IMG/VR virus record: IMGVR_UViG_3300017774_005745
Coordinates: 132,808-196,807 of that record
Reading direction: 5' to 3' (one strand)
Source of the DNA: a virus
Length of the DNA stretch: 64,000 nucleotides
The notes below the pieces were generated by a model. It worked only from the letters and a program-made list of their open reading frames with translations, did not search any database and was not told where the DNA came from. Below are positions 1 to 64,000 of the stretch, in pieces; the stretch's first letter is position 1, and each line of letters starts with the position of its first letter. The position numbers and the translations under genes were made by a program.

Positions 1-149
1 CCGGATGAGGTTCTCCGCATCCATCTGAATGCGATGGACGTCACTGTTCGTCGCAGTGTTTTTCCACTGAACATGACGAGCCATGAAGCTCGCAGTCTTG
101 AGGAGGAAGTACAACGCTCTGAATGCGAGCCTGCTGTTGTCCGTTGTGA
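1..149 (-). CDS. Hypothetical protein, runs off the window edge (MITTDNSRLAFRALYF...)
   Basis: Manual translation: open frame from GTG at ~149 to the window start. Confidence 0.4.
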
Positions 150-160
150 TCACGGCAGCC

Positions 161-406
161 TCAGGTCTTCACGATGACGAGTTCAGGGAGCGTGACCTGC
201 TCCCCCTTCTTGAACGCCTCCATCTCCGTCGAACTGAGCTGGAGCAGGAGGGAAATCCGAGCGTTCAACCCGACGTACAGCTGCAGGGTGTCCGCGTATG
301 AGGCAGGGATGTTGGTGTACAAGGAACCTCCGTTCTTGTACGCCACGGTGACGGTCAGCTTTTCGGTTGACGGCATACAGCCTCCTTTAAACGGGGTGAG
401 AACCAA
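161..406 (-). CDS. Hypothetical protein (start may be 376)
   Basis: ORF track; part of a minus-strand gene run. Confidence 0.5.
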   Translation of the reverse strand: MVLTPFKGGCMPSTEKLTVTVAYKNGGSLYTNIPASYADTLQLYVGLNARISLLLQLSSTEMEAFKKGEQVTLPELVIVKT

Positions 407-462
407 GAGAATGACCTTCTCGATTCAACCTTCTTATCCCGCTCAAAGGAGGCTTTTTGCTC

Positions 463-957
463 TCACAGTGGCGTCTTTTCGATGCTGCCGGTGGTGGTCG
501 TCGTTGACGGCCCCTTACGCAGCGTGTTCTTCAGACCTGCTCTGGCGATGGCATCATCGAGGTTTGCGTTCACTGTCTTCATCAGACCCTGCAGAAGCTT
601 TGCATCGTTGTTGGAATCGGCTTCTGACATAGCCCCGATGTGTTCGAAGAGCACCTCCAGAGAGGGCTCGATTCCGACGTGAATACACGCCTCCCAGAGA
701 ACCTCATCCAGGTAGAAGACCTGTCGAAGAGCCAGGAGACCCGTGTAGACGGAGGAAAGCTTCGGCACTGCTACTTCTGCCAGATACACCTCGACAGATA
801 CGTTGCTGGCATCGGCTCCTGCTTTGACTGCCTCCGGAGAGTTGTCGACCTTGAACTTCTCTGGGTGTGCTTCGACCATCCTCAGAAGCACAGCTCGAAG
901 CGCAACAAGAAAAGTATCCCTGTTGCGTGCGATGTCAGCGGATGACAGAGGGCCCAT
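463..957 (-). CDS. Hypothetical protein
   Basis: 164-aa ORF, coupled to the upstream gene. Confidence 0.6.
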   Translation of the reverse strand: MGPLSSADIARNRDTFLVALRAVLLRMVEAHPEKFKVDNSPEAVKAGADASNVSVEVYLAEVAVPKLSSVYTGLLALRQVFYLDEVLWEACIHVGIEPSLEVLFEHIGAMSEADSNNDAKLLQGLMKTVNANLDDAIARAGLKNTLRKGPSTTTTTGSIEKTPL

Positions 958-1355
958 TAGCAGCCTCGGAACTTCTTCTCTTCCTTCGGAACCTTGGGCT
1001 GCTCTTCGGGAAACGCCGTGTCCATGAACTCGTAGACCTCTTGAAGCGTGATGCTCTCGAAACCAAGCGTCTTGAACGCGTTGGTGACCGTCTCGTTGAG
1101 GACGAGGACCTGCTGCAGGAGGACCTTGTCCAGGAAGTGGTCGGCGAACTTCACCGCGTACTCTGCCGTCCTGGTGTCAGGGTGGAAGTGTCCTGGGTTG
1201 TGGAGGGACTGAAGAGTGATGCTGTTCACGAGTGCGGCGTGAAGCTCCGCCGCCTTCTGATGGTAGGGCATGGTTCTGAAGTTCTTCCGCGCGACTTCCT
1301 TCGTGTAGGGGTCCGTGAGTGACTGTTGTTTGTTCTGGACGAGGAGGCTCTGCAT
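957..1355 (-). CDS. Hypothetical protein
   Basis: 132-aa ORF with AG-rich RBS. Confidence 0.6.
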   Translation of the reverse strand: MQSLLVQNKQQSLTDPYTKEVARKNFRTMPYHQKAAELHAALVNSITLQSLHNPGHFHPDTRTAEYAVKFADHFLDKVLLQQVLVLNETVTNAFKTLGFESITLQEVYEFMDTAFPEEQPKVPKEEKKFRGC

Positions 1356-1432
1356 GTGATTGCTCTTTCTCTCTCAGGATGAGAGTCCTGCGGGGTGGGT
1401 ACTTCGAGGGAAGGTATGTGAGCGCAATCAAA

Positions 1433-1462
1433 GAGGCGGCCCCAGTTTCCCAGGGCCGCCTC
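1433..1462 (-). terminator. Intrinsic terminator-like hairpin
   Basis: GAGGCGGCCC...GGGCCGCCTC followed by TTTGATT on the minus strand. Confidence 0.6.
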
Positions 1463-1655
1463 CAACTACGCTTTAGACTAGTTTTATTTGGTTTAGGTAC
1501 AACTGTTGGCTTACAGCTATGAACTATGACGGGTTCTCCGAGACGTTTTATTATTAGACGCGACAGCTACCAAGCCTGCCTTCGAGCATTTCCAGACTCT
1601 CATTTCTCGGCAAACGTCTAAATCCGAGACGCATCTCCAGAACCATACTCTGGAA

Positions 1656-2069
1656 TCAGATTACAGTACTACGGAGTAGAAAACGCATGTACTCCTCCTT
1701 TGGGACTTTCTTGAGGAAGGAATCACCCATGAACGCTTTGTCTCTCCTTCTGTTGTTTTCGATGGAGTTATTCAGCAGGGCTTCGCTGAGGGTGAGTCTT
1801 GTCTCGAAGTAGCCCGGAGACACGCTACGGTGTTTTCTACCGTCGTGAGGAGCTCTCGGAATGGGCCACGAAACCAGGGGAACCAGCCGAGACCGTACCT
1901 TGTAGCTCTGTGCCACATCCGCAAGGACCATGCATCGACTACACACCTTGAGCTTCAGTTGGAAATCGAAATGAGTGTGTAGTGCATCAGGAACGTTCGA
2001 CTGCTGGTTCATGAGGATGTCGAACGCTCTACACATGAAGAGCGGGTTGAACCGACTACTCAAAGTCAT
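1656..2069 (-). CDS. Hypothetical protein (3' part of the tracked 278-aa ORF)
   Basis: ATG at 2069 follows the stop of 2077-2478. Confidence 0.45.
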   Translation of the reverse strand: MTLSSRFNPLFMCRAFDILMNQQSNVPDALHTHFDFQLKLKVCSRCMVLADVAQSYKVRSRLVPLVSWPIPRAPHDGRKHRSVSPGYFETRLTLSEALLNNSIENNRRRDKAFMGDSFLKKVPKEEYMRFLLRSTVI

Positions 2070-2076
2070 GAACACT

Positions 2077-2478
2077 TCAGACCTCCACGCGGTAGTACGG
2101 CATCCCTCCAGGAAGCGCGGGCCACATCTCCTTGGGCATGAGGCAGGTGACCTTCTTGGTGGCCATTCCGAGCACCATGAGAGCCTCCATGTCGTGGTGC
2201 TCTCCCCACTGCTCACCATCGAACCGCATGCAGGCTCGGAGGAAGGACATTCCTCCACCCTTGGTTGCGTAGAACTCTTCGGGGAGCTGTCGAAGCAGCG
2301 TCTCGATGTCCTTCGACTTCTCTTCGAGCCGAGAAGGGTGAAGAGCGAAAGCGTGGATGACACCAGGCACCAGCACGGACCCTTCCGGAGGTCTCTTGGA
2401 GTGGGCAAGTTCCTCTTCGTTGTACAGGCAGTACATGAGGATGTTTTCCACATTCTTCGACGTGAGTTCGATGACCAT
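2077..2478 (-). CDS. Conserved phage hypothetical protein (GGGxSFLxAC...GxQW...PGGMPY motif)
   Basis: Motif recalled from phage hypotheticals; RBS GGAGG. Confidence 0.65.
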   Translation of the reverse strand: MVIELTSKNVENILMYCLYNEEELAHSKRPPEGSVLVPGVIHAFALHPSRLEEKSKDIETLLRQLPEEFYATKGGGMSFLRACMRFDGEQWGEHHDMEALMVLGMATKKVTCLMPKEMWPALPGGMPYYRVEV

Positions 2479-2524
2479 TTCTTACCTCCCAAGTAGGGAA
2501 AGAGAAGTTTGATTACCTCTCAAA

Positions 2525-2770
2525 CTACTTATACTCGTGATTTGCGATGTTTTTGATGAATCGCGAACCACACGGAAGGCACATGTAGAAAGGACGATGA
2601 CCTGTCAGAGGATACATTCCTCCGTACATGGTGGGACTCCTTCCAGAGTACATCTGAATGTCTACTGAGATGTAGGGGTCTCGGACATGACGCTTTCCTT
2701 CGAGTCCTGGGACGTCGACGAACGTATCTACGAACTCCTTCTGACACACCGCACAGGTTCCCCCACTCAA
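2525..2770 (-). CDS. Small Cys-rich (CxxC...CxxC) protein
   Basis: ORF track. Confidence 0.5.
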   Translation of the reverse strand: MSGGTCAVCQKEFVDTFVDVPGLEGKRHVRDPYISVDIQMYSGRSPTMYGGMYPLTGHRPFYMCLPCGSRFIKNIANHEYK

Positions 2771-2979
2771 TTGAGCATCCGAATGCAGTACATCCGTGAG
2801 TGTCCTTCTGCTTCACACTCTTTGATGAGCTCGGCCTCGTTCCAGATGAGGAGCGCGAGGACGGCAATGACGATAATCGCAATGATGATTGCGAAGAGCA
2901 CGTCAGTGACTTTTTTGAGGAGTGACTTTCGGGATTTCAAGCAGAAAACTCCAATCTCTGTCCTTGAGCGTGTTCCCAA
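2767..2979 (-). CDS. Small membrane protein (start uncertain)
   Basis: Hydrophobic stretch VLFAIIIAIIVIAVLALLIW. Confidence 0.4.
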   Translation of the reverse strand: MGTRSRTEIGVFCLKSRKSLLKKVTDVLFAIIIAIIVIAVLALLIWNEAELIKECEAEGHSRMYCIRMLN

Positions 2980-3433
2980 GGAATTTCTTGAGGACTCTTT
3001 TTACCTTCCAAACGCCTTTTCGCCAATCTTTCCCTGAGCGCATCTTCTCGTAAGGGTCTCCTCCCCATACATAATGATGCCTTTGAGAACGTTCTACGGC
3101 TTCCTGAACGTTGGGAGAGATGCGTCTTGCAAGCGCGAGCTCTAATTGAGCGACTCCGCAATCCTCTCCTTTTGTAAAGTCGTTTAGAATCAAATGGGAC
3201 GCTTCGTGAAGGACATCGAGCACGTCTTCCATCGACCTCACTCCAGATGGATGGATAGGGAGGAAGACGAACTGATGAATCTTCTGGATGCGAATCGCTT
3301 CTGCGTTGCTGGGTGCTGCTCCAACGCTAAAATGCTTGATACCTTCGATATCTCCGTCGTACTCAACGAAGTTGACGTTGAAAGTGAGAAGAAGTGTCTT
3401 CACCTTTTTGAGGTACTTTTGATGTTTATGCAT
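2903..3433 (-). CDS. Hypothetical protein
   Basis: 176-aa ORF. Confidence 0.55.
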   Translation of the reverse strand: MHKHQKYLKKVKTLLLTFNVNFVEYDGDIEGIKHFSVGAAPSNAEAIRIQKIHQFVFLPIHPSGVRSMEDVLDVLHEASHLILNDFTKGEDCGVAQLELALARRISPNVQEAVERSQRHHYVWGGDPYEKMRSGKDWRKGVWKVKRVLKKFLGNTLKDRDWSFLLEIPKVTPQKSH

Positions 3434-3438
3434 AATGA

Positions 3439-3468
3439 AAGAGGGGCTCTCAATTGAGAGCCCCTCTT
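3439..3468. terminator. Perfect 30-bp palindrome, probable terminator
   Basis: aagaggggctctcaa/ttgagagcccctctt, immediately downstream of the BRO gene. Confidence 0.6.
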
Positions 3469-3484
3469 CATCCTTTCAGAACGC

Positions 3485-4711
3485 TTACTTCGTGCTGGGG
3501 TTGTGCTCGCGGTAATCCGTGGGCTCCGGCAGTGTGTTGATCTCACTCTGCGTCGGGAACCCGAGTGCCTTGAGAACTCCCGTCACCACACTCGGACTCC
3601 AGTAGTTGCGCCACACGAACTTGCCGTCTTCCATCACGAACCAGGTCGTCATTCCCACGCCGAAGATGCTGAAGACGGGGAGGTTCTCCTTGTCGAGGAA
3701 AGTTGCGATTCCCTTGAAGTAGCCTCCTCGCTCCTTGATGAGCTTCTGGATTTGAACATTGGGCAGCTCGTGTCCGAGGCCATTCACGAACTTCTTGATG
3801 GGGTCTCGCACCTGGTCTGCCGTCTTGTTCACGAGGTTGCCGATCTCCTCCGCAGAGAGGTAGTCGGTGAAGTTCGGGTGCTTCTGGTGACCAGTGAGGA
3901 AGAACCCACGAATCTGGTCGAAGTTCGGCGTGAGCGAGGACGCCTGGACGTTCGACACCGGAACCATCTGCGTGGCGTCCTTGTACGAGACACGACCGCT
4001 GACGGTACCGATGTTCACGACGTCCCTGAGAGACTCTGCCTTGTACTTCTGGAGCTGAGTCTCGCGAACGGAGTCGAGCGTTGCTCTGATGTCGGCCTTC
4101 GAGAAGACATTCCACTTCTTCCCGAACTCCAGCGTCTTCATGAGCATGTCGAGCGCCGTCTCCCCCTTCGGAGACACGTCGAGAGTGAGCTGCTTTGCCT
4201 TCGGAGCAGCACGCACAGCGGCTTTCTTGACCGTGGGAGCGCTCTTCTTGGGAGCTGACTTGGGAGCAGTCTTCGTGGCCGGAGCAGCGACGATGGTCTT
4301 CGTATCGTTCTTTTCGGACATGGTTTCCTCTTGTGAGTTTTGCTGGGGGACGACGTCTGGGATCTGAGCGAGCAGCTCTTGGCGAAGCTTTTCTGCAACT
4401 TCGGACTTACTCTTGAAGATGACCTTCATCACACCCTTCATCGTGAGGAAGCTCATGGAGTTTGCAGAGCTGGTGTCGAAATCAGGCAGAAACTTTCTGA
4501 TTTGCGCCAGGTACAGGGCGTCGAGAATGATTTTGTCATCCTTCTCGAACTCATCGGACCACGCCCCTGAGATGTGGTCAGAGAGCTTCTGACCTTCCTT
4601 GGTGTACCCCAACACATTGCCGATGACTTTGGTGGGGGTAACCCAGACACCCGAGGGCATCTGGATGAACTTGATGCTGATGACTCCGAAATTCACTTCT
4701 TTTGTACGCAT
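3485..4711 (-). CDS. BRO-N domain DNA-binding (antirepressor-like) protein
   Basis: N-terminal WV..KVIGNVLGY...FLTMKGVMKVIFKSKSEVAEKL pattern; K/A/P-rich linker. Confidence 0.65.
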   Translation of the reverse strand: MRTKEVNFGVISIKFIQMPSGVWVTPTKVIGNVLGYTKEGQKLSDHISGAWSDEFEKDDKIILDALYLAQIRKFLPDFDTSSANSMSFLTMKGVMKVIFKSKSEVAEKLRQELLAQIPDVVPQQNSQEETMSEKNDTKTIVAAPATKTAPKSAPKKSAPTVKKAAVRAAPKAKQLTLDVSPKGETALDMLMKTLEFGKKWNVFSKADIRATLDSVRETQLQKYKAESLRDVVNIGTVSGRVSYKDATQMVPVSNVQASSLTPNFDQIRGFFLTGHQKHPNFTDYLSAEEIGNLVNKTADQVRDPIKKFVNGLGHELPNVQIQKLIKERGGYFKGIATFLDKENLPVFSIFGVGMTTWFVMEDGKFVWRNYWSPSVVTGVLKALGFPTQSEINTLPEPTDYREHNPSTK

Positions 4712-4746
4712 GAATCAGCCCCTCCTTAGGGCTTCAGGTGAGACTA

Positions 4747-4953
4747 CTACTTGGGGCTGACACGGCCTGATTTCAACTGTTTTTTCAACGCTTTGTTCTC
4801 TTTGATGAGCTCCGTGACCCTGTCGATCCACCCGATTTCGATTTCGATGGCGATTTGGACGAGGGCCTGTTTGACGACGGGGCGGAGCTTGAGGTTGTAG
4901 ATGCTTGAGTAGATTTCTTGCTTTCGCTTTCGAGTTTGCGAACTGCTATACAT
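4747..4953 (-). CDS. Hypothetical protein
   Basis: ORF track; overlaps 4785-5138. Confidence 0.35.
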   Translation of the reverse strand: MYSSSQTRKRKQEIYSSIYNLKLRPVVKQALVQIAIEIEIGWIDRVTELIKENKALKKQLKSGRVSPK

Positions 4954-5138
4954 TTTGTATCCCCCTCCAGGCAGCCTGCTTCGTGTTCGACGCAGAAATA
5001 ACCGGTCCCCTCACAGTCCTCGCAGTCGACTGTTTCTGGTTCTTTGCACTTACAGGAGAGGCTGGTCTCGAAGCAGCCGTCGCAGCGAGTGCCTCCTCCA
5101 TTACAGTCGAAGTGATCCTTGATGACGCACTTTTTCAT
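4785..5138 (-). CDS. Cys-rich hypothetical protein
   Basis: Multiple CxxC motifs including CEDCEGTG. Confidence 0.45.
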   Translation of the reverse strand: MKKCVIKDHFDCNGGGTRCDGCFETSLSCKCKEPETVDCEDCEGTGYFCVEHEAGCLEGDTKCIAVRKLESESKKSTQASTTSSSAPSSNRPSSKSPSKSKSGGSTGSRSSSKRTKR

Positions 5139-5449
5139 TAGTACCCCAAGAACTTCTTGCGAAGTTCGACGAACACTTCGAGTTCTTCGTTGTTTGGTTT
5201 CTGGTCAGCAAGCGCCCCTGCGAGCCTCGTGAAGTCGAGGTTGAGGAGCGTGTTGGGATTCGGAAGCTGGTTGGTCCAAATCTTCAGAAACGCATCGCAC
5301 TCTTCTTTCGAAGCACCCGCCTTGGTGAGAACACGTCGAAGGCGGATACCCCTCACAAGCTTACTGGCCTGTGCTTGCCCCTTGGCGTCGCCTGCGAGGT
5401 CCTGAGGGAAGAACTCATCAACAACCCTTCCCTGCTTGGAGTACTTCAC
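5138..5449 (-). CDS. Hypothetical protein
   Basis: ORF coupled to its neighbours. Confidence 0.6.
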   Translation of the reverse strand: MKYSKQGRVVDEFFPQDLAGDAKGQAQASKLVRGIRLRRVLTKAGASKEECDAFLKIWTNQLPNPNTLLNLDFTRLAGALADQKPNNEELEVFVELRKKFLGY

Positions 5450-5955
5450 TGGCGTGCCTCCTGGGGCTTTGGGGGCTTCGTCATGATGATTCTGTGCTTG
5501 CCGACCTGTTCCTCGTTGATTACCTGGACGATGGCCATCGCGTTCTCCTCATTTGGGTGAGGATTGAAGGTCCAATCGTCTGGTGCCCCTTTGAACCCAA
5601 AGAAGTACGCGATAGCTATCATCGCAGTAGGGGTCGGGAATCCGAAGGCAGTGGCCACCGTGAGATGGCGCAAATCGACTTGGATTTCCGTCATCGGAGT
5701 TGTTGGATCGTCCGCACTCTGTGAGAGTGCCTTGATTCGATCGACGGTGAAACAGATGTAGTACTCGACCGTCACGCCACTCGGGTCAGCAAGAGGGACA
5801 ACTCTGGAGTGTTCTTTGCCATCCAGAATACCAGCAAGCTTCTGCTGAGTGCGGGGTTGTGTTGTATCGAGAATGTTCTCCTCTCGATTCGAGTACTCTC
5901 GAAGTTCAGCGAGAACAGGTTCGGCAGGACTTCCTCGAATGATGGCAAAATGCAC
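5446..5955 (-). CDS. Hypothetical protein
   Basis: RBS AGGAGAGG, GTG start. Confidence 0.6.
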   Translation of the reverse strand: MHFAIIRGSPAEPVLAELREYSNREENILDTTQPRTQQKLAGILDGKEHSRVVPLADPSGVTVEYYICFTVDRIKALSQSADDPTTPMTEIQVDLRHLTVATAFGFPTPTAMIAIAYFFGFKGAPDDWTFNPHPNEENAMAIVQVINEEQVGKHRIIMTKPPKPQEARQ

Positions 5956-6019
5956 GACCTCTCCTTTTGACCCACGAAGGGTCTAGATGAAGACAGGATG
6001 TCTTCTGTTTTCTTATACC

Positions 6020-6523
6020 TTACTTCTTGCTCTTCTTCGATGGGCCGTAGTCCTTGGAGCTGAACTCCTTGAACCTCAGTTCCATCTCTTTGTTGAGCCT
6101 TCTCCAGATAGCAGGACTGATGAGAAGTTCAATCTCTCTCGAAGAGCTGTAGTACCTTCTCTGGACTCCAATCCAGATGCCCGCCTCTTTGTAGATTCCT
6201 TTTGCCCCGAAGACAGGACCAACTCGGAAGTCTAGTTTCTGACCGGCGCTATCTACGAGGTCAATCTGTGTATCGCGAACACCTTCAGGGAAGAAGTCTC
6301 CCCAAACTCCCTTATCCACTTTCGGAGCCTTATCGTACTGCTCCTTTGCCTTCGGATAGTACTTCTTCCAGGCTGCGTCTTCGAGCTTCCGAAGTGGGCC
6401 GCATGCGGCAATCGCATCGTCCCACTCCTTACGGCGCTTATTGTGCTGCTCCATCTTCCTTTCGAGCTTTGTCAGTTTTACCTTTTCGCTTGCTGGCTTC
6501 GAGCTCTTTGAGTCTTTGGTCAT
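6020..6523 (-). CDS. Basic hypothetical protein
   Basis: ATG at 6523 within the tracked 6020-6670 ORF. Confidence 0.55.
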   Translation of the reverse strand: MTKDSKSSKPASEKVKLTKLERKMEQHNKRRKEWDDAIAACGPLRKLEDAAWKKYYPKAKEQYDKAPKVDKGVWGDFFPEGVRDTQIDLVDSAGQKLDFRVGPVFGAKGIYKEAGIWIGVQRRYYSSSREIELLISPAIWRRLNKEMELRFKEFSSKDYGPSKKSKK

Positions 6524-6710
6524 GATTGCTTTTCCATTGCATGAACTCGACGAGCATCCAATGGACTCGGGTCCCGACTTCCTTGGACCCTCCCATAACG
6601 AATCCCTCGACGAGCTGTGAGACAAAGTACCTTTTGAATTTATCGTAAGACCAGAGAAGGAAGTCCTCACTCTCGTCTTTGTATTCTAGTTCTCTACTAT
6701 AGATCGTCAT
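6438..6710 (-). CDS. Hypothetical protein
   Basis: ATG at 6710 within the tracked ORF. Confidence 0.45.
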   Translation of the reverse strand: MTIYSRELEYKDESEDFLLWSYDKFKRYFVSQLVEGFVMGGSKEVGTRVHWMLVEFMQWKSNHDQRLKELEASKRKGKTDKARKEDGAAQ

Positions 6711-6912
6711 CGTCCTTAGTCTCCTGCTCTTTGACTTTGGGGAGTTTTTCGTACGCCTTACAGAAGGCGCATCCAGCACGATGCGCTGCTGCTGCATGCC
6801 GTGCTGAAGGGTAGTCGTCTATGTAGGGGTCATGCTCTTCGTAGTGCAGTCGAAGAGCATGCATTGCGATGTCAATCTGAGCGTCTGGCCACTGGATTAG
6901 GTGTCGAGCCAT
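6697..6912 (-). CDS. Hypothetical protein
   Basis: ORF track. Confidence 0.45.
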   Translation of the reverse strand: MARHLIQWPDAQIDIAMHALRLHYEEHDPYIDDYPSARHAAAAHRAGCAFCKAYEKLPKVKEQETKDDDDL

Positions 6913-7148
6913 TCGATTTGAGTTCTCCCCTCGTGTCCGTGGATGTTCTCTACCACTTGGATAGAGTCGTACACGTTGACCGCTCCGTAGTGGCTGAACC
7001 AGGTCAGCGCGATCTTACCTCCGCTGAACATGACGCCCTCTGCGACGATTCCTGTGCCGCTCGTCCCAGTGGCGTCTTCCATTCTGTTGAGCACGAATCG
7101 CTTGGCGAAGCACTTCTTGACTGTCGGTGTCTTTGTTTGTTCAGTCAT
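6897..7148 (-). CDS. Widespread phage hypothetical protein (RF.L.R.ED.SG.SGTG.VAEG motif)
   Basis: RFVLNRMEDATGTSGTGIVAEGV...HGHEG motif recalled from many phages. Confidence 0.7.
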   Translation of the reverse strand: MTEQTKTPTVKKCFAKRFVLNRMEDATGTSGTGIVAEGVMFSGGKIALTWFSHYGAVNVYDSIQVVENIHGHEGRTQIEWLDT

Positions 7149-7260
7149 TGAGCTCTCAGAAAGTCTACGGTGTACATGAGGGCAGGCTGAGGTCCCAGCA
7201 GAAGGAAAGCGATCCCGAAGAAGAGAATTGCCTTGAGGAACTTCCGTAGGATGTCAGACA

Positions 7261-7506
7261 TCAAACCTCTGCTCCCGAGTACAGGGAGTCCTGGCAGTTC
7301 TGGCACGTCTTCGAGCGTGCGTACTCTCTCTTCGAGACTTCATTCTTGAATGTGAACGGAGGAGTCTTTCCGCACATAGAACAGTTGTCTGTGTTCTTGT
7401 TGGAGGACTCTCTGGTTTTCGCCTCATCCAGGATTTTCTGAAAATCACCCATCGTGAAAGTCACTGTCTTCAATGATATCTCCATGTCCGACAGTAAGGA
7501 GGGCAT
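7261..7506 (-). CDS. Small Zn-finger-like protein (CSMC...CQNCQD)
   Basis: ORF track. Confidence 0.5.
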   Translation of the reverse strand: MPSLLSDMEISLKTVTFTMGDFQKILDEAKTRESSNKNTDNCSMCGKTPPFTFKNEVSKREYARSKTCQNCQDSLYSGAEV

Positions 7507-7846
7507 CCTCTACTCTCGAACGAAAGTCTGAGACCCATTTCGTCTGTGCTTGGGTCGGTGTTGAGGTTTCGACGTCGAGCCACTCCCCGAGGAGTTTCTC
7601 AAGTCTGGTTTCTCTTCTCTTCACTTCCAAAAGCTCCTGCGCGAGCCTCTCCCTCTCTCTGAATATTCTCCCGAGAGCCTCTTGAACTGCGGAGACAAGT
7701 CGGTCATTCGTCAGACCGAGTCGAACCATCTCAGAGTGAGGATGACATGTCGGAACAACAGCAATGACTGTTCCGTCCTCTCCTCGGATGTATGATTCTT
7801 TCGTCGCTGGGAGGTGGCACTTTGGATATGCGCAGGGGTGATCCAT
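7445..7846 (-). CDS. Hypothetical protein
   Basis: ORF track. Confidence 0.55.
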   Translation of the reverse strand: MDHPCAYPKCHLPATKESYIRGEDGTVIAVVPTCHPHSEMVRLGLTNDRLVSAVQEALGRIFRERERLAQELLEVKRRETRLEKLLGEWLDVETSTPTQAQTKWVSDFRSRVEDALLTVGHGDIIEDSDFHDG

Positions 7847-7866
7847 GCCTACTTCTTACTACGAAT

Positions 7867-8151
7867 CTAAACCGCTGCATCCATCGCAGATTTCATCCTC
7901 TCATACATCTCTACTGCTTCGTTATAGTCTTCCAGGGTCATTGTTCTCATTGACGGGAAGAATGGAAAACCATTGATGGACCTATTTGGCACAGCCTTCG
8001 ATATTTCTTCGTATAGGACAGACACTCTCTTGTCCTTCATTTCTTTGAGTATCTTCTTCGACGCAAAGGCAAGCGGCATGAATATGATAGGAAAGAGCGA
8101 CTCTTGTCCCTTCGGGATTTGAGTTGAGAACAGATACCTATTTTGGATCAT
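7867..8151 (-). CDS. Hypothetical protein
   Basis: ATG at 8151 overlapping the end of the upstream gene. Confidence 0.5.
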   Translation of the reverse strand: MIQNRYLFSTQIPKGQESLFPIIFMPLAFASKKILKEMKDKRVSVLYEEISKAVPNRSINGFPFFPSMRTMTLEDYNEAVEMYERMKSAMDAAV

Positions 8152-8449
8152 GCCCTTCGCCACTTCCTTGATTTGTTCCGGAGTCAGGATGTGGTTTGTT
8201 TTTGTTGAACTCTTCGATGACTTTGTTGAACTCTTTTTCGCAGTCCCAGCAGTACTGGAACGAGCCTTGGTACTGACGGACGGCTTTTTCTGCATCTGAG
8301 AACGCGACGTACGAGACGGAGACATACGGATCACCTGCCATTCTTCCAGGATGTGGATACGGCATGAACCTCGGATTTCTCACCTGCAAGTCGATGAGGA
8401 CTTTGCATCGGTCGCAGTAGAACCCCATTCTGACTTTGTCCCAGCTCAC
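8138..8449 (-). CDS. Cys-containing hypothetical protein
   Basis: ORF track; 4-nt overlap with upstream gene. Confidence 0.5.
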   Translation of the reverse strand: MSWDKVRMGFYCDRCKVLIDLQVRNPRFMPYPHPGRMAGDPYVSVSYVAFSDAEKAVRQYQGSFQYCWDCEKEFNKVIEEFNKNKPHPDSGTNQGSGEGHDPK

Positions 8450-8832
8450 GTAACTGTTCTCCCTCCAGGAGCGAGTCCCGGAAGAGTGTCTCCATCGAGT
8501 CTTGTATAGAGATGAAGAGTGAAGCTGTGCAGATTCACGTAGTCCTCTTCATGAGGGAGCAACTGTACTGCGAGACGTTGTCTACCGATGAAGAGGTCCT
8601 TCACGCTTTTCAGGTCCTGCCACGAAGGCAGCCGATTGGCGTAGGAGAAGCTGATGTGCAGCCAGACTGATTTGTCCTCGAAGTGGTTTTCGACTGTCGC
8701 AATGACACGAAGACCATCTCGGTATGCAAATGCTTTGGTAATTTCGGGTGGAAGGGGGAACTGAGAAGTGTCTATCTCACTCCAGCCGACGGGGAGTACT
8801 TTCGGAAGTACATCTTGAATGCGGTAGGACAC
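8446..8832 (-). CDS. Conserved phage protein (DUF7694-like)
   Basis: WLHISFS...LPSWQDL..VKDLF...QLLP.EEDYVNLH..TLHL motif (recall). Confidence 0.6.
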   Translation of the reverse strand: MSYRIQDVLPKVLPVGWSEIDTSQFPLPPEITKAFAYRDGLRVIATVENHFEDKSVWLHISFSYANRLPSWQDLKSVKDLFIGRQRLAVQLLPHEEDYVNLHSFTLHLYTRLDGDTLPGLAPGGRTVT

Positions 8833-8840
8833 TACTCTCC

Positions 8841-9086
8841 TTAGAGGGGCCCTCCTGGCGTCTCCTTTCCTTCTTGAGAGCGCGTAGCAGAGCCAATGGG
8901 GTGGTAAGCTTCATCTTTGTTAGTAAGCGTGGAAGACGACCCAAGCTCTTTTCCAGAAGTGAACTTCTTGTCTTTTCGAACGACCTTCGGACCGTAGAGT
9001 GCCTTGTATTGCTTCTCTGAGAAGGCAGTCTGTTCTGCAATCTTTACGAGCTCATCGGCGAAGGCAGCAAAGGTCGTTCGGAGCAT
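8841..9086 (-). CDS. Small protein with N-terminal FxxELxKIA motif
   Basis: MLRTTFAAFADELVKIA. Confidence 0.6.
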   Translation of the reverse strand: MLRTTFAAFADELVKIAEQTAFSEKQYKALYGPKVVRKDKKFTSGKELGSSSTLTNKDEAYHPIGSATRSQEGKETPGGPL

Positions 9087-9089
9087 TAC

Positions 9090-9674
9090 TCAATTATACT
9101 CATCCCTCTTCGGAAGGCCACGATAATCGATAACTTCGAAGTTATTGGCCTCGACTGCATCTTGAATGAGCTTCATGAATCCCGTCGACTCCTTAACGAG
9201 TTCGTGGACGGTTTTATGCGCTTCCAAGCTCGACTTCGTGCTGTTTGCCGTCTTGACCATCTCAACGACGGTCTCTGTGACTTTCTTTGTCAAAACCTCA
9301 CAGATAAGTCCGCCTTTGTCGTCCTCCTTGCTCGTCTTTGCGAGGGCCATGACAGAGGCCTGTACGTACGAACGCAGAAGCGCATCGAAGCATGGATTCG
9401 AGCAGAATCCCTTCAGGATGATTCCATCGTCCAGTGCTTCTTCGTCGTCCTTGATGTCCTCGACTCCACGAAGAATCATCTCAATCGACTCCTTCATGAA
9501 CTCCTCTTTGTATCCTTGCGCCTCCGCCTCTTTCAGGAGGGACTCGAAGTTCTTGCGAGAGTTCTCCTGATGATGCTTCGCAGCATCAGGAGGCATCTTC
9601 TCTCCAACAGTTTTGAGATACTTCTCGTGCGCAGCTTCGAGTGCCTCAAGGAGGGCAGGTTTTTCGTTTGCCAT
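9090..9674 (-). CDS. Helical hypothetical protein
   Basis: ATG at 9674 with RBS. Confidence 0.6.
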   Translation of the reverse strand: MANEKPALLEALEAAHEKYLKTVGEKMPPDAAKHHQENSRKNFESLLKEAEAQGYKEEFMKESIEMILRGVEDIKDDEEALDDGIILKGFCSNPCFDALLRSYVQASVMALAKTSKEDDKGGLICEVLTKKVTETVVEMVKTANSTKSSLEAHKTVHELVKESTGFMKLIQDAVEANNFEVIDYRGLPKRDEYN

Positions 9675-9778
9675 AGATGTTCCTGTGATTGGTTGTAAAA
9701 AAAGAAGCAACCTACAGGGGGAGGGGAGGACCCGTAGGTTGCTTCCGGGGACACCTATACGAGGGTCCCGCTATATTC

Positions 9779-10600
9779 TTATGCCACCGTATTCGTGGAG
9801 TCTTCCGATGGACGAATCATACCAGTAAAGAGTCCAGTGAGGGTAAAGTCTTTCCTTCCTTCATCGACCTGGTCTTGACGGTCCCACAGCAAGGTGCCGC
9901 TCTCGTCCTTCGAAGGCTCGAACGTCAGGATGGTGCTCTTTCGAAGCTTTCCCGTCTCAAGGTAGACCAGGATGGCGTCTTTTCTTGGGATTCTTTCCAT
10001 GATGTGCGACGGGATTTCTACCTTCGAGATGTCCGCGCCATCCTCAATCTCCATCCCCGCCAACTGGAGAGTCGCCACGGTAGCCGCTCGAACGTAGGCT
10101 TCGTCGATCTTCAGAAAAGCGACTGCACTTGTCTTTTTACAGAGGTATCGGAGATACGCGGCAAATATCTCTTTTGGCTTCGCCTTGACCACCTTACACA
10201 GTCCATCGACTACCTTTGCATCAATCTCCTCTTTGTCTTTGAGGTTGAAGATAGAGGCAGCGGCGACCCTCATGCTTTCGATAGACGCCTGAATGTCCGT
10301 GCTGCCCTTCATTACGAGGGGCACCATCGAGAGGAGCATTTCATTTGAGTACGTGTTCGGAACGAGAAGACATGCGATGCCGCCAGGGTCAGCCGCAACC
10401 TCATCGTCGGTGACCTTTGCGAACGAATCGGGGTCGACCAACCAGCTCCTCACCTCAGGGGGAATCTCCATCTTCCTGCTTACGACGAAGCTCACAGGAA
10501 CGATGGACTTCTTCTCGTTGAAGAGCTCCTTTGCCCTTCCGACGAGATGCTCTTGGAACTTCAGGCAGTCCTCAAGTACGTCCTTCTTATTCTCGAACAT
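9779..10600 (-). CDS. Hypothetical protein
   Basis: 273-aa ORF. Confidence 0.7.
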   Translation of the reverse strand: MFENKKDVLEDCLKFQEHLVGRAKELFNEKKSIVPVSFVVSRKMEIPPEVRSWLVDPDSFAKVTDDEVAADPGGIACLLVPNTYSNEMLLSMVPLVMKGSTDIQASIESMRVAAASIFNLKDKEEIDAKVVDGLCKVVKAKPKEIFAAYLRYLCKKTSAVAFLKIDEAYVRAATVATLQLAGMEIEDGADISKVEIPSHIMERIPRKDAILVYLETGKLRKSTILTFEPSKDESGTLLWDRQDQVDEGRKDFTLTGLFTGMIRPSEDSTNTVA

Positions 10601-10610
10601 AGTGTTCTCT

Positions 10611-11183
10611 CTAGCGACGAGGGCGCTTTCCCTTACTGGTGTCGCTGTATTTGATTCGCTGTCCGTCTTTGTATTCTTTTCTTTCCTTCTTTGCCTGGGA
10701 CTTCGAGACGTGCGACGTATGCACTTCGTTGAGGAAGTAAGTCGAGGCTACTACGACCTTGTCCTTCTTGGAGAGATGGACGAGTTGGATTCCGGCTGAC
10801 TGCGCAAACTCCGTAATCTTGACGTCTCTGTACAATTCTCCAAAGACGATTCTCTTGATACCGGCATTTGCGATGAGCTTGAAGCAGTACCAGCAGGGAC
10901 TGGCGGTGACGTAGAGGTCAGACCCATCGATACGAACCCCATTCTTAGCTGCTTGAATGATGGCATTCGCTTCTGAGTGAACCGTGCGTACGCAGTGGTC
11001 ATTCTCCATGAGACAGCCCACGTCAGAGCAGTGAGGTTGTCCAGAGATACTCCCATTGTATCCGGTAGAGAGAATCATCCGGTCTCGGACGATAACGGCT
11101 CCCACTTGTTTTCTCGGACAAGTTGCCCGAGTCGAGACAGTGGTAGCTACTTCCATGAAGAACAAATCCCAAGAAGGTCTCAT
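10611..11183 (-). CDS. dCMP deaminase (ComEB-like)
   Basis: RATCPRKQVGAVIV, TGYNG, HSEANA, PCWYC zinc-deaminase motifs. Confidence 0.92.
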   Translation of the reverse strand: MRPSWDLFFMEVATTVSTRATCPRKQVGAVIVRDRMILSTGYNGSISGQPHCSDVGCLMENDHCVRTVHSEANAIIQAAKNGVRIDGSDLYVTASPCWYCFKLIANAGIKRIVFGELYRDVKITEFAQSAGIQLVHLSKKDKVVVASTYFLNEVHTSHVSKSQAKKERKEYKDGQRIKYSDTSKGKRPRR

Positions 11184-11374
11184 TCTGGACTCGGCAGTCC
11201 AAAGAGGAAACCAGGACCATTTCCTTCTTCGTCTCTTGAGACTTCGACTTTGCTTCCGTCATTCAAGGTGAAGAATGGAAAACCATCCCCATTGACTCCG
11301 GTCTTGACGATCTTTTTCCCCTCCAAGTGCTTCATGTACTTCTTCATGTACTCGTTTCTGCTTGTCATCACCAT
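11180..11374 (-). CDS. Small hypothetical protein
   Basis: ORF track; SRDEEGNGPG motif. Confidence 0.55.
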   Translation of the reverse strand: MVMTSRNEYMKKYMKHLEGKKIVKTGVNGDGFPFFTLNDGSKVEVSRDEEGNGPGFLFGLPSPE

Positions 11375-11682
11375 GTGCTGGACTCCTCGAACCAGAGAGA
11401 TGCCAAATACGCGACGCTCGCTTCTTTGTGTTCGTGCTTAGGCTCATACGAACGTTGGATTGCCGAGAGATGACGAATGGCAGTGACGAGGTCGATGTCT
11501 TTCTTCGACACCAGTCCCGTAGTATTCAGACCGTTGAAGAACCACGAACGTTGAAACTGTAGCCACTTGTTTTGGCTGTTCCTGTTTCGAAATTCTTCAG
11601 GAATCTCTTCATACTTCGGCATCAGGTGGGACACAGATGCAGGAAACACCTCCAAGGCCCGTGTGATTGGTTGCGGCGTCAT
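11368..11682 (-). CDS. Conserved phage hypothetical protein
   Basis: WFFNGL...YEPKHEHK..VAYLASLWF motif (recall). Confidence 0.6.
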   Translation of the reverse strand: MTPQPITRALEVFPASVSHLMPKYEEIPEEFRNRNSQNKWLQFQRSWFFNGLNTTGLVSKKDIDLVTAIRHLSAIQRSYEPKHEHKEASVAYLASLWFEESSTW

Positions 11683-12008
11683 GATTTTTTATCCTTGAGT
11701 TGTTTTCCGAGCGCAACTCCCATCGCAAACGCTTTGTCTGGGCCTGGGAGAGTCTTACCGAAGATGGGGTGTTCGACGTTGAACAACTGGATAGTCTTAT
11801 CCAGCGTCTCTTGGTCGCAGTAGCCAGTGAGGTAACCGAGAGTTTCTGAGAACTGGTCCTCACTCCAATCGAAAGACTGCATCGTCATCTTCTTGAAGAG
11901 ATCCGTTTCCTCCTTACCGCATTGCATCGCCGCGTCGAACCAACTTCTCAGATTCATGAGAATGTTACTCTTCCACAACATCCTCTTTCTCTTCTTCTCT
12001 TCACTCAT
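11679..12008 (-). CDS. Hypothetical protein
   Basis: ORF coupled to its neighbours. Confidence 0.6.
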   Translation of the reverse strand: MSEEKKRKRMLWKSNILMNLRSWFDAAMQCGKEETDLFKKMTMQSFDWSEDQFSETLGYLTGYCDQETLDKTIQLFNVEHPIFGKTLPGPDKAFAMGVALGKQLKDKKS

Positions 12009-12292
12009 GGTGGTGGAAGCCCCTCATCTCCGAAGTGGATGTCATAGACAACGATGTCTTGATGGATTGCTTTGTGCGTTTCGTACATCTCAATTCGATT
12101 CACCCAGTGAAAACCAGGAAGGCCCCAGAGGGTGTTATTTGAAGATCCTTCAACGATAGTAAGAATGAATTCGTTCTTACCGGAGGATCTGAGCTTCACT
12201 GCGTGCTCGTGGGTGATTGGCCCTTTACACGGACCAAACTCCCTCAAGAAGGTACTCAACTTCTTCTTCATGGGTTTGAACGAAAGTGACAT
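12005..12292 (-). CDS. Hypothetical protein
   Basis: ORF track. Confidence 0.5.
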   Translation of the reverse strand: MSLSFKPMKKKLSTFLREFGPCKGPITHEHAVKLRSSGKNEFILTIVEGSSNNTLWGLPGFHWVNRIEMYETHKAIHQDIVVYDIHFGDEGLPPP

Positions 12293-12303
12293 GTTAATGA
12301 AAA

Positions 12304-12339
12304 AGACGGAGTGTACACTAATTAGTGTACACTCCGTCT
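12304..12339. terminator. Perfect 36-bp palindrome, probable terminator of the AAA gene
   Basis: agacggagtgtacactaa/ttagtgtacactccgtct followed by TTT on the minus strand. Confidence 0.65.
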
Positions 12340-12357
12340 CTCCTTCATGCGGGAGTG

Positions 12358-13857
12358 TTACTGCTTGGACGCCAGAGACGCAGGAAGCGTCTTGGACAGT
12401 TCCTTGGCGACCTTCGAGACGAGCTCGGCAGGAATGACCTTGTCGAGGTTCGGACCGTACGACGCCAGAAGCTGACCGACCGCGACTTCTTGACCGATGG
12501 CCCTTCCGAAGATCTCCATCGCGGAAGGTTGCGGCTTGGTGTTGGGGTTGAGGAGCTCCATCTGCGAGAGCATCGACTTCGCTGCCTCGACGAGGTCCTC
12601 ATCCGTCAGCTTGAAGCTCTCCGAACCCTTCGTGCGAGTGACAGCAGCCAGCTTGCTGCGCTCGACCACTTCTCGGATGATGGCAGGAATCTTCCCCTGC
12701 AGCATGTTTCCGACGCCATCGAGGTTCGTTCCCTCCTCGATGAGACCGCGACCGTACAGGCGAACCAGACGGGTGACCGCGACGTCGTCAGGAGGACGAA
12801 CGGGAATCACGGCATCGAGACGACCCGGACGGAGCATGGCCGGGTTGATGAGCTCGACGTGGTTGGTGGTGAGGACGACGATGATCTCCGACGACTTCGT
12901 GTCGACGCCGTCGATGGTGTTGAGAATGCCGTTCATGTCATCCGAACGACCTCCCTTGAGCACCTGGTCGATGTCCTCGGCGAAGATGACAGCCGGACCG
13001 TACTGCTTGGCGAAGAGAATCGCACGCTGCAGGTCCTTCACCGTCTCCAGGTAGATGAACGTCCACCCGTTGTTGACTGCCTTCTTGGCGCTGACGTACG
13101 CCGTGAGCGTCTTGCCGGTGCCGTACGGGCCTTCCAGCAGAATGCCGCGCTTCAGGGGGATGGAGAGCTCCCGGCACTTCGAGGTGAACTCGATGGGAGT
13201 GAACACCGAGTTCTGCACCATCGTCGCCACGTCCTTCGAGAACACGAGCTCATCTTCCCGCACCTTGCTCGTGTCGATGAACTTCGGAGCGTGAGCCGTG
13301 GGATCGAAGTCCTCCGGGCTGATCTCCGGGAACGAGACCTTGATGGCCTTGGCCTTGTAGATCGACTCTTCCTGGACGATCTTGCGAGTGGCAGCGGCCA
13401 GGTCAGAGACTTCCTTCTTGAATCGCTGCTTCACTTCACCGCCGATGATGAAGATCTGGCGACCCTCCTTGATGCCCGTGTACGTCACGAGGTACCCATC
13501 GACGCCGGGGATCTGCACCCGTCCCCACGGAACCTGAACCGTCTCCTCGTGGGAGATGGCCACGCCGATCATCGTCGGCGGCTTGGGCCCGAAGAACCCA
13601 GGAGTCGGAATCATCCCGACGAAGCCGTACTTCCTGGCCATCGCCTTGTGGAACGCGAACGCACCATCGAGCGGGAACGCATCGACCTGCTCGTTGATGG
13701 CGACGACTCGCTCATCTTCGACCTTCATCCTGCGGAGCCACTCGATGCCCTCATCCATCGACATGCCTTCAGGCAGGGTGATCTGACTTCCACCACGAAC
13801 GACCGACATGTCCTTGAACTTCGTTTCCACTTTGGAATCCTTCAATGCTTCAGCCAT
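12358..13857 (-). CDS. AAA+ ATPase (classical clade, no protease domain)
   Basis: Walker A GPYGTGKT, Walker B VIFAEDID, SRH TTNH...PAMLRPGRLD. Confidence 0.9.
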   Translation of the reverse strand: MAEALKDSKVETKFKDMSVVRGGSQITLPEGMSMDEGIEWLRRMKVEDERVVAINEQVDAFPLDGAFAFHKAMARKYGFVGMIPTPGFFGPKPPTMIGVAISHEETVQVPWGRVQIPGVDGYLVTYTGIKEGRQIFIIGGEVKQRFKKEVSDLAAATRKIVQEESIYKAKAIKVSFPEISPEDFDPTAHAPKFIDTSKVREDELVFSKDVATMVQNSVFTPIEFTSKCRELSIPLKRGILLEGPYGTGKTLTAYVSAKKAVNNGWTFIYLETVKDLQRAILFAKQYGPAVIFAEDIDQVLKGGRSDDMNGILNTIDGVDTKSSEIIVVLTTNHVELINPAMLRPGRLDAVIPVRPPDDVAVTRLVRLYGRGLIEEGTNLDGVGNMLQGKIPAIIREVVERSKLAAVTRTKGSESFKLTDEDLVEAAKSMLSQMELLNPNTKPQPSAMEIFGRAIGQEVAVGQLLASYGPNLDKVIPAELVSKVAKELSKTLPASLASKQ

Positions 13858-13992
13858 GGATTGAACTTCCCCTCAGTATTCGTTTCACTTGGAAAAAAGA
13901 AGACACTACAGAATGTAGTTGTACACGCTCCAGTTAGGAGTTAGAGCTCTCTTGAGCTTAATTCTTATATCTACAAATCGACTATTTCTTGC

Positions 13993-14343
13993 TCACTGTG
14001 AGCTCAGAACTACAGAGGCAGTTCTGTTTCTTACGGGCGGGTCTTGAGTGGGAAATGGCGTTACTCCATTTACCTCTTCGAGTGCAGGCCTGAGCCGGTC
14101 TCTCACGTCTGTGAGAGTGGCGAGACATTCAGCACCCGTGTACGTCGACTTTTCTGCAATTCCGACTGCGTGTCGAACAGTAGCGTTCGCGACTTCGATC
14201 CTCTGTCGAAGTACGACGTTCTCAACGACGAGAGCCGCGAGAACTGCTCCAAGAAGAAGATACCACGCCTTTACCGCTAGAGTTTTGAGTGTCTGCACTT
14301 TCAGGCTCCAGTTCGAACTCTCTATCGATGTACGACATAGCAT
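13993..14343 (-). CDS. Membrane-anchored hypothetical protein
   Basis: Hydrophobic segment WYLLLGAVLAALVV. Confidence 0.45.
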   Translation of the reverse strand: MLCRTSIESSNWSLKVQTLKTLAVKAWYLLLGAVLAALVVENVVLRQRIEVANATVRHAVGIAEKSTYTGAECLATLTDVRDRLRPALEEVNGVTPFPTQDPPVRNRTASVVLSSQ

Positions 14344-14563
14344 CTTTCCAGCCTTCTCGGTATCGCTCTGCTTCTTTCTTTAGAACGGATCTCCATTCTT
14401 CTTTTGGAGTTTCTTTTCTCTGTCTCAGCAGAGCGATCTTTGCGTCTGACTTCCCTGTGTACATGTGAGTAGGGGAAGTCATCCACTCTCCCGTTCCCTC
14501 ATCTTTTCTTTGGAGGACGAAGATAGCTGTCTCCAAATCCAGAATCGAATCTCCTGTGTCCAT
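14222..14563 (-). CDS. Hypothetical protein
   Basis: ATG at 14563 in the tracked 14222-14920 frame. Confidence 0.35.
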   Translation of the reverse strand: MDTGDSILDLETAIFVLQRKDEGTGEWMTSPTHMYTGKSDAKIALLRQRKETPKEEWRSVLKKEAERYREGWKDAMSYIDREFELEPESADTQNSSGKGVVSSSWSSSRGSRR

Positions 14564-14672
14564 TATTTCCTCTTGCAACTTTTTACGAACGGCGTACTCT
14601 ACGTCAGACTCGCGGCTTAGAGGTTCTCTGGTGAGTCCTCTATTGGATGATGGGAGGGCCTCTAAGCTGCGG

Positions 14673-14990
14673 TCATGTGTCTCTGGCTTCTTTGTATGTG
14701 GCTTGGACTGGGTCGAACTTCTCTGCTTGCTTCTCCTCGACTCCCCGGAGCTTGAGCATCTTCTCAGAGAGGATGTCGAAGTCTCCGTAATACATCCCGG
14801 CGTAGTAGACCATGTCTTCGTGGACTGCAAGGAAGGCATCGTCTCCTTCCGGAAGGCCGATTCGAACATTACAGAGATAGGTGACTTGCACCCACTCAAG
14901 AGGCCCCAGAAGGGGCCCATCTTTTCCCCAGTCCTCCATGTCTTGTTCTGGATCTTCTCGACCGTGGAAGAGGTGAAGGTAAACGCTCAT
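14673..14990 (-). CDS. Conserved hypothetical protein (LHLFHGR..P..DM.DWG..GP)
   Basis: Motif recall; coupled to upstream gene. Confidence 0.6.
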   Translation of the reverse strand: MSVYLHLFHGREDPEQDMEDWGKDGPLLGPLEWVQVTYLCNVRIGLPEGDDAFLAVHEDMVYYAGMYYGDFDILSEKMLKLRGVEEKQAEKFDPVQATYKEARDT

Positions 14991-15532
14991 TTCTTCTTTG
15001 CGCCTTTCTTAGCCAATTTGGCCACCTTCAGTTGCTGTTTGTTGAACTTGGCTTCTTGCTCCTCAAGCCAGTCCCAACTGTTCATCTGAGAGATTCCTGT
15101 GGCGGTGATGAAGAGTCCCCCACCACCGAACTCGTTTACTCTGCTCTTGTCGCACCAACTCGCCCAACTGAGGCTAATTGATTTGTCTGGGTGGAACTTC
15201 TTCAAGTACGCCTGAAGCAGGAGTTCTACTTCTGAAGGGTCAGCCGCTTCTTCCGACTCGAAGTAAATGGTCTGCTTTGCTTCATCTCCTACGTACGAGA
15301 CCGTAAAAGACACGAAGTCTCTGAAGTCGTCGATTGTGCCCGCAATGGGGCCGAGTGCTTCTTTGAGTCCCTGGAGCTCTTTGAATTCCTCAGGACTCTC
15401 TTTCGGGTCCGGATTGTCCTGGTACAGCTCTGCGTAGTTATTCAACTTCAGAATCATGTCTTGCATCCAGAGTTTCTCCTCTTTGGATGCAAACTCAATT
15501 CCGATGCACCACTGCGTGTAGTTGTTCGCCAT
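14987..15532 (-). CDS. Hypothetical protein (MANNYTQW family)
   Basis: Strong RBS AAGGAGAGG. Confidence 0.7.
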   Translation of the reverse strand: MANNYTQWCIGIEFASKEEKLWMQDMILKLNNYAELYQDNPDPKESPEEFKELQGLKEALGPIAGTIDDFRDFVSFTVSYVGDEAKQTIYFESEEAADPSEVELLLQAYLKKFHPDKSISLSWASWCDKSRVNEFGGGGLFITATGISQMNSWDWLEEQEAKFNKQQLKVAKLAKKGAKKK

Positions 15533-15567
15533 CGCCTCTCCTTTCTAAATCGTTGGTCCGTATAGTA

Positions 15568-15575
15568 CTTATCCC
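15568..15575 (-). promoter_or_regulatory. Copy of the recurrent GGNATAAG upstream motif (also at 433, 6012, 9778, 31998, 53072)
   Basis: Intergenic and oriented with minus-strand genes. Confidence 0.5.
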
Positions 15576-15626
15576 ACCGTACACTGATAACTTGACACCT
15601 CGATTTGAGTGTGGTGACTTCGCAAA

Positions 15627-15923
15627 ATGGAAATCGCCTACGTCGGAGATGAGTACGTCGCTTGGGTACCGTTCTTTGAGAAGCGTCTGAGTCTGCTCCC
15701 AAAGCAGAGTGGGCTGCTCTTTTACTCGGTCTTCTGGAGTCCCAGCTTCAACGGTAAGTGCCAGGTACTCAACTTTGTCCTCGGGTTGCAGAAAGACGCC
15801 GGGCTGACGAGAGACGTTGGGGAGGCGCTTATTCAGCAAGTCCTGAAGGATGCTCCCATCAATATGGTTCCATTTACTCCGAACGTAACGGTGTACGTGG
15901 GGAGCCCTGGACCCGCCCTGTGA
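15627..15923 (+). CDS. Hypothetical protein
   Basis: First gene of the plus-strand block. Confidence 0.5.
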   Translation: MEIAYVGDEYVAWVPFFEKRLSLLPKQSGLLFYSVFWSPSFNGKCQVLNFVLGLQKDAGLTRDVGEALIQQVLKDAPINMVPFTPNVTVYVGSPGPAL

Positions 15924-16114
15924 CCAAAGTACTCAAGAACCTCATCCGACTGCGGTCGAAGCGTATGACGCAGTCAGAGCTCGCCAGGAAGCTCGGGGTG
16001 TCTAGACAGCAGGTCTACAACATCGAGAGCGGTAGACAGGGCCACCCATCCATTCAAACCATTGAAAGGTATGCTAAAGCGGTAGGTGCTAAAATTCTTG
16101 TGGTTCCTCGTTGA
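15920..16114 (+). CDS. Cro/C1-type (XRE) HTH regulator
   Basis: MTQSELARKLGVSRQQVYNIESG...PSIQTIERYAKAVG; GTG overlapping upstream TGA. Confidence 0.85.
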   Translation: MTKVLKNLIRLRSKRMTQSELARKLGVSRQQVYNIESGRQGHPSIQTIERYAKAVGAKILVVPR

Positions 16115-16139
16115 CAAGTCCCCTCGTAGTACATACTGT
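16111..16139 (+). promoter_or_regulatory. Sigma70-like promoter
   Basis: TTGACA-N17-TACTGT. Confidence 0.6.
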
Positions 16140-16147
16140 GTCTGTAC

Positions 16148-16483
16148 ATGCCCACCGACGATAGAAACCCGCTCCTCATTCCAAGCGCCAAAGAACCCGT
16201 TCGTCAAAGGGGCTGTCCCGTCTGTAACTCCGATCGATTTGTCGGGAGAAATCTCGGAGGGATGATAAAGTGGACCTGCCACGCATGCGGGAACATCTGG
16301 CACGGCGGCCTTCCACAGCAGCCAGAGGATCCGACGGTCCCAAAGGCTCCCGTCGACCCAATGGATAAGCCCGTCATGGACTTCGTGAAAGACAAACAAG
16401 GAAATGCGGTAGAGGTTCGCAGGAGAGTGAATCTTACTCCTGAGTTTAAGAAGGGTCTTCCAATTCCAGAAGGAGAAGAATAA
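16148..16483 (+). CDS. Zn-ribbon protein
   Basis: CPVC...CHAC. Confidence 0.65.
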   Translation: MPTDDRNPLLIPSAKEPVRQRGCPVCNSDRFVGRNLGGMIKWTCHACGNIWHGGLPQQPEDPTVPKAPVDPMDKPVMDFVKDKQGNAVEVRRRVNLTPEFKKGLPIPEGEE

Positions 16484-17328
16484 TGACGGACGAGAAGAGA
16501 GAGACTGTTGTATTCGGTTCAAACGAAATCAGCGCAGAGCAGAAGAGTGCGTACCAGGCGAAGATTGCAGCAGCGAAGTCTGGTATCAATTCTCTGAAGG
16601 GTGTCGACCCCGTCGGAGGAGAGAAGACCTCGATGCCCGACTTCGCTAAACTTCGCGAAGCCAACTCGGCGAAGAGGTCAAACTCTCCATGGGAAGAGGG
16701 AGTCAATCCCCGTCCTCCTGGTTCTCCTATCCTGAGCCCTCATACTCAGCAGCAGCTCCAGCAGATTGCAGCAACTGCCCCTGCAGAGGCTCCGAAGAAG
16801 GAAGAGCCTGCTCCTGAGAAGGAAGAGGTGAATGTCTTTGATGCGCTCGACTTTGATGGGATGAAGAAGAACGAAGCAGAGCGTCTGCTCGACAATAAGA
16901 AGAGACGCGAAGACATCGAGTCACGCTGTGAGCCGATGAAGTTCGAAGACCTCCTCTACAAGAATGAAGTTCGCCAACGCGTGCCTATTCTCGAAGGCAA
17001 GTTCGAGCCCCTCTTCAGGTCTTTGACTCCCTCTGAGTCTCTCTTCGTCAAGAAGTTCATTGCGGAAGAGCAGTCTGTCTCTGACCAATACTTGATGGAG
17101 AAGTACAGCCTCTGTCTTCTCACGGCAGCTCTGGTCGACATCAACAACAAGCCGCTCCCAGACCATCTGAACGCAGACGGTGACGTCGACAAGACCCTCT
17201 TCCAGAAGAAGCTCAAGGAAGTGATGAAGAAGTCTGGCTACATCATCGCCGACTTGTCGCTGAACTACCAGTGGTTCGACATTCGCGTGAGGAAGCTCAT
17301 TTCGCTCGACGGCGTAAAAAATGGCTAG
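16483..17328 (+). CDS. Hypothetical protein, possible tail assembly chaperone
   Basis: 281-aa ORF ending at a slippery A AAA AAT site. Confidence 0.65.
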   Translation: MTDEKRETVVFGSNEISAEQKSAYQAKIAAAKSGINSLKGVDPVGGEKTSMPDFAKLREANSAKRSNSPWEEGVNPRPPGSPILSPHTQQQLQQIAATAPAEAPKKEEPAPEKEEVNVFDALDFDGMKKNEAERLLDNKKRREDIESRCEPMKFEDLLYKNEVRQRVPILEGKFEPLFRSLTPSESLFVKKFIAEEQSVSDQYLMEKYSLCLLTAALVDINNKPLPDHLNADGDVDKTLFQKKLKEVMKKSGYIIADLSLNYQWFDIRVRKLISLDGVKNG

Positions 17329-17756
17329 AGTCCGCAGAGGGTTGGGTAAAGGCTAACCTCCTCTACGACTTCGCTCTTAGTTCAGGTCGCCTTCCCTCTC
17401 CGGACTCCATCAGAGAAGCACTGTTCATCTCAGTTTGGTGGAGACGACAGGAAATAGAAGCATCAAAGCTAAGAGTCCTTGCCCAAGGCCTTGCAGCTAT
17501 CTCAGACGCAGGTAATCACCAGGTCATCTCTGAAGCGTACAAAGCAGCCATCGAGTCACTCTTTCCTCACACAGCCAAAGCAGCAGAGCCGAAAGACAGA
17601 GCGTTGCTCGACAAGATGGAGAAGGAAGTCAAACAAGGTCCTCTGTTCTTTGCGCCCATCTCGATGTCTTCAGCAAAGGCCTCAATCAAGAAGATGAACG
17701 TTCCAGACGACTTCAAAAAGAAGCTCAACGAGAAGTCAAAGAAGAGAAATAAATGA
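17271..17756 (+). CDS. Hypothetical protein, possibly the -1 frameshift extension of 16483-17328
   Basis: Lies in the -1 frame; no convincing start codon or RBS. Confidence 0.55.
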   Translation: MVRHSREEAHFARRRKKWLESAEGWVKANLLYDFALSSGRLPSPDSIREALFISVWWRRQEIEASKLRVLAQGLAAISDAGNHQVISEAYKAAIESLFPHTAKAAEPKDRALLDKMEKEVKQGPLFFAPISMSSAKASIKKMNVPDDFKKKLNEKSKKRNK

Positions 17757-18115
17757 ACCTTCAACTAAAGAGTTTCTCACAGGATGTTGACCTCGCCGAA
17801 CCGGACAAGATTCTGTACTACCTTGTCTTCCAGACTGAGTCCGGGAACGCGATTCGTCTTCCTGTGCAGAAAGAGACCACTGAAGAGCTAATCCGATTGG
17901 TCTACAAGAAGAAGATTGCTGCTGCAGAGGAACCGTCTCCAGAGCCTGAGGCAGTTCCCGAGGAACCTCGCGAAGAGACGGATGAGGAGTATGACGACGA
18001 CATGGCGTTCGATGAGAATGGCGACCCCATCGAAGCTGCGAGCGTCTTCCAGGACGAGGCCCCTTACGAGGAGCAGGAAACTCCAGAATCAGAGGAAGAG
18101 GTTCCTTCTCTATGA
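17753..18115 (+). CDS. Acidic hypothetical protein
   Basis: ORF track. Confidence 0.6.
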   Translation: MNLQLKSFSQDVDLAEPDKILYYLVFQTESGNAIRLPVQKETTEELIRLVYKKKIAAAEEPSPEPEAVPEEPREETDEEYDDDMAFDENGDPIEAASVFQDEAPYEEQETPESEEEVPSL

Positions 18116-18561
18116 TGATTCGGTCACTCTGTAACTCCTGCATGCAGCCATTTGAAATCTCAGTAGAGGTAGCTGAGGTTTCTTTGGTGAAGGAGATTAC
18201 GGATGACGCGGGCCTGTTCTGTCCATGCCCAAGGCTTTGCGGCGGGAAGATTAACCTCGTAGGCGACGCAACCATCGAGGAGATGTCCAAAGATAGACGC
18301 CTCAAAGACCCGATGCGTATCTCTGGACGAGAGTTGTACCGTGCCGTAAATGGGTTAGGTCTTCCAGATGAGTTTCCGAACTCTACAGAAGTTATCTCAT
18401 CTTTCATTCAGGGCGGAGTTGAAGAAGTAGACATCGAGGAGTTTCAGGGAAAGTTCTTCATACACGAACTGAAACTCAAGAACGGAAGCGTACTTCATTT
18501 AGGCGCTGGTCTGAAAGGCGCTCAGGTTTTGAAGATTACCCGAGGTTCCCATGGCAGATGA
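18112..18561 (+). CDS. Cys-containing hypothetical protein
   Basis: CNSC...CPCPRLC. Confidence 0.6.
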   Translation: MMIRSLCNSCMQPFEISVEVAEVSLVKEITDDAGLFCPCPRLCGGKINLVGDATIEEMSKDRRLKDPMRISGRELYRAVNGLGLPDEFPNSTEVISSFIQGGVEEVDIEEFQGKFFIHELKLKNGSVLHLGAGLKGAQVLKITRGSHGR

Positions 18562-18895
18562 CGTTCTTGCAGAGGCTCTTGCTCGCGTAGAGTTCAAGGT
18601 AGACCTCTTGATGAAGCACCTGCAGGTCAAGACGCCGCTGCCGATGGCATTCGGTGGGCACACCTGCCCGGCATGCAACACCCCCGTAGAGTATCAAATC
18701 GACGTCATGAAACAGGTCGTTACTCGAAAGTGTGCCTGCACTACAGGCAAAATCGTATTCAGCATCTCCTTCCCACAGCCTGGAGAATCAAATGGCGGAA
18801 AAGAAAACAGCACAGGGTCTCCCAACATCGAGGGAGCTCTCAAAGACTTCGAATACATCCTTGGAAATGACAACAAGAAAGGTAAAGGCGGCTAA
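18551..18895 (+). CDS. Zn-ribbon hypothetical protein
   Basis: CPAC...CAC. Confidence 0.55.
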   Translation: MADDVLAEALARVEFKVDLLMKHLQVKTPLPMAFGGHTCPACNTPVEYQIDVMKQVVTRKCACTTGKIVFSISFPQPGESNGGKENSTGSPNIEGALKDFEYILGNDNKKGKGG

Positions 18896-19061
18896 GTTCG
18901 TCAATGTTGCCATGGTTCAATGGATTGATGACGATGGGGTTGAGCACGTGAGTCTCGCAGTGGTTGGAGACAACAACGTCCAACTCATCAACCCCCAGGT
19001 CGTTGGAATGGCGGGCTCGTGGTTGAAGACGGGTATCTTCGAGAAACTGAAGGGTGAGTAA
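18867..19061 (+). CDS. Small hypothetical protein
   Basis: ATG at 18867 in the tracked 18732 frame. Confidence 0.5.
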   Translation: MTTRKVKAAKFVNVAMVQWIDDDGVEHVSLAVVGDNNVQLINPQVVGMAGSWLKTGIFEKLKGE

Positions 19062-19439
19062 ATGGACATCACGAAACTGAAGCCTCGCCGAGATTGGACC
19101 CTCGTTCTTGCTGACCCGAGAAGAGTAGCAACGCAGGGCGGTATCTTCCTCCCCGGTCATGAGACCGGCGTTGAGAAGGTCACAGAAGGTGCTGGCCTCA
19201 TCATCGCCGTCGGCCCCGGCGAGAAGAACGCAGGTCTCAAGATTGAGAAGGGTGACCGTATCCTCTATCGAGCGTTTCTGAAGCACGCGAATCGGATGGA
19301 GACGGACGAGGTATGGGAGAATGGGGAAGCAAAGTGCTACTTCCTGATGAACTCTGATGATATACTCGGAGTGATGGCTCCAGGAGTTGACGTTGGTGTA
19401 TTTTCCGGACGCCCGGAAAATCGAACGGAAGGAAGATAA
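19062..19439 (+). CDS. groES: GroES/Cpn10-like co-chaperonin
   Basis: LKPRRDWTLV...GGIFLP...G.IIAVGPG...GDRILY...MNSDDILGV. Confidence 0.8.
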   Translation: MDITKLKPRRDWTLVLADPRRVATQGGIFLPGHETGVEKVTEGAGLIIAVGPGEKNAGLKIEKGDRILYRAFLKHANRMETDEVWENGEAKCYFLMNSDDILGVMAPGVDVGVFSGRPENRTEGR

Positions 19440-19441
19440 CC

Positions 19442-19885
19442 ATGGCTTGGATTGTGCTCGACCTCGATAACACTCTTGTCCAGAAGCAGCAGGACCCAAA
19501 CACCGGCATGGATGTGACTTCCCTCGTCGATGGCTCTGTAGAGGCAATGCAGCAACTCGCCTCGGAAGGTCATCGACTCACTGTCCACACTTCGCGCTTC
19601 GCTCCAATGCCGGACGCACGAAGGAACCAACTCAGAGAAGAGATTCACGCTGAGCTTACTGGCTTTGGATTTCCTGAGATGGAAGTCTGGACTGGAACAA
19701 CCAAGCCCGACGCTGACATCTTCATTGGCGGCAATAACGTCTCATTCGAAGGGGATTGGGGAATGGCTCTCGCCCATACTCAGTCCATGCTCGAAGCCCG
19801 TGGCTTGGTCGAGATTCCGATGGACGACGGGATGATGCCTGAAGAAGGGTATCCCGAAGAAGTTCCTCAGGAGGAGATTCAATGA
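19442..19885 (+). CDS. HAD-superfamily phosphatase
   Basis: LDLDNTL (DxDxT), TSR, KP.ADIFI motifs. Confidence 0.75.
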   Translation: MAWIVLDLDNTLVQKQQDPNTGMDVTSLVDGSVEAMQQLASEGHRLTVHTSRFAPMPDARRNQLREEIHAELTGFGFPEMEVWTGTTKPDADIFIGGNNVSFEGDWGMALAHTQSMLEARGLVEIPMDDGMMPEEGYPEEVPQEEIQ

Positions 19886-20442
19886 ACTCGACGATGATGA
19901 ACCCCAAGGCGTGGGTTGAGGTTGTTCCTGATTACATCAACAACGAAGGCCAGCGGTCCGCAGCGAACTACCTCAAGGCAGCTCAGCAATTCGAAGTCGA
20001 GACGAACCCTCGCTACGTGAAGGGTCACGACAATGACCCGAAGAACGGAGAAGAGACGTACTGCAACATCTACCTCTGGGATGTGACCAAGGCGATGGGT
20101 GTTGAAGTGCCTCACTGGGTTGACCTCGCCACTGGGGTGGAAGTCCCTATGGGGAAGGGAAAGGAGCTGAGCGCCAATGGCGTCGTTGACTGGTTCACTA
20201 CTCACGGAATGGCGCACCAGTGGATGCAATGCTCGAAGATGAAAGCAATGCTCCGTGCTTCCATTGGGTATCCTTCTGTCGTTCTTTGGAAGAATCCAGG
20301 CGCTATCGGACACGTGGCAATGGTTCTCCCAGGAGTGGACTTCACTCACATTGCTCAGGCAGGCAGCGTGAACTTCTTTGACGGAGACTTGAAGAGAGGC
20401 TTTGGGAGTGCCGGTCCCTTGCTCTTCTTCACGCACGACTAA
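19882..20442 (+). CDS. NlpC/P60/CHAP-like cysteine hydrolase, possible lysin
   Basis: TYCN and GHVAMV catalytic Cys/His pattern. Confidence 0.6.
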   Translation: MNSTMMNPKAWVEVVPDYINNEGQRSAANYLKAAQQFEVETNPRYVKGHDNDPKNGEETYCNIYLWDVTKAMGVEVPHWVDLATGVEVPMGKGKELSANGVVDWFTTHGMAHQWMQCSKMKAMLRASIGYPSVVLWKNPGAIGHVAMVLPGVDFTHIAQAGSVNFFDGDLKRGFGSAGPLLFFTHD

Positions 20443-20585
20443 TGAACGAGAGAGCGCGTCTGAACGTCAGAATCCCCGCTGACCTTCTTGAGTGGGCAAA
20501 GAAGTACGCCAAGAAAAAGAATACGACCGTCACTCAACTACTCATTGATTTCTTGACGAGAGAACGAGAGGCGTCCAATGGCTAA
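20442..20585 (+). CDS. Ribbon-helix-helix (Arc/CopG-like) protein, 47 aa, absent from the ORF track
   Basis: Manual translation MNERARLNVRIPADLLEWAKKYAKKKNTTVTQLLIDFLTRE. Confidence 0.7.
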   Translation: MNERARLNVRIPADLLEWAKKYAKKKNTTVTQLLIDFLTREREASNG

Positions 20586-21129
20586 CCCTCCCTCCATTGG
20601 AGACTCGAAGACGAAGTTTCAACGTATTCGACAGATGTACGACTTGCCGACGGATAGAGAGTCAATCGTAAAGAGAGTCCAGTCCATCCTGGAACTGGGA
20701 GGGGTTCAGAAACTCTCCATCGAACTCGGCCATCCGATTCAAGTTGAGCGGTTGATAAAGCCAGGAGCAGAGACACCTCAAGAGCTTCCAGAAGAGTCTG
20801 AGTTTGCCCGTGCGATGAGCTCTGAGATTACGGACCTTCCTGTCGATGGGTTGGATCCCTTCACGTATCTCTTCAGTGCGTTTCAGACTATCTCCGCCAA
20901 GCAGATGAGAGCAGTTGTCTTCCTGGTCGCGGATACGAATGTCGTCAAGAAGTGGTTGTCCTTGCCGAGCATGGTCGTTCTGACGGAGTTGTTCGGTGTT
21001 CGAGTACACGTAGAATCACAAGTCCCACGTGATGTAATCCTCATGGTCGCAGAAGAGTTAGACACAGACTCGCCGAGTACCTTGTCAGTTCGACTCGTAA
21101 TGGATGATGTAAAAGGAAAGAAGAAATGA
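20578..21129 (+). CDS. Hypothetical protein
   Basis: ORF track. Confidence 0.65.
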   Translation: MANPPSIGDSKTKFQRIRQMYDLPTDRESIVKRVQSILELGGVQKLSIELGHPIQVERLIKPGAETPQELPEESEFARAMSSEITDLPVDGLDPFTYLFSAFQTISAKQMRAVVFLVADTNVVKKWLSLPSMVVLTELFGVRVHVESQVPRDVILMVAEELDTDSPSTLSVRLVMDDVKGKKK

Positions 21130-21659
21130 AACCAATCGTCGAGAAGATTCTAAAGAGCGGGCTCGTTGATAAGGGAATGGTCGAGCTTCTGGAGAAGTGG
21201 GGAAACCTCCCGAACGGTTCATCAGACTTGGTCGACAACGATGCTCTGGTGAATGCGACCCGAGTTCAGCTTCAGAAGATGGCTCAGGAGTTCGGAGACG
21301 CAGTATCAGACCTTCAGTTGATTCGAGAGACTCAGCTGGACCTCGACCGTCTCCGCTGGCCTACGAAGGTCACGATTCAGGAGAAGAACGTCTTCGACAT
21401 CCCTGCAGTAATGGACCGAATGGGTCGTCTCTACTTTCGAATTCAAGACGTGAGAGAGGACTGGTTTGTTCCTGGTTACCTCATCACTCGAAAGCAATTC
21501 AAGCCAGAAGAGGGCCTTGAGATGCTCGTTTGGGAGCGGATCCTCGAATCAACCGTACTGTTTACTGGTGAGAGCAAGATCGCAGTTCAAGTGACCGTTG
21601 CCCCGTCGGAGTTGGTTGAGACTTCCTTGCCTAAGGAGAACGACAATGGCTCAGTGTGA
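21126..21659 (+). CDS. Hypothetical protein
   Basis: ORF track, coupled. Confidence 0.65.
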   Translation: MKPIVEKILKSGLVDKGMVELLEKWGNLPNGSSDLVDNDALVNATRVQLQKMAQEFGDAVSDLQLIRETQLDLDRLRWPTKVTIQEKNVFDIPAVMDRMGRLYFRIQDVREDWFVPGYLITRKQFKPEEGLEMLVWERILESTVLFTGESKIAVQVTVAPSELVETSLPKENDNGSV

Positions 21660-21963
21660 GAACTGTGGCTCCAAGGGCCATGACATGCGGGACATGGCCT
21701 CTGACGCCGAGAAGAAGATGTTCATCGGCCCTTGCTGTGTGAGTGCGAACAGCGCTCAGATGTTCGAGAAGTCAGAACTGCACTATGGATTGGAGATTTC
21801 GTCTCACATGGGCGTTCGGGCGTATGCTACGTACAACGGACTTTCCGTTGAGTTCAAGAAGAGCAAAGAGGAGATTCAAACATGGCTCCAAGAGACGAAA
21901 GAGGAAGTCCAGCCGAATCCAGTGGAGAGCCAGACGAGCAGCGAGAGCCAGATCCGGAATTGA
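21646..21963 (+). CDS. Hypothetical protein
   Basis: ATG at 21646 with RBS AAGGAG. Confidence 0.55.
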   Translation: MAQCENCGSKGHDMRDMASDAEKKMFIGPCCVSANSAQMFEKSELHYGLEISSHMGVRAYATYNGLSVEFKKSKEEIQTWLQETKEEVQPNPVESQTSSESQIRN

Positions 21964-22089
21964 TATCTCCAGAAGACCTCTCCTCTGCCCCGAAGGACAG
22001 CCTCCTTCAAGAGCTTCTGGGATTCAACACTTCAGACATCGAGACAAACTCCCCAACATGGGCGTCGGTATTTCGAAACGAGCAAAAAG

Positions 22090-22380
22090 ATGAACCTGAG
22101 CCAGACGGAAGTTCGAGCTGAGATTGCGGAGAAGTCTCGCGACCTGGAGGTGTTCGTAGAGGCGCGGAGACTGATTCGACAGAGAGTAATCGAAGTCTCG
22201 GATTCAGAGAGTAGCCTTACTCCGTTGGTACGTTGGTCCGGAACAGATGCAGTGCTTGGTACGCTCGACCTGTGCATCCACTCAATGGAACGCACCATCG
22301 AAGAGTTGAAGGGTATTCTATCGCGTCTTGACTCCGAGACCCCTTTCTTGAGGCTTGTTGGGAATGAAGAAAAAAACTGA
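22090..22380 (+). CDS. Coiled-coil hypothetical protein
   Basis: ORF track. Confidence 0.55.
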   Translation: MNLSQTEVRAEIAEKSRDLEVFVEARRLIRQRVIEVSDSESSLTPLVRWSGTDAVLGTLDLCIHSMERTIEELKGILSRLDSETPFLRLVGNEEKN

Positions 22381-22903
22381 AGAAGAAGTCGCAGAGGCAC
22401 TCCGACAGTCTCAGATGGTGGAGCCAGTGTCTTCTGATAGGACCTGGTCTGGGTGGGCCTTCTTGTGCAGGCTACTGCCCGGCCAGGAGAAGAACTGGCT
22501 GAAGACCGTTGAGAACATTCTCCGTTGGGCATCGAAGAGAGACCATACGGAGCTCTTCATTGCTCGACAGTACCTTCTCAAGAACGACAAGGTCGTGTTC
22601 GGTTGGTTCGTAGAGCTGAAAGTCAAGAACGCGAAGGAATTGAAGGAAGCGTCAGACGGCTTCTGCGCTCTACTGAAGCGTTCGGAGAAGGTCGAGGTTC
22701 CGAAGAGGAAGCCATCAGCGAATAGCCCTCGACTGACTGTAGTGAGCTCGTCCAAGGACTCAAAAGGTAATGTGGTCGAAGAAGTAACGATGCCTTTGCC
22801 TAACATGAGCGGTAAAGATATGAACGTTCCTTCCAAGCCTATCTGGAACGAGAATCTCGGAAGATTCGTTGGCGGACAAAAAGGTGCGAAAGGTATTTCA
22901 TGA
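22364..22903 (+). CDS. Hypothetical protein
   Basis: ATG at 22364. Confidence 0.6.
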   Translation: MKKKTEEEVAEALRQSQMVEPVSSDRTWSGWAFLCRLLPGQEKNWLKTVENILRWASKRDHTELFIARQYLLKNDKVVFGWFVELKVKNAKELKEASDGFCALLKRSEKVEVPKRKPSANSPRLTVVSSSKDSKGNVVEEVTMPLPNMSGKDMNVPSKPIWNENLGRFVGGQKGAKGIS

Positions 22904-23565
22904 AGCCGACAAGCTTTGACCCATCTATCTCGGAGTCTCACGTTGACTTCGACAAGCTCTCAGACCCTCGCGTCCGTGAGGCTACTGAACGAGCCCGTAA
23001 GACGCAGGATTCGTCCCCAGATGCGCTTGAGAAACGTCTCGGATCCACTCCAGAGATTCGAGCGAAGTACAAGATTGAGGTGATGTTCGACCAGCATCGA
23101 ACCTCTGTCGGTCCCAACCTCCTGGGTCTCCAGATTTGGGAGAGCGGGAAGAAGTTCCATGGAGGAGGAGATGAGCTTCTCTATTGGTGCATGGACACAG
23201 AGTCCAACCAAGGGTGCAAGCAGCCCATTCCTGGGAACTTCGTCAAGGGACCTGTAGGAGTCTGTCCCTCGTGCAACAAGGGAATCCTGATGGAGCGTGC
23301 CGCCCACATTCGAGTCCTACGAGTGACTACAAAGGTCCTTGCAGATGAGATTGTGAACGTGTTCCGCTCTCTCAACTCTAACGCAGACATCTATCTCAAG
23401 TACGCGAAAACGGATGCCCACTACATGGCAATGGCGCGTTCAAAGGGTCCAGATGTAGCGAGGCGTTTGAAGGGTATGCACATCTATCCTCTTAAGAATA
23501 TCTTGAAGGATACGTCTTCCGGTGCAGACCTTTCTAACCGTTTCTACGCCTTCTTGACTTCGTGA
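22900..23565 (+). CDS. Hypothetical protein with Cys cluster
   Basis: ORF track. Confidence 0.65.
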   Translation: MKPTSFDPSISESHVDFDKLSDPRVREATERARKTQDSSPDALEKRLGSTPEIRAKYKIEVMFDQHRTSVGPNLLGLQIWESGKKFHGGGDELLYWCMDTESNQGCKQPIPGNFVKGPVGVCPSCNKGILMERAAHIRVLRVTTKVLADEIVNVFRSLNSNADIYLKYAKTDAHYMAMARSKGPDVARRLKGMHIYPLKNILKDTSSGADLSNRFYAFLTS

Positions 23566-23569
23566 CGCC

Positions 23570-24346
23570 ATGCTTCAACCGCTACTCCCATCTTTCCTCA
23601 GCGAGCTTGAGAAGATTGCGGCTGACGGAGATTTGGTTCTGTATCATGGGACCAAGCCCTCCCTCATTCCCAAAATTCTGAAGGAGGGTCTAAATCCAGA
23701 GATGATGGGCACTGGATGGGAAGGAGCCCCTACCGAAAGGGAAGGTAAGGCAACGTCTCTATCCTCTCTTAGGCACCACGCTGCTGCCTACTCTGGTCTC
23801 GGAGCAAGGTCGGATGGGACAGGCTTCTTGAGCAGCCTCTTCGGTAAGCATCCTGTGTTGGAGATTAGAATTCCGAAGAACTCCGTGCTTCTGAAAACAA
23901 TTAAGCAACAGATAGCAGGAGATGGGAGAGGTGGCTTCGACGAATGGCACTCGTCGAAGGTGATACCACCCAGATTCATTAAGAAGCTGTCTTCGGTGCA
24001 AGAGCGTCCCGAGTTCCCGAAGTCTGTCCGTGAGAGATTCTCGATAACCAGTTGGGGTGACTTCGAAGAAGCACTCAAGCGTCCTGCATTTCAGAGGAAG
24101 GCTCTCGCCTCTACCGAAGACCCAAGGCTGAAGTCGTACATCGAGAATCTCTCCCTCCTGCACAATTCAAAACAGACGAAAGCCACCATCGGCAGTTTCG
24201 CGAATCCCGCGAAGGAGTTTGAAATCAAGAAACTCCGGAACGGTCGATTCGGGTGCTCGTGTAACGACTGGAGATACGTTCGGTCGGTTAACGGGACAGA
24301 CTGCAAGCACATCAAGAGATACAAAGAACACGTAGGAGCAACGTGA
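23570..24346 (+). CDS. ADP-ribosyltransferase-like (H-Y-E, Tpt1/PARP-like) domain plus C-terminal SWIM finger; N-terminal FxxELxKIA motif
   Basis: LYHGT...ILKEGL, AAAY, DEW, IPPRFI; CSCNDW...CKH. Confidence 0.7.
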   Translation: MLQPLLPSFLSELEKIAADGDLVLYHGTKPSLIPKILKEGLNPEMMGTGWEGAPTEREGKATSLSSLRHHAAAYSGLGARSDGTGFLSSLFGKHPVLEIRIPKNSVLLKTIKQQIAGDGRGGFDEWHSSKVIPPRFIKKLSSVQERPEFPKSVRERFSITSWGDFEEALKRPAFQRKALASTEDPRLKSYIENLSLLHNSKQTKATIGSFANPAKEFEIKKLRNGRFGCSCNDWRYVRSVNGTDCKHIKRYKEHVGAT

Positions 24347-24347
24347 C

Positions 24348-24935
24348 ATGGCTATTCCTAAGGAAGAGGAACAGGCCAACGCGAACAAGAAGAGGATAGA
24401 CGACCTGACGTCTGTTCTTTTAGGGCTCGACCGTGCTTCGATTACAGAGCAGGCGTCCAAAGTCGCCAAGCACATTCAGAAGCCATTTCAGATTGTAGTG
24501 TGCGGGGCCGCTGGAGCTTCCAAGACTACTTTCTCCAATGCTCTCAGTTCTGTCTTAGATATTCCTTCTTTTGATTTCGATGAGTACATCCAAGGCGGAT
24601 GGACACAAGATAAAGCGAAGTACCAGGGTAGGATTCTCGACGGTCTCGACTCTCTCTGGGATGACCTGTCGAAGGCTTGGATTGTTGAGCATGTAGAAGC
24701 TTGCTCTCCTACCTTTCTACGTTCTCTAGACCCTAAATGGGCGATTCACCTACGTCCGGAAAAAGAACAACTGAAAGCAGTTGCGCAGACCCGAGACTTG
24801 GTATCGAATGAGTCAGACGGAGTACGTGCGCAACGAGCGATATCAACTTCCAGAACTTCTCTTACCCACTTCGAGTCCGCCCCAGGTAACGTAGTTGCTT
24901 CCGGTACTGGTTGGGTTCTAAAGGAACTCCGATGA
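24348..24935 (+). CDS. P-loop NMP kinase-like protein
   Basis: IVVCGAAGASKTT Walker A; WIVEH. Confidence 0.65.
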   Translation: MAIPKEEEQANANKKRIDDLTSVLLGLDRASITEQASKVAKHIQKPFQIVVCGAAGASKTTFSNALSSVLDIPSFDFDEYIQGGWTQDKAKYQGRILDGLDSLWDDLSKAWIVEHVEACSPTFLRSLDPKWAIHLRPEKEQLKAVAQTRDLVSNESDGVRAQRAISTSRTSLTHFESAPGNVVASGTGWVLKELR

Positions 24936-25819
24936 ACTCTGAAACCTTTCTATCCTTCTCAGACGAGCTTCAGAAGATTGCTGCTCGTCGAGGGCTAAAA
25001 GAAATCAGAAAAGCTGTCGCAGGAGGTAACATCGAGAGAGCAAGCTCTCTTGCAAAGACTCCTGGAGTGCTGAAGCCAACAGCCCACGGTTCTGAGATTA
25101 AAGACCTGGGCCACGGCGGGGAGGGACTGGCGACTATGGTCGCCCACCCTCAACACGGCGTTGCGGTAAGAAAAATCTACAATCCAAATGCCGTTACTGA
25201 TAAGCTCGTTGCGCGTAAAGAGCGAGCAGCGGAGCTTACGAAGAACAATCCGAACGTCGCTAAAACATACAGCGCCTCTAACACTCCAGGAGGTAGCCGT
25301 GCCCATATGATGGAGTACGTGCATGGCTCCGAAGTAAAGCCATCTCCTCAGAACTACCAAGCAGTAAAGAACACCCGTCAGTCTCTTCAGAAAGACCTCA
25401 AACGAGGTGGAATGGTAGCTCAAGATGTTCGACCGCAGAACATGATTCAAACTCCCTCCGGTCAAGCAAAGCTCGTAGATTACATCCCAGGAAAGACTGG
25501 TGACTTCGAGTCTGGGAACACCCGTAATCGAGTAAACCAGCAACTCAAGGCGCAGGGACAGTCTACTCTTCCAAAGAGTGCAATCTTAGGCACTAACCAA
25601 GCTCCAGAGATGCTGAAGGGAGTTTCGTCCCACATGACTTCATCTGGACTTCTCAAAGGACAGGCATTTAGAGGAGCAACTCCTGGACACGCAATGCCGC
25701 GTGGCAATACCGCTGCGACGAAGGTCACTCCAATGCCCTCTGCCGCCCCTCCAGTCCCTCCTGCACCAGCAGCAAATTTAAATGCTCCAACAAGGGCGGT
25801 AAGAGCTCCTCGAATCTAA
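24932..25819 (+). CDS. Protein kinase-like protein; N-terminal FxxELxKIA motif
   Basis: LGHGGEG, VRK, MEYVHG, DVRPQN, KLVDY; ATG at 24932 with RBS. Confidence 0.7.
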   Translation: MNSETFLSFSDELQKIAARRGLKEIRKAVAGGNIERASSLAKTPGVLKPTAHGSEIKDLGHGGEGLATMVAHPQHGVAVRKIYNPNAVTDKLVARKERAAELTKNNPNVAKTYSASNTPGGSRAHMMEYVHGSEVKPSPQNYQAVKNTRQSLQKDLKRGGMVAQDVRPQNMIQTPSGQAKLVDYIPGKTGDFESGNTRNRVNQQLKAQGQSTLPKSAILGTNQAPEMLKGVSSHMTSSGLLKGQAFRGATPGHAMPRGNTAATKVTPMPSAAPPVPPAPAANLNAPTRAVRAPRI

Positions 25820-25952
25820 AAACACCCACATCCATCATCCCATGGTTGGTCCTGTCACCGATGTGGGTGGTCACTTCTTCGTAGAGGTGCGCACGTAGTT
25901 AGAAGCAACATTCTTCTACTTCCTTTTACCTTTCTTTCTCGGAAATTAGTGC

Positions 25953-26222
25953 ATGAAAACTTTCAAAGAAACACTCGAAGAAGTAAGACGCCTCAAAGGC
26001 AGAAGGATTGTCTTGCGTCATCTCGCCGACCTTTTGGAGAGCGAGTTCCTCGCCGCTTCAGATGAAGCACTACCGAAACATCTCCTACTGTCCGAAGATA
26101 AGGTTCCAGTCAGTGCTGATGTATTTGACAGCGTAGTTGCAGACCTGTTGAGCGAAATAAAAGACATTGAAGACAAAGTTCATGATATCGATCAACTCAC
26201 TCTAACGCCCCCTAAGGGGTAA
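25953..26222 (+). CDS. Hypothetical protein
   Basis: ORF track. Confidence 0.55.
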   Translation: MKTFKETLEEVRRLKGRRIVLRHLADLLESEFLAASDEALPKHLLLSEDKVPVSADVFDSVVADLLSEIKDIEDKVHDIDQLTLTPPKG

Positions 26223-26235
26223 CACAGGATACACC

Positions 26236-26775
26236 ATGTCAGATTCACGAGCACTCGGGGTTGTCTCACTGAAGAACAATATCGACGCGAAGAGACAGGC
26301 CATTCGTGAAGAGAAGAAGCGCCGCCTGATGAACAAGGGAATTAGCGAGGAGCGCGCTGAGGAGATGGTCTCCATGCAGGAGCATGACAACGTCTCGGAC
26401 GAGAAGAAGATTACACGTCTTGAGAACCTCTTCATCCAGACGTTCCAGGGCCTCCAGAGAGACATCCTTGCCCTCCGCCACAATGACGGCGTCATTGCAG
26501 ATGCGATGGACATCAACCTCAAGGCAATGTCCAAGAGCCTGGAGAAGGCAGGAGTCAGCAAGGAGCAGCAGGGCGAGATTATCAAGGAAGTAGAGATGGA
26601 GCTGCGTGAAGAGCAGCGGAAGAAGCTTGAGGCCCAAGAGATGGCTCGAAAGATGTCAGAAGACCAGCTTGAGAAGGAGCGTATGGACGCTCTTGCGAAG
26701 GAAGATAAGGGTCTCCAGACTTCCGAGCCAGAGGGTTCTGAGATTCCGACGGAAGCTTCTGTCTTCGGGGGCTAA
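26236..26775 (+). CDS. Coiled-coil hypothetical protein
   Basis: ORF track. Confidence 0.65.
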   Translation: MSDSRALGVVSLKNNIDAKRQAIREEKKRRLMNKGISEERAEEMVSMQEHDNVSDEKKITRLENLFIQTFQGLQRDILALRHNDGVIADAMDINLKAMSKSLEKAGVSKEQQGEIIKEVEMELREEQRKKLEAQEMARKMSEDQLEKERMDALAKEDKGLQTSEPEGSEIPTEASVFGG

Positions 26776-26776
26776 A

Positions 26777-26808
26777 AAAGAAGGGCCTCCAAAAGAGGCC
26801 CCCTTTCT
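26777..26808. terminator. Bidirectional terminator between convergent blocks
   Basis: aagaagggcctc-caaaa-gaggccccctttct. Confidence 0.55.
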
Positions 26809-27857
26809 TAATCTACTGTAACCGTTCTCTTGTACTCAGTGAGATTGACCATCGCTTCCTGGCCCTTCTCTTCTGCAATCTCGTCGATAGCGAACTCGCT
26901 CAACGAGGCGAGAACTTCCTTGAGGCCCTCTTTGGCGGCCTCAGTCGAGTTGATGCCAGCCGCACTCTTCTCGAAGTCAATCTTTCCATCACTGAGGTAG
27001 GCGTACTTCTGTTTCAAGTCGTCCAGTACCTTGGTGATGTCTGATTTTCCGAAGTCCAGTGCCTTGAACGTTTCAAAGGCATCAAACAGCGGCTTGAGAT
27101 TCTTCGGGTTGAGCTTCCCCTGCTTCTTCAGGAGCTCATTGGCGTGCGCAGCAGCCTCGCCAAGCGCTTTGTGCATCAACACGGCAGTCTCTTGAATCCA
27201 CTCCTGCAAGTCTCCCTGGAGCTTCTTGTGAGCCTCCAAGGCCTGCTCAGGGCTAACAGCAGTGAGGGAATCAGCCGCAGACACCTTGAAGAGACGCCAC
27301 TCGAACCTGAACTTCTCCTGGAGCTTATCCTCCGTTGGGAATGCGTTCTTGTTCTTTTGATACTGGCGGTCTCTCCAGTCTTTGATGGCGTCTTCCGCTT
27401 CCTTCTTTTTGACAGGGTCAGGGTCTGCGAGCTTTGACAGCTTCTCATCGGCGAGCAAGTCTGCCTGCTCGTTGAGGACGTTGGTCTGCTTGTCTCTGAG
27501 CTCAGGGTAGTTCTTCAGGAACTGTTCCACTTCTTCGTGGTACTTTCCTTTGAGGTCCGTGAGCTTCTTTTGAAGACTCTCTAGGACTGGATATCGAACA
27601 AAACGTGCTCCAGCAATGGGGAAATCTGCGGAGCACGTCATGAGAGCGGAGCGGGCGGCACTTTCAATCTTCTGGATCTTCTCGATTGATTCCTTCGGCA
27701 TCAACTTCTTGTGTCCCAGGTGGAACGCATTTGGGTTGATTTGATGAAGGAACAAATCATCTTTATCCAGCTTCTTGTGTGCCGCCCATCTCCCGATATC
27801 GAGGTCGAAGAGAATTCCCTGCTTGAAGAGAACATCTTCGATACTCTGGTCGCTCAT
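26808..27857 (-). CDS. DUF3150-like protein
   Basis: ILFDLDIGRWAAHKKL...LGHKKLMP...IESAAR; module context. Confidence 0.6.
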   Translation of the reverse strand: MSDQSIEDVLFKQGILFDLDIGRWAAHKKLDKDDLFLHQINPNAFHLGHKKLMPKESIEKIQKIESAARSALMTCSADFPIAGARFVRYPVLESLQKKLTDLKGKYHEEVEQFLKNYPELRDKQTNVLNEQADLLADEKLSKLADPDPVKKKEAEDAIKDWRDRQYQKNKNAFPTEDKLQEKFRFEWRLFKVSAADSLTAVSPEQALEAHKKLQGDLQEWIQETAVLMHKALGEAAAHANELLKKQGKLNPKNLKPLFDAFETFKALDFGKSDITKVLDDLKQKYAYLSDGKIDFEKSAAGINSTEAAKEGLKEVLASLSEFAIDEIAEEKGQEAMVNLTEYKRTVTVD

Positions 27858-28063
27858 TTTCTTCCGATCGTTACCTTCTCAGCCTGCGGTGCGATGGAGG
27901 CTTCCGGGAGCTTCTCTTTGGAGACGACCACGCCGAGCGCCTTCTCAAGCGCTTCCGTCTCCTTCAGGCAGCTCCCATCCTTGAACCCCTTGATGGGCTC
28001 GATGTCAGTGTTGCCACTCCCATCGTTTGGAATGGTGACACAGATGACCTTCTCAGTTGCCAT
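27854..28063 (-). CDS. DUF2997-like small protein
   Basis: I.NDG.......GF.DGSC...T.ALE.ALG.V. Confidence 0.7.
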   Translation of the reverse strand: MATEKVICVTIPNDGSGNTDIEPIKGFKDGSCLKETEALEKALGVVVSKEKLPEASIAPQAEKVTIGRK

Positions 28064-28071
28064 GTTTTACC

Positions 28072-28860
28072 TCAATCGAGTTCGATGACTCGTCCGTACT
28101 TCGTGGGAGCAGTTGCTGGAGAATACGACGGGGCCGAGGACTTGGGAGTGTTGTCAATGAGGACCGCTCCAAGTGACTGGCCATTCTTGTACTTCTTGAA
28201 GAGGATGTTCCCCTCCTCAACAACCAAATCAGTGTGCTTACAGCGGCGCTCAGACTGTCCCTTCTTCTTGAAAATCCAACCGGGACAGTTGCAGGCAACA
28301 GAGCCATCAGCCCGCAGCACCGTTGTATACGTTGCTTTGACTCCTGCAACCTCTTTCTGCGACTGCATCTGCCACTGAAAGATCTCCTTCGGCTTCTCAG
28401 TGGGCTTGGTTTTCTTTTTCTTCGGAGGCTTGTTCTTGGTTACAGTTTTGCTGATGGTGAGACCCATGTTTCCCTTCGTGAAACCGGTATTTGCCTCGAC
28501 TGGAGAAAGAGACAGGTGTGGTTTGAGTTGGACAGGGTACTTTTCCGCCAGCTCTTTTAGAGCCTGCATTTGAGGGGCAGTGATTGGCATGCTGGAGGCT
28601 GGCGCAAGGGTGACCTCCCCACACGGATTCTTGTTACCAAAGAACTCATCGCCCAATGCTTGCTCGTACGCCATGACTTTGTACTTATACTTTATGTGCT
28701 CGATCATGACATGGAGTGACGGGGTGTCCTTCAGTCCGATGAGATGACTGAGTTCAATCTCCATCTGGTTCTTAAGCTGTTGTGCCAATTCCGCTGCACT
28801 AGGCTTCTTCGTTGCCAAAGAGCCTAGTGCAGGGAACTTACCTTTGTTGAAGAAAGGCAC
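28072..28860 (-). CDS. SWIM zinc-finger protein
   Basis: CNCPGW...RRCKH. Confidence 0.65.
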   Translation of the reverse strand: MPFFNKGKFPALGSLATKKPSAAELAQQLKNQMEIELSHLIGLKDTPSLHVMIEHIKYKYKVMAYEQALGDEFFGNKNPCGEVTLAPASSMPITAPQMQALKELAEKYPVQLKPHLSLSPVEANTGFTKGNMGLTISKTVTKNKPPKKKKTKPTEKPKEIFQWQMQSQKEVAGVKATYTTVLRADGSVACNCPGWIFKKKGQSERRCKHTDLVVEEGNILFKKYKNGQSLGAVLIDNTPKSSAPSYSPATAPTKYGRVIELD

Positions 28861-28862
28861 GG

Positions 28863-29309
28863 TCAGGTGTACTTCGTTGCGAAGAGCTTGATGGTTCCGT
28901 CCTTCTGAACCTCCCGCTTCATCGCATACCCCTGGCTCTTCAGCTGCTTCTCAGTGACCTTGGCAGTGTACTCTTGCAGCACCTTGTTCTGCTTGGCGGT
29001 GCTGTAGTGACTGCCCTTGTCGTAGTCGGAGATATACGCAACGTACTTGCCGTCCTCCGTCCTCTGGTAGCCGATGTCATTGGAAGCACTCCCCACGTGC
29101 TTCCGACGAATGATGATGTGACACGGAGGTGCGTAGTTCGGGTTGCTCTTCGAGAGACTCGACCTGTCGTCTCCGTGGTAACCCTGGAGCGATGCCCCAT
29201 CATCGTGAACTTCCACATGCCCCTCACCGAAGAGGGTCTCCAAAGCAGCAACAAGCTGCTTCTCGTTCTTCTGGAGGAAGTTTACTTTGATTTCTGTGAA
29301 GTGACTCAT
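28863..29309 (-). CDS. DUF1257 (Ycf35-like) protein
   Basis: MSHFTEIKV...LVAAL, GYHGD, DIG, I.DY; ATG at 29309. Confidence 0.75.
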   Translation of the reverse strand: MSHFTEIKVNFLQKNEKQLVAALETLFGEGHVEVHDDGASLQGYHGDDRSSLSKSNPNYAPPCHIIIRRKHVGSASNDIGYQRTEDGKYVAYISDYDKGSHYSTAKQNKVLQEYTAKVTEKQLKSQGYAMKREVQKDGTIKLFATKYT

Positions 29310-29314
29310 GTCCT

Positions 29315-30913
29315 TTAGACCTCGATTGCCCGTCCGGTGGACGATGGCTCGTTGTTGGAGGATGTGGTTTCTTTTCTCGGGCCTGCGTTCGCAGGACGCG
29401 TTCTGCTCTTGCACCACTCCTGCATGGCTTCGATTTCCCTCTTCATCATCTTCGACAGCGGCACTGTTGACTTGATGGCAGCGAGGACATCTTCTGACGC
29501 CATCTGTCTCCTCTTATTTGAGAAGGCGGTGAACAGGGCCTCGTTCACGATTGCCTCAATCTCCGCGCCAGAGAACTCTTCCGTCTCTGCAGCGAAGAGA
29601 CTGATATCACCCTTCTTGAAGGCTTCCAGCCTCTTTCTCTTCTTGAGGTGGATGTTGAAGATCTCCACTCTCTCTTCGTTGCTTGGAAGAAGGACGGAGA
29701 ACGTCTCATCGAATCTTCCCTTTCTCAAGAGCTCCGGAGGAAGGGCAGACACGTTGTTGGCAGTCGCATACACGAACACCTGCGACTTCTTCTCCTGCAT
29801 CCAGGTGAGGAAAGTTCCGAGAACTCGTGCGCCAACTCCAGAGTCCAAGCTCCCACCTCCTGAACCTGCGAAACCCTTTTCGATTTCATCCAACCAGAGG
29901 ACGCATGGCGAGACAGCCTCTGCCGTCTCGATGACTCTGCGAGCGTTCTCTTCTGACGCGCCCACGAGGCCAGCGAAGATTCGGCCCATGTCGCACCGAA
30001 GGAGAGGAAGTCCCAGTTCCTCGCTGATGGCTCGTGCCCCGATGGACTTTCCAGAACCCGGAGGACCAACCATCAGAATGCCCTTCAGAGGGTCGAGCCC
30101 GTAGGTGGCAGCCTCCTCGGTGAACGCATCCTTTCGAATGGAAATCCAAGTCTTCAGATTTGCCATTCCACCGATTTGAGACAGACCTGCCTTCCCTGGA
30201 GGGTAGTAGGTCAGCAACCCCGTCTTCTTGAGGGTCGAGCACTTCTCCTCCATGACGAAGGAAGGGTCCCACTTCTCAGTGCCGCCCGCTTTCTTGGTTC
30301 GAATGACGCACAACGCGAGAGCATTCTCTGCCTCTGTCGTGGTGAGACCCTGAGAAGCTTCGATGAGATGCTTTCGCACATCCTCAGGAGGCTTCATGTC
30401 TGTCTTGCCCGTGATGTTCGTCACGATGGCATCCAGCACGTGCCCCAGCTCCTCTTTGTCTGGGAGCGTCATGTCGACAACAGCGAAGTCCTTCTCAACC
30501 TCCATCGGGAGCTTGAGAACGGGACTGACGATTACCAACATTCGTCCCGTGCTCTTGAAGATTGGAATGAGCTCAATCAACCGCGACTGCACTCCTGGGT
30601 CGTCCAGGAAGTGGTGCATCAGAGGAAGAACTGCGATGACCGACTTGTTGGCCTTCATCGCCATCAAGTAATCGAGAACACCGCCCGGAGACTCGGTCTC
30701 CGGAACGTATGACCCGGAACCGCTGTTCATCTTGATGCCCTTGGTGAGCGTCCAGATGAGATAGTCCCTCTTCACCTCACCTGCCATCGCTTCGATTTCT
30801 TTGAAGGACCTCGTGTACTCCGAGCTCCTCAGGAAGATGGCCGGATATCCGGCTTTCGCCTTCTCAATCAGTGTTGCTTTGGTGCTGTTCACTTTGTTCC
30901 TTTCGCGGAGCAA
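29315..30913 (-). CDS. Ycf46-like AAA+ ATPase
   Basis: IGGMANLK, GPPGSGKS, LWLDEIEK, TANN...LPPELLRKGRFDE; inactive N-terminal AAA-like domain. Confidence 0.88.
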   Translation of the reverse strand: MLRERNKVNSTKATLIEKAKAGYPAIFLRSSEYTRSFKEIEAMAGEVKRDYLIWTLTKGIKMNSGSGSYVPETESPGGVLDYLMAMKANKSVIAVLPLMHHFLDDPGVQSRLIELIPIFKSTGRMLVIVSPVLKLPMEVEKDFAVVDMTLPDKEELGHVLDAIVTNITGKTDMKPPEDVRKHLIEASQGLTTTEAENALALCVIRTKKAGGTEKWDPSFVMEEKCSTLKKTGLLTYYPPGKAGLSQIGGMANLKTWISIRKDAFTEEAATYGLDPLKGILMVGPPGSGKSIGARAISEELGLPLLRCDMGRIFAGLVGASEENARRVIETAEAVSPCVLWLDEIEKGFAGSGGGSLDSGVGARVLGTFLTWMQEKKSQVFVYATANNVSALPPELLRKGRFDETFSVLLPSNEERVEIFNIHLKKRKRLEAFKKGDISLFAAETEEFSGAEIEAIVNEALFTAFSNKRRQMASEDVLAAIKSTVPLSKMMKREIEAMQEWCKSRTRPANAGPRKETTSSNNEPSSTGRAIEV

Positions 30914-31244
30914 GGAGCTCCCAGAAAAACTTCAACTCCCACTCGATTGCCTTCTCCCTCGTTTTGAAGACATGAATGTCGTACTTCTCTTCTCTGCTGC
31001 AAATGATTCGTCCGAGGATGCTCTCCTCGATAGTGATAGACTGGCGAAGTGCCAACGAAGGGTCATAAGCAGATCGAACCGTCCATCCCTTCTCGTCTGG
31101 GAACTCCTCCCACTCCACATTCGAGGCTCGACAAGAAGTACTGATCTCTCCTCCAAGAGACTCAGCAAACTCCTCGATTCCTTCTTGATGCACAGTTCGA
31201 ATCGTCCCATCTTCATCTATCTGAAGTTCTACTTCCTTCTTCAC
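30864..31244 (-). CDS. Hypothetical protein of the Ycf46 module
   Basis: IDEDG.I..V...RASNVE...F.TRE.AI.WE motif. Confidence 0.55.
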   Translation of the reverse strand: MKKEVELQIDEDGTIRTVHQEGIEEFAESLGGEISTSCRASNVEWEEFPDEKGWTVRSAYDPSLALRQSITIEESILGRIICSREEKYDIHVFKTREKAIEWELKFFWELLAPRKEQSEQHQSNTD

Positions 31245-31947
31245 TGAGCTCCTCCTCTGTAGCAGGTCTGAACATCTGCTCCTTTTGAAGCGTGGTGAGG
31301 TGCGCTTGTATCCAGTCGTATGGATTCGAGACGCTACTCGCTGCCTCTTTGATTTTGGTGATGAGCTCAGGCTTGAGAGTAGCGACCACCGGGTGCTTAC
31401 CCTTCACGAACGTATCGAGAGCCCAAAGAACTGAAATTGAGATGGGAGATGGAGTGGGGTCTTTTGTCGTCTCGTAGTTCCATTCAGATACTGCATCCTC
31501 CGCCCAGAGAAGGTCCAGTCTCATGATTTCCCCTGTCGGGTGGTCTGGAGAACAGTTCTTCGGGTCACTCACAGAGAAGTGGTAACGGCATGCAGCCGGT
31601 CTCCTCTCGTAGATAGAGCATTGATTGTCTTTGAGGAAGGCGCACGGAATGTTCTTTGAGAAGTAAGACCCGTGGGTCATGCCTGGGTAGTCTACTTCTT
31701 TTGCGCCCATGACGAGTGTGTCGATGAGAGACGGAAGTAAAAGAAGAGAGCGCTCATCGCTAAGAAGATACTCTGCGATGTTTATCCCTTCTACATTCAA
31801 GCTGAGGGAAAGGAGAGAGCAGCACGCGCTACAGCCCTTCGAACACGTGACCGGCAGTTCTTCTCGTTTCGCGTTATTCGCAGAAACGATTGTGTCGAGC
31901 TCGGCAGTTAGCCGTCGCAACTCTCTCGTAAGAGGGATAGAATTCAA
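31213..31947 (-). CDS. YkgJ/UPF0153-like Cys-cluster protein
   Basis: CSKGCSACC, CAFL.DNQCSIYERRPAACR. Confidence 0.8.
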   Translation of the reverse strand: MNSIPLTRELRRLTAELDTIVSANNAKREELPVTCSKGCSACCSLLSLSLNVEGINIAEYLLSDERSLLLLPSLIDTLVMGAKEVDYPGMTHGSYFSKNIPCAFLKDNQCSIYERRPAACRYHFSVSDPKNCSPDHPTGEIMRLDLLWAEDAVSEWNYETTKDPTPSPISISVLWALDTFVKGKHPVVATLKPELITKIKEAASSVSNPYDWIQAHLTTLQKEQMFRPATEEELSEEGSRTSDR

Positions 31948-32085
31948 GAAGGTCTCTCCAAGTAGGAAGAAAAGATAGACGAGTGTCTCGTCAACCTCTT
32001 ATGCCACCAGAACGCTCATTTTGAGCATCTACGGTTGGGTCGAACGGTCTTGCCATGTCCTGACCTCGGGTACTATAACTATGCA

Positions 32086-32493
32086 GTGCCTAAGAGCGAA
32101 TACCTCGCCAGAAACCTGGTGAATCACGTACTGTGCGGTCCAGGGTCCCTAAACCCTCAATCTGCCTTTCCGCAGCCTTCTGTTCTGTATGTGGCTCTCT
32201 TCACCGTTTCACCAACAGCCTCCACGGCGGGGGTTGAGGTAATCTCTGGAGGCTACTATAGAGTTGTCGGAAACTTTGCCCCTTCGAGTCTTCAAGGAAC
32301 GTCCTCAAACAACATCGTCATATCGTTCCCAGGGGCTTCTTCAAACTGGGGTACTGTCGTCGCCTTTGGTGTGTTTGACTCTCTAACAGTCGGTAATTTG
32401 CTGTTCTTCGACGCTCTAACTGTTCCGTTATTTGTCGGGACAGGAGAACAGATGTCATTCCCACCAGGGGCCCTCACTGCTAGAGAGATGTAG
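32086..32493 (+). CDS. Virion tail/fibre-associated structural protein (KS.YL...YVALFT...Y.R family)
   Basis: FP.A...WGTV..FG.FD....GNLLF motif typical of phage tail proteins. Confidence 0.7.
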   Translation: MPKSEYLARNLVNHVLCGPGSLNPQSAFPQPSVLYVALFTVSPTASTAGVEVISGGYYRVVGNFAPSSLQGTSSNNIVISFPGASSNWGTVVAFGVFDSLTVGNLLFFDALTVPLFVGTGEQMSFPPGALTAREM

Positions 32494-32603
32494 TTTCATA
32501 GAAGAGTTGACTTCCCACTGCACCTTAACCTATTTTTTGATGTACTCTTGAGTCTCATCTTTTTGAGATTTCATCGTAGAACCCGCACAACTGGAGAACA
32601 CAC

Positions 32604-33056
32604 ATGGCTCGTTACGTGGCTGAGATGAACCGTACTGCTTCTACCACCCTTTCCGTCGGCTCAGTCAACGCGCCCGGCGCTTCGATGCGCAGAGTCAAGG
32701 TCTATGACTTCCTGTTTGGTTCGGAAGCCACTCCTGCGGACAACGCATTCCTGTGGCAAGCACAGCGTTGCACGACTGCCGGAACTGGCTCTGCCGTGAC
32801 TCCTCTGGCTCTCGACCCTGCTGACGCCGCATCTGTGGCAACCGCTGCAGAGAACCACACCGTTGACCCTACCCTCACGGCCAACGCCATCCTCTTGAGC
32901 ATTGCGCTCAACCAGCGTGCCTCGTTCCGTTGGGTCGCGGCACCGGGTGGTGAGCTTGTGATTCCTGCCACTGCCTCGAACGGAATTGCGTTCCGCACTC
33001 CGACCGCTGGTGGTCTCGTCGCTGTGACCGCAACGGTTCACTTCGAAGAGCAGTAA
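32604..33056 (+). CDS. Ala/Thr-rich putative structural protein
   Basis: RBS GGAG; beta-rich composition; context. Confidence 0.65.
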   Translation: MARYVAEMNRTASTTLSVGSVNAPGASMRRVKVYDFLFGSEATPADNAFLWQAQRCTTAGTGSAVTPLALDPADAASVATAAENHTVDPTLTANAILLSIALNQRASFRWVAAPGGELVIPATASNGIAFRTPTAGGLVAVTATVHFEEQ

Positions 33057-33081
33057 TCAGTAAGGCAAGGAGACAGCAAGA

Positions 33082-33345
33082 ATGAGTCGCGCTCAAAAAG
33101 GCTACTTGATTATCACAGACCCAAATGCGAGTTCCCCATTTGAGCGTGACACATTCACTTGCAGCCATTGCCAGAAGGTAGTCATTGTAGAGTTTAAAGC
33201 CAACCCCGACGACCTCGGAGGTTTCTGTAGACTCTGCATGAAGAGTGTTTGTCCGAACTGTGTTGGAAAAGGATGCCATCCCTTCGAGAAGAAGTTGGAA
33301 GAGATGGAGGCAAAAGACCGGTTCCAGAGGTCTCTGGGAGTGTGA
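33082..33345 (+). CDS. Cys-rich small protein
   Basis: CSHC...CRLC...CPNC. Confidence 0.55.
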   Translation: MSRAQKGYLIITDPNASSPFERDTFTCSHCQKVVIVEFKANPDDLGGFCRLCMKSVCPNCVGKGCHPFEKKLEEMEAKDRFQRSLGV

Positions 33346-33349
33346 TTCA

Positions 33350-33673
33350 ATGTCATCGCTTGCATCTCTAAACGCTCGTTTCGTTGATGCAGGCGGACCC
33401 GACGCCTTTTACTTGAGTGGTGAACCAGAGGAATTCCGAACGGGAGTCGGAATCACGATGGAGTGCCCGTGCGGAGGTCTCCCTTCCTGCATCGGTGACC
33501 TCTACGTGTCTTTCACCAATCCCCTCGATGGCGGTCCCTTCCTCGACATTACCGGACACCAACGAAACGGTGAAACACTGGACTCTATCACCATCAGCGC
33601 AAGAATTGTTCGTCTCGGAGGGTGTGGTTGGCGAGGTTGGGTAGAGTCTGGTCACGTTGTGACAGAGGGCTGA
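33350..33673 (+). CDS. DUF6527-like protein
   Basis: CPCG...F.NP.DGG...T.S..I...CGWRG.V..G. Confidence 0.55.
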   Translation: MSSLASLNARFVDAGGPDAFYLSGEPEEFRTGVGITMECPCGGLPSCIGDLYVSFTNPLDGGPFLDITGHQRNGETLDSITISARIVRLGGCGWRGWVESGHVVTEG

Positions 33674-33677
33674 AGTA

Positions 33678-33971
33678 ATGGCGTCCGGAACTGGCTCTAC
33701 AACAATTGCCTTTGGAGGCTTTCCTGGGAGCAATGAGGCATCCGTCGTTGTTACGGGTATTGCCGCCATTAGTGGGAGCGCAAGAGTTGAAGCATTCTTC
33801 ATGCGCAGCACAAGCTCAAACCACACAATCAACGACCACTCTTACGCCGCTCTTTTGACTGGTCTGACTTGTGGTGATGTAGTGGCTGCGACTGGATTTA
33901 CTATCTACGCCCGTAGCCTGGAAAAACTCACAGGCGAATTCACACTCCAATACGTTTGGGTGGACATCTAA
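33678..33971 (+). CDS. Putative structural protein
   Basis: ORF track; context. Confidence 0.6.
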   Translation: MASGTGSTTIAFGGFPGSNEASVVVTGIAAISGSARVEAFFMRSTSSNHTINDHSYAALLTGLTCGDVVAATGFTIYARSLEKLTGEFTLQYVWVDI

Positions 33972-33980
33972 GGATTCATC

Positions 33981-35423
33981 ATGGCCCTCGATTCAAAGAT
34001 TGTTGGAACTTCTTCGGGTAACGGCGCAGAGGTAACCGCTGACAACAACCTCAAGGTGGTCACCCCTACGGTTCCGTCGCAGGCGGGGTTCGTCAAGCTC
34101 GTAGGCGAATTGTCTGCATCGGGCGACCCCTACGGTCTTCTGAACGAAGCCGTCCGTACGTCAGCCCAGGGACGTATCGCTGCGGGTCAGCCCGTCGCAT
34201 TGATGAACGAATTTTTCAACAACACCACGTTGAACTCGGCCATCATGCAGGCCCCGGTCACGACCATGACCGTGACGGTAGCCGGTGGTACTCTCAACTT
34301 GAACGCCTCGGCCATCACGACCCTCAACACCGTGGCTCGTGTCTCGACGTATCCCCACTTCCCGTTCTACGCGGACATGGCGACGTACACCACGTTCGAC
34401 GCTTTGCTCACCCAGCCGCCCCAGAACAACTGCGTCATTGAAATGGGCTTTGGTATCGCAACAGCGAGCGCCACCCCTACAGACGGCGCGTTCTTCCGAT
34501 ACACCGCCACAGGCACTCTCGTCGGCGTCATCAACACGAACGGTGCGGAAATCACCACCGCGTCGATGACTGTTCCGACTGAAGGCGTGATGTCCCGGTA
34601 CAAAATCGTTGTCGAGAACGACCGAGTGTTCTTCTCAATCAACGGCGCGGTCCAAGCGGTGTTGGCGACCCCCAACACATCGGGCTTCCCGACTTACTCG
34701 CCTTCGCAGCCCTGGTTTGCCCGTGTCATCAATACGGCTATTGCTCCGACTCTCGCGAACACGCTCAAGATTGGTTACCTCTGCGTCGGCCTCCAGGATG
34801 CAGGTGGTCTGCTCATGGACGTCGGCACGCTCGCCGCGTACTCGGGTCGTCATGGTGGGCAGGGTCAGACCGGCTACACGGTCGGCTCCACCGCCCTCTA
34901 CACCAACTCGCTTGCCCCTGGTGCTGGTGCCGCGATTGCCAACGCTACGGCCGGTGCTGGTGCTCTCGGCCTCGGTGGTCAGTTCGCTGTCCTCCCGACG
35001 CTCACCGCCAACACGGACGGTATTCTTTGCAGCTACGCCAACCCGGTACCCTCAGCGGCCGTCCCCGGTAAGACGCTCTTCATCAAGGGAATTAAAATCC
35101 AGGGCATCGTAACGACCATCTTGGCGGGTGGTCCGGTCTACTACGCATACGCTGCATGTTACGGCCACACCAACGTCTCGTTGGCGACCACTGAATCTGC
35201 GACAGCCAAGGCTCCTCGGCGTATCCCGCTTGGGTGGGAATCCTATGCCGCCACGGCTGCTGTAGGTACTCTCGGTTCGGCGAACGGCGTGTATATGGCG
35301 TTCAATAACCCCATCCCTGTCCTTCCGGGCGAGTTCTTTGCTATCTCAGCCAAAAACGTCGGTACCGTCACAACGACTGGCGTCATCACCATCCTCGTCG
35401 CAATCGACTCAGTATTCATCTAA
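33981..35423 (+). CDS. Putative fibre/receptor-binding protein with lectin-like beta-sandwich
   Basis: 480 aa, G/A/T-rich; Y.I...V.F.ING..V pattern. Confidence 0.65.
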   Translation: MALDSKIVGTSSGNGAEVTADNNLKVVTPTVPSQAGFVKLVGELSASGDPYGLLNEAVRTSAQGRIAAGQPVALMNEFFNNTTLNSAIMQAPVTTMTVTVAGGTLNLNASAITTLNTVARVSTYPHFPFYADMATYTTFDALLTQPPQNNCVIEMGFGIATASATPTDGAFFRYTATGTLVGVINTNGAEITTASMTVPTEGVMSRYKIVVENDRVFFSINGAVQAVLATPNTSGFPTYSPSQPWFARVINTAIAPTLANTLKIGYLCVGLQDAGGLLMDVGTLAAYSGRHGGQGQTGYTVGSTALYTNSLAPGAGAAIANATAGAGALGLGGQFAVLPTLTANTDGILCSYANPVPSAAVPGKTLFIKGIKIQGIVTTILAGGPVYYAYAACYGHTNVSLATTESATAKAPRRIPLGWESYAATAAVGTLGSANGVYMAFNNPIPVLPGEFFAISAKNVGTVTTTGVITILVAIDSVFI

Positions 35424-35448
35424 CAACGCAAGAGAGGCCGCGAGGTTC

Positions 35449-35471
35449 TTTCAATCTTAGACCTAAGATTG
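35449..35471 (+). terminator. Inverted repeat
   Basis: ttcaatcttag-ac-ctaagattgaa. Confidence 0.4.
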
Positions 35472-35495
35472 AATTGAAAAAGGAGAGGTGAAACT

Positions 35496-38400
35496 ATGTC
35501 GCTTCTCCTTTCCGGGGCAGGTGGTTCAACTCCTCCCTTTAACCCGGCATCGGGTTTTCCTTACGTTCAAAACGCAGACCCAGTAAGAGTTCCGAGCAGA
35601 GCAACTGCTGCTCTTCTTACTACTGCTGTCTTTCTGACTCTCGGCCCGCCTCCAGTTAATCCTGGAAACGGGTTCCCATATCCAAAATACCCAGACAGGG
35701 TTGATGCGAAGAAGCGCAATCCTGCAGCACTGAGTCAGCAGGCGTGTGCGTTTGTACAGCCTGCTGAATTCGATACTGCTCTTCGTTTCAATTCACATGC
35801 TGATAGGATTGAGAACTCGGGAGCTCCAGGTAGCTTTGGGTTAGCTACTGCTGCTTCATACTCGGTCAAATCGCTCTTCTATGTACCGCACGACACCGTG
35901 TTCGGTGGCGGCGACAGCATCCTTTGGTGTGTTGAAAATACAACGACTTTCAACCACATACTTTCGTTTAACAACGCGAACCAGCTCAGGTGGTTCGACA
36001 ACAGTGGTGTGTTCCAGACGATTGGAACCCTCCGGCGAGGCGTCTGGTACTACATCGTCGTCGCGGTCGGAGCAGACGGGGGCGGTGGGACCGGCCCCAT
36101 CACGATGTACTGGGGACCTGTTGGGTCCGCTCCGACAACTTATAACTCAACCGGAAGCCCAAACGTCGGGTTCGTTCCGGATCGATTCACGGTCGGCTCG
36201 TGGGCTCAGAGCTCTGTTGAATTCCTCCCAGGCGTTCTTGTAACGGGCGTTCAGCTTTGGAATAGGACTCTTACTCTTAGCGAAGCGACTAGTGAGGTAG
36301 CACAGCTCGGACCTCACAGTTTTACCAATCTCCTCGTTGATTGGAGACTACGGAAATCGGCCTCGGTCACCGATGCTGTCTCCGTTACAACTCAGTCGGG
36401 CTCAAACCCCGGAGGTGCGGGGGTCTGGGAAGAAGAGCGCGGACCCTTCATTGTCTATGACCCCGAACGCGGGCATCCGTGGCCTCAGCCGGTAGACCCA
36501 GTACGTCCAGCAAAGCCACGTCTCGATGGTGGCTCTGCATTCGTATTCAACCCGGTCGCGGCTCCTGTATTTGATCCGAGCACTGGTTTCCCATGGCCGC
36601 AGCCGTCTGAACCAGTCAGAAAGAAGAGTACAACCTCCGAAGGGTTTAACTCTCTTGTTCTCTTTCAAGCGGCCCCAGTCGTCACTATCGGTTGGGAATC
36701 TTCATTCCCAGACTTCGTACGAGGTGCAGCAAGACAAGTAAACCTTGGTGGGTCCTCTCACGTCATTGTTGAGAGAGAGCCTTCTACTGACTGGTTGCCG
36801 ACTTTCCCCGACTTCACGAGGAAAGCTGCTTCTCCTCTAAACGTCGGCGGCTCGTTTAGAGCTCACGTCGAGTACGAGCCAATTGTTGATTGGCTTCCTA
36901 CTTTCCCAGACTTCACGAGACGGCTCCGTCCTCTTCCAATTCTTGGAGGAGTGTTCCGTACTCACTTGGAGTACGAGCCGAGCACGGACTGGCGACCGAC
37001 CTTCGACGACTTTGCTCGTGCGAAGAAGCCTCTTCCGATTCTTGGTGGTCCGTTCTTTACGTACTTGGAGAGAGAGCCAAATCTCGATTGGTCTCCGACT
37101 TTCCCAGACTTCGTAAGAAAAGCCCCGAGACCCGTAAACGAGGGTGGTGAGTTCCTTCTTAACGTTGGAAACTCTCCACCTGCTCCGACTCTCTCCTGGC
37201 AGCCTGTATTCCCTGACTTCGCAAGGGCAGCACCTCGTCCTGTAAATCAGGGAGGTGCTCCAACTCTTGTCATTCAAGAGCGCGAACCAGTACTCGACTG
37301 GCTCCCGACATTTGCAGACTTCACGAGAAGGAAAGCCAGCCCGGTTAATGAGGGTGGACAGCGTCTCATCAATAGAGACGTCGCCCCGTCTCTCTCGTGG
37401 GCTCCAAGCTTTGCAGACTTCACGCGGTCACTGCCTCGTCCACTGAATGTAGGTGGCACGTTCAGAACTCATCTTGAGCGTGAGCCTGTTCTCGACTGGT
37501 CACCGACTTTTGCTGACTTTGCTCCAGGCAAGAAGCCTCTTCCGATTCTCGGAGGAAACTTCTTTGTTGCTCCTGAGCGTGAGCCAATCGTCGACTGGTT
37601 GCCGTCCTTCCCTGATTTCGCGAGAGCAAAGGCTCGTCCGATCAACGAGGGTGGCTGTGAGTTCGTAGGTCGTCCAGAGGCTCCTGCGGTCTCTTGGCTG
37701 CCGGTCTTCCCTGATTTCGCAAGAGCAGCACGGAGACCGGTTGGAGAAGGATTCAACGCGTTCGTCAAGTTGGAGCGCGAGCCAGCCGTAGATTGGCTGC
37801 CTTCCTTCCCGGACTTTGCAAGAGCTCGGAAGCCTCTTCCGATTCTCGGCGGTCTGTTCCGAACTCACCTCGAACGTGAGCCGCAACTCGATTGGCTCTC
37901 GACGTACCCGGACTTCCCTGCACGAGGTCCACGTCGCCCAGTTCAAGAAGGTGACGTCACTTTCCAGAGATTCACTCCGGCCACGGTTGCGGAGCTCTGG
38001 TATCCGACATTCCCAGATTTCGCCAGAAGAGCACCAAGAGCGCTCAACACTGGTGGAGTCTCTTGGGCATACTTTGAGAGAGAGCCAGTTGTTGATTGGC
38101 TCCCGATATTCCCCGACTTCGCACGTAGAGCACGTCCTCTCGTCTCTGAGGGAATTGTTGCCTTCGTCAAGCTGGACGTCGTTCCTCTCGCGTGGAGTCC
38201 TGAGTTTGCGGACTTCACAAGAAGGAAGCCAGCACCAGTCAATGTTGGTGGCGCGTTCTACACGCATCTTGAGAGAGAGCCGGTCGTTGACTGGCTTCCA
38301 ACTTTCCCTGACTTTGCTCGGAAGGCAAAGCCACTCACTCACCAGTTCTATGCTTTCGTAAAACTTGAGCGTGAGCCTGCTGTTGATTGGTTGCCGTCGT

Positions 38401-39206
38401 TCCCGGACTTTGCGAGAACAAAGAAGCCACTCACACATCAATTCTACTCGTTCGTCAAACTTGAACGAGAGCCGGATGTTGATTGGTCTCCGTCCTTCCC
38501 AGACTTTGCTCGTAGCCCTCCTCGCCCTCTCAACGTAGGTGGGCTGTCCTTCGTCGCGCCAGAGCGCGAAGCAGATGTTGAATGGCTACCAGTCTTCCCA
38601 GACTTCGCACGTGCTGCGCTTCGTCCTGTTAACGAAGGCGGTGCATTCTTCGTCAAACTGGAGAGGGAGCCAGACGTTGAGTGGCTCGCCACATATCCAG
38701 ACTTCGTTCGTGCAGCACTTCGTCCCGTAAACGTTGGCGGACTGACATTCCTCCAAGTCCCTCCGCGTGCTCCAGACGTTGACTGGCTCCCGACGTTCCC
38801 AGACTTCGCAAGAAGCAGACTGCCTCTTGTTCGTGAGGGATACTTTGTCCTCGGGCCAGCAATCGCTGCTCCGACTCCTCGCTTCCTGAGCGGCAGCTAC
38901 ACAGGTGTGTTGGTTGTAACTGGGATGCTGGGATACCAGGTCAAGGCCACACCGACAGGTCCTGGACTGCTCAGGCCGCAAGTATTCTCTGGAAGACCTG
39001 GAGACTACGAGACACGTACTGCTACTCGAACCATTGACTCTATCAAGGGTCGCGATGGAGCTCGTGAAGAGCGCCCAGTAGAGGAAGTGCGTTTCTCCCC
39101 GCTCACTCCTCAGCGTCCTCCAGAAGAGCCAGAAGAGGAAGCACCGACGACTCCTCTGACCCCGCAGGAGATTCTCAATGCTCTCAAGGGCAGAGGTAAA
39201 AAATAA
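35496..39206 (+). CDS. 1236-aa protein with LamG-like domain and 22 WxPxFPDFxR repeats
   Basis: GVWYYIVV...ITMYWG...VQLWNRTLT.SE LamG pattern; tandem ~33-aa repeats. Confidence 0.8.
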   Translation: MSLLLSGAGGSTPPFNPASGFPYVQNADPVRVPSRATAALLTTAVFLTLGPPPVNPGNGFPYPKYPDRVDAKKRNPAALSQQACAFVQPAEFDTALRFNSHADRIENSGAPGSFGLATAASYSVKSLFYVPHDTVFGGGDSILWCVENTTTFNHILSFNNANQLRWFDNSGVFQTIGTLRRGVWYYIVVAVGADGGGGTGPITMYWGPVGSAPTTYNSTGSPNVGFVPDRFTVGSWAQSSVEFLPGVLVTGVQLWNRTLTLSEATSEVAQLGPHSFTNLLVDWRLRKSASVTDAVSVTTQSGSNPGGAGVWEEERGPFIVYDPERGHPWPQPVDPVRPAKPRLDGGSAFVFNPVAAPVFDPSTGFPWPQPSEPVRKKSTTSEGFNSLVLFQAAPVVTIGWESSFPDFVRGAARQVNLGGSSHVIVEREPSTDWLPTFPDFTRKAASPLNVGGSFRAHVEYEPIVDWLPTFPDFTRRLRPLPILGGVFRTHLEYEPSTDWRPTFDDFARAKKPLPILGGPFFTYLEREPNLDWSPTFPDFVRKAPRPVNEGGEFLLNVGNSPPAPTLSWQPVFPDFARAAPRPVNQGGAPTLVIQEREPVLDWLPTFADFTRRKASPVNEGGQRLINRDVAPSLSWAPSFADFTRSLPRPLNVGGTFRTHLEREPVLDWSPTFADFAPGKKPLPILGGNFFVAPEREPIVDWLPSFPDFARAKARPINEGGCEFVGRPEAPAVSWLPVFPDFARAARRPVGEGFNAFVKLEREPAVDWLPSFPDFARARKPLPILGGLFRTHLEREPQLDWLSTYPDFPARGPRRPVQEGDVTFQRFTPATVAELWYPTFPDFARRAPRALNTGGVSWAYFEREPVVDWLPIFPDFARRARPLVSEGIVAFVKLDVVPLAWSPEFADFTRRKPAPVNVGGAFYTHLEREPVVDWLPTFPDFARKAKPLTHQFYAFVKLEREPAVDWLPSFPDFARTKKPLTHQFYSFVKLEREPDVDWSPSFPDFARSPPRPLNVGGLSFVAPEREADVEWLPVFPDFARAALRPVNEGGAFFVKLEREPDVEWLATYPDFVRAALRPVNVGGLTFLQVPPRAPDVDWLPTFPDFARSRLPLVREGYFVLGPAIAAPTPRFLSGSYTGVLVVTGMLGYQVKATPTGPGLLRPQVFSGRPGDYETRTATRTIDSIKGRDGAREERPVEEVRFSPLTPQRPPEEPEEEAPTTPLTPQEILNALKGRGKK
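36690..38865 (+). repeat. 22 tandem ~33-aa coding repeats (EREP.VDWLP.FPDFAR...P...GG)
   Basis: Counted by eye in the translation. Confidence 0.85.
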
Positions 39207-39282
39207 TGCTCCGGGAGGGACTCGAACCCTCAATACTGGCGGATTTTAAGTTCGCTGCCTCTACCGGTTCGGCTACCGAAGC
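39207..39282 (-). tRNA. tRNA-Leu(TAA), short variable region
   Basis: Acceptor GCTTCGG/CCGGAGC, loop CTTAAAA, T-loop TTCGAGT. Confidence 0.8.
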
Positions 39283-39283
39283 A

Positions 39284-39925
39284 TCATCCCCACTTTGAAA
39301 TCCACGGGGTCAAGTCTGCTTTGAACGCGCACCAACAGAGCTGAACTGTCTTGTCTTTGCCTACGTACTTGGTTCGAATCATCTCGGCGACGGCATCGAT
39401 GTTTGGGCACTTGGGAGACGGGCCTTCGTAGTCCATGTACGAGTACCAGGTGCTTCCATCTGTTCTTTGCTTGTACTCAAGAAGAGTGACGGCGTGACCT
39501 GCTGAAACCCAGGTGTCTTTTACTATCCAAGTTACGACAAGACCTTTGACGGATGTGATTTCCGTCATCAATCCGACTTTGATGCTCTTGTCGATTGCAG
39601 CGACCGTGAACGACATAAAGTCATCACAGTCGAACTCTGATTCTGGTTGCGGCTCGACACCAGCGAAGATCTGTTGAACACGCTCAGGAGAAGAAACAGC
39701 ATCTCCTAGGGTTCTCCAAGAGTCTGCTCTCCACCGGTCTCCGCCTCCAATGAACGTGACTACGTCATTGAGAGACGCGAACACACGGATGGGGACGTTC
39801 TTGAATTTCTGTTCCCAGATGAATCGATAGAACAGAGACCAGTACTTGAAGATACCGAATCGAAGGTGGCAGTACGAGAAAAAACGAACAAGGAAGACCC
39901 AAACAGAGAAGAGAGCATTCTTCAT
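39284..39925 (-). CDS. Hypothetical protein
   Basis: 213-aa ORF with RBS GGAGG. Confidence 0.65.
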   Translation of the reverse strand: MKNALFSVWVFLVRFFSYCHLRFGIFKYWSLFYRFIWEQKFKNVPIRVFASLNDVVTFIGGGDRWRADSWRTLGDAVSSPERVQQIFAGVEPQPESEFDCDDFMSFTVAAIDKSIKVGLMTEITSVKGLVVTWIVKDTWVSAGHAVTLLEYKQRTDGSTWYSYMDYEGPSPKCPNIDAVAEMIRTKYVGKDKTVQLCWCAFKADLTPWISKWG

Positions 39926-39946
39926 GTTTCCTCCAAGACCGTGAAA

Positions 39947-40030
39947 CGGAGAGCAGAGGATTCGAACCTCGGCCGACTTGCATCAACCACCAGTTTTCCA
40001 AACTGGTTCCCGACCACCGGGTTACTCTCC
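39947..40030 (-). tRNA. tRNA-Ser(GGA) with non-canonical 8/4 fold
   Basis: 8-bp acceptor GGAGAGTA/TGCTCTCC, 4-bp T-stem, long variable arm, G discriminator. Confidence 0.8.
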
Positions 40031-40038
40031 AACAGAAG

Positions 40039-40125
40039 CGGAAAGGGTGAGATTCGAACTCACGATACCCTTCCGGGTATGCCGGTTTTCAAGACCGGTG
40101 CCTTGAGCCACTCGGCCACCTTTCC
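40039..40125 (-). tRNA. tRNA-Ser(TGA)
   Basis: Canonical cloverleaf with long variable arm. Confidence 0.93.
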
Positions 40126-40130
40126 AACCT

Positions 40131-40334
40131 TCACTTCTTCTCTGGTGCTTCGATTCCAAGAATGACTCTCGCCTCACGAGCTTCTTCGTCTCTAACACGC
40201 TTCTCTTCTTTGTACTTCTCCAGCTCTTTCAACGCATGACTACCAGAACACCAGCAGTTGTCATCCCACTTACCTGACGAGCACTTGCTGGTGTGTCTGG
40301 GTCCCTCGTACCTGCCAAGCACGAGGTCACTCAT
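40131..40334 (-). CDS. Small hypothetical protein
   Basis: ATG at 40334. Confidence 0.4.
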   Translation of the reverse strand: MSDLVLGRYEGPRHTSKCSSGKWDDNCWCSGSHALKELEKYKEEKRVRDEEAREARVILGIEAPEKK

Positions 40335-40878
40335 TATCATTCTCCAGCTCAGTGTGCCAGTAACTAACTGAAGCAAGCCACTGCTTCCAAGCGTCTGGCA
40401 TGCCCTTCTGCCACATGAAGGTCATTCTGATGGCCTCTGGGAGCTTGCCAGGCTTCGCTGGCTTGTTGAGAAGGGGCATCTTCGCCTGCTCTGGGGTTCG
40501 ACCCGCCTTGGTCTGATTACAGGGCGTACAGCTCACAACGACGTTCTCCCAGGTTGTCTGGCCGCCCTGAGCCTTTGGAATGACGTGGTCGTATGTGAAA
40601 TCAGTTCGAGGGACCTTCACACGGCAGTACTGGCATGTCCCTCTGTCCCGGAGATAGACGTTCTCGCGTGAGAACTTAATCGCTCTCTTCTTGCCTTTGA
40701 TGGCCCTGAAGAATCGAATCACAGCGGGCATTCGAATCTCGAAAGTCACTGACCGAATGAGCTTGTCTTCGTACTCATCGACTACTTCTACCTTTCCATC
40801 AAATAGAAGTGTGACGGCACGCTGCCACGTAATCTTTCCAATCGGCTCGTACCCTGGACTCAAAACTAGCGTCTCCAC
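40327..40878 (-). CDS. HNH endonuclease (McrA-like)
   Basis: RD..TCQYC...TYDHVIP..QGG..TWENVV.SC..CN..K. Confidence 0.9.
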   Translation of the reverse strand: METLVLSPGYEPIGKITWQRAVTLLFDGKVEVVDEYEDKLIRSVTFEIRMPAVIRFFRAIKGKKRAIKFSRENVYLRDRGTCQYCRVKVPRTDFTYDHVIPKAQGGQTTWENVVVSCTPCNQTKAGRTPEQAKMPLLNKPAKPGKLPEAIRMTFMWQKGMPDAWKQWLASVSYWHTELENDNE

Positions 40879-40905
40879 TGTGTCTCCTTTCTTGAAGTTA
40901 AAAAA

Positions 40906-40984
40906 TACCCTAGGAGGGAGTCGAACCCTCACGCCGAAGCAGTGGATTTTGAGTCCACCGTGTCTACCGTTCCACCACCAGGGT
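40906..40984 (-). tRNA. tRNA-Leu(CAA)
   Basis: Cloverleaf, loop CTCAAAA. Confidence 0.9.
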
Positions 40985-40987
40985 ATC

Positions 40988-41668
40988 TTAGTACGTCACT
41001 ACTCCATCTACGATGTTGAAAACGAAGGGCTCTCTACGGGCCATGTCCTTGTGCCCGACTCTATACCCCATCGAGCAATTCACAAGAACGGAATCACCAC
41101 GCTTCCAGACTCCGGTGTCTTCGTGAATGTGACCAAAGCACGTGACCTTTGGTTTCTTTTTGTCGATGGCGCGAAGGAGTTCCTCACATCCGACTCGCTC
41201 TCCTCTGACTACCCTGTCTCCGTAGCCATGCGGTGGACCATGGACGAGGAGAACATCAATCCCCTCCGGAATCTTCTCCCACTTCTTCGCAATCTCTTGT
41301 CCGCGAAGGAGATTGAATGCCCAGTCGTGCCACCATGGCTGCCAAGGAGAACCGTAGAAACGAACACCATCGATGGTTGTCTCTTGGTCTTGGAGATACG
41401 TAATTCCTGGACCTCCAATGATAGTGTTGGCTTCGAAACTACGTTTGTCTTCGAAACAGAAGTCATGATTTCCTGCAATCACGACTTTGTGTTTCTGAGG
41501 TTGCGCAACCAACCATTGGCGGAACTCGATGAGTTGCTCGATGGTTCCGCCAATGGTCAAGTCTCCAGAGACTGTCAGAACATCAGCCTCCGGAGTCATG
41601 ATGGGAGGTCGCTCGTGAGGTACACCCTTCTGCGTGATGTGGATGTCTGAGACAGAACAAATCCTCAC
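40988..41668 (-). CDS. Calcineurin-like metallophosphoesterase (MPPED/239FB-like)
   Basis: SDIH, GDLT, AGNHD, HGPP, FGHIHE. Confidence 0.9.
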   Translation of the reverse strand: MRICSVSDIHITQKGVPHERPPIMTPEADVLTVSGDLTIGGTIEQLIEFRQWLVAQPQKHKVVIAGNHDFCFEDKRSFEANTIIGGPGITYLQDQETTIDGVRFYGSPWQPWWHDWAFNLLRGQEIAKKWEKIPEGIDVLLVHGPPHGYGDRVVRGERVGCEELLRAIDKKKPKVTCFGHIHEDTGVWKRGDSVLVNCSMGYRVGHKDMARREPFVFNIVDGVVTY

Positions 41669-41832
41669 GTCTGCTCCTTTATTTCTTTTCTCAGTTGCGC
41701 CCGAAGAGCGGACTTCTGACTCTTCTGCCCAGGGATGGTCTTCCTTGAGATGCAGCAAGGACAGTAGTGCTGTTTCTTACCGCCTCGACCTTTGACACGG
41801 TCAATCGGAACCGTCTTGGCGTACGCTTTCAT
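41665..41832 (-). CDS. Small basic protein
   Basis: MKAY...CPCC...K.ALRA. Confidence 0.45.
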   Translation of the reverse strand: MKAYAKTVPIDRVKGRGGKKQHYCPCCISRKTIPGQKSQKSALRAQLRKEIKEQT

Positions 41833-42038
41833 AGGCCAGGGAGGGGCTCCACTCCCTGACTCTTCTTTGAGAAGTACTCCTGCAACTGAGCTCTGAAGTT
41901 CTCTTCGGGAGTCTTTTCTCGGTTCGGCCAGAAGCAAGGGTACCCAGTGTGGGACCAAACGATGTTCTCGATATCGTCTTCTGAGGGTTTGATGTTGAAC
42001 TTCGCCGCTTCCTCAAGAACGACCTCATCTACTCTCAT
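41829..42038 (-). CDS. Small hypothetical protein
   Basis: W..TGYPCFW motif; RBS GGAGGAG. Confidence 0.55.
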   Translation of the reverse strand: MRVDEVVLEEAAKFNIKPSEDDIENIVWSHTGYPCFWPNREKTPEENFRAQLQEYFSKKSQGVEPLPGL

Positions 42039-42050
42039 GCACTCCTCCAA

Positions 42051-42132
42051 TGCTCAAGAAGGGATTCGAACCCTTACGGTTTTACCCGCCAGCTTCTAAG
42101 GCTGGTGCGGCTACCAGTTACGCCACCTGAGC
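42051..42132 (-). tRNA. tRNA-Leu(TAG)
   Basis: Cloverleaf, loop CTTAGAA. Confidence 0.92.
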
Positions 42133-42138
42133 TTCGTG

Positions 42139-42210
42139 TACCGACAACTGGGATTGAACCAGTGACCGTCGCCGTGTAAGGGCGCTGCTCTGCCGCTGAG
42201 CTATGTCGGT
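42139..42210 (-). tRNA. tRNA-Val(TAC)
   Basis: Cloverleaf, loop CTTACAC. Confidence 0.92.
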
Positions 42211-42213
42211 ATG

Positions 42214-42285
42214 TCGTAGGTGAGGGAGTCGAACCCACTCCATTCAGCTTATGAGACTGATGCTCGGTGCCACCGAGTACCTACG
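42214..42285 (-). tRNA. tRNA(CAT), atypical D-arm (Met or Ile2)
   Basis: Acceptor CGTAGGT/ACCTACG, loop CTCATAA, 1-nt acceptor-D linker. Confidence 0.7.
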
Positions 42286-42535
42286 GTCCTGCTCTCTTCG
42301 CTGCTTCCTTCATTTGCTTCTTCATCCACGTCAACATCTCATCGCCGTCTTTGGTAATCATCTCTTCAATTGGACTGTCCCAATTGTTATCGAGAATCAC
42401 GCGACAGTGAAAGGCACCTTTGGGGTCTCTCTCCGGACGCCAACTTGCGTCTACTGTGAAGCGCCCAACAGAAGCCTTAAAGAAATCTGCAGTCAGCAGC
42501 TCTGTCTCTGTATCGTACATCTCTCGTAGTGCCAT
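42281..42535 (-). CDS. Hypothetical protein
   Basis: ATG at 42535. Confidence 0.5.
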   Translation of the reverse strand: MALREMYDTETELLTADFFKASVGRFTVDASWRPERDPKGAFHCRVILDNNWDSPIEEMITKDGDEMLTWMKKQMKEAAKRAGP

Positions 42536-42536
42536 A

Positions 42537-42611
42537 TAGCGGGCCCAGGAGTCGAACCTGGTATCGCGTGGGTTATGAGCCCAGCATGGTGCTCCGTTCC
42601 ACTCACCCGCC
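42537..42611 (-). tRNA. tRNA-Met(CAT), probable initiator
   Basis: Three consecutive G-C pairs at the base of the anticodon loop; weak G1-U72 pair. Confidence 0.75.
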
Positions 42612-42616
42612 AAAAC

Positions 42617-42871
42617 TTACTTCTTCCAATGATGCTTCAGGTACTTTTTATAGGACAGCGGTTTCTTTTTCAAGGCCCGAAGCATCCTTTCGAGCGTTTC
42701 TTTCAGTTCCTTGACTGACTCTCCATGTACTCCAACTGCGTTCTCCGTGATGAGAGTTGGACCCTTTTTGGGTGGCTCGTAGTATGCCTCGTGGATGCCG
42801 AGGCTCCCATCCTTGTACTTCACGATTCGGTGGTTCCAGTAAAACGGCGGCAGCTTCTCTTTCTTTTTCAT
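42617..42871 (-). CDS. Conserved phage hypothetical protein (WNHR...IHEAYY)
   Basis: ORF track. Confidence 0.6.
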   Translation of the reverse strand: MKKKEKLPPFYWNHRIVKYKDGSLGIHEAYYEPPKKGPTLITENAVGVHGESVKELKETLERMLRALKKKPLSYKKYLKHHWKK

Positions 42872-42872
42872 A

Positions 42873-42946
42873 CGACCTCACCAGGAATCGAACCTGGGAC
42901 CCCCGACTTAGAAGGTCGGTGCTCTATCCATCTGAGCTATGAGGTC
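42873..42946 (-). tRNA. tRNA-Arg(TCT)
   Basis: Cloverleaf, loop CTTCTAA. Confidence 0.93.
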
Positions 42947-42953
42947 ATGCTAT

Positions 42954-43026
42954 TGTGCCCACCAGGATTCGAACCTGGAACCTACCCGTTATGAGCGGGC
43001 AGCTCTAACCGTTGAGCTATGAGCAC
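42954..43026 (-). tRNA. tRNA(CAT), elongator Met or Ile2
   Basis: Canonical cloverleaf, loop CTCATAA. Confidence 0.9.
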
Positions 43027-43039
43027 TGACTACGGACTC

Positions 43040-43498
43040 TCAGTGAAAGCCGAGAGTGCGAAGTTCTTCGAAGTTCAGTTCGAACTTTTGGCCCGGCTTC
43101 AGGTGGTTCTTGATTCGAGTCAGATCGTTGATGAGGAACTTCTGACGGGCCATTCTCCTGCCCATGCTTTGAACGTTCGTGATGTCGTTCTGGAGAGCCT
43201 GGATGAGGTTCTGTGAGAAGTGCATCGGTTTCCCTGCACCGGCTGCATTTCCCAGAGAGTTCGACATCTTGTTCGAGTACTCGGAGATCTTGACCGCATC
43301 TTCTCCGGCCTCGATGATTTCCTGGGGATCGATCTCACGCCTCATGGCGATCTCTTCGATACCCTTCAAAAGCTCCTCCGACCTCTTCTTGGCTTCTTTG
43401 ATCCTCGTGGTCACCGCCGCGATGACCTCTGCACCAGTTTTGTTGAAGACCAGGTGGGTGAAGTGAAGAGTCGAAGCGCCTTCATCATCCTTGTACAT
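43040..43498 (-). CDS. Hypothetical protein
   Basis: ATG at 43498 with RBS AAGGA. Confidence 0.6.
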   Translation of the reverse strand: MYKDDEGASTLHFTHLVFNKTGAEVIAAVTTRIKEAKKRSEELLKGIEEIAMRREIDPQEIIEAGEDAVKISEYSNKMSNSLGNAAGAGKPMHFSQNLIQALQNDITNVQSMGRRMARQKFLINDLTRIKNHLKPGQKFELNFEELRTLGFH

Positions 43499-43629
43499 GT
43501 ACTTCCTTTCGTTGTTGATACAGAAAATGGAGCCGGTTTCGAACCCGGCAGTAACACCACTTTGACTAGAGTGATGTCGACTGTGCGCGGCAACCGTGTC
43601 ATTGAGCGCCAACTATCCGCACATCCAAG

Positions 43630-44000
43630 TGGAGGTGGGGGGAATCGAACCCCCGTCCGAAAGCCTTCTGTTCTTCGATACTACGTGCGTAGCCAGTATC
43701 CCCTGGCTGGTACAACGGTTTGTCCCTCTTCTATTTACCCCGAACAAGGCTGAGGACGTCCTACGTTCAGCAGTACCCTGTGCTGTGCCTTCCAGTTACC
43801 GGGTCATCTTACTGGAAGACATCCCTGCTGCTATTACGCAGCGGCGCGGAATTCCGGTGCCGAAGCACCGATCATCCACGCCGGGAGCTCAACGTTGTCG
43901 TTGGCTTTTATTGGTTTTCCCACGAAGAATTAACGAGCTTCGTAAGCAGCTCGGCACGCATCTCGAACGTCTATGCCTCCGTCGAAGCCAGGTCACCCCC
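43630..44000 (-). ncRNA. ssrA: tmRNA (tag ANDNVELPAWMIGASAPEFRAAA)
   Basis: 5' GGGGGTGA..TTCGAC; 3' GGTTCGATTCCCCCCACCTCCA; G3:U pair; AATAAAA-GCC resume context. Confidence 0.93.
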
Positions 44001-44005
44001 TAAAA

Positions 44006-44317
44006 CTACGAACCCAACTGCTTTCTTGCCTCATCGACATCTACAACAACAACTTCGGAACCTGCAAGCTTGGTCTTGATTTCTTCTTCAGGACCCCACC
44101 AGCATTCGCAGCCCCACACGATTTTACCGTTGTCGAGCTTGATCTTCGGGTTCACACGTCCCAGACCTCTCAAGAGAGGTCCCATACCGCCTGCCTTCTC
44201 GTCTGGGACTTCGTGTCCTTCGTACGTGCCGTATCCGAAGAATGAGACGGTGCTTCCTTCACTCCCAAGGATGGCACCGACTCGGTCACCTATTTGCAGT
44301 TTGGCGTTCATGTTCAC
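44006..44317 (-). CDS. Conserved phage hypothetical protein (NPKI.LD.G..VWGCECWWG)
   Basis: Motif recall. Confidence 0.65.
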   Translation of the reverse strand: MNMNAKLQIGDRVGAILGSEGSTVSFFGYGTYEGHEVPDEKAGGMGPLLRGLGRVNPKIKLDNGKIVWGCECWWGPEEEIKTKLAGSEVVVVDVDEARKQLGS

Positions 44318-44628
44318 TCACAGGTACATCGGAGAGGAATCTTCTGTTGCTTCAGACAGATGCAGTTCTCCTCCTCAAACTTGTCTACTCCCGAGTCCCC
44401 GCAGAGACTTTTGCAGGACTCCGCAGTCATCTTCGGCGGAGGAGCAGGCGGCAGCGGTCTGTTCAAGAACAGATAGATGCCCGCAACCAAAGTGCAACCA
44501 ATGACAATGGTCATCGACACGATGTAATACGCACGCGTCTGCGCCTGTTTGTGTTCATAGATATCTTTCTCAGTCCAGCTCACGGTGGGTTCCTTTGTTG
44601 TTTGAAGAGAGGATACCTGTTCTCCCAA
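44314..44628 (-). CDS. Small membrane protein
   Basis: One TM segment and a Cys-rich tail. Confidence 0.5.
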   Translation of the reverse strand: MGEQVSSLQTTKEPTVSWTEKDIYEHKQAQTRAYYIVSMTIVIGCTLVAGIYLFLNRPLPPAPPPKMTAESCKSLCGDSGVDKFEEENCICLKQQKIPLRCTCE

Positions 44629-45062
44629 TCATCAATGAGAGCAAGTAGGCTTTTCTGTTTCCGACGAGCTTTGATATCGTCTCTTGAAAACGCGACGCCG
44701 TAGTAACTACGGTTCGCGAAGGTAAATCTTTCCCAAGTGAGATCAACGACTACGTCGCCTAAGACTGCCCACGCATGTGGAAATGGGATGAGTCCTTGTG
44801 CGTACCCTTCTACGTAGACAAGCTTATTGCTCCTGTCATTGAGGACAAGCCTCTGTGCATTGGCGTAGCAGAAGCCCTCTGGAAAGTAATCACGTCTCCT
44901 AGCCCGGCGAACGAGTTCAGACTCGGCTGCGTCGAGCTTCCTAAAGACGTACGGTCTACCTTTGTTCAAGACGTAGTCTTCGAGACACGAGAAGTTAGTA
45001 CCAGGTTGCTTGTTCCTTACTGCATCTGCCAGAGCAACAACCTGACTCAGGTATTCTTTCAT
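44580..45062 (-). CDS. Transglutaminase-like/conserved hypothetical protein
   Basis: CYANA...YVEGYA...HAW. Confidence 0.6.
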   Translation of the reverse strand: MKEYLSQVVALADAVRNKQPGTNFSCLEDYVLNKGRPYVFRKLDAAESELVRRARRRDYFPEGFCYANAQRLVLNDRSNKLVYVEGYAQGLIPFPHAWAVLGDVVVDLTWERFTFANRSYYGVAFSRDDIKARRKQKSLLALIDDWENRYPLFKQQRNPP

Positions 45063-45065
45063 ATC

Positions 45066-45353
45066 TTAAAATATGTCGAAGAATCTCTTGAGACGGTTGA
45101 CCGGGCGGTTGTACTCTTTCTCCCTCTCCTCCCCAACCTTGAGTGCCACCTGGAGTATGGTGTTTAGAGCATTTAAACGTGACGCCTCTACCTCTGCTTG
45201 AATCCTGTCATACGTTCGAGCAAACTCTCTCTCGGCCTCTTCCTTCTCTTGTCTTACTTTATCAAGAGCAGATACGACTTCATTGACGTCTTCTGACGAG
45301 ATGTTCTTCTCTTCGAGAATGTCTCGAATGACTTTGACTTTGTCTTCTTTCAT
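45066..45353 (-). CDS. Coiled-coil hypothetical protein
   Basis: ATG at 45353. Confidence 0.5.
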   Translation of the reverse strand: MKEDKVKVIRDILEEKNISSEDVNEVVSALDKVRQEKEEAEREFARTYDRIQAEVEASRLNALNTILQVALKVGEEREKEYNRPVNRLKRFFDIF

Positions 45354-45354
45354 G

Positions 45355-45425
45355 TGCTCCCGACGGGAATTGAACCCGTGCCTCACCCTTACCAAGGGCG
45401 TGCTCGACCTTCGAGCTACAAGAGC
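45355..45425 (-). tRNA. tRNA-Thr(GGT)
   Basis: Cloverleaf, loop TTGGTAA. Confidence 0.9.
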
Positions 45426-45489
45426 AAAGTGGCGACCCCCAGGTATCCTCTGAGGGCCGCCGATAGTTTCGTTGGAAGAAACCGTTTCG

Positions 45490-45642
45490 CTGTCTTTGAG
45501 ACCGACGCTAAGACTTCCTTTTAGCTCTTAATCCCCACGCCTTATCATTGGGCCACTCGACCACATGGAGGTCGAGACCGGAATCAAACCAGTATCTTGG
45601 GGTGCATACGGAAGTAACTTAATTCGGAGTCTCGTTACACAG
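45490..45642 (-). ncRNA. Circularly permuted tRNA-like RNA #2 (YrlA-like)
   Basis: T-arm ACTGG-TTTGATT-CCGGT, acceptor hairpin CTCGACC-TCCATGT-GGTCGAG, D-arm, long closing stem. Confidence 0.75.
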
Positions 45643-45673
45643 AAAGCTTGAGCTTGGAGCTACACCCATGAGT

Positions 45674-45774
45674 GTCCAATACACGCTGCTTTGCCTCACC
45701 AGTTGGGCTACCTGGCCGTAATAGGCCAGGGGAAGAGTCGAACTTCCATCTTTAGCAGAGTGTGGTTAACGGAC
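45674..45774 (-). ncRNA. Circularly permuted tRNA-like RNA #1 (YrlA-like)
   Basis: T-arm GGAAG-TTCGACT-CTTCC, acceptor hairpin CCTGGCC-TATTAC-GGCCAGG, D-arm with GG, closing stem GTCCG/TGGAC. Confidence 0.75.
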
Positions 45775-45776
45775 GT

Positions 45777-45812
45777 AAGCTTGAGACTTTGAACTTCAGC
45801 TTGAGCTTGTGC
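45777..45812 (-). repeat. AAGCTC/AAGCTG/AAGTTC/AAGCTT hexamer array (again at ~45643-45655)
   Basis: AAGCTCAAGCTGAAGTTCAAAGTCTCAAGCTT. Confidence 0.6.
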
Positions 45813-45840
45813 TCCAAATCTTTAGAGGACTACCGTCGGC

Positions 45841-46578
45841 TCAGGGAGCAAAGATGAGTTCGACGATGACACCAGTCGCAGCATCGACAACATCTGCCTG
45901 GTTTGCCTCTTCACGAGCAACCTTGACCGCTCGTTGCATCTTCTCGACTCTCTCCTGGAGCTGCTTCTTCCTGTCTGCTGGAATGGCTCCGGAGAAGTGA
46001 ATGGTCTTCCACGTCCCGACTGTGATGTCTTCGGTGACCTTGACCGTCTGTGCTGGGTGTTCCTTGGTCGGTGGAACGATGACTTTGTAGTCTTCCACCT
46101 TCTTGGTCTTGATGGTCTCCACAGGCTCAGAGCGGTACAACCCCTGTCCTTCATCGAACTGCCACACGGTATCCTGAGGAAGCGTGGGGAGCTTGCCGAT
46201 GAACTCTGCGATGGAGACGAGCTTCTTCTCCAGCCACAGCAGGTGGGTCGCAGGGATGTCCTTTGCGAGAATCTGTCCATCGACAGTGATGTCTGCCACT
46301 GCCGAGCAGTTCGTGGAGTCCTTGACCGCCGTGATGTTGAAGATTTCCTTCATCAGCGCGACAGTCGTGGAGATAGCTTCCTCCACCTTGACCGTGACTT
46401 TCTTCGACTCAGACGGGAGCTTCTCTCCGCTGTCGTCCTTCGGCTGGTACGTGCGAGAGAGACCGATGACCAGCTCGGGCTTCTGCACGTTGCGGTAGAG
46501 TTCCGTGAACTGGTCCTCCCGCTTTCCCTTGACCGTCTTCTCGATGGCCAGGATTTGGTTCAGCTTCTTGCCAGCCAT
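45841..46578 (-). CDS. Conserved protein, DUF7873-like (KLNQI.A.EK...SRTYQP.D..GE.LP.E)
   Basis: Family recalled from bacterial genomes; not searched. Confidence 0.75.
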   Translation of the reverse strand: MAGKKLNQILAIEKTVKGKREDQFTELYRNVQKPELVIGLSRTYQPKDDSGEKLPSESKKVTVKVEEAISTTVALMKEIFNITAVKDSTNCSAVADITVDGQILAKDIPATHLLWLEKKLVSIAEFIGKLPTLPQDTVWQFDEGQGLYRSEPVETIKTKKVEDYKVIVPPTKEHPAQTVKVTEDITVGTWKTIHFSGAIPADRKKQLQERVEKMQRAVKVAREEANQADVVDAATGVIVELIFAP

Positions 46579-46581
46579 GGC

Positions 46582-46767
46582 TTACAGGTCCGATGCACGA
46601 AGCGTCGAACGGTCGTTCGCCTTCGCACGAGCCGCTGCGTTCTTGATGAGGTTGTGAACGTACGCGTTCAGACCCTCGACGAACTCGTCACCCGAGCGCA
46701 TCTCCAGCTCCTTCACGACGTCCTTGACCTTCGAAACAACGATGACCGATTCCAGTTCCTTCGCCAT
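46582..46767 (-). CDS. Bacterial-type histone-fold protein (Bd0055/HBb-like)
   Basis: IVVSKVK..VK...MRS...F.E.L...V..LI..A..RAKAN.R.TLRA.DL with the RxTxxxxD signature; RBS GAGGAG. Confidence 0.85.
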   Translation of the reverse strand: MAKELESVIVVSKVKDVVKELEMRSGDEFVEGLNAYVHNLIKNAAARAKANDRSTLRASDL

Positions 46768-47141
46768 TGTGACTTCTCCTCAGTGTGAGTGTTGGACTGC
46801 TACTGATAAACCATCCGCCGAGTTCGTCTAGCCGGAATGTCTTCGGCAGTACTTGGTCTTACGGCATTGGTCTTTCGACCGCCTTTACATGAACGAGTTC
46901 CGAAGAAGAGCAATGTCCTACTAAAGTAGCAGACATCACCAGGTCTTAGAGCGACTAAGTCCCGTGTTTCCGATTTCTACCGTCCGTCTGGAGTTTCCTC
47001 CAGGTGTGGGGGTAATTATCTCGGACCACTCCTCGTAACATGAACCTTCCATTCGCAACCATGGATGAATCGGAAGGGTTTGCCCGACCAGGCTTCAAGG
47101 AAAGTTACTTTGTCTCGAACTCAGCAGACAGACTTGTTCGC

Positions 47142-48137
47142 TCAATCTCGGATCTTCAGAATCCGTTGAACGAGAATCGCTTTACCGCCAGGAATCTTTG
47201 AAGCACCGATGATGTCGAGACCTTTGCCTGCGTACTTTCGAAGGTCTTCGATGGACTGCGACATGAGTTGTTCGAAGCTCATGTTGTCGAACTTCTTCCA
47301 ACCCTTCTTGGATTTTCTTGGAGGAGCACTTCCTGCGTCTGCTTCTTGGCTCTTCTCAGAGGAAGGTGAAGTGTCTTGCTCCTCGACTGCGTCTTTCATT
47401 GAGTCTCGTTCATCTTCGAACGACGTAGAAGGCAAAAGCTCATCGTTGTGGTTGCCAAGTACCTTATACCGACACACACGCATCTTTTGTTGACCTGCGT
47501 CATACGGAACGCAGACAACGTCAGCGGGGTCTACTTCACATACGACCATCCGTCCGCCGCTGTGGAAGCTCTTCGCATACGCAAGAGCTCCGACATGGAA
47601 CCCTTCGTGGCATGCGGTGTTGGGGTCGTCGGAGACTTTGTTACGGTCCATCTCCAGGATCGCACCGGGTTTGTTCACGAAGGTCCCAGAGTGGACATCT
47701 TTGTAGTCCGAGCGCACAGCCTTGTACGTAAGGAGCCTTCCCTCCTTCGTAAATGGAATCCCTCCGTGCTTCAAGAACTCCCAGAGCTGGTTTACGGAAC
47801 GGTATGAAGGATTCTTCTTCAGACGCTTCCAGAAGTTCAGCAGTGAGGAAGGGTCCTCGTTGTTCGTTGCCATCTCCTGAATCCGCTGGTTGAGGGATTC
47901 TGGGATTTTCTCATCACCGAGGTAGAACTCGTTGTTCTTGACCTTGAAGTCTCCCTTTGCCCAAGACTCGATCGACTTCTTGAGGGAGAGGTGGTTAGGA
48001 ATGTCATCCCACTTCTCTTGGATAACTGCATTACGCAGTTGCAGGAAGTTGGCTGCTCCCTTCTTCACTGTGTGCGACTTTCCCTCCCAGATGACTGTTA
48101 TCGATTCCTTCGTCAGTGTGAACGGAGGAGCTTCCAT
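47142..48137 (-). CDS. rIIB: rIIB-like protein
   Basis: NPSYRSVNQLW.FL...T..G..L.YK.VR, D...AC..G.HVG, VV.VP.D...KMRVC.Y. Confidence 0.88.
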   Translation of the reverse strand: MEAPPFTLTKESITVIWEGKSHTVKKGAANFLQLRNAVIQEKWDDIPNHLSLKKSIESWAKGDFKVKNNEFYLGDEKIPESLNQRIQEMATNNEDPSSLLNFWKRLKKNPSYRSVNQLWEFLKHGGIPFTKEGRLLTYKAVRSDYKDVHSGTFVNKPGAILEMDRNKVSDDPNTACHEGFHVGALAYAKSFHSGGRMVVCEVDPADVVCVPYDAGQQKMRVCRYKVLGNHNDELLPSTSFEDERDSMKDAVEEQDTSPSSEKSQEADAGSAPPRKSKKGWKKFDNMSFEQLMSQSIEDLRKYAGKGLDIIGASKIPGGKAILVQRILKIRD

Positions 48138-50259
48138 TTTTGATCTCTTTTCTGAACTTCTCATCGATGAGATTGAAGTAATCGAGCCACTGGTCGGAGA
48201 ATCCGCCAGTCCAAAGCGAGTGAAGATTGCTCATCATTGCGAGGAGCGGATACTTGACTCTTATTGCGCGCCGTCTTGGGAGTACTTTCGACTCCCACAG
48301 CTTACTCGCTGTAACGTAGTCATAGAGACTCTTGATTCTATACTCATCTACGTCTTTTCTGACTTTCGGCGCAGCTACGGAGTCCTCCAGATACTTTCTG
48401 AGGATGTTGTCTTGGTTTAGTCTATTGATGAACTTCATCATGACCGACTTCTCGTTAGTGCCGAATCCTCTACCTATGCCAGCGTGATGCTCCCAATCCG
48501 CCTCATCAAGATGCGCAAGAGTCCTTGGGTCTTTGATGTCTGCTCGAACTGCCTTCTTCACCCACTCTTCCATGGGAATGCCGAGACCTGGAGTTGAGTA
48601 AGTTACGGGATTCTTCTCCGTCGTCTTGAACCCGTAGATAGTAGGCACCTCTCTACCAGTGATGATTGAGAGAGTTTGTAGAATGTTCAGCTCTTCTCTG
48701 AAGTGGCCGTACTGCCAGACTTCGAACTCCTTGATGATGACGAAAGGACTCGACGGCTTCGGGGGAACTTCAGCGGCTTCCCAGTTTCGAGACTTCGGGT
48801 GTCTCCACCCGCCTCTACCTACGAGTGTGAACGTCTTGAGACGGTGTTTCTCATTTACGACGGGACCGTTTGACCTCCTCGTAGAAACAGGTTTTTGCCA
48901 TGTCAAACTAGACGTCGTTGAGATGGGAATCCCGGTGAGACCGCTCTTCGCGAGCAGGTCGTCGAGTTCTTTTCGAACGTCACCCCACGGGGTCTTTGAG
49001 TCTTTTCGTACGACGATGTAGTCCCATCGGTTGAGGGTAAACCCCTTCAAAGAGCGATGGTCATCTCTCAGCAGTAGTCTGTTCTCTTGAGAGAGGTCTA
49101 CGTCTCGCTCCGCTATCTTCATGCGCGTGATTTCGAACGTCAGGGGAGTATCCTTGAGCGGGACTCTCTGCATGACGTACTGCTTCCAACCTACAGGGAC
49201 TGGGAGATTCATCTCTGCCAGGATTCTACACCGTACCAAACGCTCCCATGCAGACGTAGACGTCTTAGAGGCTGCGTCGATGGTCTTGGTGACGAATTCC
49301 TCGATGAGCTTCTCAAACTTCTCTATCAGCGCCTTCTTGGTGCTCTCTCCGTACTTCAGGCTCTCACGGGAGGCACTTATCTGAAGTTCTCCAATGTTGA
49401 AGTTGAGAACTCCTCCCATGCTCGACAGGAAGCTCGGGATTCCAACGGACGACCCAAAGCCACCGAGCTGCGCGAGGTCTATTGGATAGCCGATACATCC
49501 CATTCTCGCAATCCAAGTACCACGAGTGAACACCCACGCGCCCTTGTCCAGTTGAAGTTCCTTACCTGTGTAATACCCTCCATTGGAGCATGAGACGATG
49601 GCCCCATGTTCAGACTCTGACAGGGTGTCCATCTTCAGAGCTGGAATGCTGATGTTGATCTTCGGCTGCGGAAAGAAAAAAGCAAAGAGTCGCTTGGCCT
49701 TCTCGTAGAACTCTCCGATGTCCGAAGACTTCACTGCGATTTCAATCGTTACTCCAGTGCTCTCTCCGCACGGCTCTTCATGAAGAAGATTGATGACTCC
49801 CTTATCGGACTCATCGAGAACCGCTACATAGGTTCTCTTTACACCACCGTGAGACGAGATGACGGTGAAACTGTCCGAGTAGGCGAAGCCGCTCTTGGAG
49901 CCGATTCCCATCATTCCTACTGCAGAGTCACTGTCTCTCTTCGTGCTTGCTCCATACTGGGCAAAGACCTTGAAGATTCCTTCGGAGGAAAGGCCAGGCC
50001 CTTTGTCTTTGATTTGAAGGGTGGGCTTTGCGTGGGTGGGTAGTACGACCTCAATTGGCTCGTTCCCTCGACCTGCTTCCTTTTGGGCATCCCATGCGTT
50101 CGCACTGTACTCGCGAAGCACCGCCATGATTTTGTCCGAGTACAGTGTGTCTCGGAGAATCGTCATGATGTGCGCGGAGTCGTCGATAGAGATACCAAAC
50201 GACCCAGACGTCTTGACACCGCTCGTTGTGAGTGAGCGGTCCTTCGTATTTGGGATCAA
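48031..50259 (-). CDS. rIIA: rIIA-like protein with GHKL/HSP90-type ATPase domain
   Basis: LY.DKI.AVLREY.ANA.DA, I.D.G.GL, YG.STK, G..GIGSK; adjacent to rIIB. Confidence 0.9.
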   Translation of the reverse strand: MIPNTKDRSLTTSGVKTSGSFGISIDDSAHIMTILRDTLYSDKIMAVLREYSANAWDAQKEAGRGNEPIEVVLPTHAKPTLQIKDKGPGLSSEGIFKVFAQYGASTKRDSDSAVGMMGIGSKSGFAYSDSFTVISSHGGVKRTYVAVLDESDKGVINLLHEEPCGESTGVTIEIAVKSSDIGEFYEKAKRLFAFFFPQPKINISIPALKMDTLSESEHGAIVSCSNGGYYTGKELQLDKGAWVFTRGTWIARMGCIGYPIDLAQLGGFGSSVGIPSFLSSMGGVLNFNIGELQISASRESLKYGESTKKALIEKFEKLIEEFVTKTIDAASKTSTSAWERLVRCRILAEMNLPVPVGWKQYVMQRVPLKDTPLTFEITRMKIAERDVDLSQENRLLLRDDHRSLKGFTLNRWDYIVVRKDSKTPWGDVRKELDDLLAKSGLTGIPISTTSSLTWQKPVSTRRSNGPVVNEKHRLKTFTLVGRGGWRHPKSRNWEAAEVPPKPSSPFVIIKEFEVWQYGHFREELNILQTLSIITGREVPTIYGFKTTEKNPVTYSTPGLGIPMEEWVKKAVRADIKDPRTLAHLDEADWEHHAGIGRGFGTNEKSVMMKFINRLNQDNILRKYLEDSVAAPKVRKDVDEYRIKSLYDYVTASKLWESKVLPRRRAIRVKYPLLAMMSNLHSLWTGGFSDQWLDYFNLIDEKFRKEIKNGSSSVHTDEGIDNSHLGGKVAHSEEGSSQLPATA

Positions 50260-50290
50260 ACGGTTTCCTATTTCAAGAAGTAAATAAGAT

Positions 50291-50433
50291 GAAGTTCCGA
50301 GTGTACAACGCGTTCGTTTTATGAGGCTGCTGCTCTACCACTGAGCTACGTAGGTCAGGGACCTACGGCAGGATTCGAACCTGCGACCCGCAGCGTGACG
50401 TTTTGCGTGTGTGCGCTGTACTGCCGGAACTTC
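50291..50433 (-). ncRNA. Circularly permuted tRNA-like RNA #3, retains CTCATAA loop
   Basis: T-arm GCAGG-TTCGAAT-CCTGC, hairpin CGTAGGT-CCCTG-ACCTACG, D-arm GCTC-AGTGGTA-GAGC, closing stem GAAGTTCCG/CGGAACTTC. Confidence 0.85.
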
Positions 50434-50436
50434 AAG

Positions 50437-50509
50437 TGGACCTGGCCGGGATCGAACCGGCGACTTCCAGCTTGCAAAGCTGGCACTCTCCCAGCTGAGT
50501 TACAGGCCC
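50437..50509 (-). tRNA. tRNA-Ala(TGC)
   Basis: G3:U70 pair, loop TTTGCAA. Confidence 0.93.
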
Positions 50510-50586
50510 TAATCCGGGGGTTCGAGAGGTGAAAGGTCCAAGGCCTCTCTTTTTAACGGACACCCCCGGTGGTCCGTACGGGGGTA

Positions 50587-50829
50587 TTACCGCTGTTCTT
50601 CAATAACTTTGCCCTTGATGTCTTGGTCCTTCAGACGTTTCAGAGCCTTTTTCGCCTCTTTCTCTTTATCGAATTCGAACCATATGTCTCGGATTCCAGT
50701 TGAGAGAAACGTCCCTGACCCAACGGAAGGCTTCCCAACAAATCCGTGAATGGCGGAGTCGTACTCCTCTCCGTACTTCGACACTGAGTAAGAGGCGTTG
50801 AGGATGAACACCGTCTTCGTTGCGGGCAA
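50587..50829 (-). CDS. Hypothetical protein
   Basis: GSG......RDI.F motif. Confidence 0.55.
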   Translation of the reverse strand: MPATKTVFILNASYSVSKYGEEYDSAIHGFVGKPSVGSGTFLSTGIRDIWFEFDKEKEAKKALKRLKDQDIKGKVIEEQR

Positions 50830-50859
50830 CTGTTTCTCCTTGGTTGAGTACTTTCCTCT

Positions 50860-51276
50860 TTATACTTCAGACAGTCCAAGAAGCACAATCGGATTCTCTG
50901 TCGGGTTGAACTGCCACCGCCGCGTCTTGTACCCGGACTTGGCGGAAAGAGCAGCAATCATTCTAGCAGTTCCTGCTGGATTCCAACTATGGACGACGAC
51001 CATCTTGGGAAGTTGGTGAGCTTCCAACCACTCGGCGATGTAGAGAGCTACCTCGTACCCAGTCTCTTCGAGCACCGCCACGTTCCCAGTATCAGCGGAG
51101 CTGTAGTGGGCCTCCATGAGGTCGTGGTCCAAGAACACAACATCCCAAGGACCTTCGTCACGGAGTGCTGCTCTGGCCTGGTTCGCCGTGTAGACGTGCT
51201 TCACGTCATACTTGAAGAGATGGAACTTGAAGGATTCGTGCCGTCTGAGGTCGTCGTCAAGGACTAGGATCTTCAC
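50860..51276 (-). CDS. Cyclic-phosphate-processing receiver-like domain protein
   Basis: ILVLDDD..R, VFLDHDL, GYEVA, VVHSWNP.G..RM. Confidence 0.75.
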   Translation of the reverse strand: MKILVLDDDLRRHESFKFHLFKYDVKHVYTANQARAALRDEGPWDVVFLDHDLMEAHYSSADTGNVAVLEETGYEVALYIAEWLEAHQLPKMVVVHSWNPAGTARMIAALSAKSGYKTRRWQFNPTENPIVLLGLSEV

Positions 51277-51423
51277 TGGTGTCTCTCTTCTGAAAGAAGT
51301 CGCAATCTCCCTCACACATGACGTAAGGACCCATCCCTCCACCGGCCAGACCGTACCCGAAGATGGTGTTAGAACCACACTTAGGGCACACCGTGGGGAG
51401 TTCCACAACTGGTGCTTCGTCAC

Positions 51424-51654
51424 TCACTTGAAGTCTTTCCGGCGCATGACGGCTTTCTCTTCGAGTTCGTAGACGACGACTTTGCTGATGGTCCAGTCCA
51501 CTTCCTTGAGAGACGTCTTGAAGGCTCGCTTGAGGAAGCCCACTCCTTTCCAGATTGTCCCTCCCTTGCCCCAGCGTATCCCACCGTAGCCTTGGTTTCT
51601 TGTCGCGAAGAGGCCATCTTTTCTTCTGACCTTGAAGACTCTTTTGTCTTTCAT
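51424..51654 (-). CDS. Small hypothetical protein
   Basis: ORF track. Confidence 0.55.
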   Translation of the reverse strand: MKDKRVFKVRRKDGLFATRNQGYGGIRWGKGGTIWKGVGFLKRAFKTSLKEVDWTISKVVVYELEEKAVMRRKDFK

Positions 51655-52031
51655 TTCTCTTTCTCGTAAGTGACGGTGGCGTTCTTTCCGTTTCGAACCA
51701 TGTTCGCGAATCGATACCCCTTCGGAGGCTTCAGATTGGCTACGAAACCGGCAATACCTTGGTACGGGTCTACCTCGAACTTCAGCACAACCTTCGCAGG
51801 TTGTTTGGCCTGCTTCTTTTTGTCAGCCACTTTGCTCCCTTTTGGCCATTTCCATACATAGGGTAGAAAAACGTGCCTACCCTTTGTTGAGATTGGCTCA
51901 TTTGAGATTGTCGAAAACTCGGCGACTGTGACCGTTTCGGTTCTTCCATTTGCCCACTTCATGACAAGCGTGTCGCCGATTTTAATTCGTCTTTGGTACT
52001 CCACATAAGTCAGCTCTTTCAGCTTTCTCAT
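51651..52031 (-). CDS. Hypothetical protein
   Basis: ATG at 52031. Confidence 0.45.
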   Translation of the reverse strand: MRKLKELTYVEYQRRIKIGDTLVMKWANGRTETVTVAEFSTISNEPISTKGRHVFLPYVWKWPKGSKVADKKKQAKQPAKVVLKFEVDPYQGIAGFVANLKPPKGYRFANMVRNGKNATVTYEKEK

Positions 52032-52141
52032 ATGCCGTCCCTCGGGATCGAACCGAGATGGCTCCGTCTTCAGCGGAGTGCATGGACCACCATTGCTAGA
52101 GCGGCTAAAACCAAAGAGGGTTAGCTCTTTGGTCACTACGA

Positions 52142-53017
52142 CTACGCCTGCTTGGAACGCGTGCTGCCGTTCGGCGAGTTCTGCATCATCTGAAGCTCCG
52201 AGAGCGTCTTCTGCGAACCAGACGACTCCAGGGCCTTCTCGGCGATGCTCTTCACGTTCTTCTCGGACTCGGCGATGCGAGCTTCCGCAGCCAGCAACTG
52301 CGCAGCGAGCTTGTTGTTGGTCTCGGTGAGCTGGTTGATCTTCGAGATGTTGATGGCGTTCTCCGTTGCGCGGTCCTTCTCCAGGAGCTGCAGCCTGTGC
52401 TCGTAGTCCCTCTTGATCGCACCAGCCGCCGCGAAGGCCGCGTCCTTCTTCTCCGCTTCGAGCTTCTCGGGGAAGGTGGTGACCTGTGCCTTGAGGTTCA
52501 GGAATTCGGTCTCCTTGGCCGACAGCTCCTCGCTCCGCTTCTTCCACTCACGTTCGAGGTCATCCTGGCGGTTCCGCTCTTCCAGCTTCTTGATGCGGAT
52601 CTGCTCCGCCAGCTCATCCTGCTGCTGACGAGTCTGCTGCTGGAAGTTGTACTCGCGCTCTTCCTGGTTGCGCGCGAGCTCCTGGTCATGAGCCGTCTTC
52701 CGCTCTTCCAACCGAGCATCCTCCTGGCTCAGGAGGGCCTGCAGTTCTTCGAGGTCACGAAGGACGGACTCCTTCTCGAAGAGCTGCTCCAACTCCTGCT
52801 TCTTGAGCTCCACGGCCTGGCTGACCGTTTGGAACTCGTTGACGTTCTGCGCCACCTGCTGGCTGATGTCATTCAACGTCCTGCCCACCGCAAGACCGAC
52901 TTCGGTCAGCTTCTTCACAGCGGTGTCCACCGTGAGGCTGGTGGCGCTCTTGACCGTCTGCTCTGCCTTCTCCTTGTTGAACGTTTCCGTCTTCGTCGGC
53001 GTCTTCTTCTTGGACAT
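52142..53017 (-). CDS. Long coiled-coil protein
   Basis: Heptad-rich E/K/Q/R sequence; strong RBS; GC-rich codons. Confidence 0.8.
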   Translation of the reverse strand: MSKKKTPTKTETFNKEKAEQTVKSATSLTVDTAVKKLTEVGLAVGRTLNDISQQVAQNVNEFQTVSQAVELKKQELEQLFEKESVLRDLEELQALLSQEDARLEERKTAHDQELARNQEEREYNFQQQTRQQQDELAEQIRIKKLEERNRQDDLEREWKKRSEELSAKETEFLNLKAQVTTFPEKLEAEKKDAAFAAAGAIKRDYEHRLQLLEKDRATENAINISKINQLTETNNKLAAQLLAAEARIAESEKNVKSIAEKALESSGSQKTLSELQMMQNSPNGSTRSKQA

Positions 53018-53114
53018 TTGTACTTCCCCTCATCGGTTGGTTTGAAGGCGAACGGTATGTCCGCCAAAACCCTTATACCTTGAAGGGCTGACATCTTGGT
53101 TTTAAGCTAAAAGT

Positions 53115-53268
53115 TGATCCACCCGAGTGAGCAATCCGTAGGTCTCTTTCGAGACGGCTTAATAGGCCGGTGCCTTACCAGTTAGGCTACCTCCTCATAT
53201 GTGAGGAGGGTTGGATTCGAACCAACATAAGACGATTGCGTGTGAGGACTGTTCGGCCGGGTGAATCA
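53115..53268 (-). ncRNA. Circularly permuted tRNA-like RNA #4, retains an anticodon arm (ATT)
   Basis: T-arm GTTGG-TTCGAAT-CCAAC, hairpin CCTCCTC-ACATAT-GAGGAGG, D-arm, CCGGC-CTATTAA-GCCGT, 12-bp closing stem. Confidence 0.85.
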
Positions 53269-53269
53269 G

Positions 53270-53342
53270 GGCGATGTACGGGAGTCGAACCCGTATAACG
53301 AGATCCACAATCTCGTGTCCTTGCCATTAGACGAACAACGCC
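53270..53342 (-). tRNA. tRNA-His(GTG)
   Basis: G-1:C73, loop TTGTGGA. Confidence 0.9.
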
Positions 53343-53478
53343 AAATACCCATTGAGACTGCCGTTTTCATCAGGTCGTGTTTTGAGCAACTACGGCAACT
53401 CCATCACCAGGTCTCTCTCCTGCTGAAACAGATGTCTTTCGACTCTGCACCCACCTGCCTTACTAAAGTCTCAATGGA

Positions 53479-53549
53479 TGCGCCCGGAAAGAATCGAACT
53501 TTCGTTTATCGCTTATCAGGCGATCGTACTACCATTGTACTACGGGCGC
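53479..53549 (-). tRNA. tRNA-Ile(GAT)
   Basis: Cloverleaf, loop CTGATAA. Confidence 0.9.
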
Positions 53550-53554
53550 TTACT

Positions 53555-53764
53555 TCACTTCTGCAGCCACTGCTGAAAGATAGGTCTGAGATCGTACGTT
53601 CTCTCTGACGCTTCTTTACTCTTTCGCCACTCCTGGATGTGCGGTCTACAGAGACGGTACCCAAACTCAGCAAGGCGAGTACAGCCATTCTTCCCACACG
53701 GTTCCACTCCCTCGCTGAGTTTTACTGGCTCTGTACTCTTTTGATTACTCAATATTGGTACCAT
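53555..53764 (-). CDS. Small Cys-containing protein
   Basis: ATG at 53764. Confidence 0.4.
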   Translation of the reverse strand: MVPILSNQKSTEPVKLSEGVEPCGKNGCTRLAEFGYRLCRPHIQEWRKSKEASERTYDLRPIFQQWLQK

Positions 53765-53937
53765 TGAAATTCGCAGAAGCCAAATCCAAGCACTCCGATC
53801 GGACCGTCGTACCACATGTCGTGTCTTCCGAAGTGCCACTCTTTTCTTGGCAGAGTCTGGAACCAGACTTGAAACGTTTCTCCAACTAGTCCGACTCCAT
53901 GGTATCCATACTTATTAGAACTGAACTCTATTTTCAT
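53749..53937 (-). CDS. Small aromatic-rich protein (WYDGP)
   Basis: ORF track. Confidence 0.5.
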   Translation of the reverse strand: MKIEFSSNKYGYHGVGLVGETFQVWFQTLPRKEWHFGRHDMWYDGPIGVLGFGFCEFQWYQY

Positions 53938-54224
53938 GCTTTCCTCAGAGACTGCTCAGAGTATTTAAGGATGTATGGTTTTGACTTGAGCTCGCCCTTT
54001 GGGAATCCCCTCTTCCCAAAGAACGCAATATAACAGTCCCAAATACCTAAGAAGGTATCCCACCAAGTTGCAACGATGACTCCGTACTCCCGTCCAGTCA
54101 TGATTCCGAATTCTGCGGCTTCGGGGTCATCTTTGTCTGCATGCTGCAGGATGACTCTGTCCCCGGCTTTGAACTTGGCAGGGTGGGTTGGCTTTGGAAA
54201 GTGGACCTTCCTGGGCTCTCTCAT
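53934..54224 (-). CDS. SH3-like/hypothetical protein
   Basis: KFKAGDRV motif. Confidence 0.55.
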   Translation of the reverse strand: MREPRKVHFPKPTHPAKFKAGDRVILQHADKDDPEAAEFGIMTGREYGVIVATWWDTFLGIWDCYIAFFGKRGFPKGELKSKPYILKYSEQSLRKA

Positions 54225-54571
54225 TCCAGGTCAATCTTTCGAACAGGCACTTCTTTCTTCACGAGCTCGACGATCTCCTCATGTCCCTTGATGGCTTCTT
54301 CTTCTGTGCTGTAGCGCCTGCAGTGAGTCCCGCCCCAGTCTGTCTCACCGTCCGCCTTTATGCCAAAGGACATGGTCTCGAAGATAATAGGAGCTTCAGA
54401 AGAAAGTCCGTGGTCGATACCAAGCCACACAGTCGAGACAAACGAACCATCGTGAAACTTAGTCTTTCGAATCTCCCTGTACTCCTTCTGTGAGCTAAGA
54501 AGGGCCATCTGATGCATGTCTATCTCGACGCCCTTCTTGTCGAAGTACATTCCTATCTTTCGCTTCAGCAT
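54221..54571 (-). CDS. Conserved phage protein (VSTVWLG.DH...IFETM.F)
   Basis: Motif recall. Confidence 0.65.
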   Translation of the reverse strand: MLKRKIGMYFDKKGVEIDMHQMALLSSQKEYREIRKTKFHDGSFVSTVWLGIDHGLSSEAPIIFETMSFGIKADGETDWGGTHCRRYSTEEEAIKGHEEIVELVKKEVPVRKIDLE

Positions 54572-54573
54572 GT

Positions 54574-54777
54574 TTACTCTCCGTATACAGGTTCGAACCT
54601 GGACACTTCTTTTCCATCGATCTTGACGGTTCCAAAGAAGAGGTGACCTGGGCGGACCCATACTCTGCCATCTTTGAGACTCCTATAGACGACCATCTCT
54701 TCGAGCGTCTCGGAGTGTTTGGCTTCCTTTGAGATGACTTCGTACAGATTCCCCGACTTCGTGTGGCGGTACTTCAT
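54574..54777 (-). CDS. DUF1653 protein
   Basis: YRH.K.GN.YEV...A.HSET.EE.VVY..L....WVRP...F. Confidence 0.85.
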   Translation of the reverse strand: MKYRHTKSGNLYEVISKEAKHSETLEEMVVYRSLKDGRVWVRPGHLFFGTVKIDGKEVSRFEPVYGE

Positions 54778-54995
54778 GAGTGCGACCCGATGAATACCTG
54801 GTGACCGCTCTCCAGGGTCAGAACCTGCACATCGCAGACTCCGAATGGGGAACCGCCTTCAAGCCAAGGAATCCAAAGTCCCTTGAAGGAAGGAGGAACG
54901 ACAGCGAGCCAGTCTTCGTCCCCACCGTTGGTAGAGAGCGTTCGATACTCTTCGGGGGCATCCTCAAACCGCCACACCCAGATTGCTTCCTTCAT
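54774..54995 (-). CDS. Conserved small protein (S..GGDEDW)
   Basis: ORF track. Confidence 0.6.
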   Translation of the reverse strand: MKEAIWVWRFEDAPEEYRTLSTNGGDEDWLAVVPPSFKGLWIPWLEGGSPFGVCDVQVLTLESGHQVFIGSHS

Positions 54996-55143
54996 TCAAT
55001 CATCCCTTGCTCTTTCTGTTCCTTCTTTGTCATCGCGCGAGCGTTACAGACACAACACTTGTAGCCATCCCACCAGTGATGACAGTGAGTCTTGTCATTA
55101 CTCTTGCTACAGTAACCCTCAGCAGAAGTTACTTTCTTCTCTT

Positions 55144-55341
55144 TCACTTTCTTCTGTTTCTTAGCCAAGAAGACACTCCCTTCTTCGCATCCTTGAGGGT
55201 ATCAAAACCCATCGAAGCGGTTACCTTTTTATTGTGGTGTGCAACGAACGACCACTTTCGATCTCCCCAGTCATTGTATCGAATAGTACCGCCTAGCTTC
55301 TCATCACCAACCACTACCTTTGTGTTGATGCGTTTGCTCAT
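55144..55341 (-). CDS. Small basic protein
   Basis: ATG at 55341. Confidence 0.5.
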   Translation of the reverse strand: MSKRINTKVVVGDEKLGGTIRYNDWGDRKWSFVAHHNKKVTASMGFDTLKDAKKGVSSWLRNRRK

Positions 55342-55342
55342 A

Positions 55343-55416
55343 TCGGGAAGACAGGATTCGAACCTGCGGCCCTCTGGTCCCAAACCAGATGCTCTACCAA
55401 GCTGAGCTACTTCCCG
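55343..55416 (-). tRNA. tRNA-Pro(GGG)
   Basis: Cloverleaf, loop TTGGGAC region (TT-GGG-A). Confidence 0.92.
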
Positions 55417-55426
55417 TTTACAACAG

Positions 55427-55498
55427 TGACCCTACCGGGATTCGAACCCGGATTCACGCCGTGAAAGGGCGGTGACCTAGCCGTTAGTCGATAGGGCC
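55427..55498 (-). tRNA. tRNA-Glu(TTC)
   Basis: Cloverleaf, loop CTTTCAC. Confidence 0.92.
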
Positions 55499-55504
55499 TA
55501 CTTC

Positions 55505-55678
55505 TCAGTCGTCGTATCCCCAGTAGCGTCGGCGGGGCTTCGTCTCAACATCTTCTGGGTCTTTCTTCAGCCGTCTTTTGAACTCCGTTCTCTCGGCTCG
55601 GTTGACTTCCTTCTTCAGGTTTTTCCGAACTTTTACTCTTCCTCGAATGAACGTTCCAAACTGTTGACCACGCTTCAT
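55505..55678 (-). CDS. Small basic protein, 57 aa, absent from the ORF track
   Basis: Manual translation MKRGQQFGTFIRGRVKVRK...YWGYDD. Confidence 0.5.
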   Translation of the reverse strand: MKRGQQFGTFIRGRVKVRKNLKKEVNRAERTEFKRRLKKDPEDVETKPRRRYWGYDD

Positions 55679-55730
55679 GACAACCTCTTGTGAGGGTTAT
55701 GTCATGGTGTCCTCCTGTCGAGTGTACGTG

Positions 55731-55803
55731 CTCCTCGGCCTGGGATCGAACCAGGGACCTACGGATTAACAGTCCGCCGCTCTACCAGCTGAGCTACCGA
55801 GGA
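55731..55803 (-). tRNA. tRNA-Asn(GTT)
   Basis: Cloverleaf, loop CTGTTAA. Confidence 0.93.
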
Positions 55804-55931
55804 ATAGAATCACGATGCTCTACTTTGCTTGTACATCTCCCATCTGTCGAGAACCAACAAGGGCGGAGCTACCAAAAGGAGGATGAGTCCGAGCTTCCAT
55901 CCAAAATCCAAAGGCGGGTATTTTGTTGAGT

Positions 55932-56306
55932 TCATTGTGCGGTCTTTGAGAGAACGGAGTCTATGACGTTGATGAGGTCTTGTCGTGAAATCGGCTTTGA
56001 GAGAACCGCAATTGCTCCTGCCTCTGCTGCCTTCTGCTGCTGACCTCCATACGTTCCTGTGAACACAATGACAGGAATATGAGAGGTTGCCGGGTCCGCC
56101 TTCAGTACCTTCATCATCTCAATCCCATCCAGCACGGGCATGTTCAAGTCGGCAATGATGACGTCAGGTTTAAACTGTCGCGCCATGCCAAGCCCTTCCA
56201 GACCGTTCTTTGCTTCGAAGATACTGTGGCTTAGTCGAATCAAGAAGAGCTTCAAGAGAAGCTGAACAGACTCGTCATCTTCGACAATCAGGATTTTCTT
56301 GGACAT
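55932..56306 (-). CDS. Stand-alone CheY-like response regulator
   Basis: ILIVEDD, IIADLNMP.LDG, T-G, KP: all canonical receiver residues present. Confidence 0.92.
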   Translation of the reverse strand: MSKKILIVEDDESVQLLLKLFLIRLSHSIFEAKNGLEGLGMARQFKPDVIIADLNMPVLDGIEMMKVLKADPATSHIPVIVFTGTYGGQQQKAAEAGAIAVLSKPISRQDLINVIDSVLSKTAQ

Positions 56307-56336
56307 ATGCACACTATACCACGATACGACAACAAG

Positions 56337-56408
56337 AGCCCACAGAGGGATTCGAACCCCCGACCCACGGTTTACAAAACCGTAGCTCTACCACTGAGCT
56401 ATGAGGGC
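56337..56408 (-). tRNA. tRNA-Thr(TGT)
   Basis: Cloverleaf, loop TTTGTAA. Confidence 0.92.
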
Positions 56409-56492
56409 AGCTCCAAGTTCTTCCCTGAGGAGACTGAACTTGGAAAGTCATTCGCAAGCGAGAGTCCGGACATTGTCCCGCTTCTCAGGTAA

Positions 56493-56565
56493 CTGGGGCA
56501 CTAGGGGTTGAACCTAGAACCTATGGAGTCAAAGTCCATCGCTCTACCAATTGAGCTATACCCCA
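56493..56565 (-). tRNA. tRNA-Gln(TTG)
   Basis: U1-A72, G73, loop CTTTGAC. Confidence 0.92.
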
Positions 56566-56571
56566 ATACAG

Positions 56572-56898
56572 CTAGTGTCGAACGACTTTCTTATGTCGCT
56601 GACCGAACTCAGGCATTCTCTTGACGGCAGCGACAAGCTTCGACACCGTGTTTCTATCTTCGGTAGTGAGCGCCTCTAGCTCGTCTTCTGGCATCTTCTC
56701 TTGTTGGAGGTCTTTTCTGAAGATGAGCACGCAAGCACAGTTGAAACAAACGCTGACGTCTCCTTCAGATGGTGCGGTGTTCTCCCCCTCTGAAATCATC
56801 GTAGACATGTGGAGGGGGATTCCACACTCTGGGCAGATTTCAGCGATTTCGTGATTTTTGTAGTTAGTCAACGGTTCCCCAAGACAAGAGGTCACCAA
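56572..56898 (-). CDS. Zn-ribbon hypothetical protein (start uncertain)
   Basis: CPECG...P..GD.SVC..C. Confidence 0.55.
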   Translation of the reverse strand: MVTSCLGEPLTNYKNHEIAEICPECGIPLHMSTMISEGENTAPSEGDVSVCFNCACVLIFRKDLQQEKMPEDELEALTTEDRNTVSKLVAAVKRMPEFGQRHKKVVRH

Positions 56899-57265
56899 CG
56901 AATGGAAGCCACTCTTGTGGCATGTAACAGTTCATGGGTGCTCCTTTAAACATCGGAGCAATTTGCTCGTCCTTGTATCCAGCAAGCCCACACCCAATGC
57001 GGGTCACTTGAAACATGACCTGCCGATGGAAGTACGCGTACTGGATGAATACGTCAACGTGCGGCTTGATGAGCTCAAGAGGCAGAGTCTCTATCTTCGC
57101 ATCCTTTGTTGGGATGGCATACGACATACCCTGTCGACCGTGGCCGACTCCCATCACCGCTCCCTTGTACCTCTTGGCAAAGACAGCAGCCCCTGCTCCA
57201 TGAATTCCTGCGAGATTACTTCCGAAGACAAAAACAAAATCATCTTTCTTGTGCGGCATGTCCAT
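56864..57265 (-). CDS. A1S_2505-family phage protein (FVFGSN..G.HG.GAA), macro-like fold suspected
   Basis: FVFGSNLAGIHGAGAA, SYAIPTK, FQVTRIGCGLAG. Confidence 0.8.
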   Translation of the reverse strand: MDMPHKKDDFVFVFGSNLAGIHGAGAAVFAKRYKGAVMGVGHGRQGMSYAIPTKDAKIETLPLELIKPHVDVFIQYAYFHRQVMFQVTRIGCGLAGYKDEQIAPMFKGAPMNCYMPQEWLPFVGDLLSWGTVD

Positions 57266-57266
57266 G

Positions 57267-57339
57267 CTGGAGAGGAAGGACTTGAACCTTCAACTTCACG
57301 GGTCAGAGCCGTGCGTTCTACCAATTGAACTACTCTCCA
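57267..57339 (-). tRNA. tRNA-Gln(CTG)
   Basis: U1-A72, G73, loop CTCTGAC. Confidence 0.92.
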
Positions 57340-57447
57340 AACTGCACCCCGGTTTCGCTGGGGCTTGCGGCATTCCCATTGTGACTCATCTCAGAATCAC
57401 CTAGCCTATCGCTCTTCGCAAGGTCTGGGTTTGCTGACGTTCTTGAG

Positions 57448-57699
57448 TTACTCGATGACTTCGTTCAAGTCCACGTAGTAACAAACTCCGAGCTTGAACT
57501 GGTTGAACGCATCCGGATTGGTCACAGTCATCTGCAGCTCCCCAGATGGAGTCCAACGAGACCATTCCTTATTGGCCTTGTCGTTCTCGTCGCTCCCATA
57601 CACAGGCTGAAGCCGGATGAACTTCGTCTCCACTGCCTTGCCCGTGATGCTGGTTCTGTCTGACACTTCGATACAACGCATCTTCGCACGAACGCCCAT
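57448..57699 (-). CDS. Conserved phage protein (VRAK...N..W...TPSG...M.V.NP)
   Basis: Motif recall. Confidence 0.7.
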   Translation of the reverse strand: MGVRAKMRCIEVSDRTSITGKAVETKFIRLQPVYGSDENDKANKEWSRWTPSGELQMTVTNPDAFNQFKLGVCYYVDLNEVIE

Positions 57700-57717
57700 T
57701 TGAAGTCTCACTTCAAA

Positions 57718-57742
57718 AAGAGCCACCTACCTCGTAGCTCTT
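57718..57742 (-). terminator. Hairpin plus T-run
   Basis: AAGAGCTAC...GTGGCTCTT TTT. Confidence 0.45.
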
Positions 57743-57909
57743 GTTTACCTCTAAGTCCCTTAGGCAGAGTATCCTGAAGACCTAAGGGCTTCAACACACA
57801 AATGCATTTGTGTATTCATGGCCCCTCTGCCTTCGCACCTCTCTCTGGTTTCAAGCAAAGATGGTGCGGATACTCCGTCTACACCTCACGATGTAGAATT
57901 CTCGTATAG

Positions 57910-57983
57910 GCATCGATGTCGGATTTGAACCGACGATCTCCCGCTTCAATGGCGGGCGCGTTTCCAGGCTCCGCTAATCGACG
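57910..57983 (-). tRNA. Atypical tRNA-like gene (loop CATTGAA, A33, C73)
   Basis: Complete cloverleaf but non-U at 33 and Gln determinants absent. Confidence 0.65.
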
Positions 57984-57998
57984 TTCTACTTGAGACAG

Positions 57999-58069
57999 AG
58001 CGGGTAGAGGGAATCGAACCCTCGTCAATAGCTTGGAAGGCTATGGCTCTACCATTGAGCTACACCCGC
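57999..58069 (-). tRNA. tRNA-Gly(TCC)
   Basis: Cloverleaf, U73. Confidence 0.93.
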
Positions 58070-58787
58070 AAAAACGCCCGAGGCGATAACTCCGCTAGTC
58101 GGGGAAGTGGTTGATGGATTGACTCTCCGTCCCTTAGGCAGGAAAGTCGGTTTGTGCTCGTAACTGCACAGAGCGCGACCTCTGTGTCCTCAAGTGGTTT
58201 ACCGGTAAATACCCGGCCTAACCTCCGCCGTGCGTAAACGGGAAACTATCCGCAGCGCTTTTGGCTACTGTTCCTTACCCGTCGTCCGTGTGATGAGGGC
58301 TCCGTTCCGGGAGTCCTCACGGCTCGCTTACACCACAGTCCCAAGCGCCTCGCATCGCATAATCATTTTATCGGTCTCAATCTCTATCTAAGGTTCTAGG
58401 AGTATATGCTTCGCTGCAGTTTGAATTCGACACCGAGAGACGCGACCTCTCTCTTCTTCCGTCTCCTTGGACTCGTCATGGACAGTCTTTTCGAAAGGTG
58501 TCATCCCTTCTAGTGGCAGATAGCCGCAAGACCTCACTAAGAGCTGGGAGAAATATAGGATGTGCTTAGTCCTCAGTACATTTTTGAATATGTCGATTAC
58601 GGTATGGACTCTTTGAAAGGTATTAATCCTTTAGAAAGAGTAGATTGTCATAACGTAGGTACTCGGCACATTTGAATGCACCTCGGTGATGGGACGACGC
58701 CCACTCGCTTACACCAGGCAATCAAACAAACTCGCAGCCTTCATTTAGAGGTCTATTCAGACCATTGGAGTCTCCAAAAGATAGATG
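58070..58787 (-). ncRNA. Large structured ncRNA, probable GOLLD
   Basis: ~715-nt ORF-free span bounded by tRNA-Lys and tRNA-Gly; blocks such as TAAATGAAG..GATTGCCTGGTGTAAGCGAG, AACAGTAGCCAAAAG, TAAACCACTTGAG, CTAGCGGAG..TCGGGCG match my recollection of GOLLD. Confidence 0.65.
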
Positions 58788-58860
58788 TGGGACCAGTGGG
58801 GCTCGAACCCACGACCCTCTGATTAAAAGTCAGACGCTCTACCAACTGAGCTATGATCCC
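58788..58860 (-). tRNA. tRNA-Lys(TTT)
   Basis: Cloverleaf, loop CTTTTAA. Confidence 0.94.
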
Positions 58861-58863
58861 AGA

Positions 58864-59106
58864 CTATCCAACGATGTCTAGGTAGCTCCAAATGTTGGCG
58901 TCTGGAGCTACCTTGTGTTTGCGTAGCAATTTCACGATGGCGCTCCTTTCAGATACTTCGATTTGGTGGTCTTTTACGACTGCGGGCCAGAGATAGGCCA
59001 ACTGCTTTCCGAGAGCTCCGTTGAACGTCTCGCTGTTCATGTAGAACCACTCACTCCAAAAGTGAATCAACTCCACCTTCTTCTTATCGCTTAGAGGGTT
59101 CGTCAT
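58864..59106 (-). CDS. Hypothetical protein
   Basis: ORF track. Confidence 0.55.
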   Translation of the reverse strand: MTNPLSDKKKVELIHFWSEWFYMNSETFNGALGKQLAYLWPAVVKDHQIEVSERSAIVKLLRKHKVAPDANIWSYLDIVG

Positions 59107-59344
59107 TTTCTTTCATTGCCTGTTGGAGGAACTTGGTCAACACGGCGATGCAGAACTCCTCATCCATTGCCTCTGTGTCGGCTTTTACGAAGCCGTCTCT
59201 CACCTTCTGGAAAGTAAGAATCCCAAAGACGTTGGAATTCTCCAAAGGGCTACCTGGTTTTGCTGACCAGTTCTTAGCCTCCCAGTGGATGTCCATCGCA
59301 TTTGGATAGAAGAACACCTGGGTGCTTCTGATTTCGTATTTCAA
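59084..59344 (-). CDS. Hypothetical protein
   Basis: TTG overlapping the upstream TGA. Confidence 0.45.
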   Translation of the reverse strand: MKYEIRSTQVFFYPNAMDIHWEAKNWSAKPGSPLENSNVFGILTFQKVRDGFVKADTEAMDEEFCIAVLTKFLQQAMKENDEPSKR

Positions 59345-59529
59345 GTAATGAAATCCTTGTCGAAGTTTCCTGGAATGACTGCGTACCGGACTTCTGACTT
59401 CAGTGCTTTGTTGATGTCGTTCAGATCCTTGACGATCTTTAATGCGGCCTTCTTCGTCCACTTCGCCTGCTCGTACTTCTTTGTTTCGAGATTCAACACA
59501 CCCCAACCTTCTACTTTTGTGTCTGTCAT
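59341..59529 (-). CDS. Small hypothetical protein
   Basis: ORF track. Confidence 0.5.
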   Translation of the reverse strand: MTDTKVEGWGVLNLETKKYEQAKWTKKAALKIVKDLNDINKALKSEVRYAVIPGNFDKDFIT

Positions 59530-59530
59530 G

Positions 59531-59603
59531 TGGGTCCGGTCGGACTCGAACCGACCACCGTCGCCTTAAGAGGGCGCTGCTCTACCAGATGAGCTACGGA
59601 CCC
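59531..59603 (-). tRNA. tRNA-Lys(CTT)
   Basis: Cloverleaf, loop CTCTTAA. Confidence 0.92.
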
Positions 59604-59684
59604 AGAATGCTCTCAGACGACTACTCTGAGAGCACTGCCACTTCGATTCAGTTTTCAATGAACTCTCAGAACAGTATCTGAGTG

Positions 59685-59767
59685 TGGGGATGCTCGGACT
59701 TGAACCGAGTTGTTCCGAAGACGTCTGATTTACAGTCAAACTGAGTGACCTTACTCTCAACATCCCC
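59685..59767 (-). tRNA. tRNA-Tyr(GTA)
   Basis: Loop CTGTAAA, long variable arm. Confidence 0.88.
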
Positions 59768-59771
59768 ATCT

Positions 59772-59843
59772 AGCGGCCGGAGGGAATTGAACCCTCGCTC
59801 TTCTGCATGGCAAGCAGACGCTCTACCTCTGAGCTACGACCGC
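59772..59843 (-). tRNA. tRNA-Gly(GCC)
   Basis: Cloverleaf, loop TTGCCAT. Confidence 0.92.
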
Positions 59844-60128
59844 ATTCTTCTCTACGATGTCTCGCTCCCAGTCAACAAGAGTTGCGAATGCTTCTTCTTT
59901 TGTCTTGTACTTCTCTGTCGTGAGTCCCGACTGACAGTCCCATCCTGTGTAGTCGTGCCATCCTCTTGCTGCGAACCACTCTCCCGACTTCATCTCAAGA
60001 ATCCAAGTATAGTCTGGCTCGTCCTTTTCATGACGGTTGTCGATGGCAAGAGCGATAGAAGCGACGTCCTCGTAGCTCCAATCCTGGCCATTGTTTGAGA
60101 GAGCTGCCTGTAGATTGTAGTCTTCCAT
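59823..60128 (-). CDS. Conserved hypothetical protein (GWHDYTGWDCQS)
   Basis: ATG at 60128; its 3' end overlaps the start of tRNA-Gly. Confidence 0.6.
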   Translation of the reverse strand: MEDYNLQAALSNNGQDWSYEDVASIALAIDNRHEKDEPDYTWILEMKSGEWFAARGWHDYTGWDCQSGLTTEKYKTKEEAFATLVDWERDIVEKNAVVAQR

Positions 60129-60129
60129 G

Positions 60130-60203
60130 CACGGCAGACAGGATTCGAACCTGTAGCGTCGAGTTTTGGAGGCTCGTACCCTTACCAGTGGGGCTTCTGC
60201 CGT
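60130..60203 (-). tRNA. tRNA-Trp(CCA)
   Basis: Loop CTCCAAA, G73. Confidence 0.85.
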
Positions 60204-60407
60204 AGAGGTGAGGTTGGGTTCGGGGCCATCCAAGGGAGAGGTTCACAGACCTCAAAACACTCTCGGATGACCCTTAGCCAATTGTTGGATTGAAGTTTTG
60301 ACCTTGCTTGGGGTACGCAAAAACAGGGAGTGCATACCCGTGTTTCTGCTGCCAAGGTGAGAGTCCGGCGAACATCGAAGGGCCGCTCCAGGTCTGACTG
60401 CAGAAAC

Positions 60408-60436
60408 ACAGTATCGAGGTTGCGACGGGTCGTCAA
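60408..60436 (-). promoter_or_regulatory. Sigma70-like promoter heading the tRNA/ncRNA region
   Basis: TTGACG-N17-TACTGT; same -10 as at 16134. Confidence 0.6.
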
Positions 60437-60449
60437 GGGGTATTCTGAC

Positions 60450-61358
60450 TTAATCGTCGAGGTCAACGATGCGCTTGTAGGTGTGCGCCTCTACCTTGTT
60501 GCCTTTCTTCGACTCCTTCTCTTTGCTCTTGGTTTCGGACACTTCCTGGAAGAAGGAAGCGAGCGTTGCCTCCTCCTTCGCTGTAAGGCTCTTCGGACTC
60601 TCCTTGAACTTCTTAAGGAGATGGAGAAGCTGACCTGAGACACCCTCGGGTATTTTCGCTGCCTTGCTTTTGGTACCTTGGTCGTCCTTCACTTCCTGCA
60701 TCTTCTTTTTGAACTCTTCTGCTTGCTTCTTCGCCTTGTCCTTAATCTGCTCCAAGAACTTGGACGCTTCGTTCTTCTTGAAGTGGGCCTCGACTCCCAT
60801 CCCAAGGATGACCTTCGGTGCGGGTGCAGGGACTACCTCAACCGTCGTCGCCTTCTCCTTGTTACTGGCTCCTTCGAACTGCACCCAATGAATCTTCCGA
60901 CCCTTCGTCTTCGCGTACTCAACGCAGGAGCCAGTGCCTCCGGGAGTTCCATCCCATACTGCAGCAAGCACGTCGGAAGAGTCGACCATCCACTCATTCC
61001 GGGCGTGCATCTTCTGAGAGGAGTAAGCGCCTGGAGAAATTACATAAGCTCCGTGCGCCTTTGAGAGGATGTCGCTGTACTTTGTCTGAGCGTGAAGGGG
61101 CCAGACGGATTCCTGTCCATTGAAGGGAATCGCTGCAATGAACTTAATCTTCTTCTTGATACAGAGTTCTGCAGCCCACTGGTCCACACCCAAGGCCATT
61201 CCAGTAATGACGAAGTCTGGCTTGAGCTTCTCAAAGGCCGCATCAAGACCGGCGATAACCGAGTTGTAGATTGGGTTAGGTATCTTATACCCGCCGAGCT
61301 TGTCGGGCCGATGGCCCGTGATGGATACAATCATATCAATGCCCATGCTTGAGGCCAT
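60450..61358 (-). CDS. SLOG (YspA/DUF1273-like) protein with basic C-terminal extension
   Basis: ITGHRP, GMALGVD, RNEWMVD.SD...AVWDG..GGT. Confidence 0.88.
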   Translation of the reverse strand: MASSMGIDMIVSITGHRPDKLGGYKIPNPIYNSVIAGLDAAFEKLKPDFVITGMALGVDQWAAELCIKKKIKFIAAIPFNGQESVWPLHAQTKYSDILSKAHGAYVISPGAYSSQKMHARNEWMVDSSDVLAAVWDGTPGGTGSCVEYAKTKGRKIHWVQFEGASNKEKATTVEVVPAPAPKVILGMGVEAHFKKNEASKFLEQIKDKAKKQAEEFKKKMQEVKDDQGTKSKAAKIPEGVSGQLLHLLKKFKESPKSLTAKEEATLASFFQEVSETKSKEKESKKGNKVEAHTYKRIVDLDD

Positions 61359-61830
61359 ACAACCACGCCAGAGCCATGTTCGTGAATGACGCGTTCTCTG
61401 TTACTTCTTTGCCAATCCAACGAGGAAGAGGGTCTGGAATGGCTCCCTTTCCTTCCGCCTCTTCCCACTCTGCAATCCAGAACCAGGTGTACGTCCCCTC
61501 GACAGGAAGCATGATTCGATCGACCTCCCAACCATCGAACTCGAATCGCCACTTCTTCAAGTACGTCGGCGAGAGCGCAAGCATCTCCAGAGCGTCTTGA
61601 GCAGGGATAGAGTACTCGTACTCTGCTCTTGCCTCCAGGCCCGGTCCCTTCACACAGAACTTGTAACGAGCCTCCTTGTCTGGTCTGCCGTGGTCACGAA
61701 CAGTGACGCGAATAGCTGGTGGCTCCTTGGTGAAGTATCCAGCTTCGATGATTCTCGATTCCCCCATCTTCTCATCAGACGGAAGATGCTCAGGAAGCAC
61801 CAGGAATTTTCGCTCACGTTCAATGACCAT
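61336..61830 (-). CDS. CYTH-domain triphosphate tunnel metalloenzyme
   Basis: ERERKFLV (ExExK), K.K, R.EYEY.I, WEVD, IAEWE. Confidence 0.88.
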   Translation of the reverse strand: MVIERERKFLVLPEHLPSDEKMGESRIIEAGYFTKEPPAIRVTVRDHGRPDKEARYKFCVKGPGLEARAEYEYSIPAQDALEMLALSPTYLKKWRFEFDGWEVDRIMLPVEGTYTWFWIAEWEEAEGKGAIPDPLPRWIGKEVTENASFTNMALAWLYGLKHGH

Positions 61831-62140
61831 GGACTTCCTCCTTGTACTTTGAGAGCGTTTTTAGCGCCCGAGGGCTAACTTGCTTTGGAGACACGACGAG
61901 AATTCTGTCACTGTAGACAATCGTGCTCGGCTTCTGAAGGTTCTTTCCACCCCATGACGTGTCGATTCCAATGACTCGAAGCGTCGGGTACGCACGCGTA
62001 GCCCCGTACGCTTTTGACATTTTGATGTCGAGCACCTTTGCGTAGTTCATCCCGGCGCTTCTTCCCCACGCCTGAGCGTAGACGATGAAGTCTCCTATTG
62101 AGACGACTCGCCCCGACTTGTCTTTGAATTTGGAAGCCAT
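61820..62140 (-). CDS. Hypothetical protein
   Basis: ORF track. Confidence 0.6.
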   Translation of the reverse strand: MASKFKDKSGRVVSIGDFIVYAQAWGRSAGMNYAKVLDIKMSKAYGATRAYPTLRVIGIDTSWGGKNLQKPSTIVYSDRILVVSPKQVSPRALKTLSKYKEEVHGH

Positions 62141-62467
62141 TTAGAGTTTCCCCATACTGACGATGTGACAGTCTGTGAGCATATCCGTACCCGGCATGAC
62201 TCTGAGCTCATAACCGGGCTCATCTTTGAAGTTTCGACTCAAGCACAGGTCACCCATGTTGGAGGCCAGTCTCACTCGAAACTTCGTTCCTGCTTTGAAC
62301 GACTGTCCATCGTACAACTGGACATTCTTGGTCAGCGTAGCGTACGCCTCGAAAGGGAAGTGGTATGGATGCCTCTCATCCCCCTTCTTCTCCATGTCTT
62401 CGTAGTGCCGAGTCTTGTACGTATTGATGCCAGCGAAGATAACGTCAAACAGTTCTTTGTCGGTCAT
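62141..62467 (-). CDS. Hypothetical protein
   Basis: ATG at 62467. Confidence 0.55.
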   Translation of the reverse strand: MTDKELFDVIFAGINTYKTRHYEDMEKKGDERHPYHFPFEAYATLTKNVQLYDGQSFKAGTKFRVRLASNMGDLCLSRNFKDEPGYELRVMPGTDMLTDCHIVSMGKL

Positions 62468-62763
62468 GGAACTTCCCAGTTCAGGTAGTCTGCTATCACG
62501 TCTCCATGGCAGATACGAGGCTTGCAGAAACATCCGAGTGTTTTTCCTTTGAGCGCGTGGACTCTCTGTCGGAAGATTGGGTCTATTCGAAGTCGGAATC
62601 TAAACCACTCTTCGTAGTTCAGAGCTACCTCAAGTCTTCGAGACTCATCATGTAGGGTAAAGGGATTTCCGAAGTACCCATCTTGCCCTTTACCTGCTCT
62701 CCCTACGTACACGTCGTAGGGAGACCTTTGGAGATTCACTACGAGGGTTCTTGGAGAATACAT
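62464..62763 (-). CDS. DUF4326 protein
   Basis: VVN....YDVY.GR....FGNPF...L.GK.LGC.CKP..CHGDV. Confidence 0.88.
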   Translation of the reverse strand: MYSPRTLVVNLQRSPYDVYVGRAGKGQDGYFGNPFTLHDESRRLEVALNYEEWFRFRLRIDPIFRQRVHALKGKTLGCFCKPRICHGDVIADYLNWEVP

Positions 62764-64000
62764 TCCTCGACCTTCTTGTCCGTCCTCACTTCGATGAATC
62801 GAGGGAAGATGAGGGCATTTGTGTCGTCTCCCTGACTCTGGAAGAACCGTTCCGTATACTCGACCTTCCAGACCATCGGAAACTTCTTCGGGTCTGACCA
62901 CTCTTTGATTTGTTCCTTGGAGAGACCAGAGGCTACGTTACAGATGTAGACCAATTCGCCTTCCTTGTTCCTCTGGTAGAGGGCGACGCTCTTGATTCCC
63001 TGTTCGTTGCTCTTCTTGGTGCTGCGCTCTCCATGGCCCGCCTCTGGGTCCCAGATAGCAATGAAGTCATCCTCGAAAGACGGCTTCAGCTTGGAACAAG
63101 AGGCAGCGGGCCGGTCTGGCTTGCCTTTGAAGTTGTAGCCTTTGTCTCCGTAGATTCCTTCTGGGTCTACGACCACGAAGCCCTCCCACTTGTTGTGTTT
63201 GGCAATTGTGATGGCCGCCATAGGGGTAGGGAATGTGCCTGAGTCGAAGAACTGTACCGGCACGAGAGTGTCATCGGCGTACTCAAGCTCGTGGATGAGG
63301 GAGTACCTCGATCGCACAGGACTCTGAGTTACCAGGTCTTGGCCATCCCAGAACGCGATATCCCAGATGTAGAAGCTGGCTGACTTATCTGCCTTCTGTC
63401 TTTGAAGACTCTCAAGAGTGAGAGACTTCGTAAGACTCTGAATGGCAGCAAAGTCATCTACTCCTTTTCTATCGACAACAAGCTCACCCAGGAGAATTGA
63501 GTTCTGGGGCATTACTTTTGCCGCAGCTTCCACAATGTGCGGAAACCTGTCGTTCCACGTAAGAGAGGTCCCCACCTCATCGTCGTGCTGACGCATCATG
63601 CGTCTTGAGTAGATGAGAGGGTGCCTGCTCCCTCTAGTGATGACGTAGGCCAGGCCGTTTCTCTTTCGAGCGTAAAGAACGTTCCCTGCTTCCGCCTTCT
63701 TGGTAATGCCAGCACCCATTGAGTTGTCTGGTTTGTAAAAGCACAGGTTGTTGGGCAGGTCATCGAAGTTGATGGTCGACTCTGCTACATCGAGAGCAGT
63801 TCCATTCACGAACTCTCGATACCCCTCGCGGTGCTTGAGAAGGGCCATTCTCTTGGCCCGTTCCAGTGCTGCTTGTTCTGGGGTCTTCTCGTTTGATTTG
63901 CCCTTATTGATGGCTTCACTGACTTCTTGGGCGACTTGCATTGCCCCGCCCAACTGTCCCCAAACAGTGGTAATGACGCCTTTTAGCGCACTTACACGCC
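62739..64000 (-). CDS. ATP-dependent DNA ligase, 5' end beyond the window, possible N-terminal WGR domain
   Basis: RKRNG (motif I), LLGEL, FYIWDI, WEGFVV, KLKP, OB-fold FPRF..VR.DK; frame stays open to the edge (..VITTVWGQLGG). Confidence 0.85.
   Translation of the reverse strand, partial: RVSALKGVITTVWGQLGGAMQVAQEVSEAINKGKSNEKTPEQAALERAKRMALLKHREGYREFVNGTALDVAESTINFDDLPNNLCFYKPDNSMGAGITKKAEAGNVLYARKRNGLAYVITRGSRHPLIYSRRMMRQHDDEVGTSLTWNDRFPHIVEAAAKVMPQNSILLGELVVDRKGVDDFAAIQSLTKSLTLESLQRQKADKSASFYIWDIAFWDGQDLVTQSPVRSRYSLIHELEYADDTLVPVQFFDSGTFPTPMAAITIAKHNKWEGFVVVDPEGIYGDKGYNFKGKPDRPAASCSKLKPSFEDDFIAIWDPEAGHGERSTKKSNEQGIKSVALYQRNKEGELVYICNVASGLSKEQIKEWSDPKKFPMVWKVEYTERFFQSQGDDTNALIFPRFIEVRTDKKVEECILQEPS

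What the first reader, a model, noticed from the sequence alone, without database searches (positions are those of the whole stretch)
53115..53268. Permuted tRNA-like RNA with an intact anticodon arm (ATT), broken in the variable loop
Seen: T-arm, acceptor hairpin (CCTCCTC/GAGGAGG), D-arm with GG, then a full anticodon arm CCGGC-CTATTAA-GCCGT and a GAAA hairpin, enclosed by a 12-bp stem. CGTCT occurs both after the anticodon arm and before the T-arm, so a join there would give a normal cloverleaf with a 5-nt variable loop. An A34 ATT (Asn) anticodon is not a standard bacterial tRNA. The element begins directly after tRNA-His. Inference: the permutation point differs from element #3, so these four RNAs may have arisen independently from different tRNAs.
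Basis: partly seen in the sequence, partly recalled or inferred. Interest (0 to 1): 0.8.

Follow-up and report, generated by a model that had tools for sequence, protein, structure and literature searches.

The report
Phage Y-RNA-like tRNA mimic, anticodon arm intact
This 154-nt phage RNA is a Y-RNA-type tRNA look-alike of a so far undescribed build that keeps a complete anticodon arm; the same build is common in myxobacteria and large phages next to Ro60 or Ro60-like genes, yet this phage carries the RNA without the protein.

Summary
Window 53115-53268 (minus strand), starting on the base after tRNA-His, folds (z = -5.4) into a 12-bp closing stem, an internal loop with CCGAA, a second helix, then T arm, closed 7-bp acceptor hairpin, D arm and a local anticodon hairpin (loop CUAUUAA).

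It is not a decoding tRNA. It is a relative of YrlA, the bacterial Y RNAs that mimic tRNA and bind Ro60. Published YrlA lacks an anticodon loop; here the RNA ends leave from the variable-loop position.

I found 14 such RNAs in large phages and 78 in bacterial assemblies, almost all Myxococcota. The anticodon stem covaries at 5 of 5 pairs. The loop keeps Y32, U33 and R37, but positions 34-36 are free (31 different triplets).

In 29 of 55 loci a canonical Ro60 gene or a divergent Ro60-like gene lies within 4 kb on the same strand. The window's complete phage has neither gene. Its tmRNA tag points to a myxobacterial host.

Best reading: a phage-supplied Y RNA that loads onto the host's Ro60-like protein. 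Binding itself is inferred. The GAAA hairpin and the CGUCU repeat are not conserved.

The parts
53115..53268 (-). Whole element (154 nt): Y-RNA-like tRNA mimic with a local anticodon arm ('type B')
   Evidence: Fold z = -5.4. Sub-threshold Rfam YrlA hit over T arm, acceptor and D arm (28.3 bits). Models R1 and R2 find homologues.
53257..53268 (-). Closing stem, 5' strand (UGAUUCACCCGG); pairs with 53115-53126
   Evidence: In the 78-row set all 12 pairs show compensatory changes; cells paired are 83-85% in both sets.
53252..53256 (-). Internal loop, 5' side: CCGAA. With G at 53257 it reads GCCGAA, close to the GNCGAA / CGAA Ro60 motif
   Evidence: Read from the sequence. The motif is defined in PMC4201824 and PMC12135203. 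The spacing to the next G is 2 nt instead of 0-1.
53246..53251 (-). Helix 2, 5' strand (CAGUCC); pairs with 53132-53137 (GGAUUG)
   Evidence: Compensatory changes against L001 and element #3. Pairs with compensatory changes: 5 of 6 (14 rows) and 6 of 6 (78 rows); 93-94% of cells paired.
53227..53245 (-). Single-stranded linker with the family motif YACACGCAA (UCACACGCAA at 53236-53245); its last bases (CUUAU) take the place of the variable loop, and U at 53227 can form the Levitt pair with A15
   Evidence: The motif is present in nearly all members. The Levitt-pair logic is from PMC4201824.
53210..53226 (-). T arm: GUUGG-UUCGAAU-CCAAC
   Evidence: 98-100% of cells paired.
53190..53209 (-). Closed acceptor hairpin: CCUCCUC-ACAUAU-GAGGAGG (7 bp; A at 53202 is in the discriminator position)
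   Evidence: The stem is 7 bp throughout the family, with 94-95% of cells paired.
53172..53189 (-). U8-A9 linker and D arm: GCCU-AACUGGUA-AGGC
53154..53170 (-). Anticodon arm: CCGGC-CUAUUAA-GCCGU. Triplet AUU at 53161-53163
   Evidence: Compensatory changes at 5 of 5 pairs; 97% and 92% of cells paired. The loop frame Y32 U33 NNN R37 A38 is conserved and the triplet is free.
53144..53153 (-). Extra hairpin with GAAA loop (CUC-GAAA-GAG; it can extend to 5 bp by taking two bases from the anticodon stem)
   Evidence: Present in the MFE fold. Absent from the closest homologue L001. Weakly supported in the family: 77% of cells paired and many gaps.
53132..53137 (-). Helix 2, 3' strand (GGAUUG)
53115..53131 (-). 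Internal loop 3' side (CUCAC) and closing stem 3' strand (UCGGGUGGAUCA); the family motif CACUCGG spans both
   Evidence: It resembles AcUuG at the same place in the Rfam YrlA consensus.
53269..53341 (-). tRNA-His(GUG) directly upstream; its 3' processing would create the element's 5' end
   Evidence: Same arrangement in L001. No promoter or terminator consensus between them.
50289..50435 (-). Sister element #3: same stem module, canonical YrlA topology with the anticodon stem formed in trans
   Evidence: Rfam YrlA 42.1 bits. R1 50.7 bits. Homologue L109 covaries in the trans stem.
45499..45781 (-). Sister elements #1 and #2: two tandem YrlA-like RNAs
   Evidence: Full-length sub-threshold Rfam YrlA alignments, 26.4 and 34.7 bits.
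50860..51423 (-). Neighbouring gene with a cRec (cyclic-phosphate-processing receiver) domain, a predicted RNA-end-repair enzyme
   Evidence: Pfam PF20274, E = 2.9e-13. Role as proposed in PMC7824862.

Best explanation
The element is a phage-encoded non-coding RNA of the Y RNA / YrlA kind: a tRNA mimic fused to a Ro60-binding-type stem. It belongs to a distinct structural subclass that I call type B.

In type B the whole tRNA body is present: T arm, D arm, 7-bp acceptor stem closed by a loop, and a complete anticodon stem-loop. The RNA's 5' and 3' ends leave from the variable-loop position and pair to form the protein-binding module. That module consists of a closing stem, an internal loop with CGAA on the 5' side and CACUCGG on the 3' side, and a second helix followed by YACACGCAA.

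The element is most likely co-transcribed with tRNA-Ile and tRNA-His and released when tRNA-His is processed. This step is inferred.

The phage has no Ro60. I infer that the RNA loads onto the Ro60-like protein of its probable myxobacterial host, whose own type-B RNAs carry nearly the same stem module. The RNA would present a generic, non-decoding tRNA shape to a tRNA-binding effector, and so redirect or titrate the host's Ro60 RNA-surveillance or repair machinery during infection.

Shown here: the structure, its conservation, the family, the linkage to Ro60 and Ro60-like genes elsewhere, and the absence of such a gene in this phage.

Inferred: transcription and processing, binding to the host protein, and the effect on infection.
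For: 1. Kind of RNA. The only Rfam families that match are tRNA and YrlA; four sub-threshold YrlA hits lie in the phage's tRNA region. Order of parts is as in YrlA: T arm, closed acceptor, D arm. GCCGAA sits at the junction of closing stem and internal loop, where PMC4201824 places GNCGAA and PMC12135203 places CGAA.

2. Structure. Covariation in 14 phage sequences: 91.5% of cells paired against 61.5% in shuffles. Every helix except the GAAA hairpin is supported, and the anticodon arm has compensatory changes at 5 of 5 pairs. The 78 sequences from bacterial assemblies give the same result.

3. Not decoding. The anticodon triplet is free, with 31 different triplets, while Y32, U33 and R37 are kept in 91-97% of 7-nt loops. 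Between the window and L001, tRNA-His and tRNA-Ile are 97-99% identical. The element's tRNA-like part is 66% identical and its stem module 88-91%. The phage already has tRNA-Asn(GUU) and tRNA-Lys(UUU and CUU).

4. Partner. Of 55 loci with type-B RNAs, 5 have a canonical Ro60 gene (TROVE plus vWA_Ro60) within 0.6 kb. Seventeen have a gene of a roughly 600-aa family with a C-terminal vWA domain within 1.5 kb, and 7 more within 4 kb. All of these genes are on the RNA's strand. The best full-length structural matches of that family are Ro60 proteins: 1yvp, 9kop, 9nep, 2nvo.

5. This phage lacks both proteins, although its record is complete with terminal repeats.

6. Host. The bacterial hits are almost all Myxococcota. 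The phage tmRNA tag starts ANDNVEL, like the tag ANDNVELALAA of Archangium and Pyxidicoccus. Both of those genomes carry type-B RNAs (L305, L311).
Against: - No expression data exist, and no promoter or terminator was found by the simple scan.
- Binding to any protein is untested.
- The Rfam YrlA score is far below the gathering score (28.3 against 69 bits).
- The window's motif is GCCGAACAG, so the spacing differs from GNCGAAN0-1G, and the CGAA motif is not kept in all type-B members.
- Published YrlA RNAs were defined by lying within 4 kb of a Ro60 gene, which is not the case here.
- The host is inferred only from the tmRNA tag and from where the family occurs. The phage's G+C (about 53%) is lower than is usual for myxobacteria (from my own knowledge).
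- The Ro60-like assignment of the vWA family rests on a model of moderate confidence (pLDDT 72, TM 0.4-0.48).
- Some 'bacterial' loci, such as L306 with 27 tRNAs in 8 kb, look like phage contigs binned into MAGs.
Confidence: 0.68

Rival explanations
1. Protein-independent decoy. The RNA acts without Ro60 as a bait or competitive inhibitor for host enzymes that recognise the tRNA body and a generic anticodon loop, such as anticodon nucleases used in abortive-infection defence or tRNA-modifying enzymes. It would protect the phage's and host's real tRNAs.
For: The complete anticodon arm keeps the U-turn frame (Y32 U33 ... R37) under selection while the triplet is free. This suits shape recognition. 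The element lies in a 28-tRNA array next to a cRec-domain gene predicted to process cyclic-phosphate RNA ends (PMC7824862). The window's closest relatives carry Lys-type loops: CUCUUAA in L001 and CUUUUAA in L141. tRNA-Lys is the classical target of the PrrC anticodon nuclease (from my own knowledge). The phage has no Ro60.
Against: The best-conserved part of the RNA is the Ro60-type stem module, which a simple decoy would not need. Elsewhere the family is tightly linked to Ro60 or Ro60-like genes. Known anticodon nucleases read specific anticodons and modifications, whereas the triplets here are very diverse. No RNA ligase (RtcB, Rnl2) was found in the phage.
Confidence: 0.13
2. Two-piece tRNA. 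RNase P cuts in the acceptor loop 5' of G+1, the new 3' end is trimmed and receives CCA, as shown for Mycobacterium smegmatis YrlA. The result is a nicked but complete tRNA with a very long open 'variable arm'. It could be recognised at the CCA end, or even charged.
For: The acceptor stem is exactly 7 bp across the family. PMC4201824 names this as the determinant that makes M. smegmatis YrlA an RNase P substrate that then gains CCA. Several family members encode N-CCA directly after the acceptor 3' strand, for example L135:7183, L249:2500, L249:2309 and L194:1602. All nine rejoined sequences pass ARAGORN as tRNAs.
Against: The window's own loop reads A-CAUAU, with no CCA, and the phage has no CCA-adding enzyme. 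The CCA count is inflated by tandem true tRNAs among the weaker hits, and encoded CCA may be a relic of an origin from tandem tRNA genes. Some loops lack U33. Charging is pure speculation.
Confidence: 0.1
3. True permuted tRNA gene. The closing stem brings the ends together, they are cut and ligated in the variable loop, and the acceptor loop is opened. This would give a functional tRNA with anticodon AUU.
For: Joining in the variable loop gives a perfect cloverleaf. Permuted tRNA genes matured through a circular intermediate are known in the red alga Cyanidioschyzon merolae (from my own knowledge).
Against: The would-be discarded stem module is the most conserved part and carries family-wide motifs. 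The anticodon changes even between close relatives: AUU, CUU, UUU. No bulge-helix-bulge motif is evident, and bacteria lack the splicing endonuclease (from my own knowledge). No RNA ligase was found in the phage. The linker lengths at the supposed junction vary widely. A34 is unusual, and the phage already encodes tRNA-Asn(GUU).
Confidence: 0.03
4. Non-functional relic of a tandem tRNA duplication in the phage's tRNA array.
For: The order T arm, acceptor 3' strand, spacer, acceptor 5' strand, D arm, anticodon arm is what the junction of two tandem tRNA copies gives. It is also the proposed origin of YrlA (preprint 10.1101/312249, citing Sim and Wolin 2018).
Against: There are compensatory changes in all helices, conserved flanking motifs, 92 members in divergent genomes and linkage to Ro60-like genes. 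This is not compatible with neutral decay.
Confidence: 0.03

Closest known systems
YrlA RNAs (Rfam RF02553; Chen et al. 2014, PMC4201824; crystal structure 6CU1, preprint 10.1101/312249)
   Same: Permuted tRNA mimic with T arm, closed acceptor-like hairpin and D arm in that order. U8-A9-type linker and possible Levitt pair. Long 5'/3' stem with an internal loop that carries a CGAA-type motif. In other genomes the family is encoded beside Ro60 on the same strand. Found in phages as well as bacteria.
   Different: [quoted passage not shown] Here the anticodon arm is a local 5-bp hairpin with a 7-nt tRNA-type loop, and the Ro60-type module is attached at the variable-loop position. The acceptor stem is 7 bp (6 in the Rfam consensus). 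The family has its own motifs, YACACGCAA and CACUCGG. Rfam scores are 28-40 bits against a gathering score of 69. This phage has no Ro60 gene.
Deinococcus radiodurans Yrn1 (Y RNA)
   Same: Binds Ro60 (Rsr). Can be drawn with a T arm and a possible 5-bp 'anticodon arm' (PMC4201824).
   Different: Yrn1 has the natural, unpermuted order, with the Ro60 stem in place of the acceptor stem, a 6-nt loop, no clear D arm and no variable region. The element here is permuted and has all four arms.
Thermus phage phiLo Yrl1/Yrl2 with phage Ro60 (PMC12135203)
   Same: Phage-encoded Y-RNA-like RNAs with a 5'/3' stem and a CGAA-bearing internal loop. Proposed to co-opt host PNPase.
   Different: phiLo encodes its own Ro60 next to the RNAs. 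The terms 'tRNA-like', 'anticodon' and 'YrlA' do not occur in that paper's text.
Permuted and split tRNA genes (Cyanidioschyzon merolae, Nanoarchaeum) - from my own knowledge
   Same: The 3' half lies before the 5' half, and the termini are held by a helix.
   Different: Those are matured into decoding tRNAs by the archaeal/eukaryal splicing endonuclease and a ligase. Their junction helix is a discarded bulge-helix-bulge, and their anticodons are conserved. Here the helix is the conserved part and the anticodon is free.
tmRNA and viral tRNA-like structures (TYMV TLS)
   Same: tRNA mimicry in a larger RNA.
   Different: Those have a free CCA end and are aminoacylated. tmRNA lacks an anticodon arm, which SmpB replaces. 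Here the acceptor is closed and the anticodon arm is present.

Membership tests
YrlA / bacterial Y RNA | tRNA-like core: T arm, closed acceptor-like stem-loop, D arm in this order, with conserved T- and D-loop bases | tested here: met
   Rfam YrlA alignment over model positions 30-81; fold; covariation.
YrlA / bacterial Y RNA | 5'/3' stem with an internal loop that carries the Ro60 motif GNCGAAN0-1G (CGAA) | tested here: inconclusive
   GCCGAA is at the right place, but 2 nt rather than 0-1 nt precede the next G. L001 has an exact GCCGAAG. Many type-B members have CCG-NN-GAA instead.
YrlA / bacterial Y RNA | Anticodon-stem equivalent formed by the 5' and 3' strands; no anticodon loop | tested here: not met
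   Local 5-bp hairpin with a 7-nt loop, conserved by covariation. Sister element #3 does meet this feature.
YrlA / bacterial Y RNA | Encoded within about 4 kb of a Ro60 (TROVE) gene on the same strand | tested here: not met
   No TROVE, vWA or Ro60-like gene in the complete 196.8-kb phage. Met for the family elsewhere: 29 of 55 loci.
YrlA / bacterial Y RNA | Score at or above the Rfam gathering threshold (69 bits) | tested here: not met
   28.3 bits for the window; 39-40 bits for bacterial type-B members.
YrlA / bacterial Y RNA | Bound by Ro60 in vivo; tethers an effector such as PNPase | not testable with these tools
   Needs immunoprecipitation or a gel-shift assay.
Functional (decoding) tRNA, permuted gene | Anticodon and identity elements conserved among orthologues; sequence conserved like other tRNAs | tested here: not met
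   AUU, CUU and UUU in close relatives; 31 triplets overall. 66% identity against 97-99% for real tRNAs.
Functional (decoding) tRNA, permuted gene | Processing signal at the junction (bulge-helix-bulge) and a ligase | tested here: not met
   No such motif was seen in the sequence. No RtcB or Rnl2 in the phage. Host enzymes were not examined.
Ro60 (for the neighbouring ~600-aa vWA protein family of other loci) | N-terminal helical-repeat ring (TROVE) plus C-terminal vWA domain | tested here: inconclusive
   Pfam finds only VWA_2. There is no BLAST similarity to a canonical Ro60. The top ten fold matches are Ro60 chains over 546-600 alignment columns, but TM is only 0.3-0.48 and pLDDT 72.

The most novel reading that the evidence does not exclude
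Type-B Y RNAs may be the missing Y RNAs of Myxococcota and partner a previously unrecognised, highly divergent Ro60-like protein family. Large phages of these bacteria would then carry 'orphan' copies that plug into the host protein. Because these RNAs keep a 7-bp acceptor stem (with encoded CCA in some members) and a full anticodon arm with a tRNA-type loop, they may also be opened by RNase P and CCA-tailed into two-piece, complete tRNA bodies. Anticodon-loop-reading or CCA-end-reading factors could then engage them. That would be a direct link between Ro60 RNPs and the tRNA damage, repair and defence machinery.
Probability: 0.2. Interest if true: 0.8.

Novelty: new variant of a known kind. 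Interest (0 to 1): 0.62.

Why it matters
Y RNAs and Ro60 are conserved from bacteria to humans, but what the tRNA-like head of bacterial Y RNAs binds is still unknown.

- **Constraint on the unknown effector.** A large natural subclass keeps the whole tRNA body, including an anticodon loop whose shape is selected while its triplet is not. The effector should therefore read the full L-shape and a generic anticodon loop.
- **Origin of Y RNAs.** The subclass looks like an intermediate predicted by the proposal that Y RNAs arose from dimeric tRNA transcripts, in which the second tRNA's anticodon arm is still intact.
- **A divergent Ro60-like family.** The linkage to a protein family that Pfam's TROVE model misses suggests that Ro60 systems are more widespread than TROVE-based surveys show. 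Chen et al. (2014) found few YrlA RNAs in delta-proteobacteria.
- **RNA-only hijacking.** A complete phage with four Y-RNA-like genes and no Ro60 offers a simple test of whether a virus can take over a host RNP with RNA alone.

Tried and rejected
- **Searches against cultured phages.** Megablast and blastn of the region found only tRNA-Ile matches. tblastn with a 1236-aa phage protein found nothing. The phage has no cultured relative in that collection.
- **Broad DNA patterns.** Narrowing the gap to 3-8 nt gave a complete list.
- **MAFFT alignments.** They misplaced the anticodon arm. I therefore built a single-sequence covariance model and realigned with it.
- **Five cultured Ro60-encoding phages** (Bacillus phage G, CcrColossus, BRock, RHph_Y65, Satis). 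They gave only weak hits to the type-B model, 39.8 bits or less. The two best of those, in Satis and BRock, I read as the canonical topology with the anticodon stem in trans. No type B was found there.
- **Conserved protein neighbours of the phage copies.** None is shared by the window's group. PADLOC found no defence-system match for the neighbours, and Pfam found nothing for the genes next to the Ro60-like gene in L311 and L292.
- **RNA-repair enzymes in the phage.** RtcB, Rnl2 and the CCA-adding enzyme are absent.
- **Similarity to the phage's own tRNAs.** The rejoined sequence is at most 66% identical to any of the 28 tRNAs, so no donor tRNA can be named.
- **The CGUCU repeat.** It is not conserved. 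A small excess of shared words between the two linkers comes from a GCAA motif on both strands.
- **Literature gaps.** The supplement of Chen et al. 2014 and the 2020 Annual Review are not held. I could not check whether any myxobacterial YrlA listed there is of this type.
- **The RF02553 hit at 42921-42982.** It is an artefact of two adjacent tRNAs.
Full report
**1. What is there**

The window is the last 64 kb of a complete 196.8-kb IMG/VR phage record with terminal repeats. All 28 tRNA genes and a tmRNA gene lie on the minus strand.

The finding, 53115-53268 on the minus strand, starts on the base after the discriminator of tRNA-His (53269). As RNA it folds at -62.5 kcal/mol, against -40.5 +/- 4.1 for dinucleotide shuffles (z = -5.4; none of 200 shuffles folds as well).

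With element position i = 53269 - window coordinate, the parts are:
- closing stem: 1-12 with 143-154
- internal loop: CCGAA on the 5' side, CUCAC on the 3' side
- helix 2: CAGUCC with GGAUUG
- a 19-nt linker: UCACACGCAAUCGUCUUAU
- T arm: GUUGG-UUCGAAU-CCAAC
- acceptor hairpin of 7 bp: CCUCCUC-ACAUAU-GAGGAGG
- UA, then the D arm: GCCU-AACUGGUA-AGGC
- A, then the anticodon arm: CCGGC-CUAUUAA-GCCGU, with a C.U at the outermost position
- a small hairpin with a GAAA loop

Joining the end of the anticodon arm to the last five linker bases gives a sequence that ARAGORN calls tRNA-Asn(ATT) with a clean cloverleaf.

**2. What kind of RNA it is**

A permissive Rfam scan matches the T arm, acceptor and D arm stretch to YrlA (RF02553, 'Y RNA-like') at 28.3 bits, below the gathering score of 69. 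Three more sub-threshold YrlA matches lie in the same tRNA region, at 50328-50392, 45659-45776 and 45511-45614. A fifth match, at 42921-42982, is an artefact of two adjacent tRNAs.

YrlA RNAs are bacterial and phage Y RNAs. Their effector domain mimics tRNA, and their 5'/3' stem carries a GNCGAA motif thought to bind Ro60 (PMC4201824). A recent study of Thermus phage phiLo uses the same 'CGAA in an internal loop' criterion (PMC12135203). The window element has GCCGAA exactly at the junction of closing stem and internal loop.

[quoted passage not shown] Element #3 of this window has that canonical topology. Its trans stem GCUGC/GCAGC changes to UCAGG/CCUGA in the close homologue L109. The element under study does not have it. 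Its anticodon arm is a local hairpin, and the ends leave from the variable-loop position.

**3. Homologues and covariation**

The 291-aa gene downstream led to one related phage contig, L001. It has a homologous element in the same place after tRNA-His. The stem module is almost the same and carries compensatory changes. The T, acceptor and anticodon stems are all different but still paired. The loop reads CUCUUAA, and there is no GAAA hairpin.

I built a covariance model from the window sequence (R1) and searched loci fetched by short conserved patterns. I then rebuilt the model from nine members (R2). This gave 14 clear members from large viral contigs of 105-529 kb.

On these 14, 91.5% of cells are paired, against 61.5% in shuffles and 30-47% with slid partners. 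The anticodon arm has compensatory changes at 5 of 5 pairs and 97% pairing. The closing stem, helix 2, and the T, acceptor (always 7 bp) and D arms are all supported. The GAAA hairpin is not: 77% pairing and many gaps. These alignments were fitted to the model, which favours it. The slid-partner control and the raw sequences show that the signal is real.

A scan of one genome per prokaryotic species with ACACGCAA-N3-8-GGTTCGANTCC gave 98 loci. R2 found 78 matches at E < 1e-6 in 43 of them. Almost all are Myxococcota: Kofleriaceae, Polyangiaceae, Archangiaceae, Myxococcaceae, Haliangiales and Nannocystaceae, including the isolate Pyxidicoccus caerfyrddinensis. The matches often form tandem arrays. 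They show the same architecture and the same covariation, with 92% pairing in the anticodon arm and compensatory changes at 5 of 5 pairs.

One of the 78 rows (L299) comes from a genome marked unpublished (G036). No claim here rests on it. Without it, the TROVE tally is 6 of 22.

Rfam's YrlA model scores these bacterial members at 39-40 bits, also below threshold.

**4. The anticodon loop**

Across the 92 members, 75 have a 7-nt loop. Within these:
- position 32 is a pyrimidine in 73
- position 33 is U in 68
- position 37 is a purine in 70
- position 38 is A or C in 74
- positions 34-36 have near-even base composition and show 31 different triplets

The loop is therefore kept in the shape of a tRNA anticodon loop, while the 'anticodon' itself carries no conserved information. 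AUU in the window is one of many triplets. The window's closest relatives have CUU and UUU.

Between the window and L001, tRNA-His and tRNA-Ile are 97-99% identical. The element's tRNA-like part is 66% identical and its stem module 88-91%. The phage already has tRNA-Asn(GUU) and both tRNA-Lys genes. The rejoined sequence is at most 66% identical to any of the phage's tRNAs.

All of this argues against a decoding tRNA and against maturation by joining the ends, which would discard the best-conserved part.

**5. The partner protein**

Pfam's TROVE model finds no gene in the window's phage, nor in most of the other viral records. It does find one close to the elements in the contigs of L038 and L037.

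Several other loci have a protein of about 600 aa with a C-terminal VWA_2 domain directly next to the RNAs on the same strand. The Pyxidicoccus protein is 42% identical (E = 7e-124) to the one on the L135 contig. It has no BLAST similarity to a canonical Ro60.

An AlphaFold model built from six members (pLDDT 72) has Ro60 chains as its ten best Foldseek matches in the PDB: Xenopus 1yvp, 2i91 and 1yvr, Thermus phage 9kop and 9l5y, and the Ro60 cryo-EM entries 9nep and 9nfa. Deinococcus Rsr 2nvo and human Ro60 9nen follow at ranks 14-15. Those ten alignments span 546-600 columns. Plain vWA domains align over only about 190-320 columns. TM-scores of 0.3-0.48 are moderate, so I call this family 'Ro60-like' and do not treat it as proven Ro60.

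A census of the 55 loci with type-B RNAs gives:
- a canonical Ro60 gene within 0.6 kb in 5 loci, one of them the unpublished genome
- the Ro60-like family within 1.5 kb in 17 loci, and within 4 kb in 7 more
- every one of these genes on the RNA's strand

This is the criterion by which YrlA RNAs were originally assigned to Ro60 (PMC4201824). Many of the remaining loci are cut close to the RNA, so their neighbours could not be seen.

**6. The window's phage has the RNA but not the protein**

TROVE, VWA_2, two phage Ro60 proteins, the Ro60-like profile and a distant member from L086 all find nothing in the complete genome. That includes unfiltered tblastn, hmmsearch and phmmer runs over all open frames. 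RtcB, Rnl2 and a CCA-adding enzyme are also absent.

Between elements #3 and #4 lies a gene with a cRec domain. It is predicted to process 2',3'-cyclic phosphate RNA ends and is linked to RNA repair in jumbo phages (PMC7824862).

**7. Likely host**

The phage tmRNA tag is ANDNVELPAWMIGASAPEFRAAA. The tmRNA tags of Archangium gephyra and Pyxidicoccus are ANDNVELALAA. Both genomes carry type-B RNAs: L305, and L311 beside the Ro60-like gene.

The core of the window's stem module differs from that of L305 at only a few positions, and these include a compensatory U-A to G-C change in helix 2. The core reads CCCGGCCGA-NN-AG-N-CC ... ACACGCAA on the 5' side and GG-N-UU-N-CUCACUCGGG on the 3' side.

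**8. How it most likely works**

Shown: the structure, its conservation, the family and its linkage to Ro60 or Ro60-like genes, and the lack of such a gene in this phage.

Inferred:
- The RNA is made as part of the tRNA transcript. No promoter or terminator consensus lies in 52900-53900.
- Its 5' end is set by 3' processing of tRNA-His.
- It then binds the host's Ro60-like protein through the stem module and offers a generic tRNA body to a tRNA-binding effector. By analogy with Ro60/Y RNA/PNPase complexes in Deinococcus, Salmonella and Thermus phage phiLo (PMC4201824, PMC12135203), the phage would re-aim or titrate host RNA surveillance or repair.

A variant that I cannot exclude starts from the 7-bp acceptor stem. 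That feature makes M. smegmatis YrlA a substrate of RNase P and of CCA addition (PMC4201824), and it is universal here. Several members also encode N-CCA right after the acceptor 3' strand (the count includes some true tandem tRNAs). Processing would give a two-piece, complete tRNA body.

A protein-independent decoy role against tRNA-targeting enzymes is the main rival.

**9. Novelty**

The kind of RNA (a Y RNA with tRNA mimicry, also found in phages) is known. The following are not described in the literature I could reach:
- the topology with an intact anticodon arm and a variable-loop break point
- its own sequence motifs
- its abundance in Myxococcota and their probable phages
- its link to a TROVE-negative Ro60-like family
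- its occurrence as an 'orphan' in a complete phage

I could not read the supplementary tables of Chen et al. 2014. They report few YrlA RNAs in delta-proteobacteria, so prior listing of some members cannot be excluded.

The topology fits the dimeric-tRNA origin model quoted in preprint 10.1101/312249, as a form that still keeps the second tRNA's anticodon arm.

I rate it a new variant of a known kind, of moderate to good interest.

Noticed in passing
L311:2394-4196(+), L292:1762-3558(+), L313:4213-6063(-), L309:3319-5145(+), L135:112-2238(+), L157:10772-12628(-): A conserved protein family of about 600-700 aa (helical N-terminal part plus C-terminal VWA_2). Pfam's TROVE model misses it. It lies directly beside type-B RNAs in Myxococcota and large viral contigs, and its model's best full-length PDB matches are Ro60 proteins. 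It may be a divergent Ro60 clade.
   Followed up: partly
L267:6237-6370(-) and L267:7405-7527(-): Inside the same kind of closing stem (with YACAUGCA / YACAAGCA and CACUCGG motifs), these two RNAs carry D arm, anticodon arm and T arm in the natural, unpermuted order. One 448-kb phage therefore seems to hold Y-RNA-like genes of different topologies.
   Followed up: no
L135:7183-7324, L249:2500-2649, L249:2309-2458, L194:1602-1740, L267:7754-7921: Several family members encode N-CCA immediately after the acceptor 3' strand, inside the 'closed' acceptor loop. This may be a relic of tandem tRNA genes or a sign that the loop is opened to a CCA end.
   Followed up: partly
window 43629-44000(-): The phage tmRNA has a long tag, ANDNVELPAWMIGASAPEFRAAA. 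Its first seven residues equal the start of the tag ANDNVELALAA of Archangium and Pyxidicoccus. This is a lead to a myxobacterial host.
   Followed up: partly
window 50860-51423(-), 48031-50259(-), 45841-46578(-), 55932-56312(-): Genes interspersed with the tRNA and Y-RNA-like genes: a cRec-domain protein (predicted cyclic-phosphate processing), a 742-aa HATPase_c_3 protein, a DUF7873 protein and a stand-alone response-regulator receiver.
   Followed up: no
L306 (contig JAEYYY010000345.1, 38 kb, binned in a 'Proteobacteria' MAG): Eight kilobases hold about 27 tRNA genes, a canonical Ro60 gene and four tandem type-B RNAs. It looks like a phage contig binned into a bacterial MAG, so part of the 'bacterial' census may be viral.
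   Followed up: no
L135:2482-5269(+) and the matching block in L157: Next to the Ro60-like gene lie a 365-aa protein of no known family, a weak JAB-like domain, an 86-aa protein and a ThiF/E1-like protein. This suggests a possible ubiquitin-like conjugation module linked to the Ro60-like RNP.
   Followed up: no
post-anticodon-arm linkers of family members (e.g. L249:2155-2297, L267:8154-8293, L258:6019-6190): A second (C)GCAA(Y) motif recurs on the 3' linker just before helix 2 and mirrors the ACGCAA of the 5' linker. The window's element lacks it and has the GAAA hairpin there instead.
   Followed up: partly
L086:245-1840(-): A 532-aa ORF 255 nt from the type-B RNA of this complete 105-kb phage is a very distant relative of the Ro60-like family (27.6 bits against its profile). 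Partner proteins may be too divergent to detect in other 'orphan' phages.
   Followed up: partly
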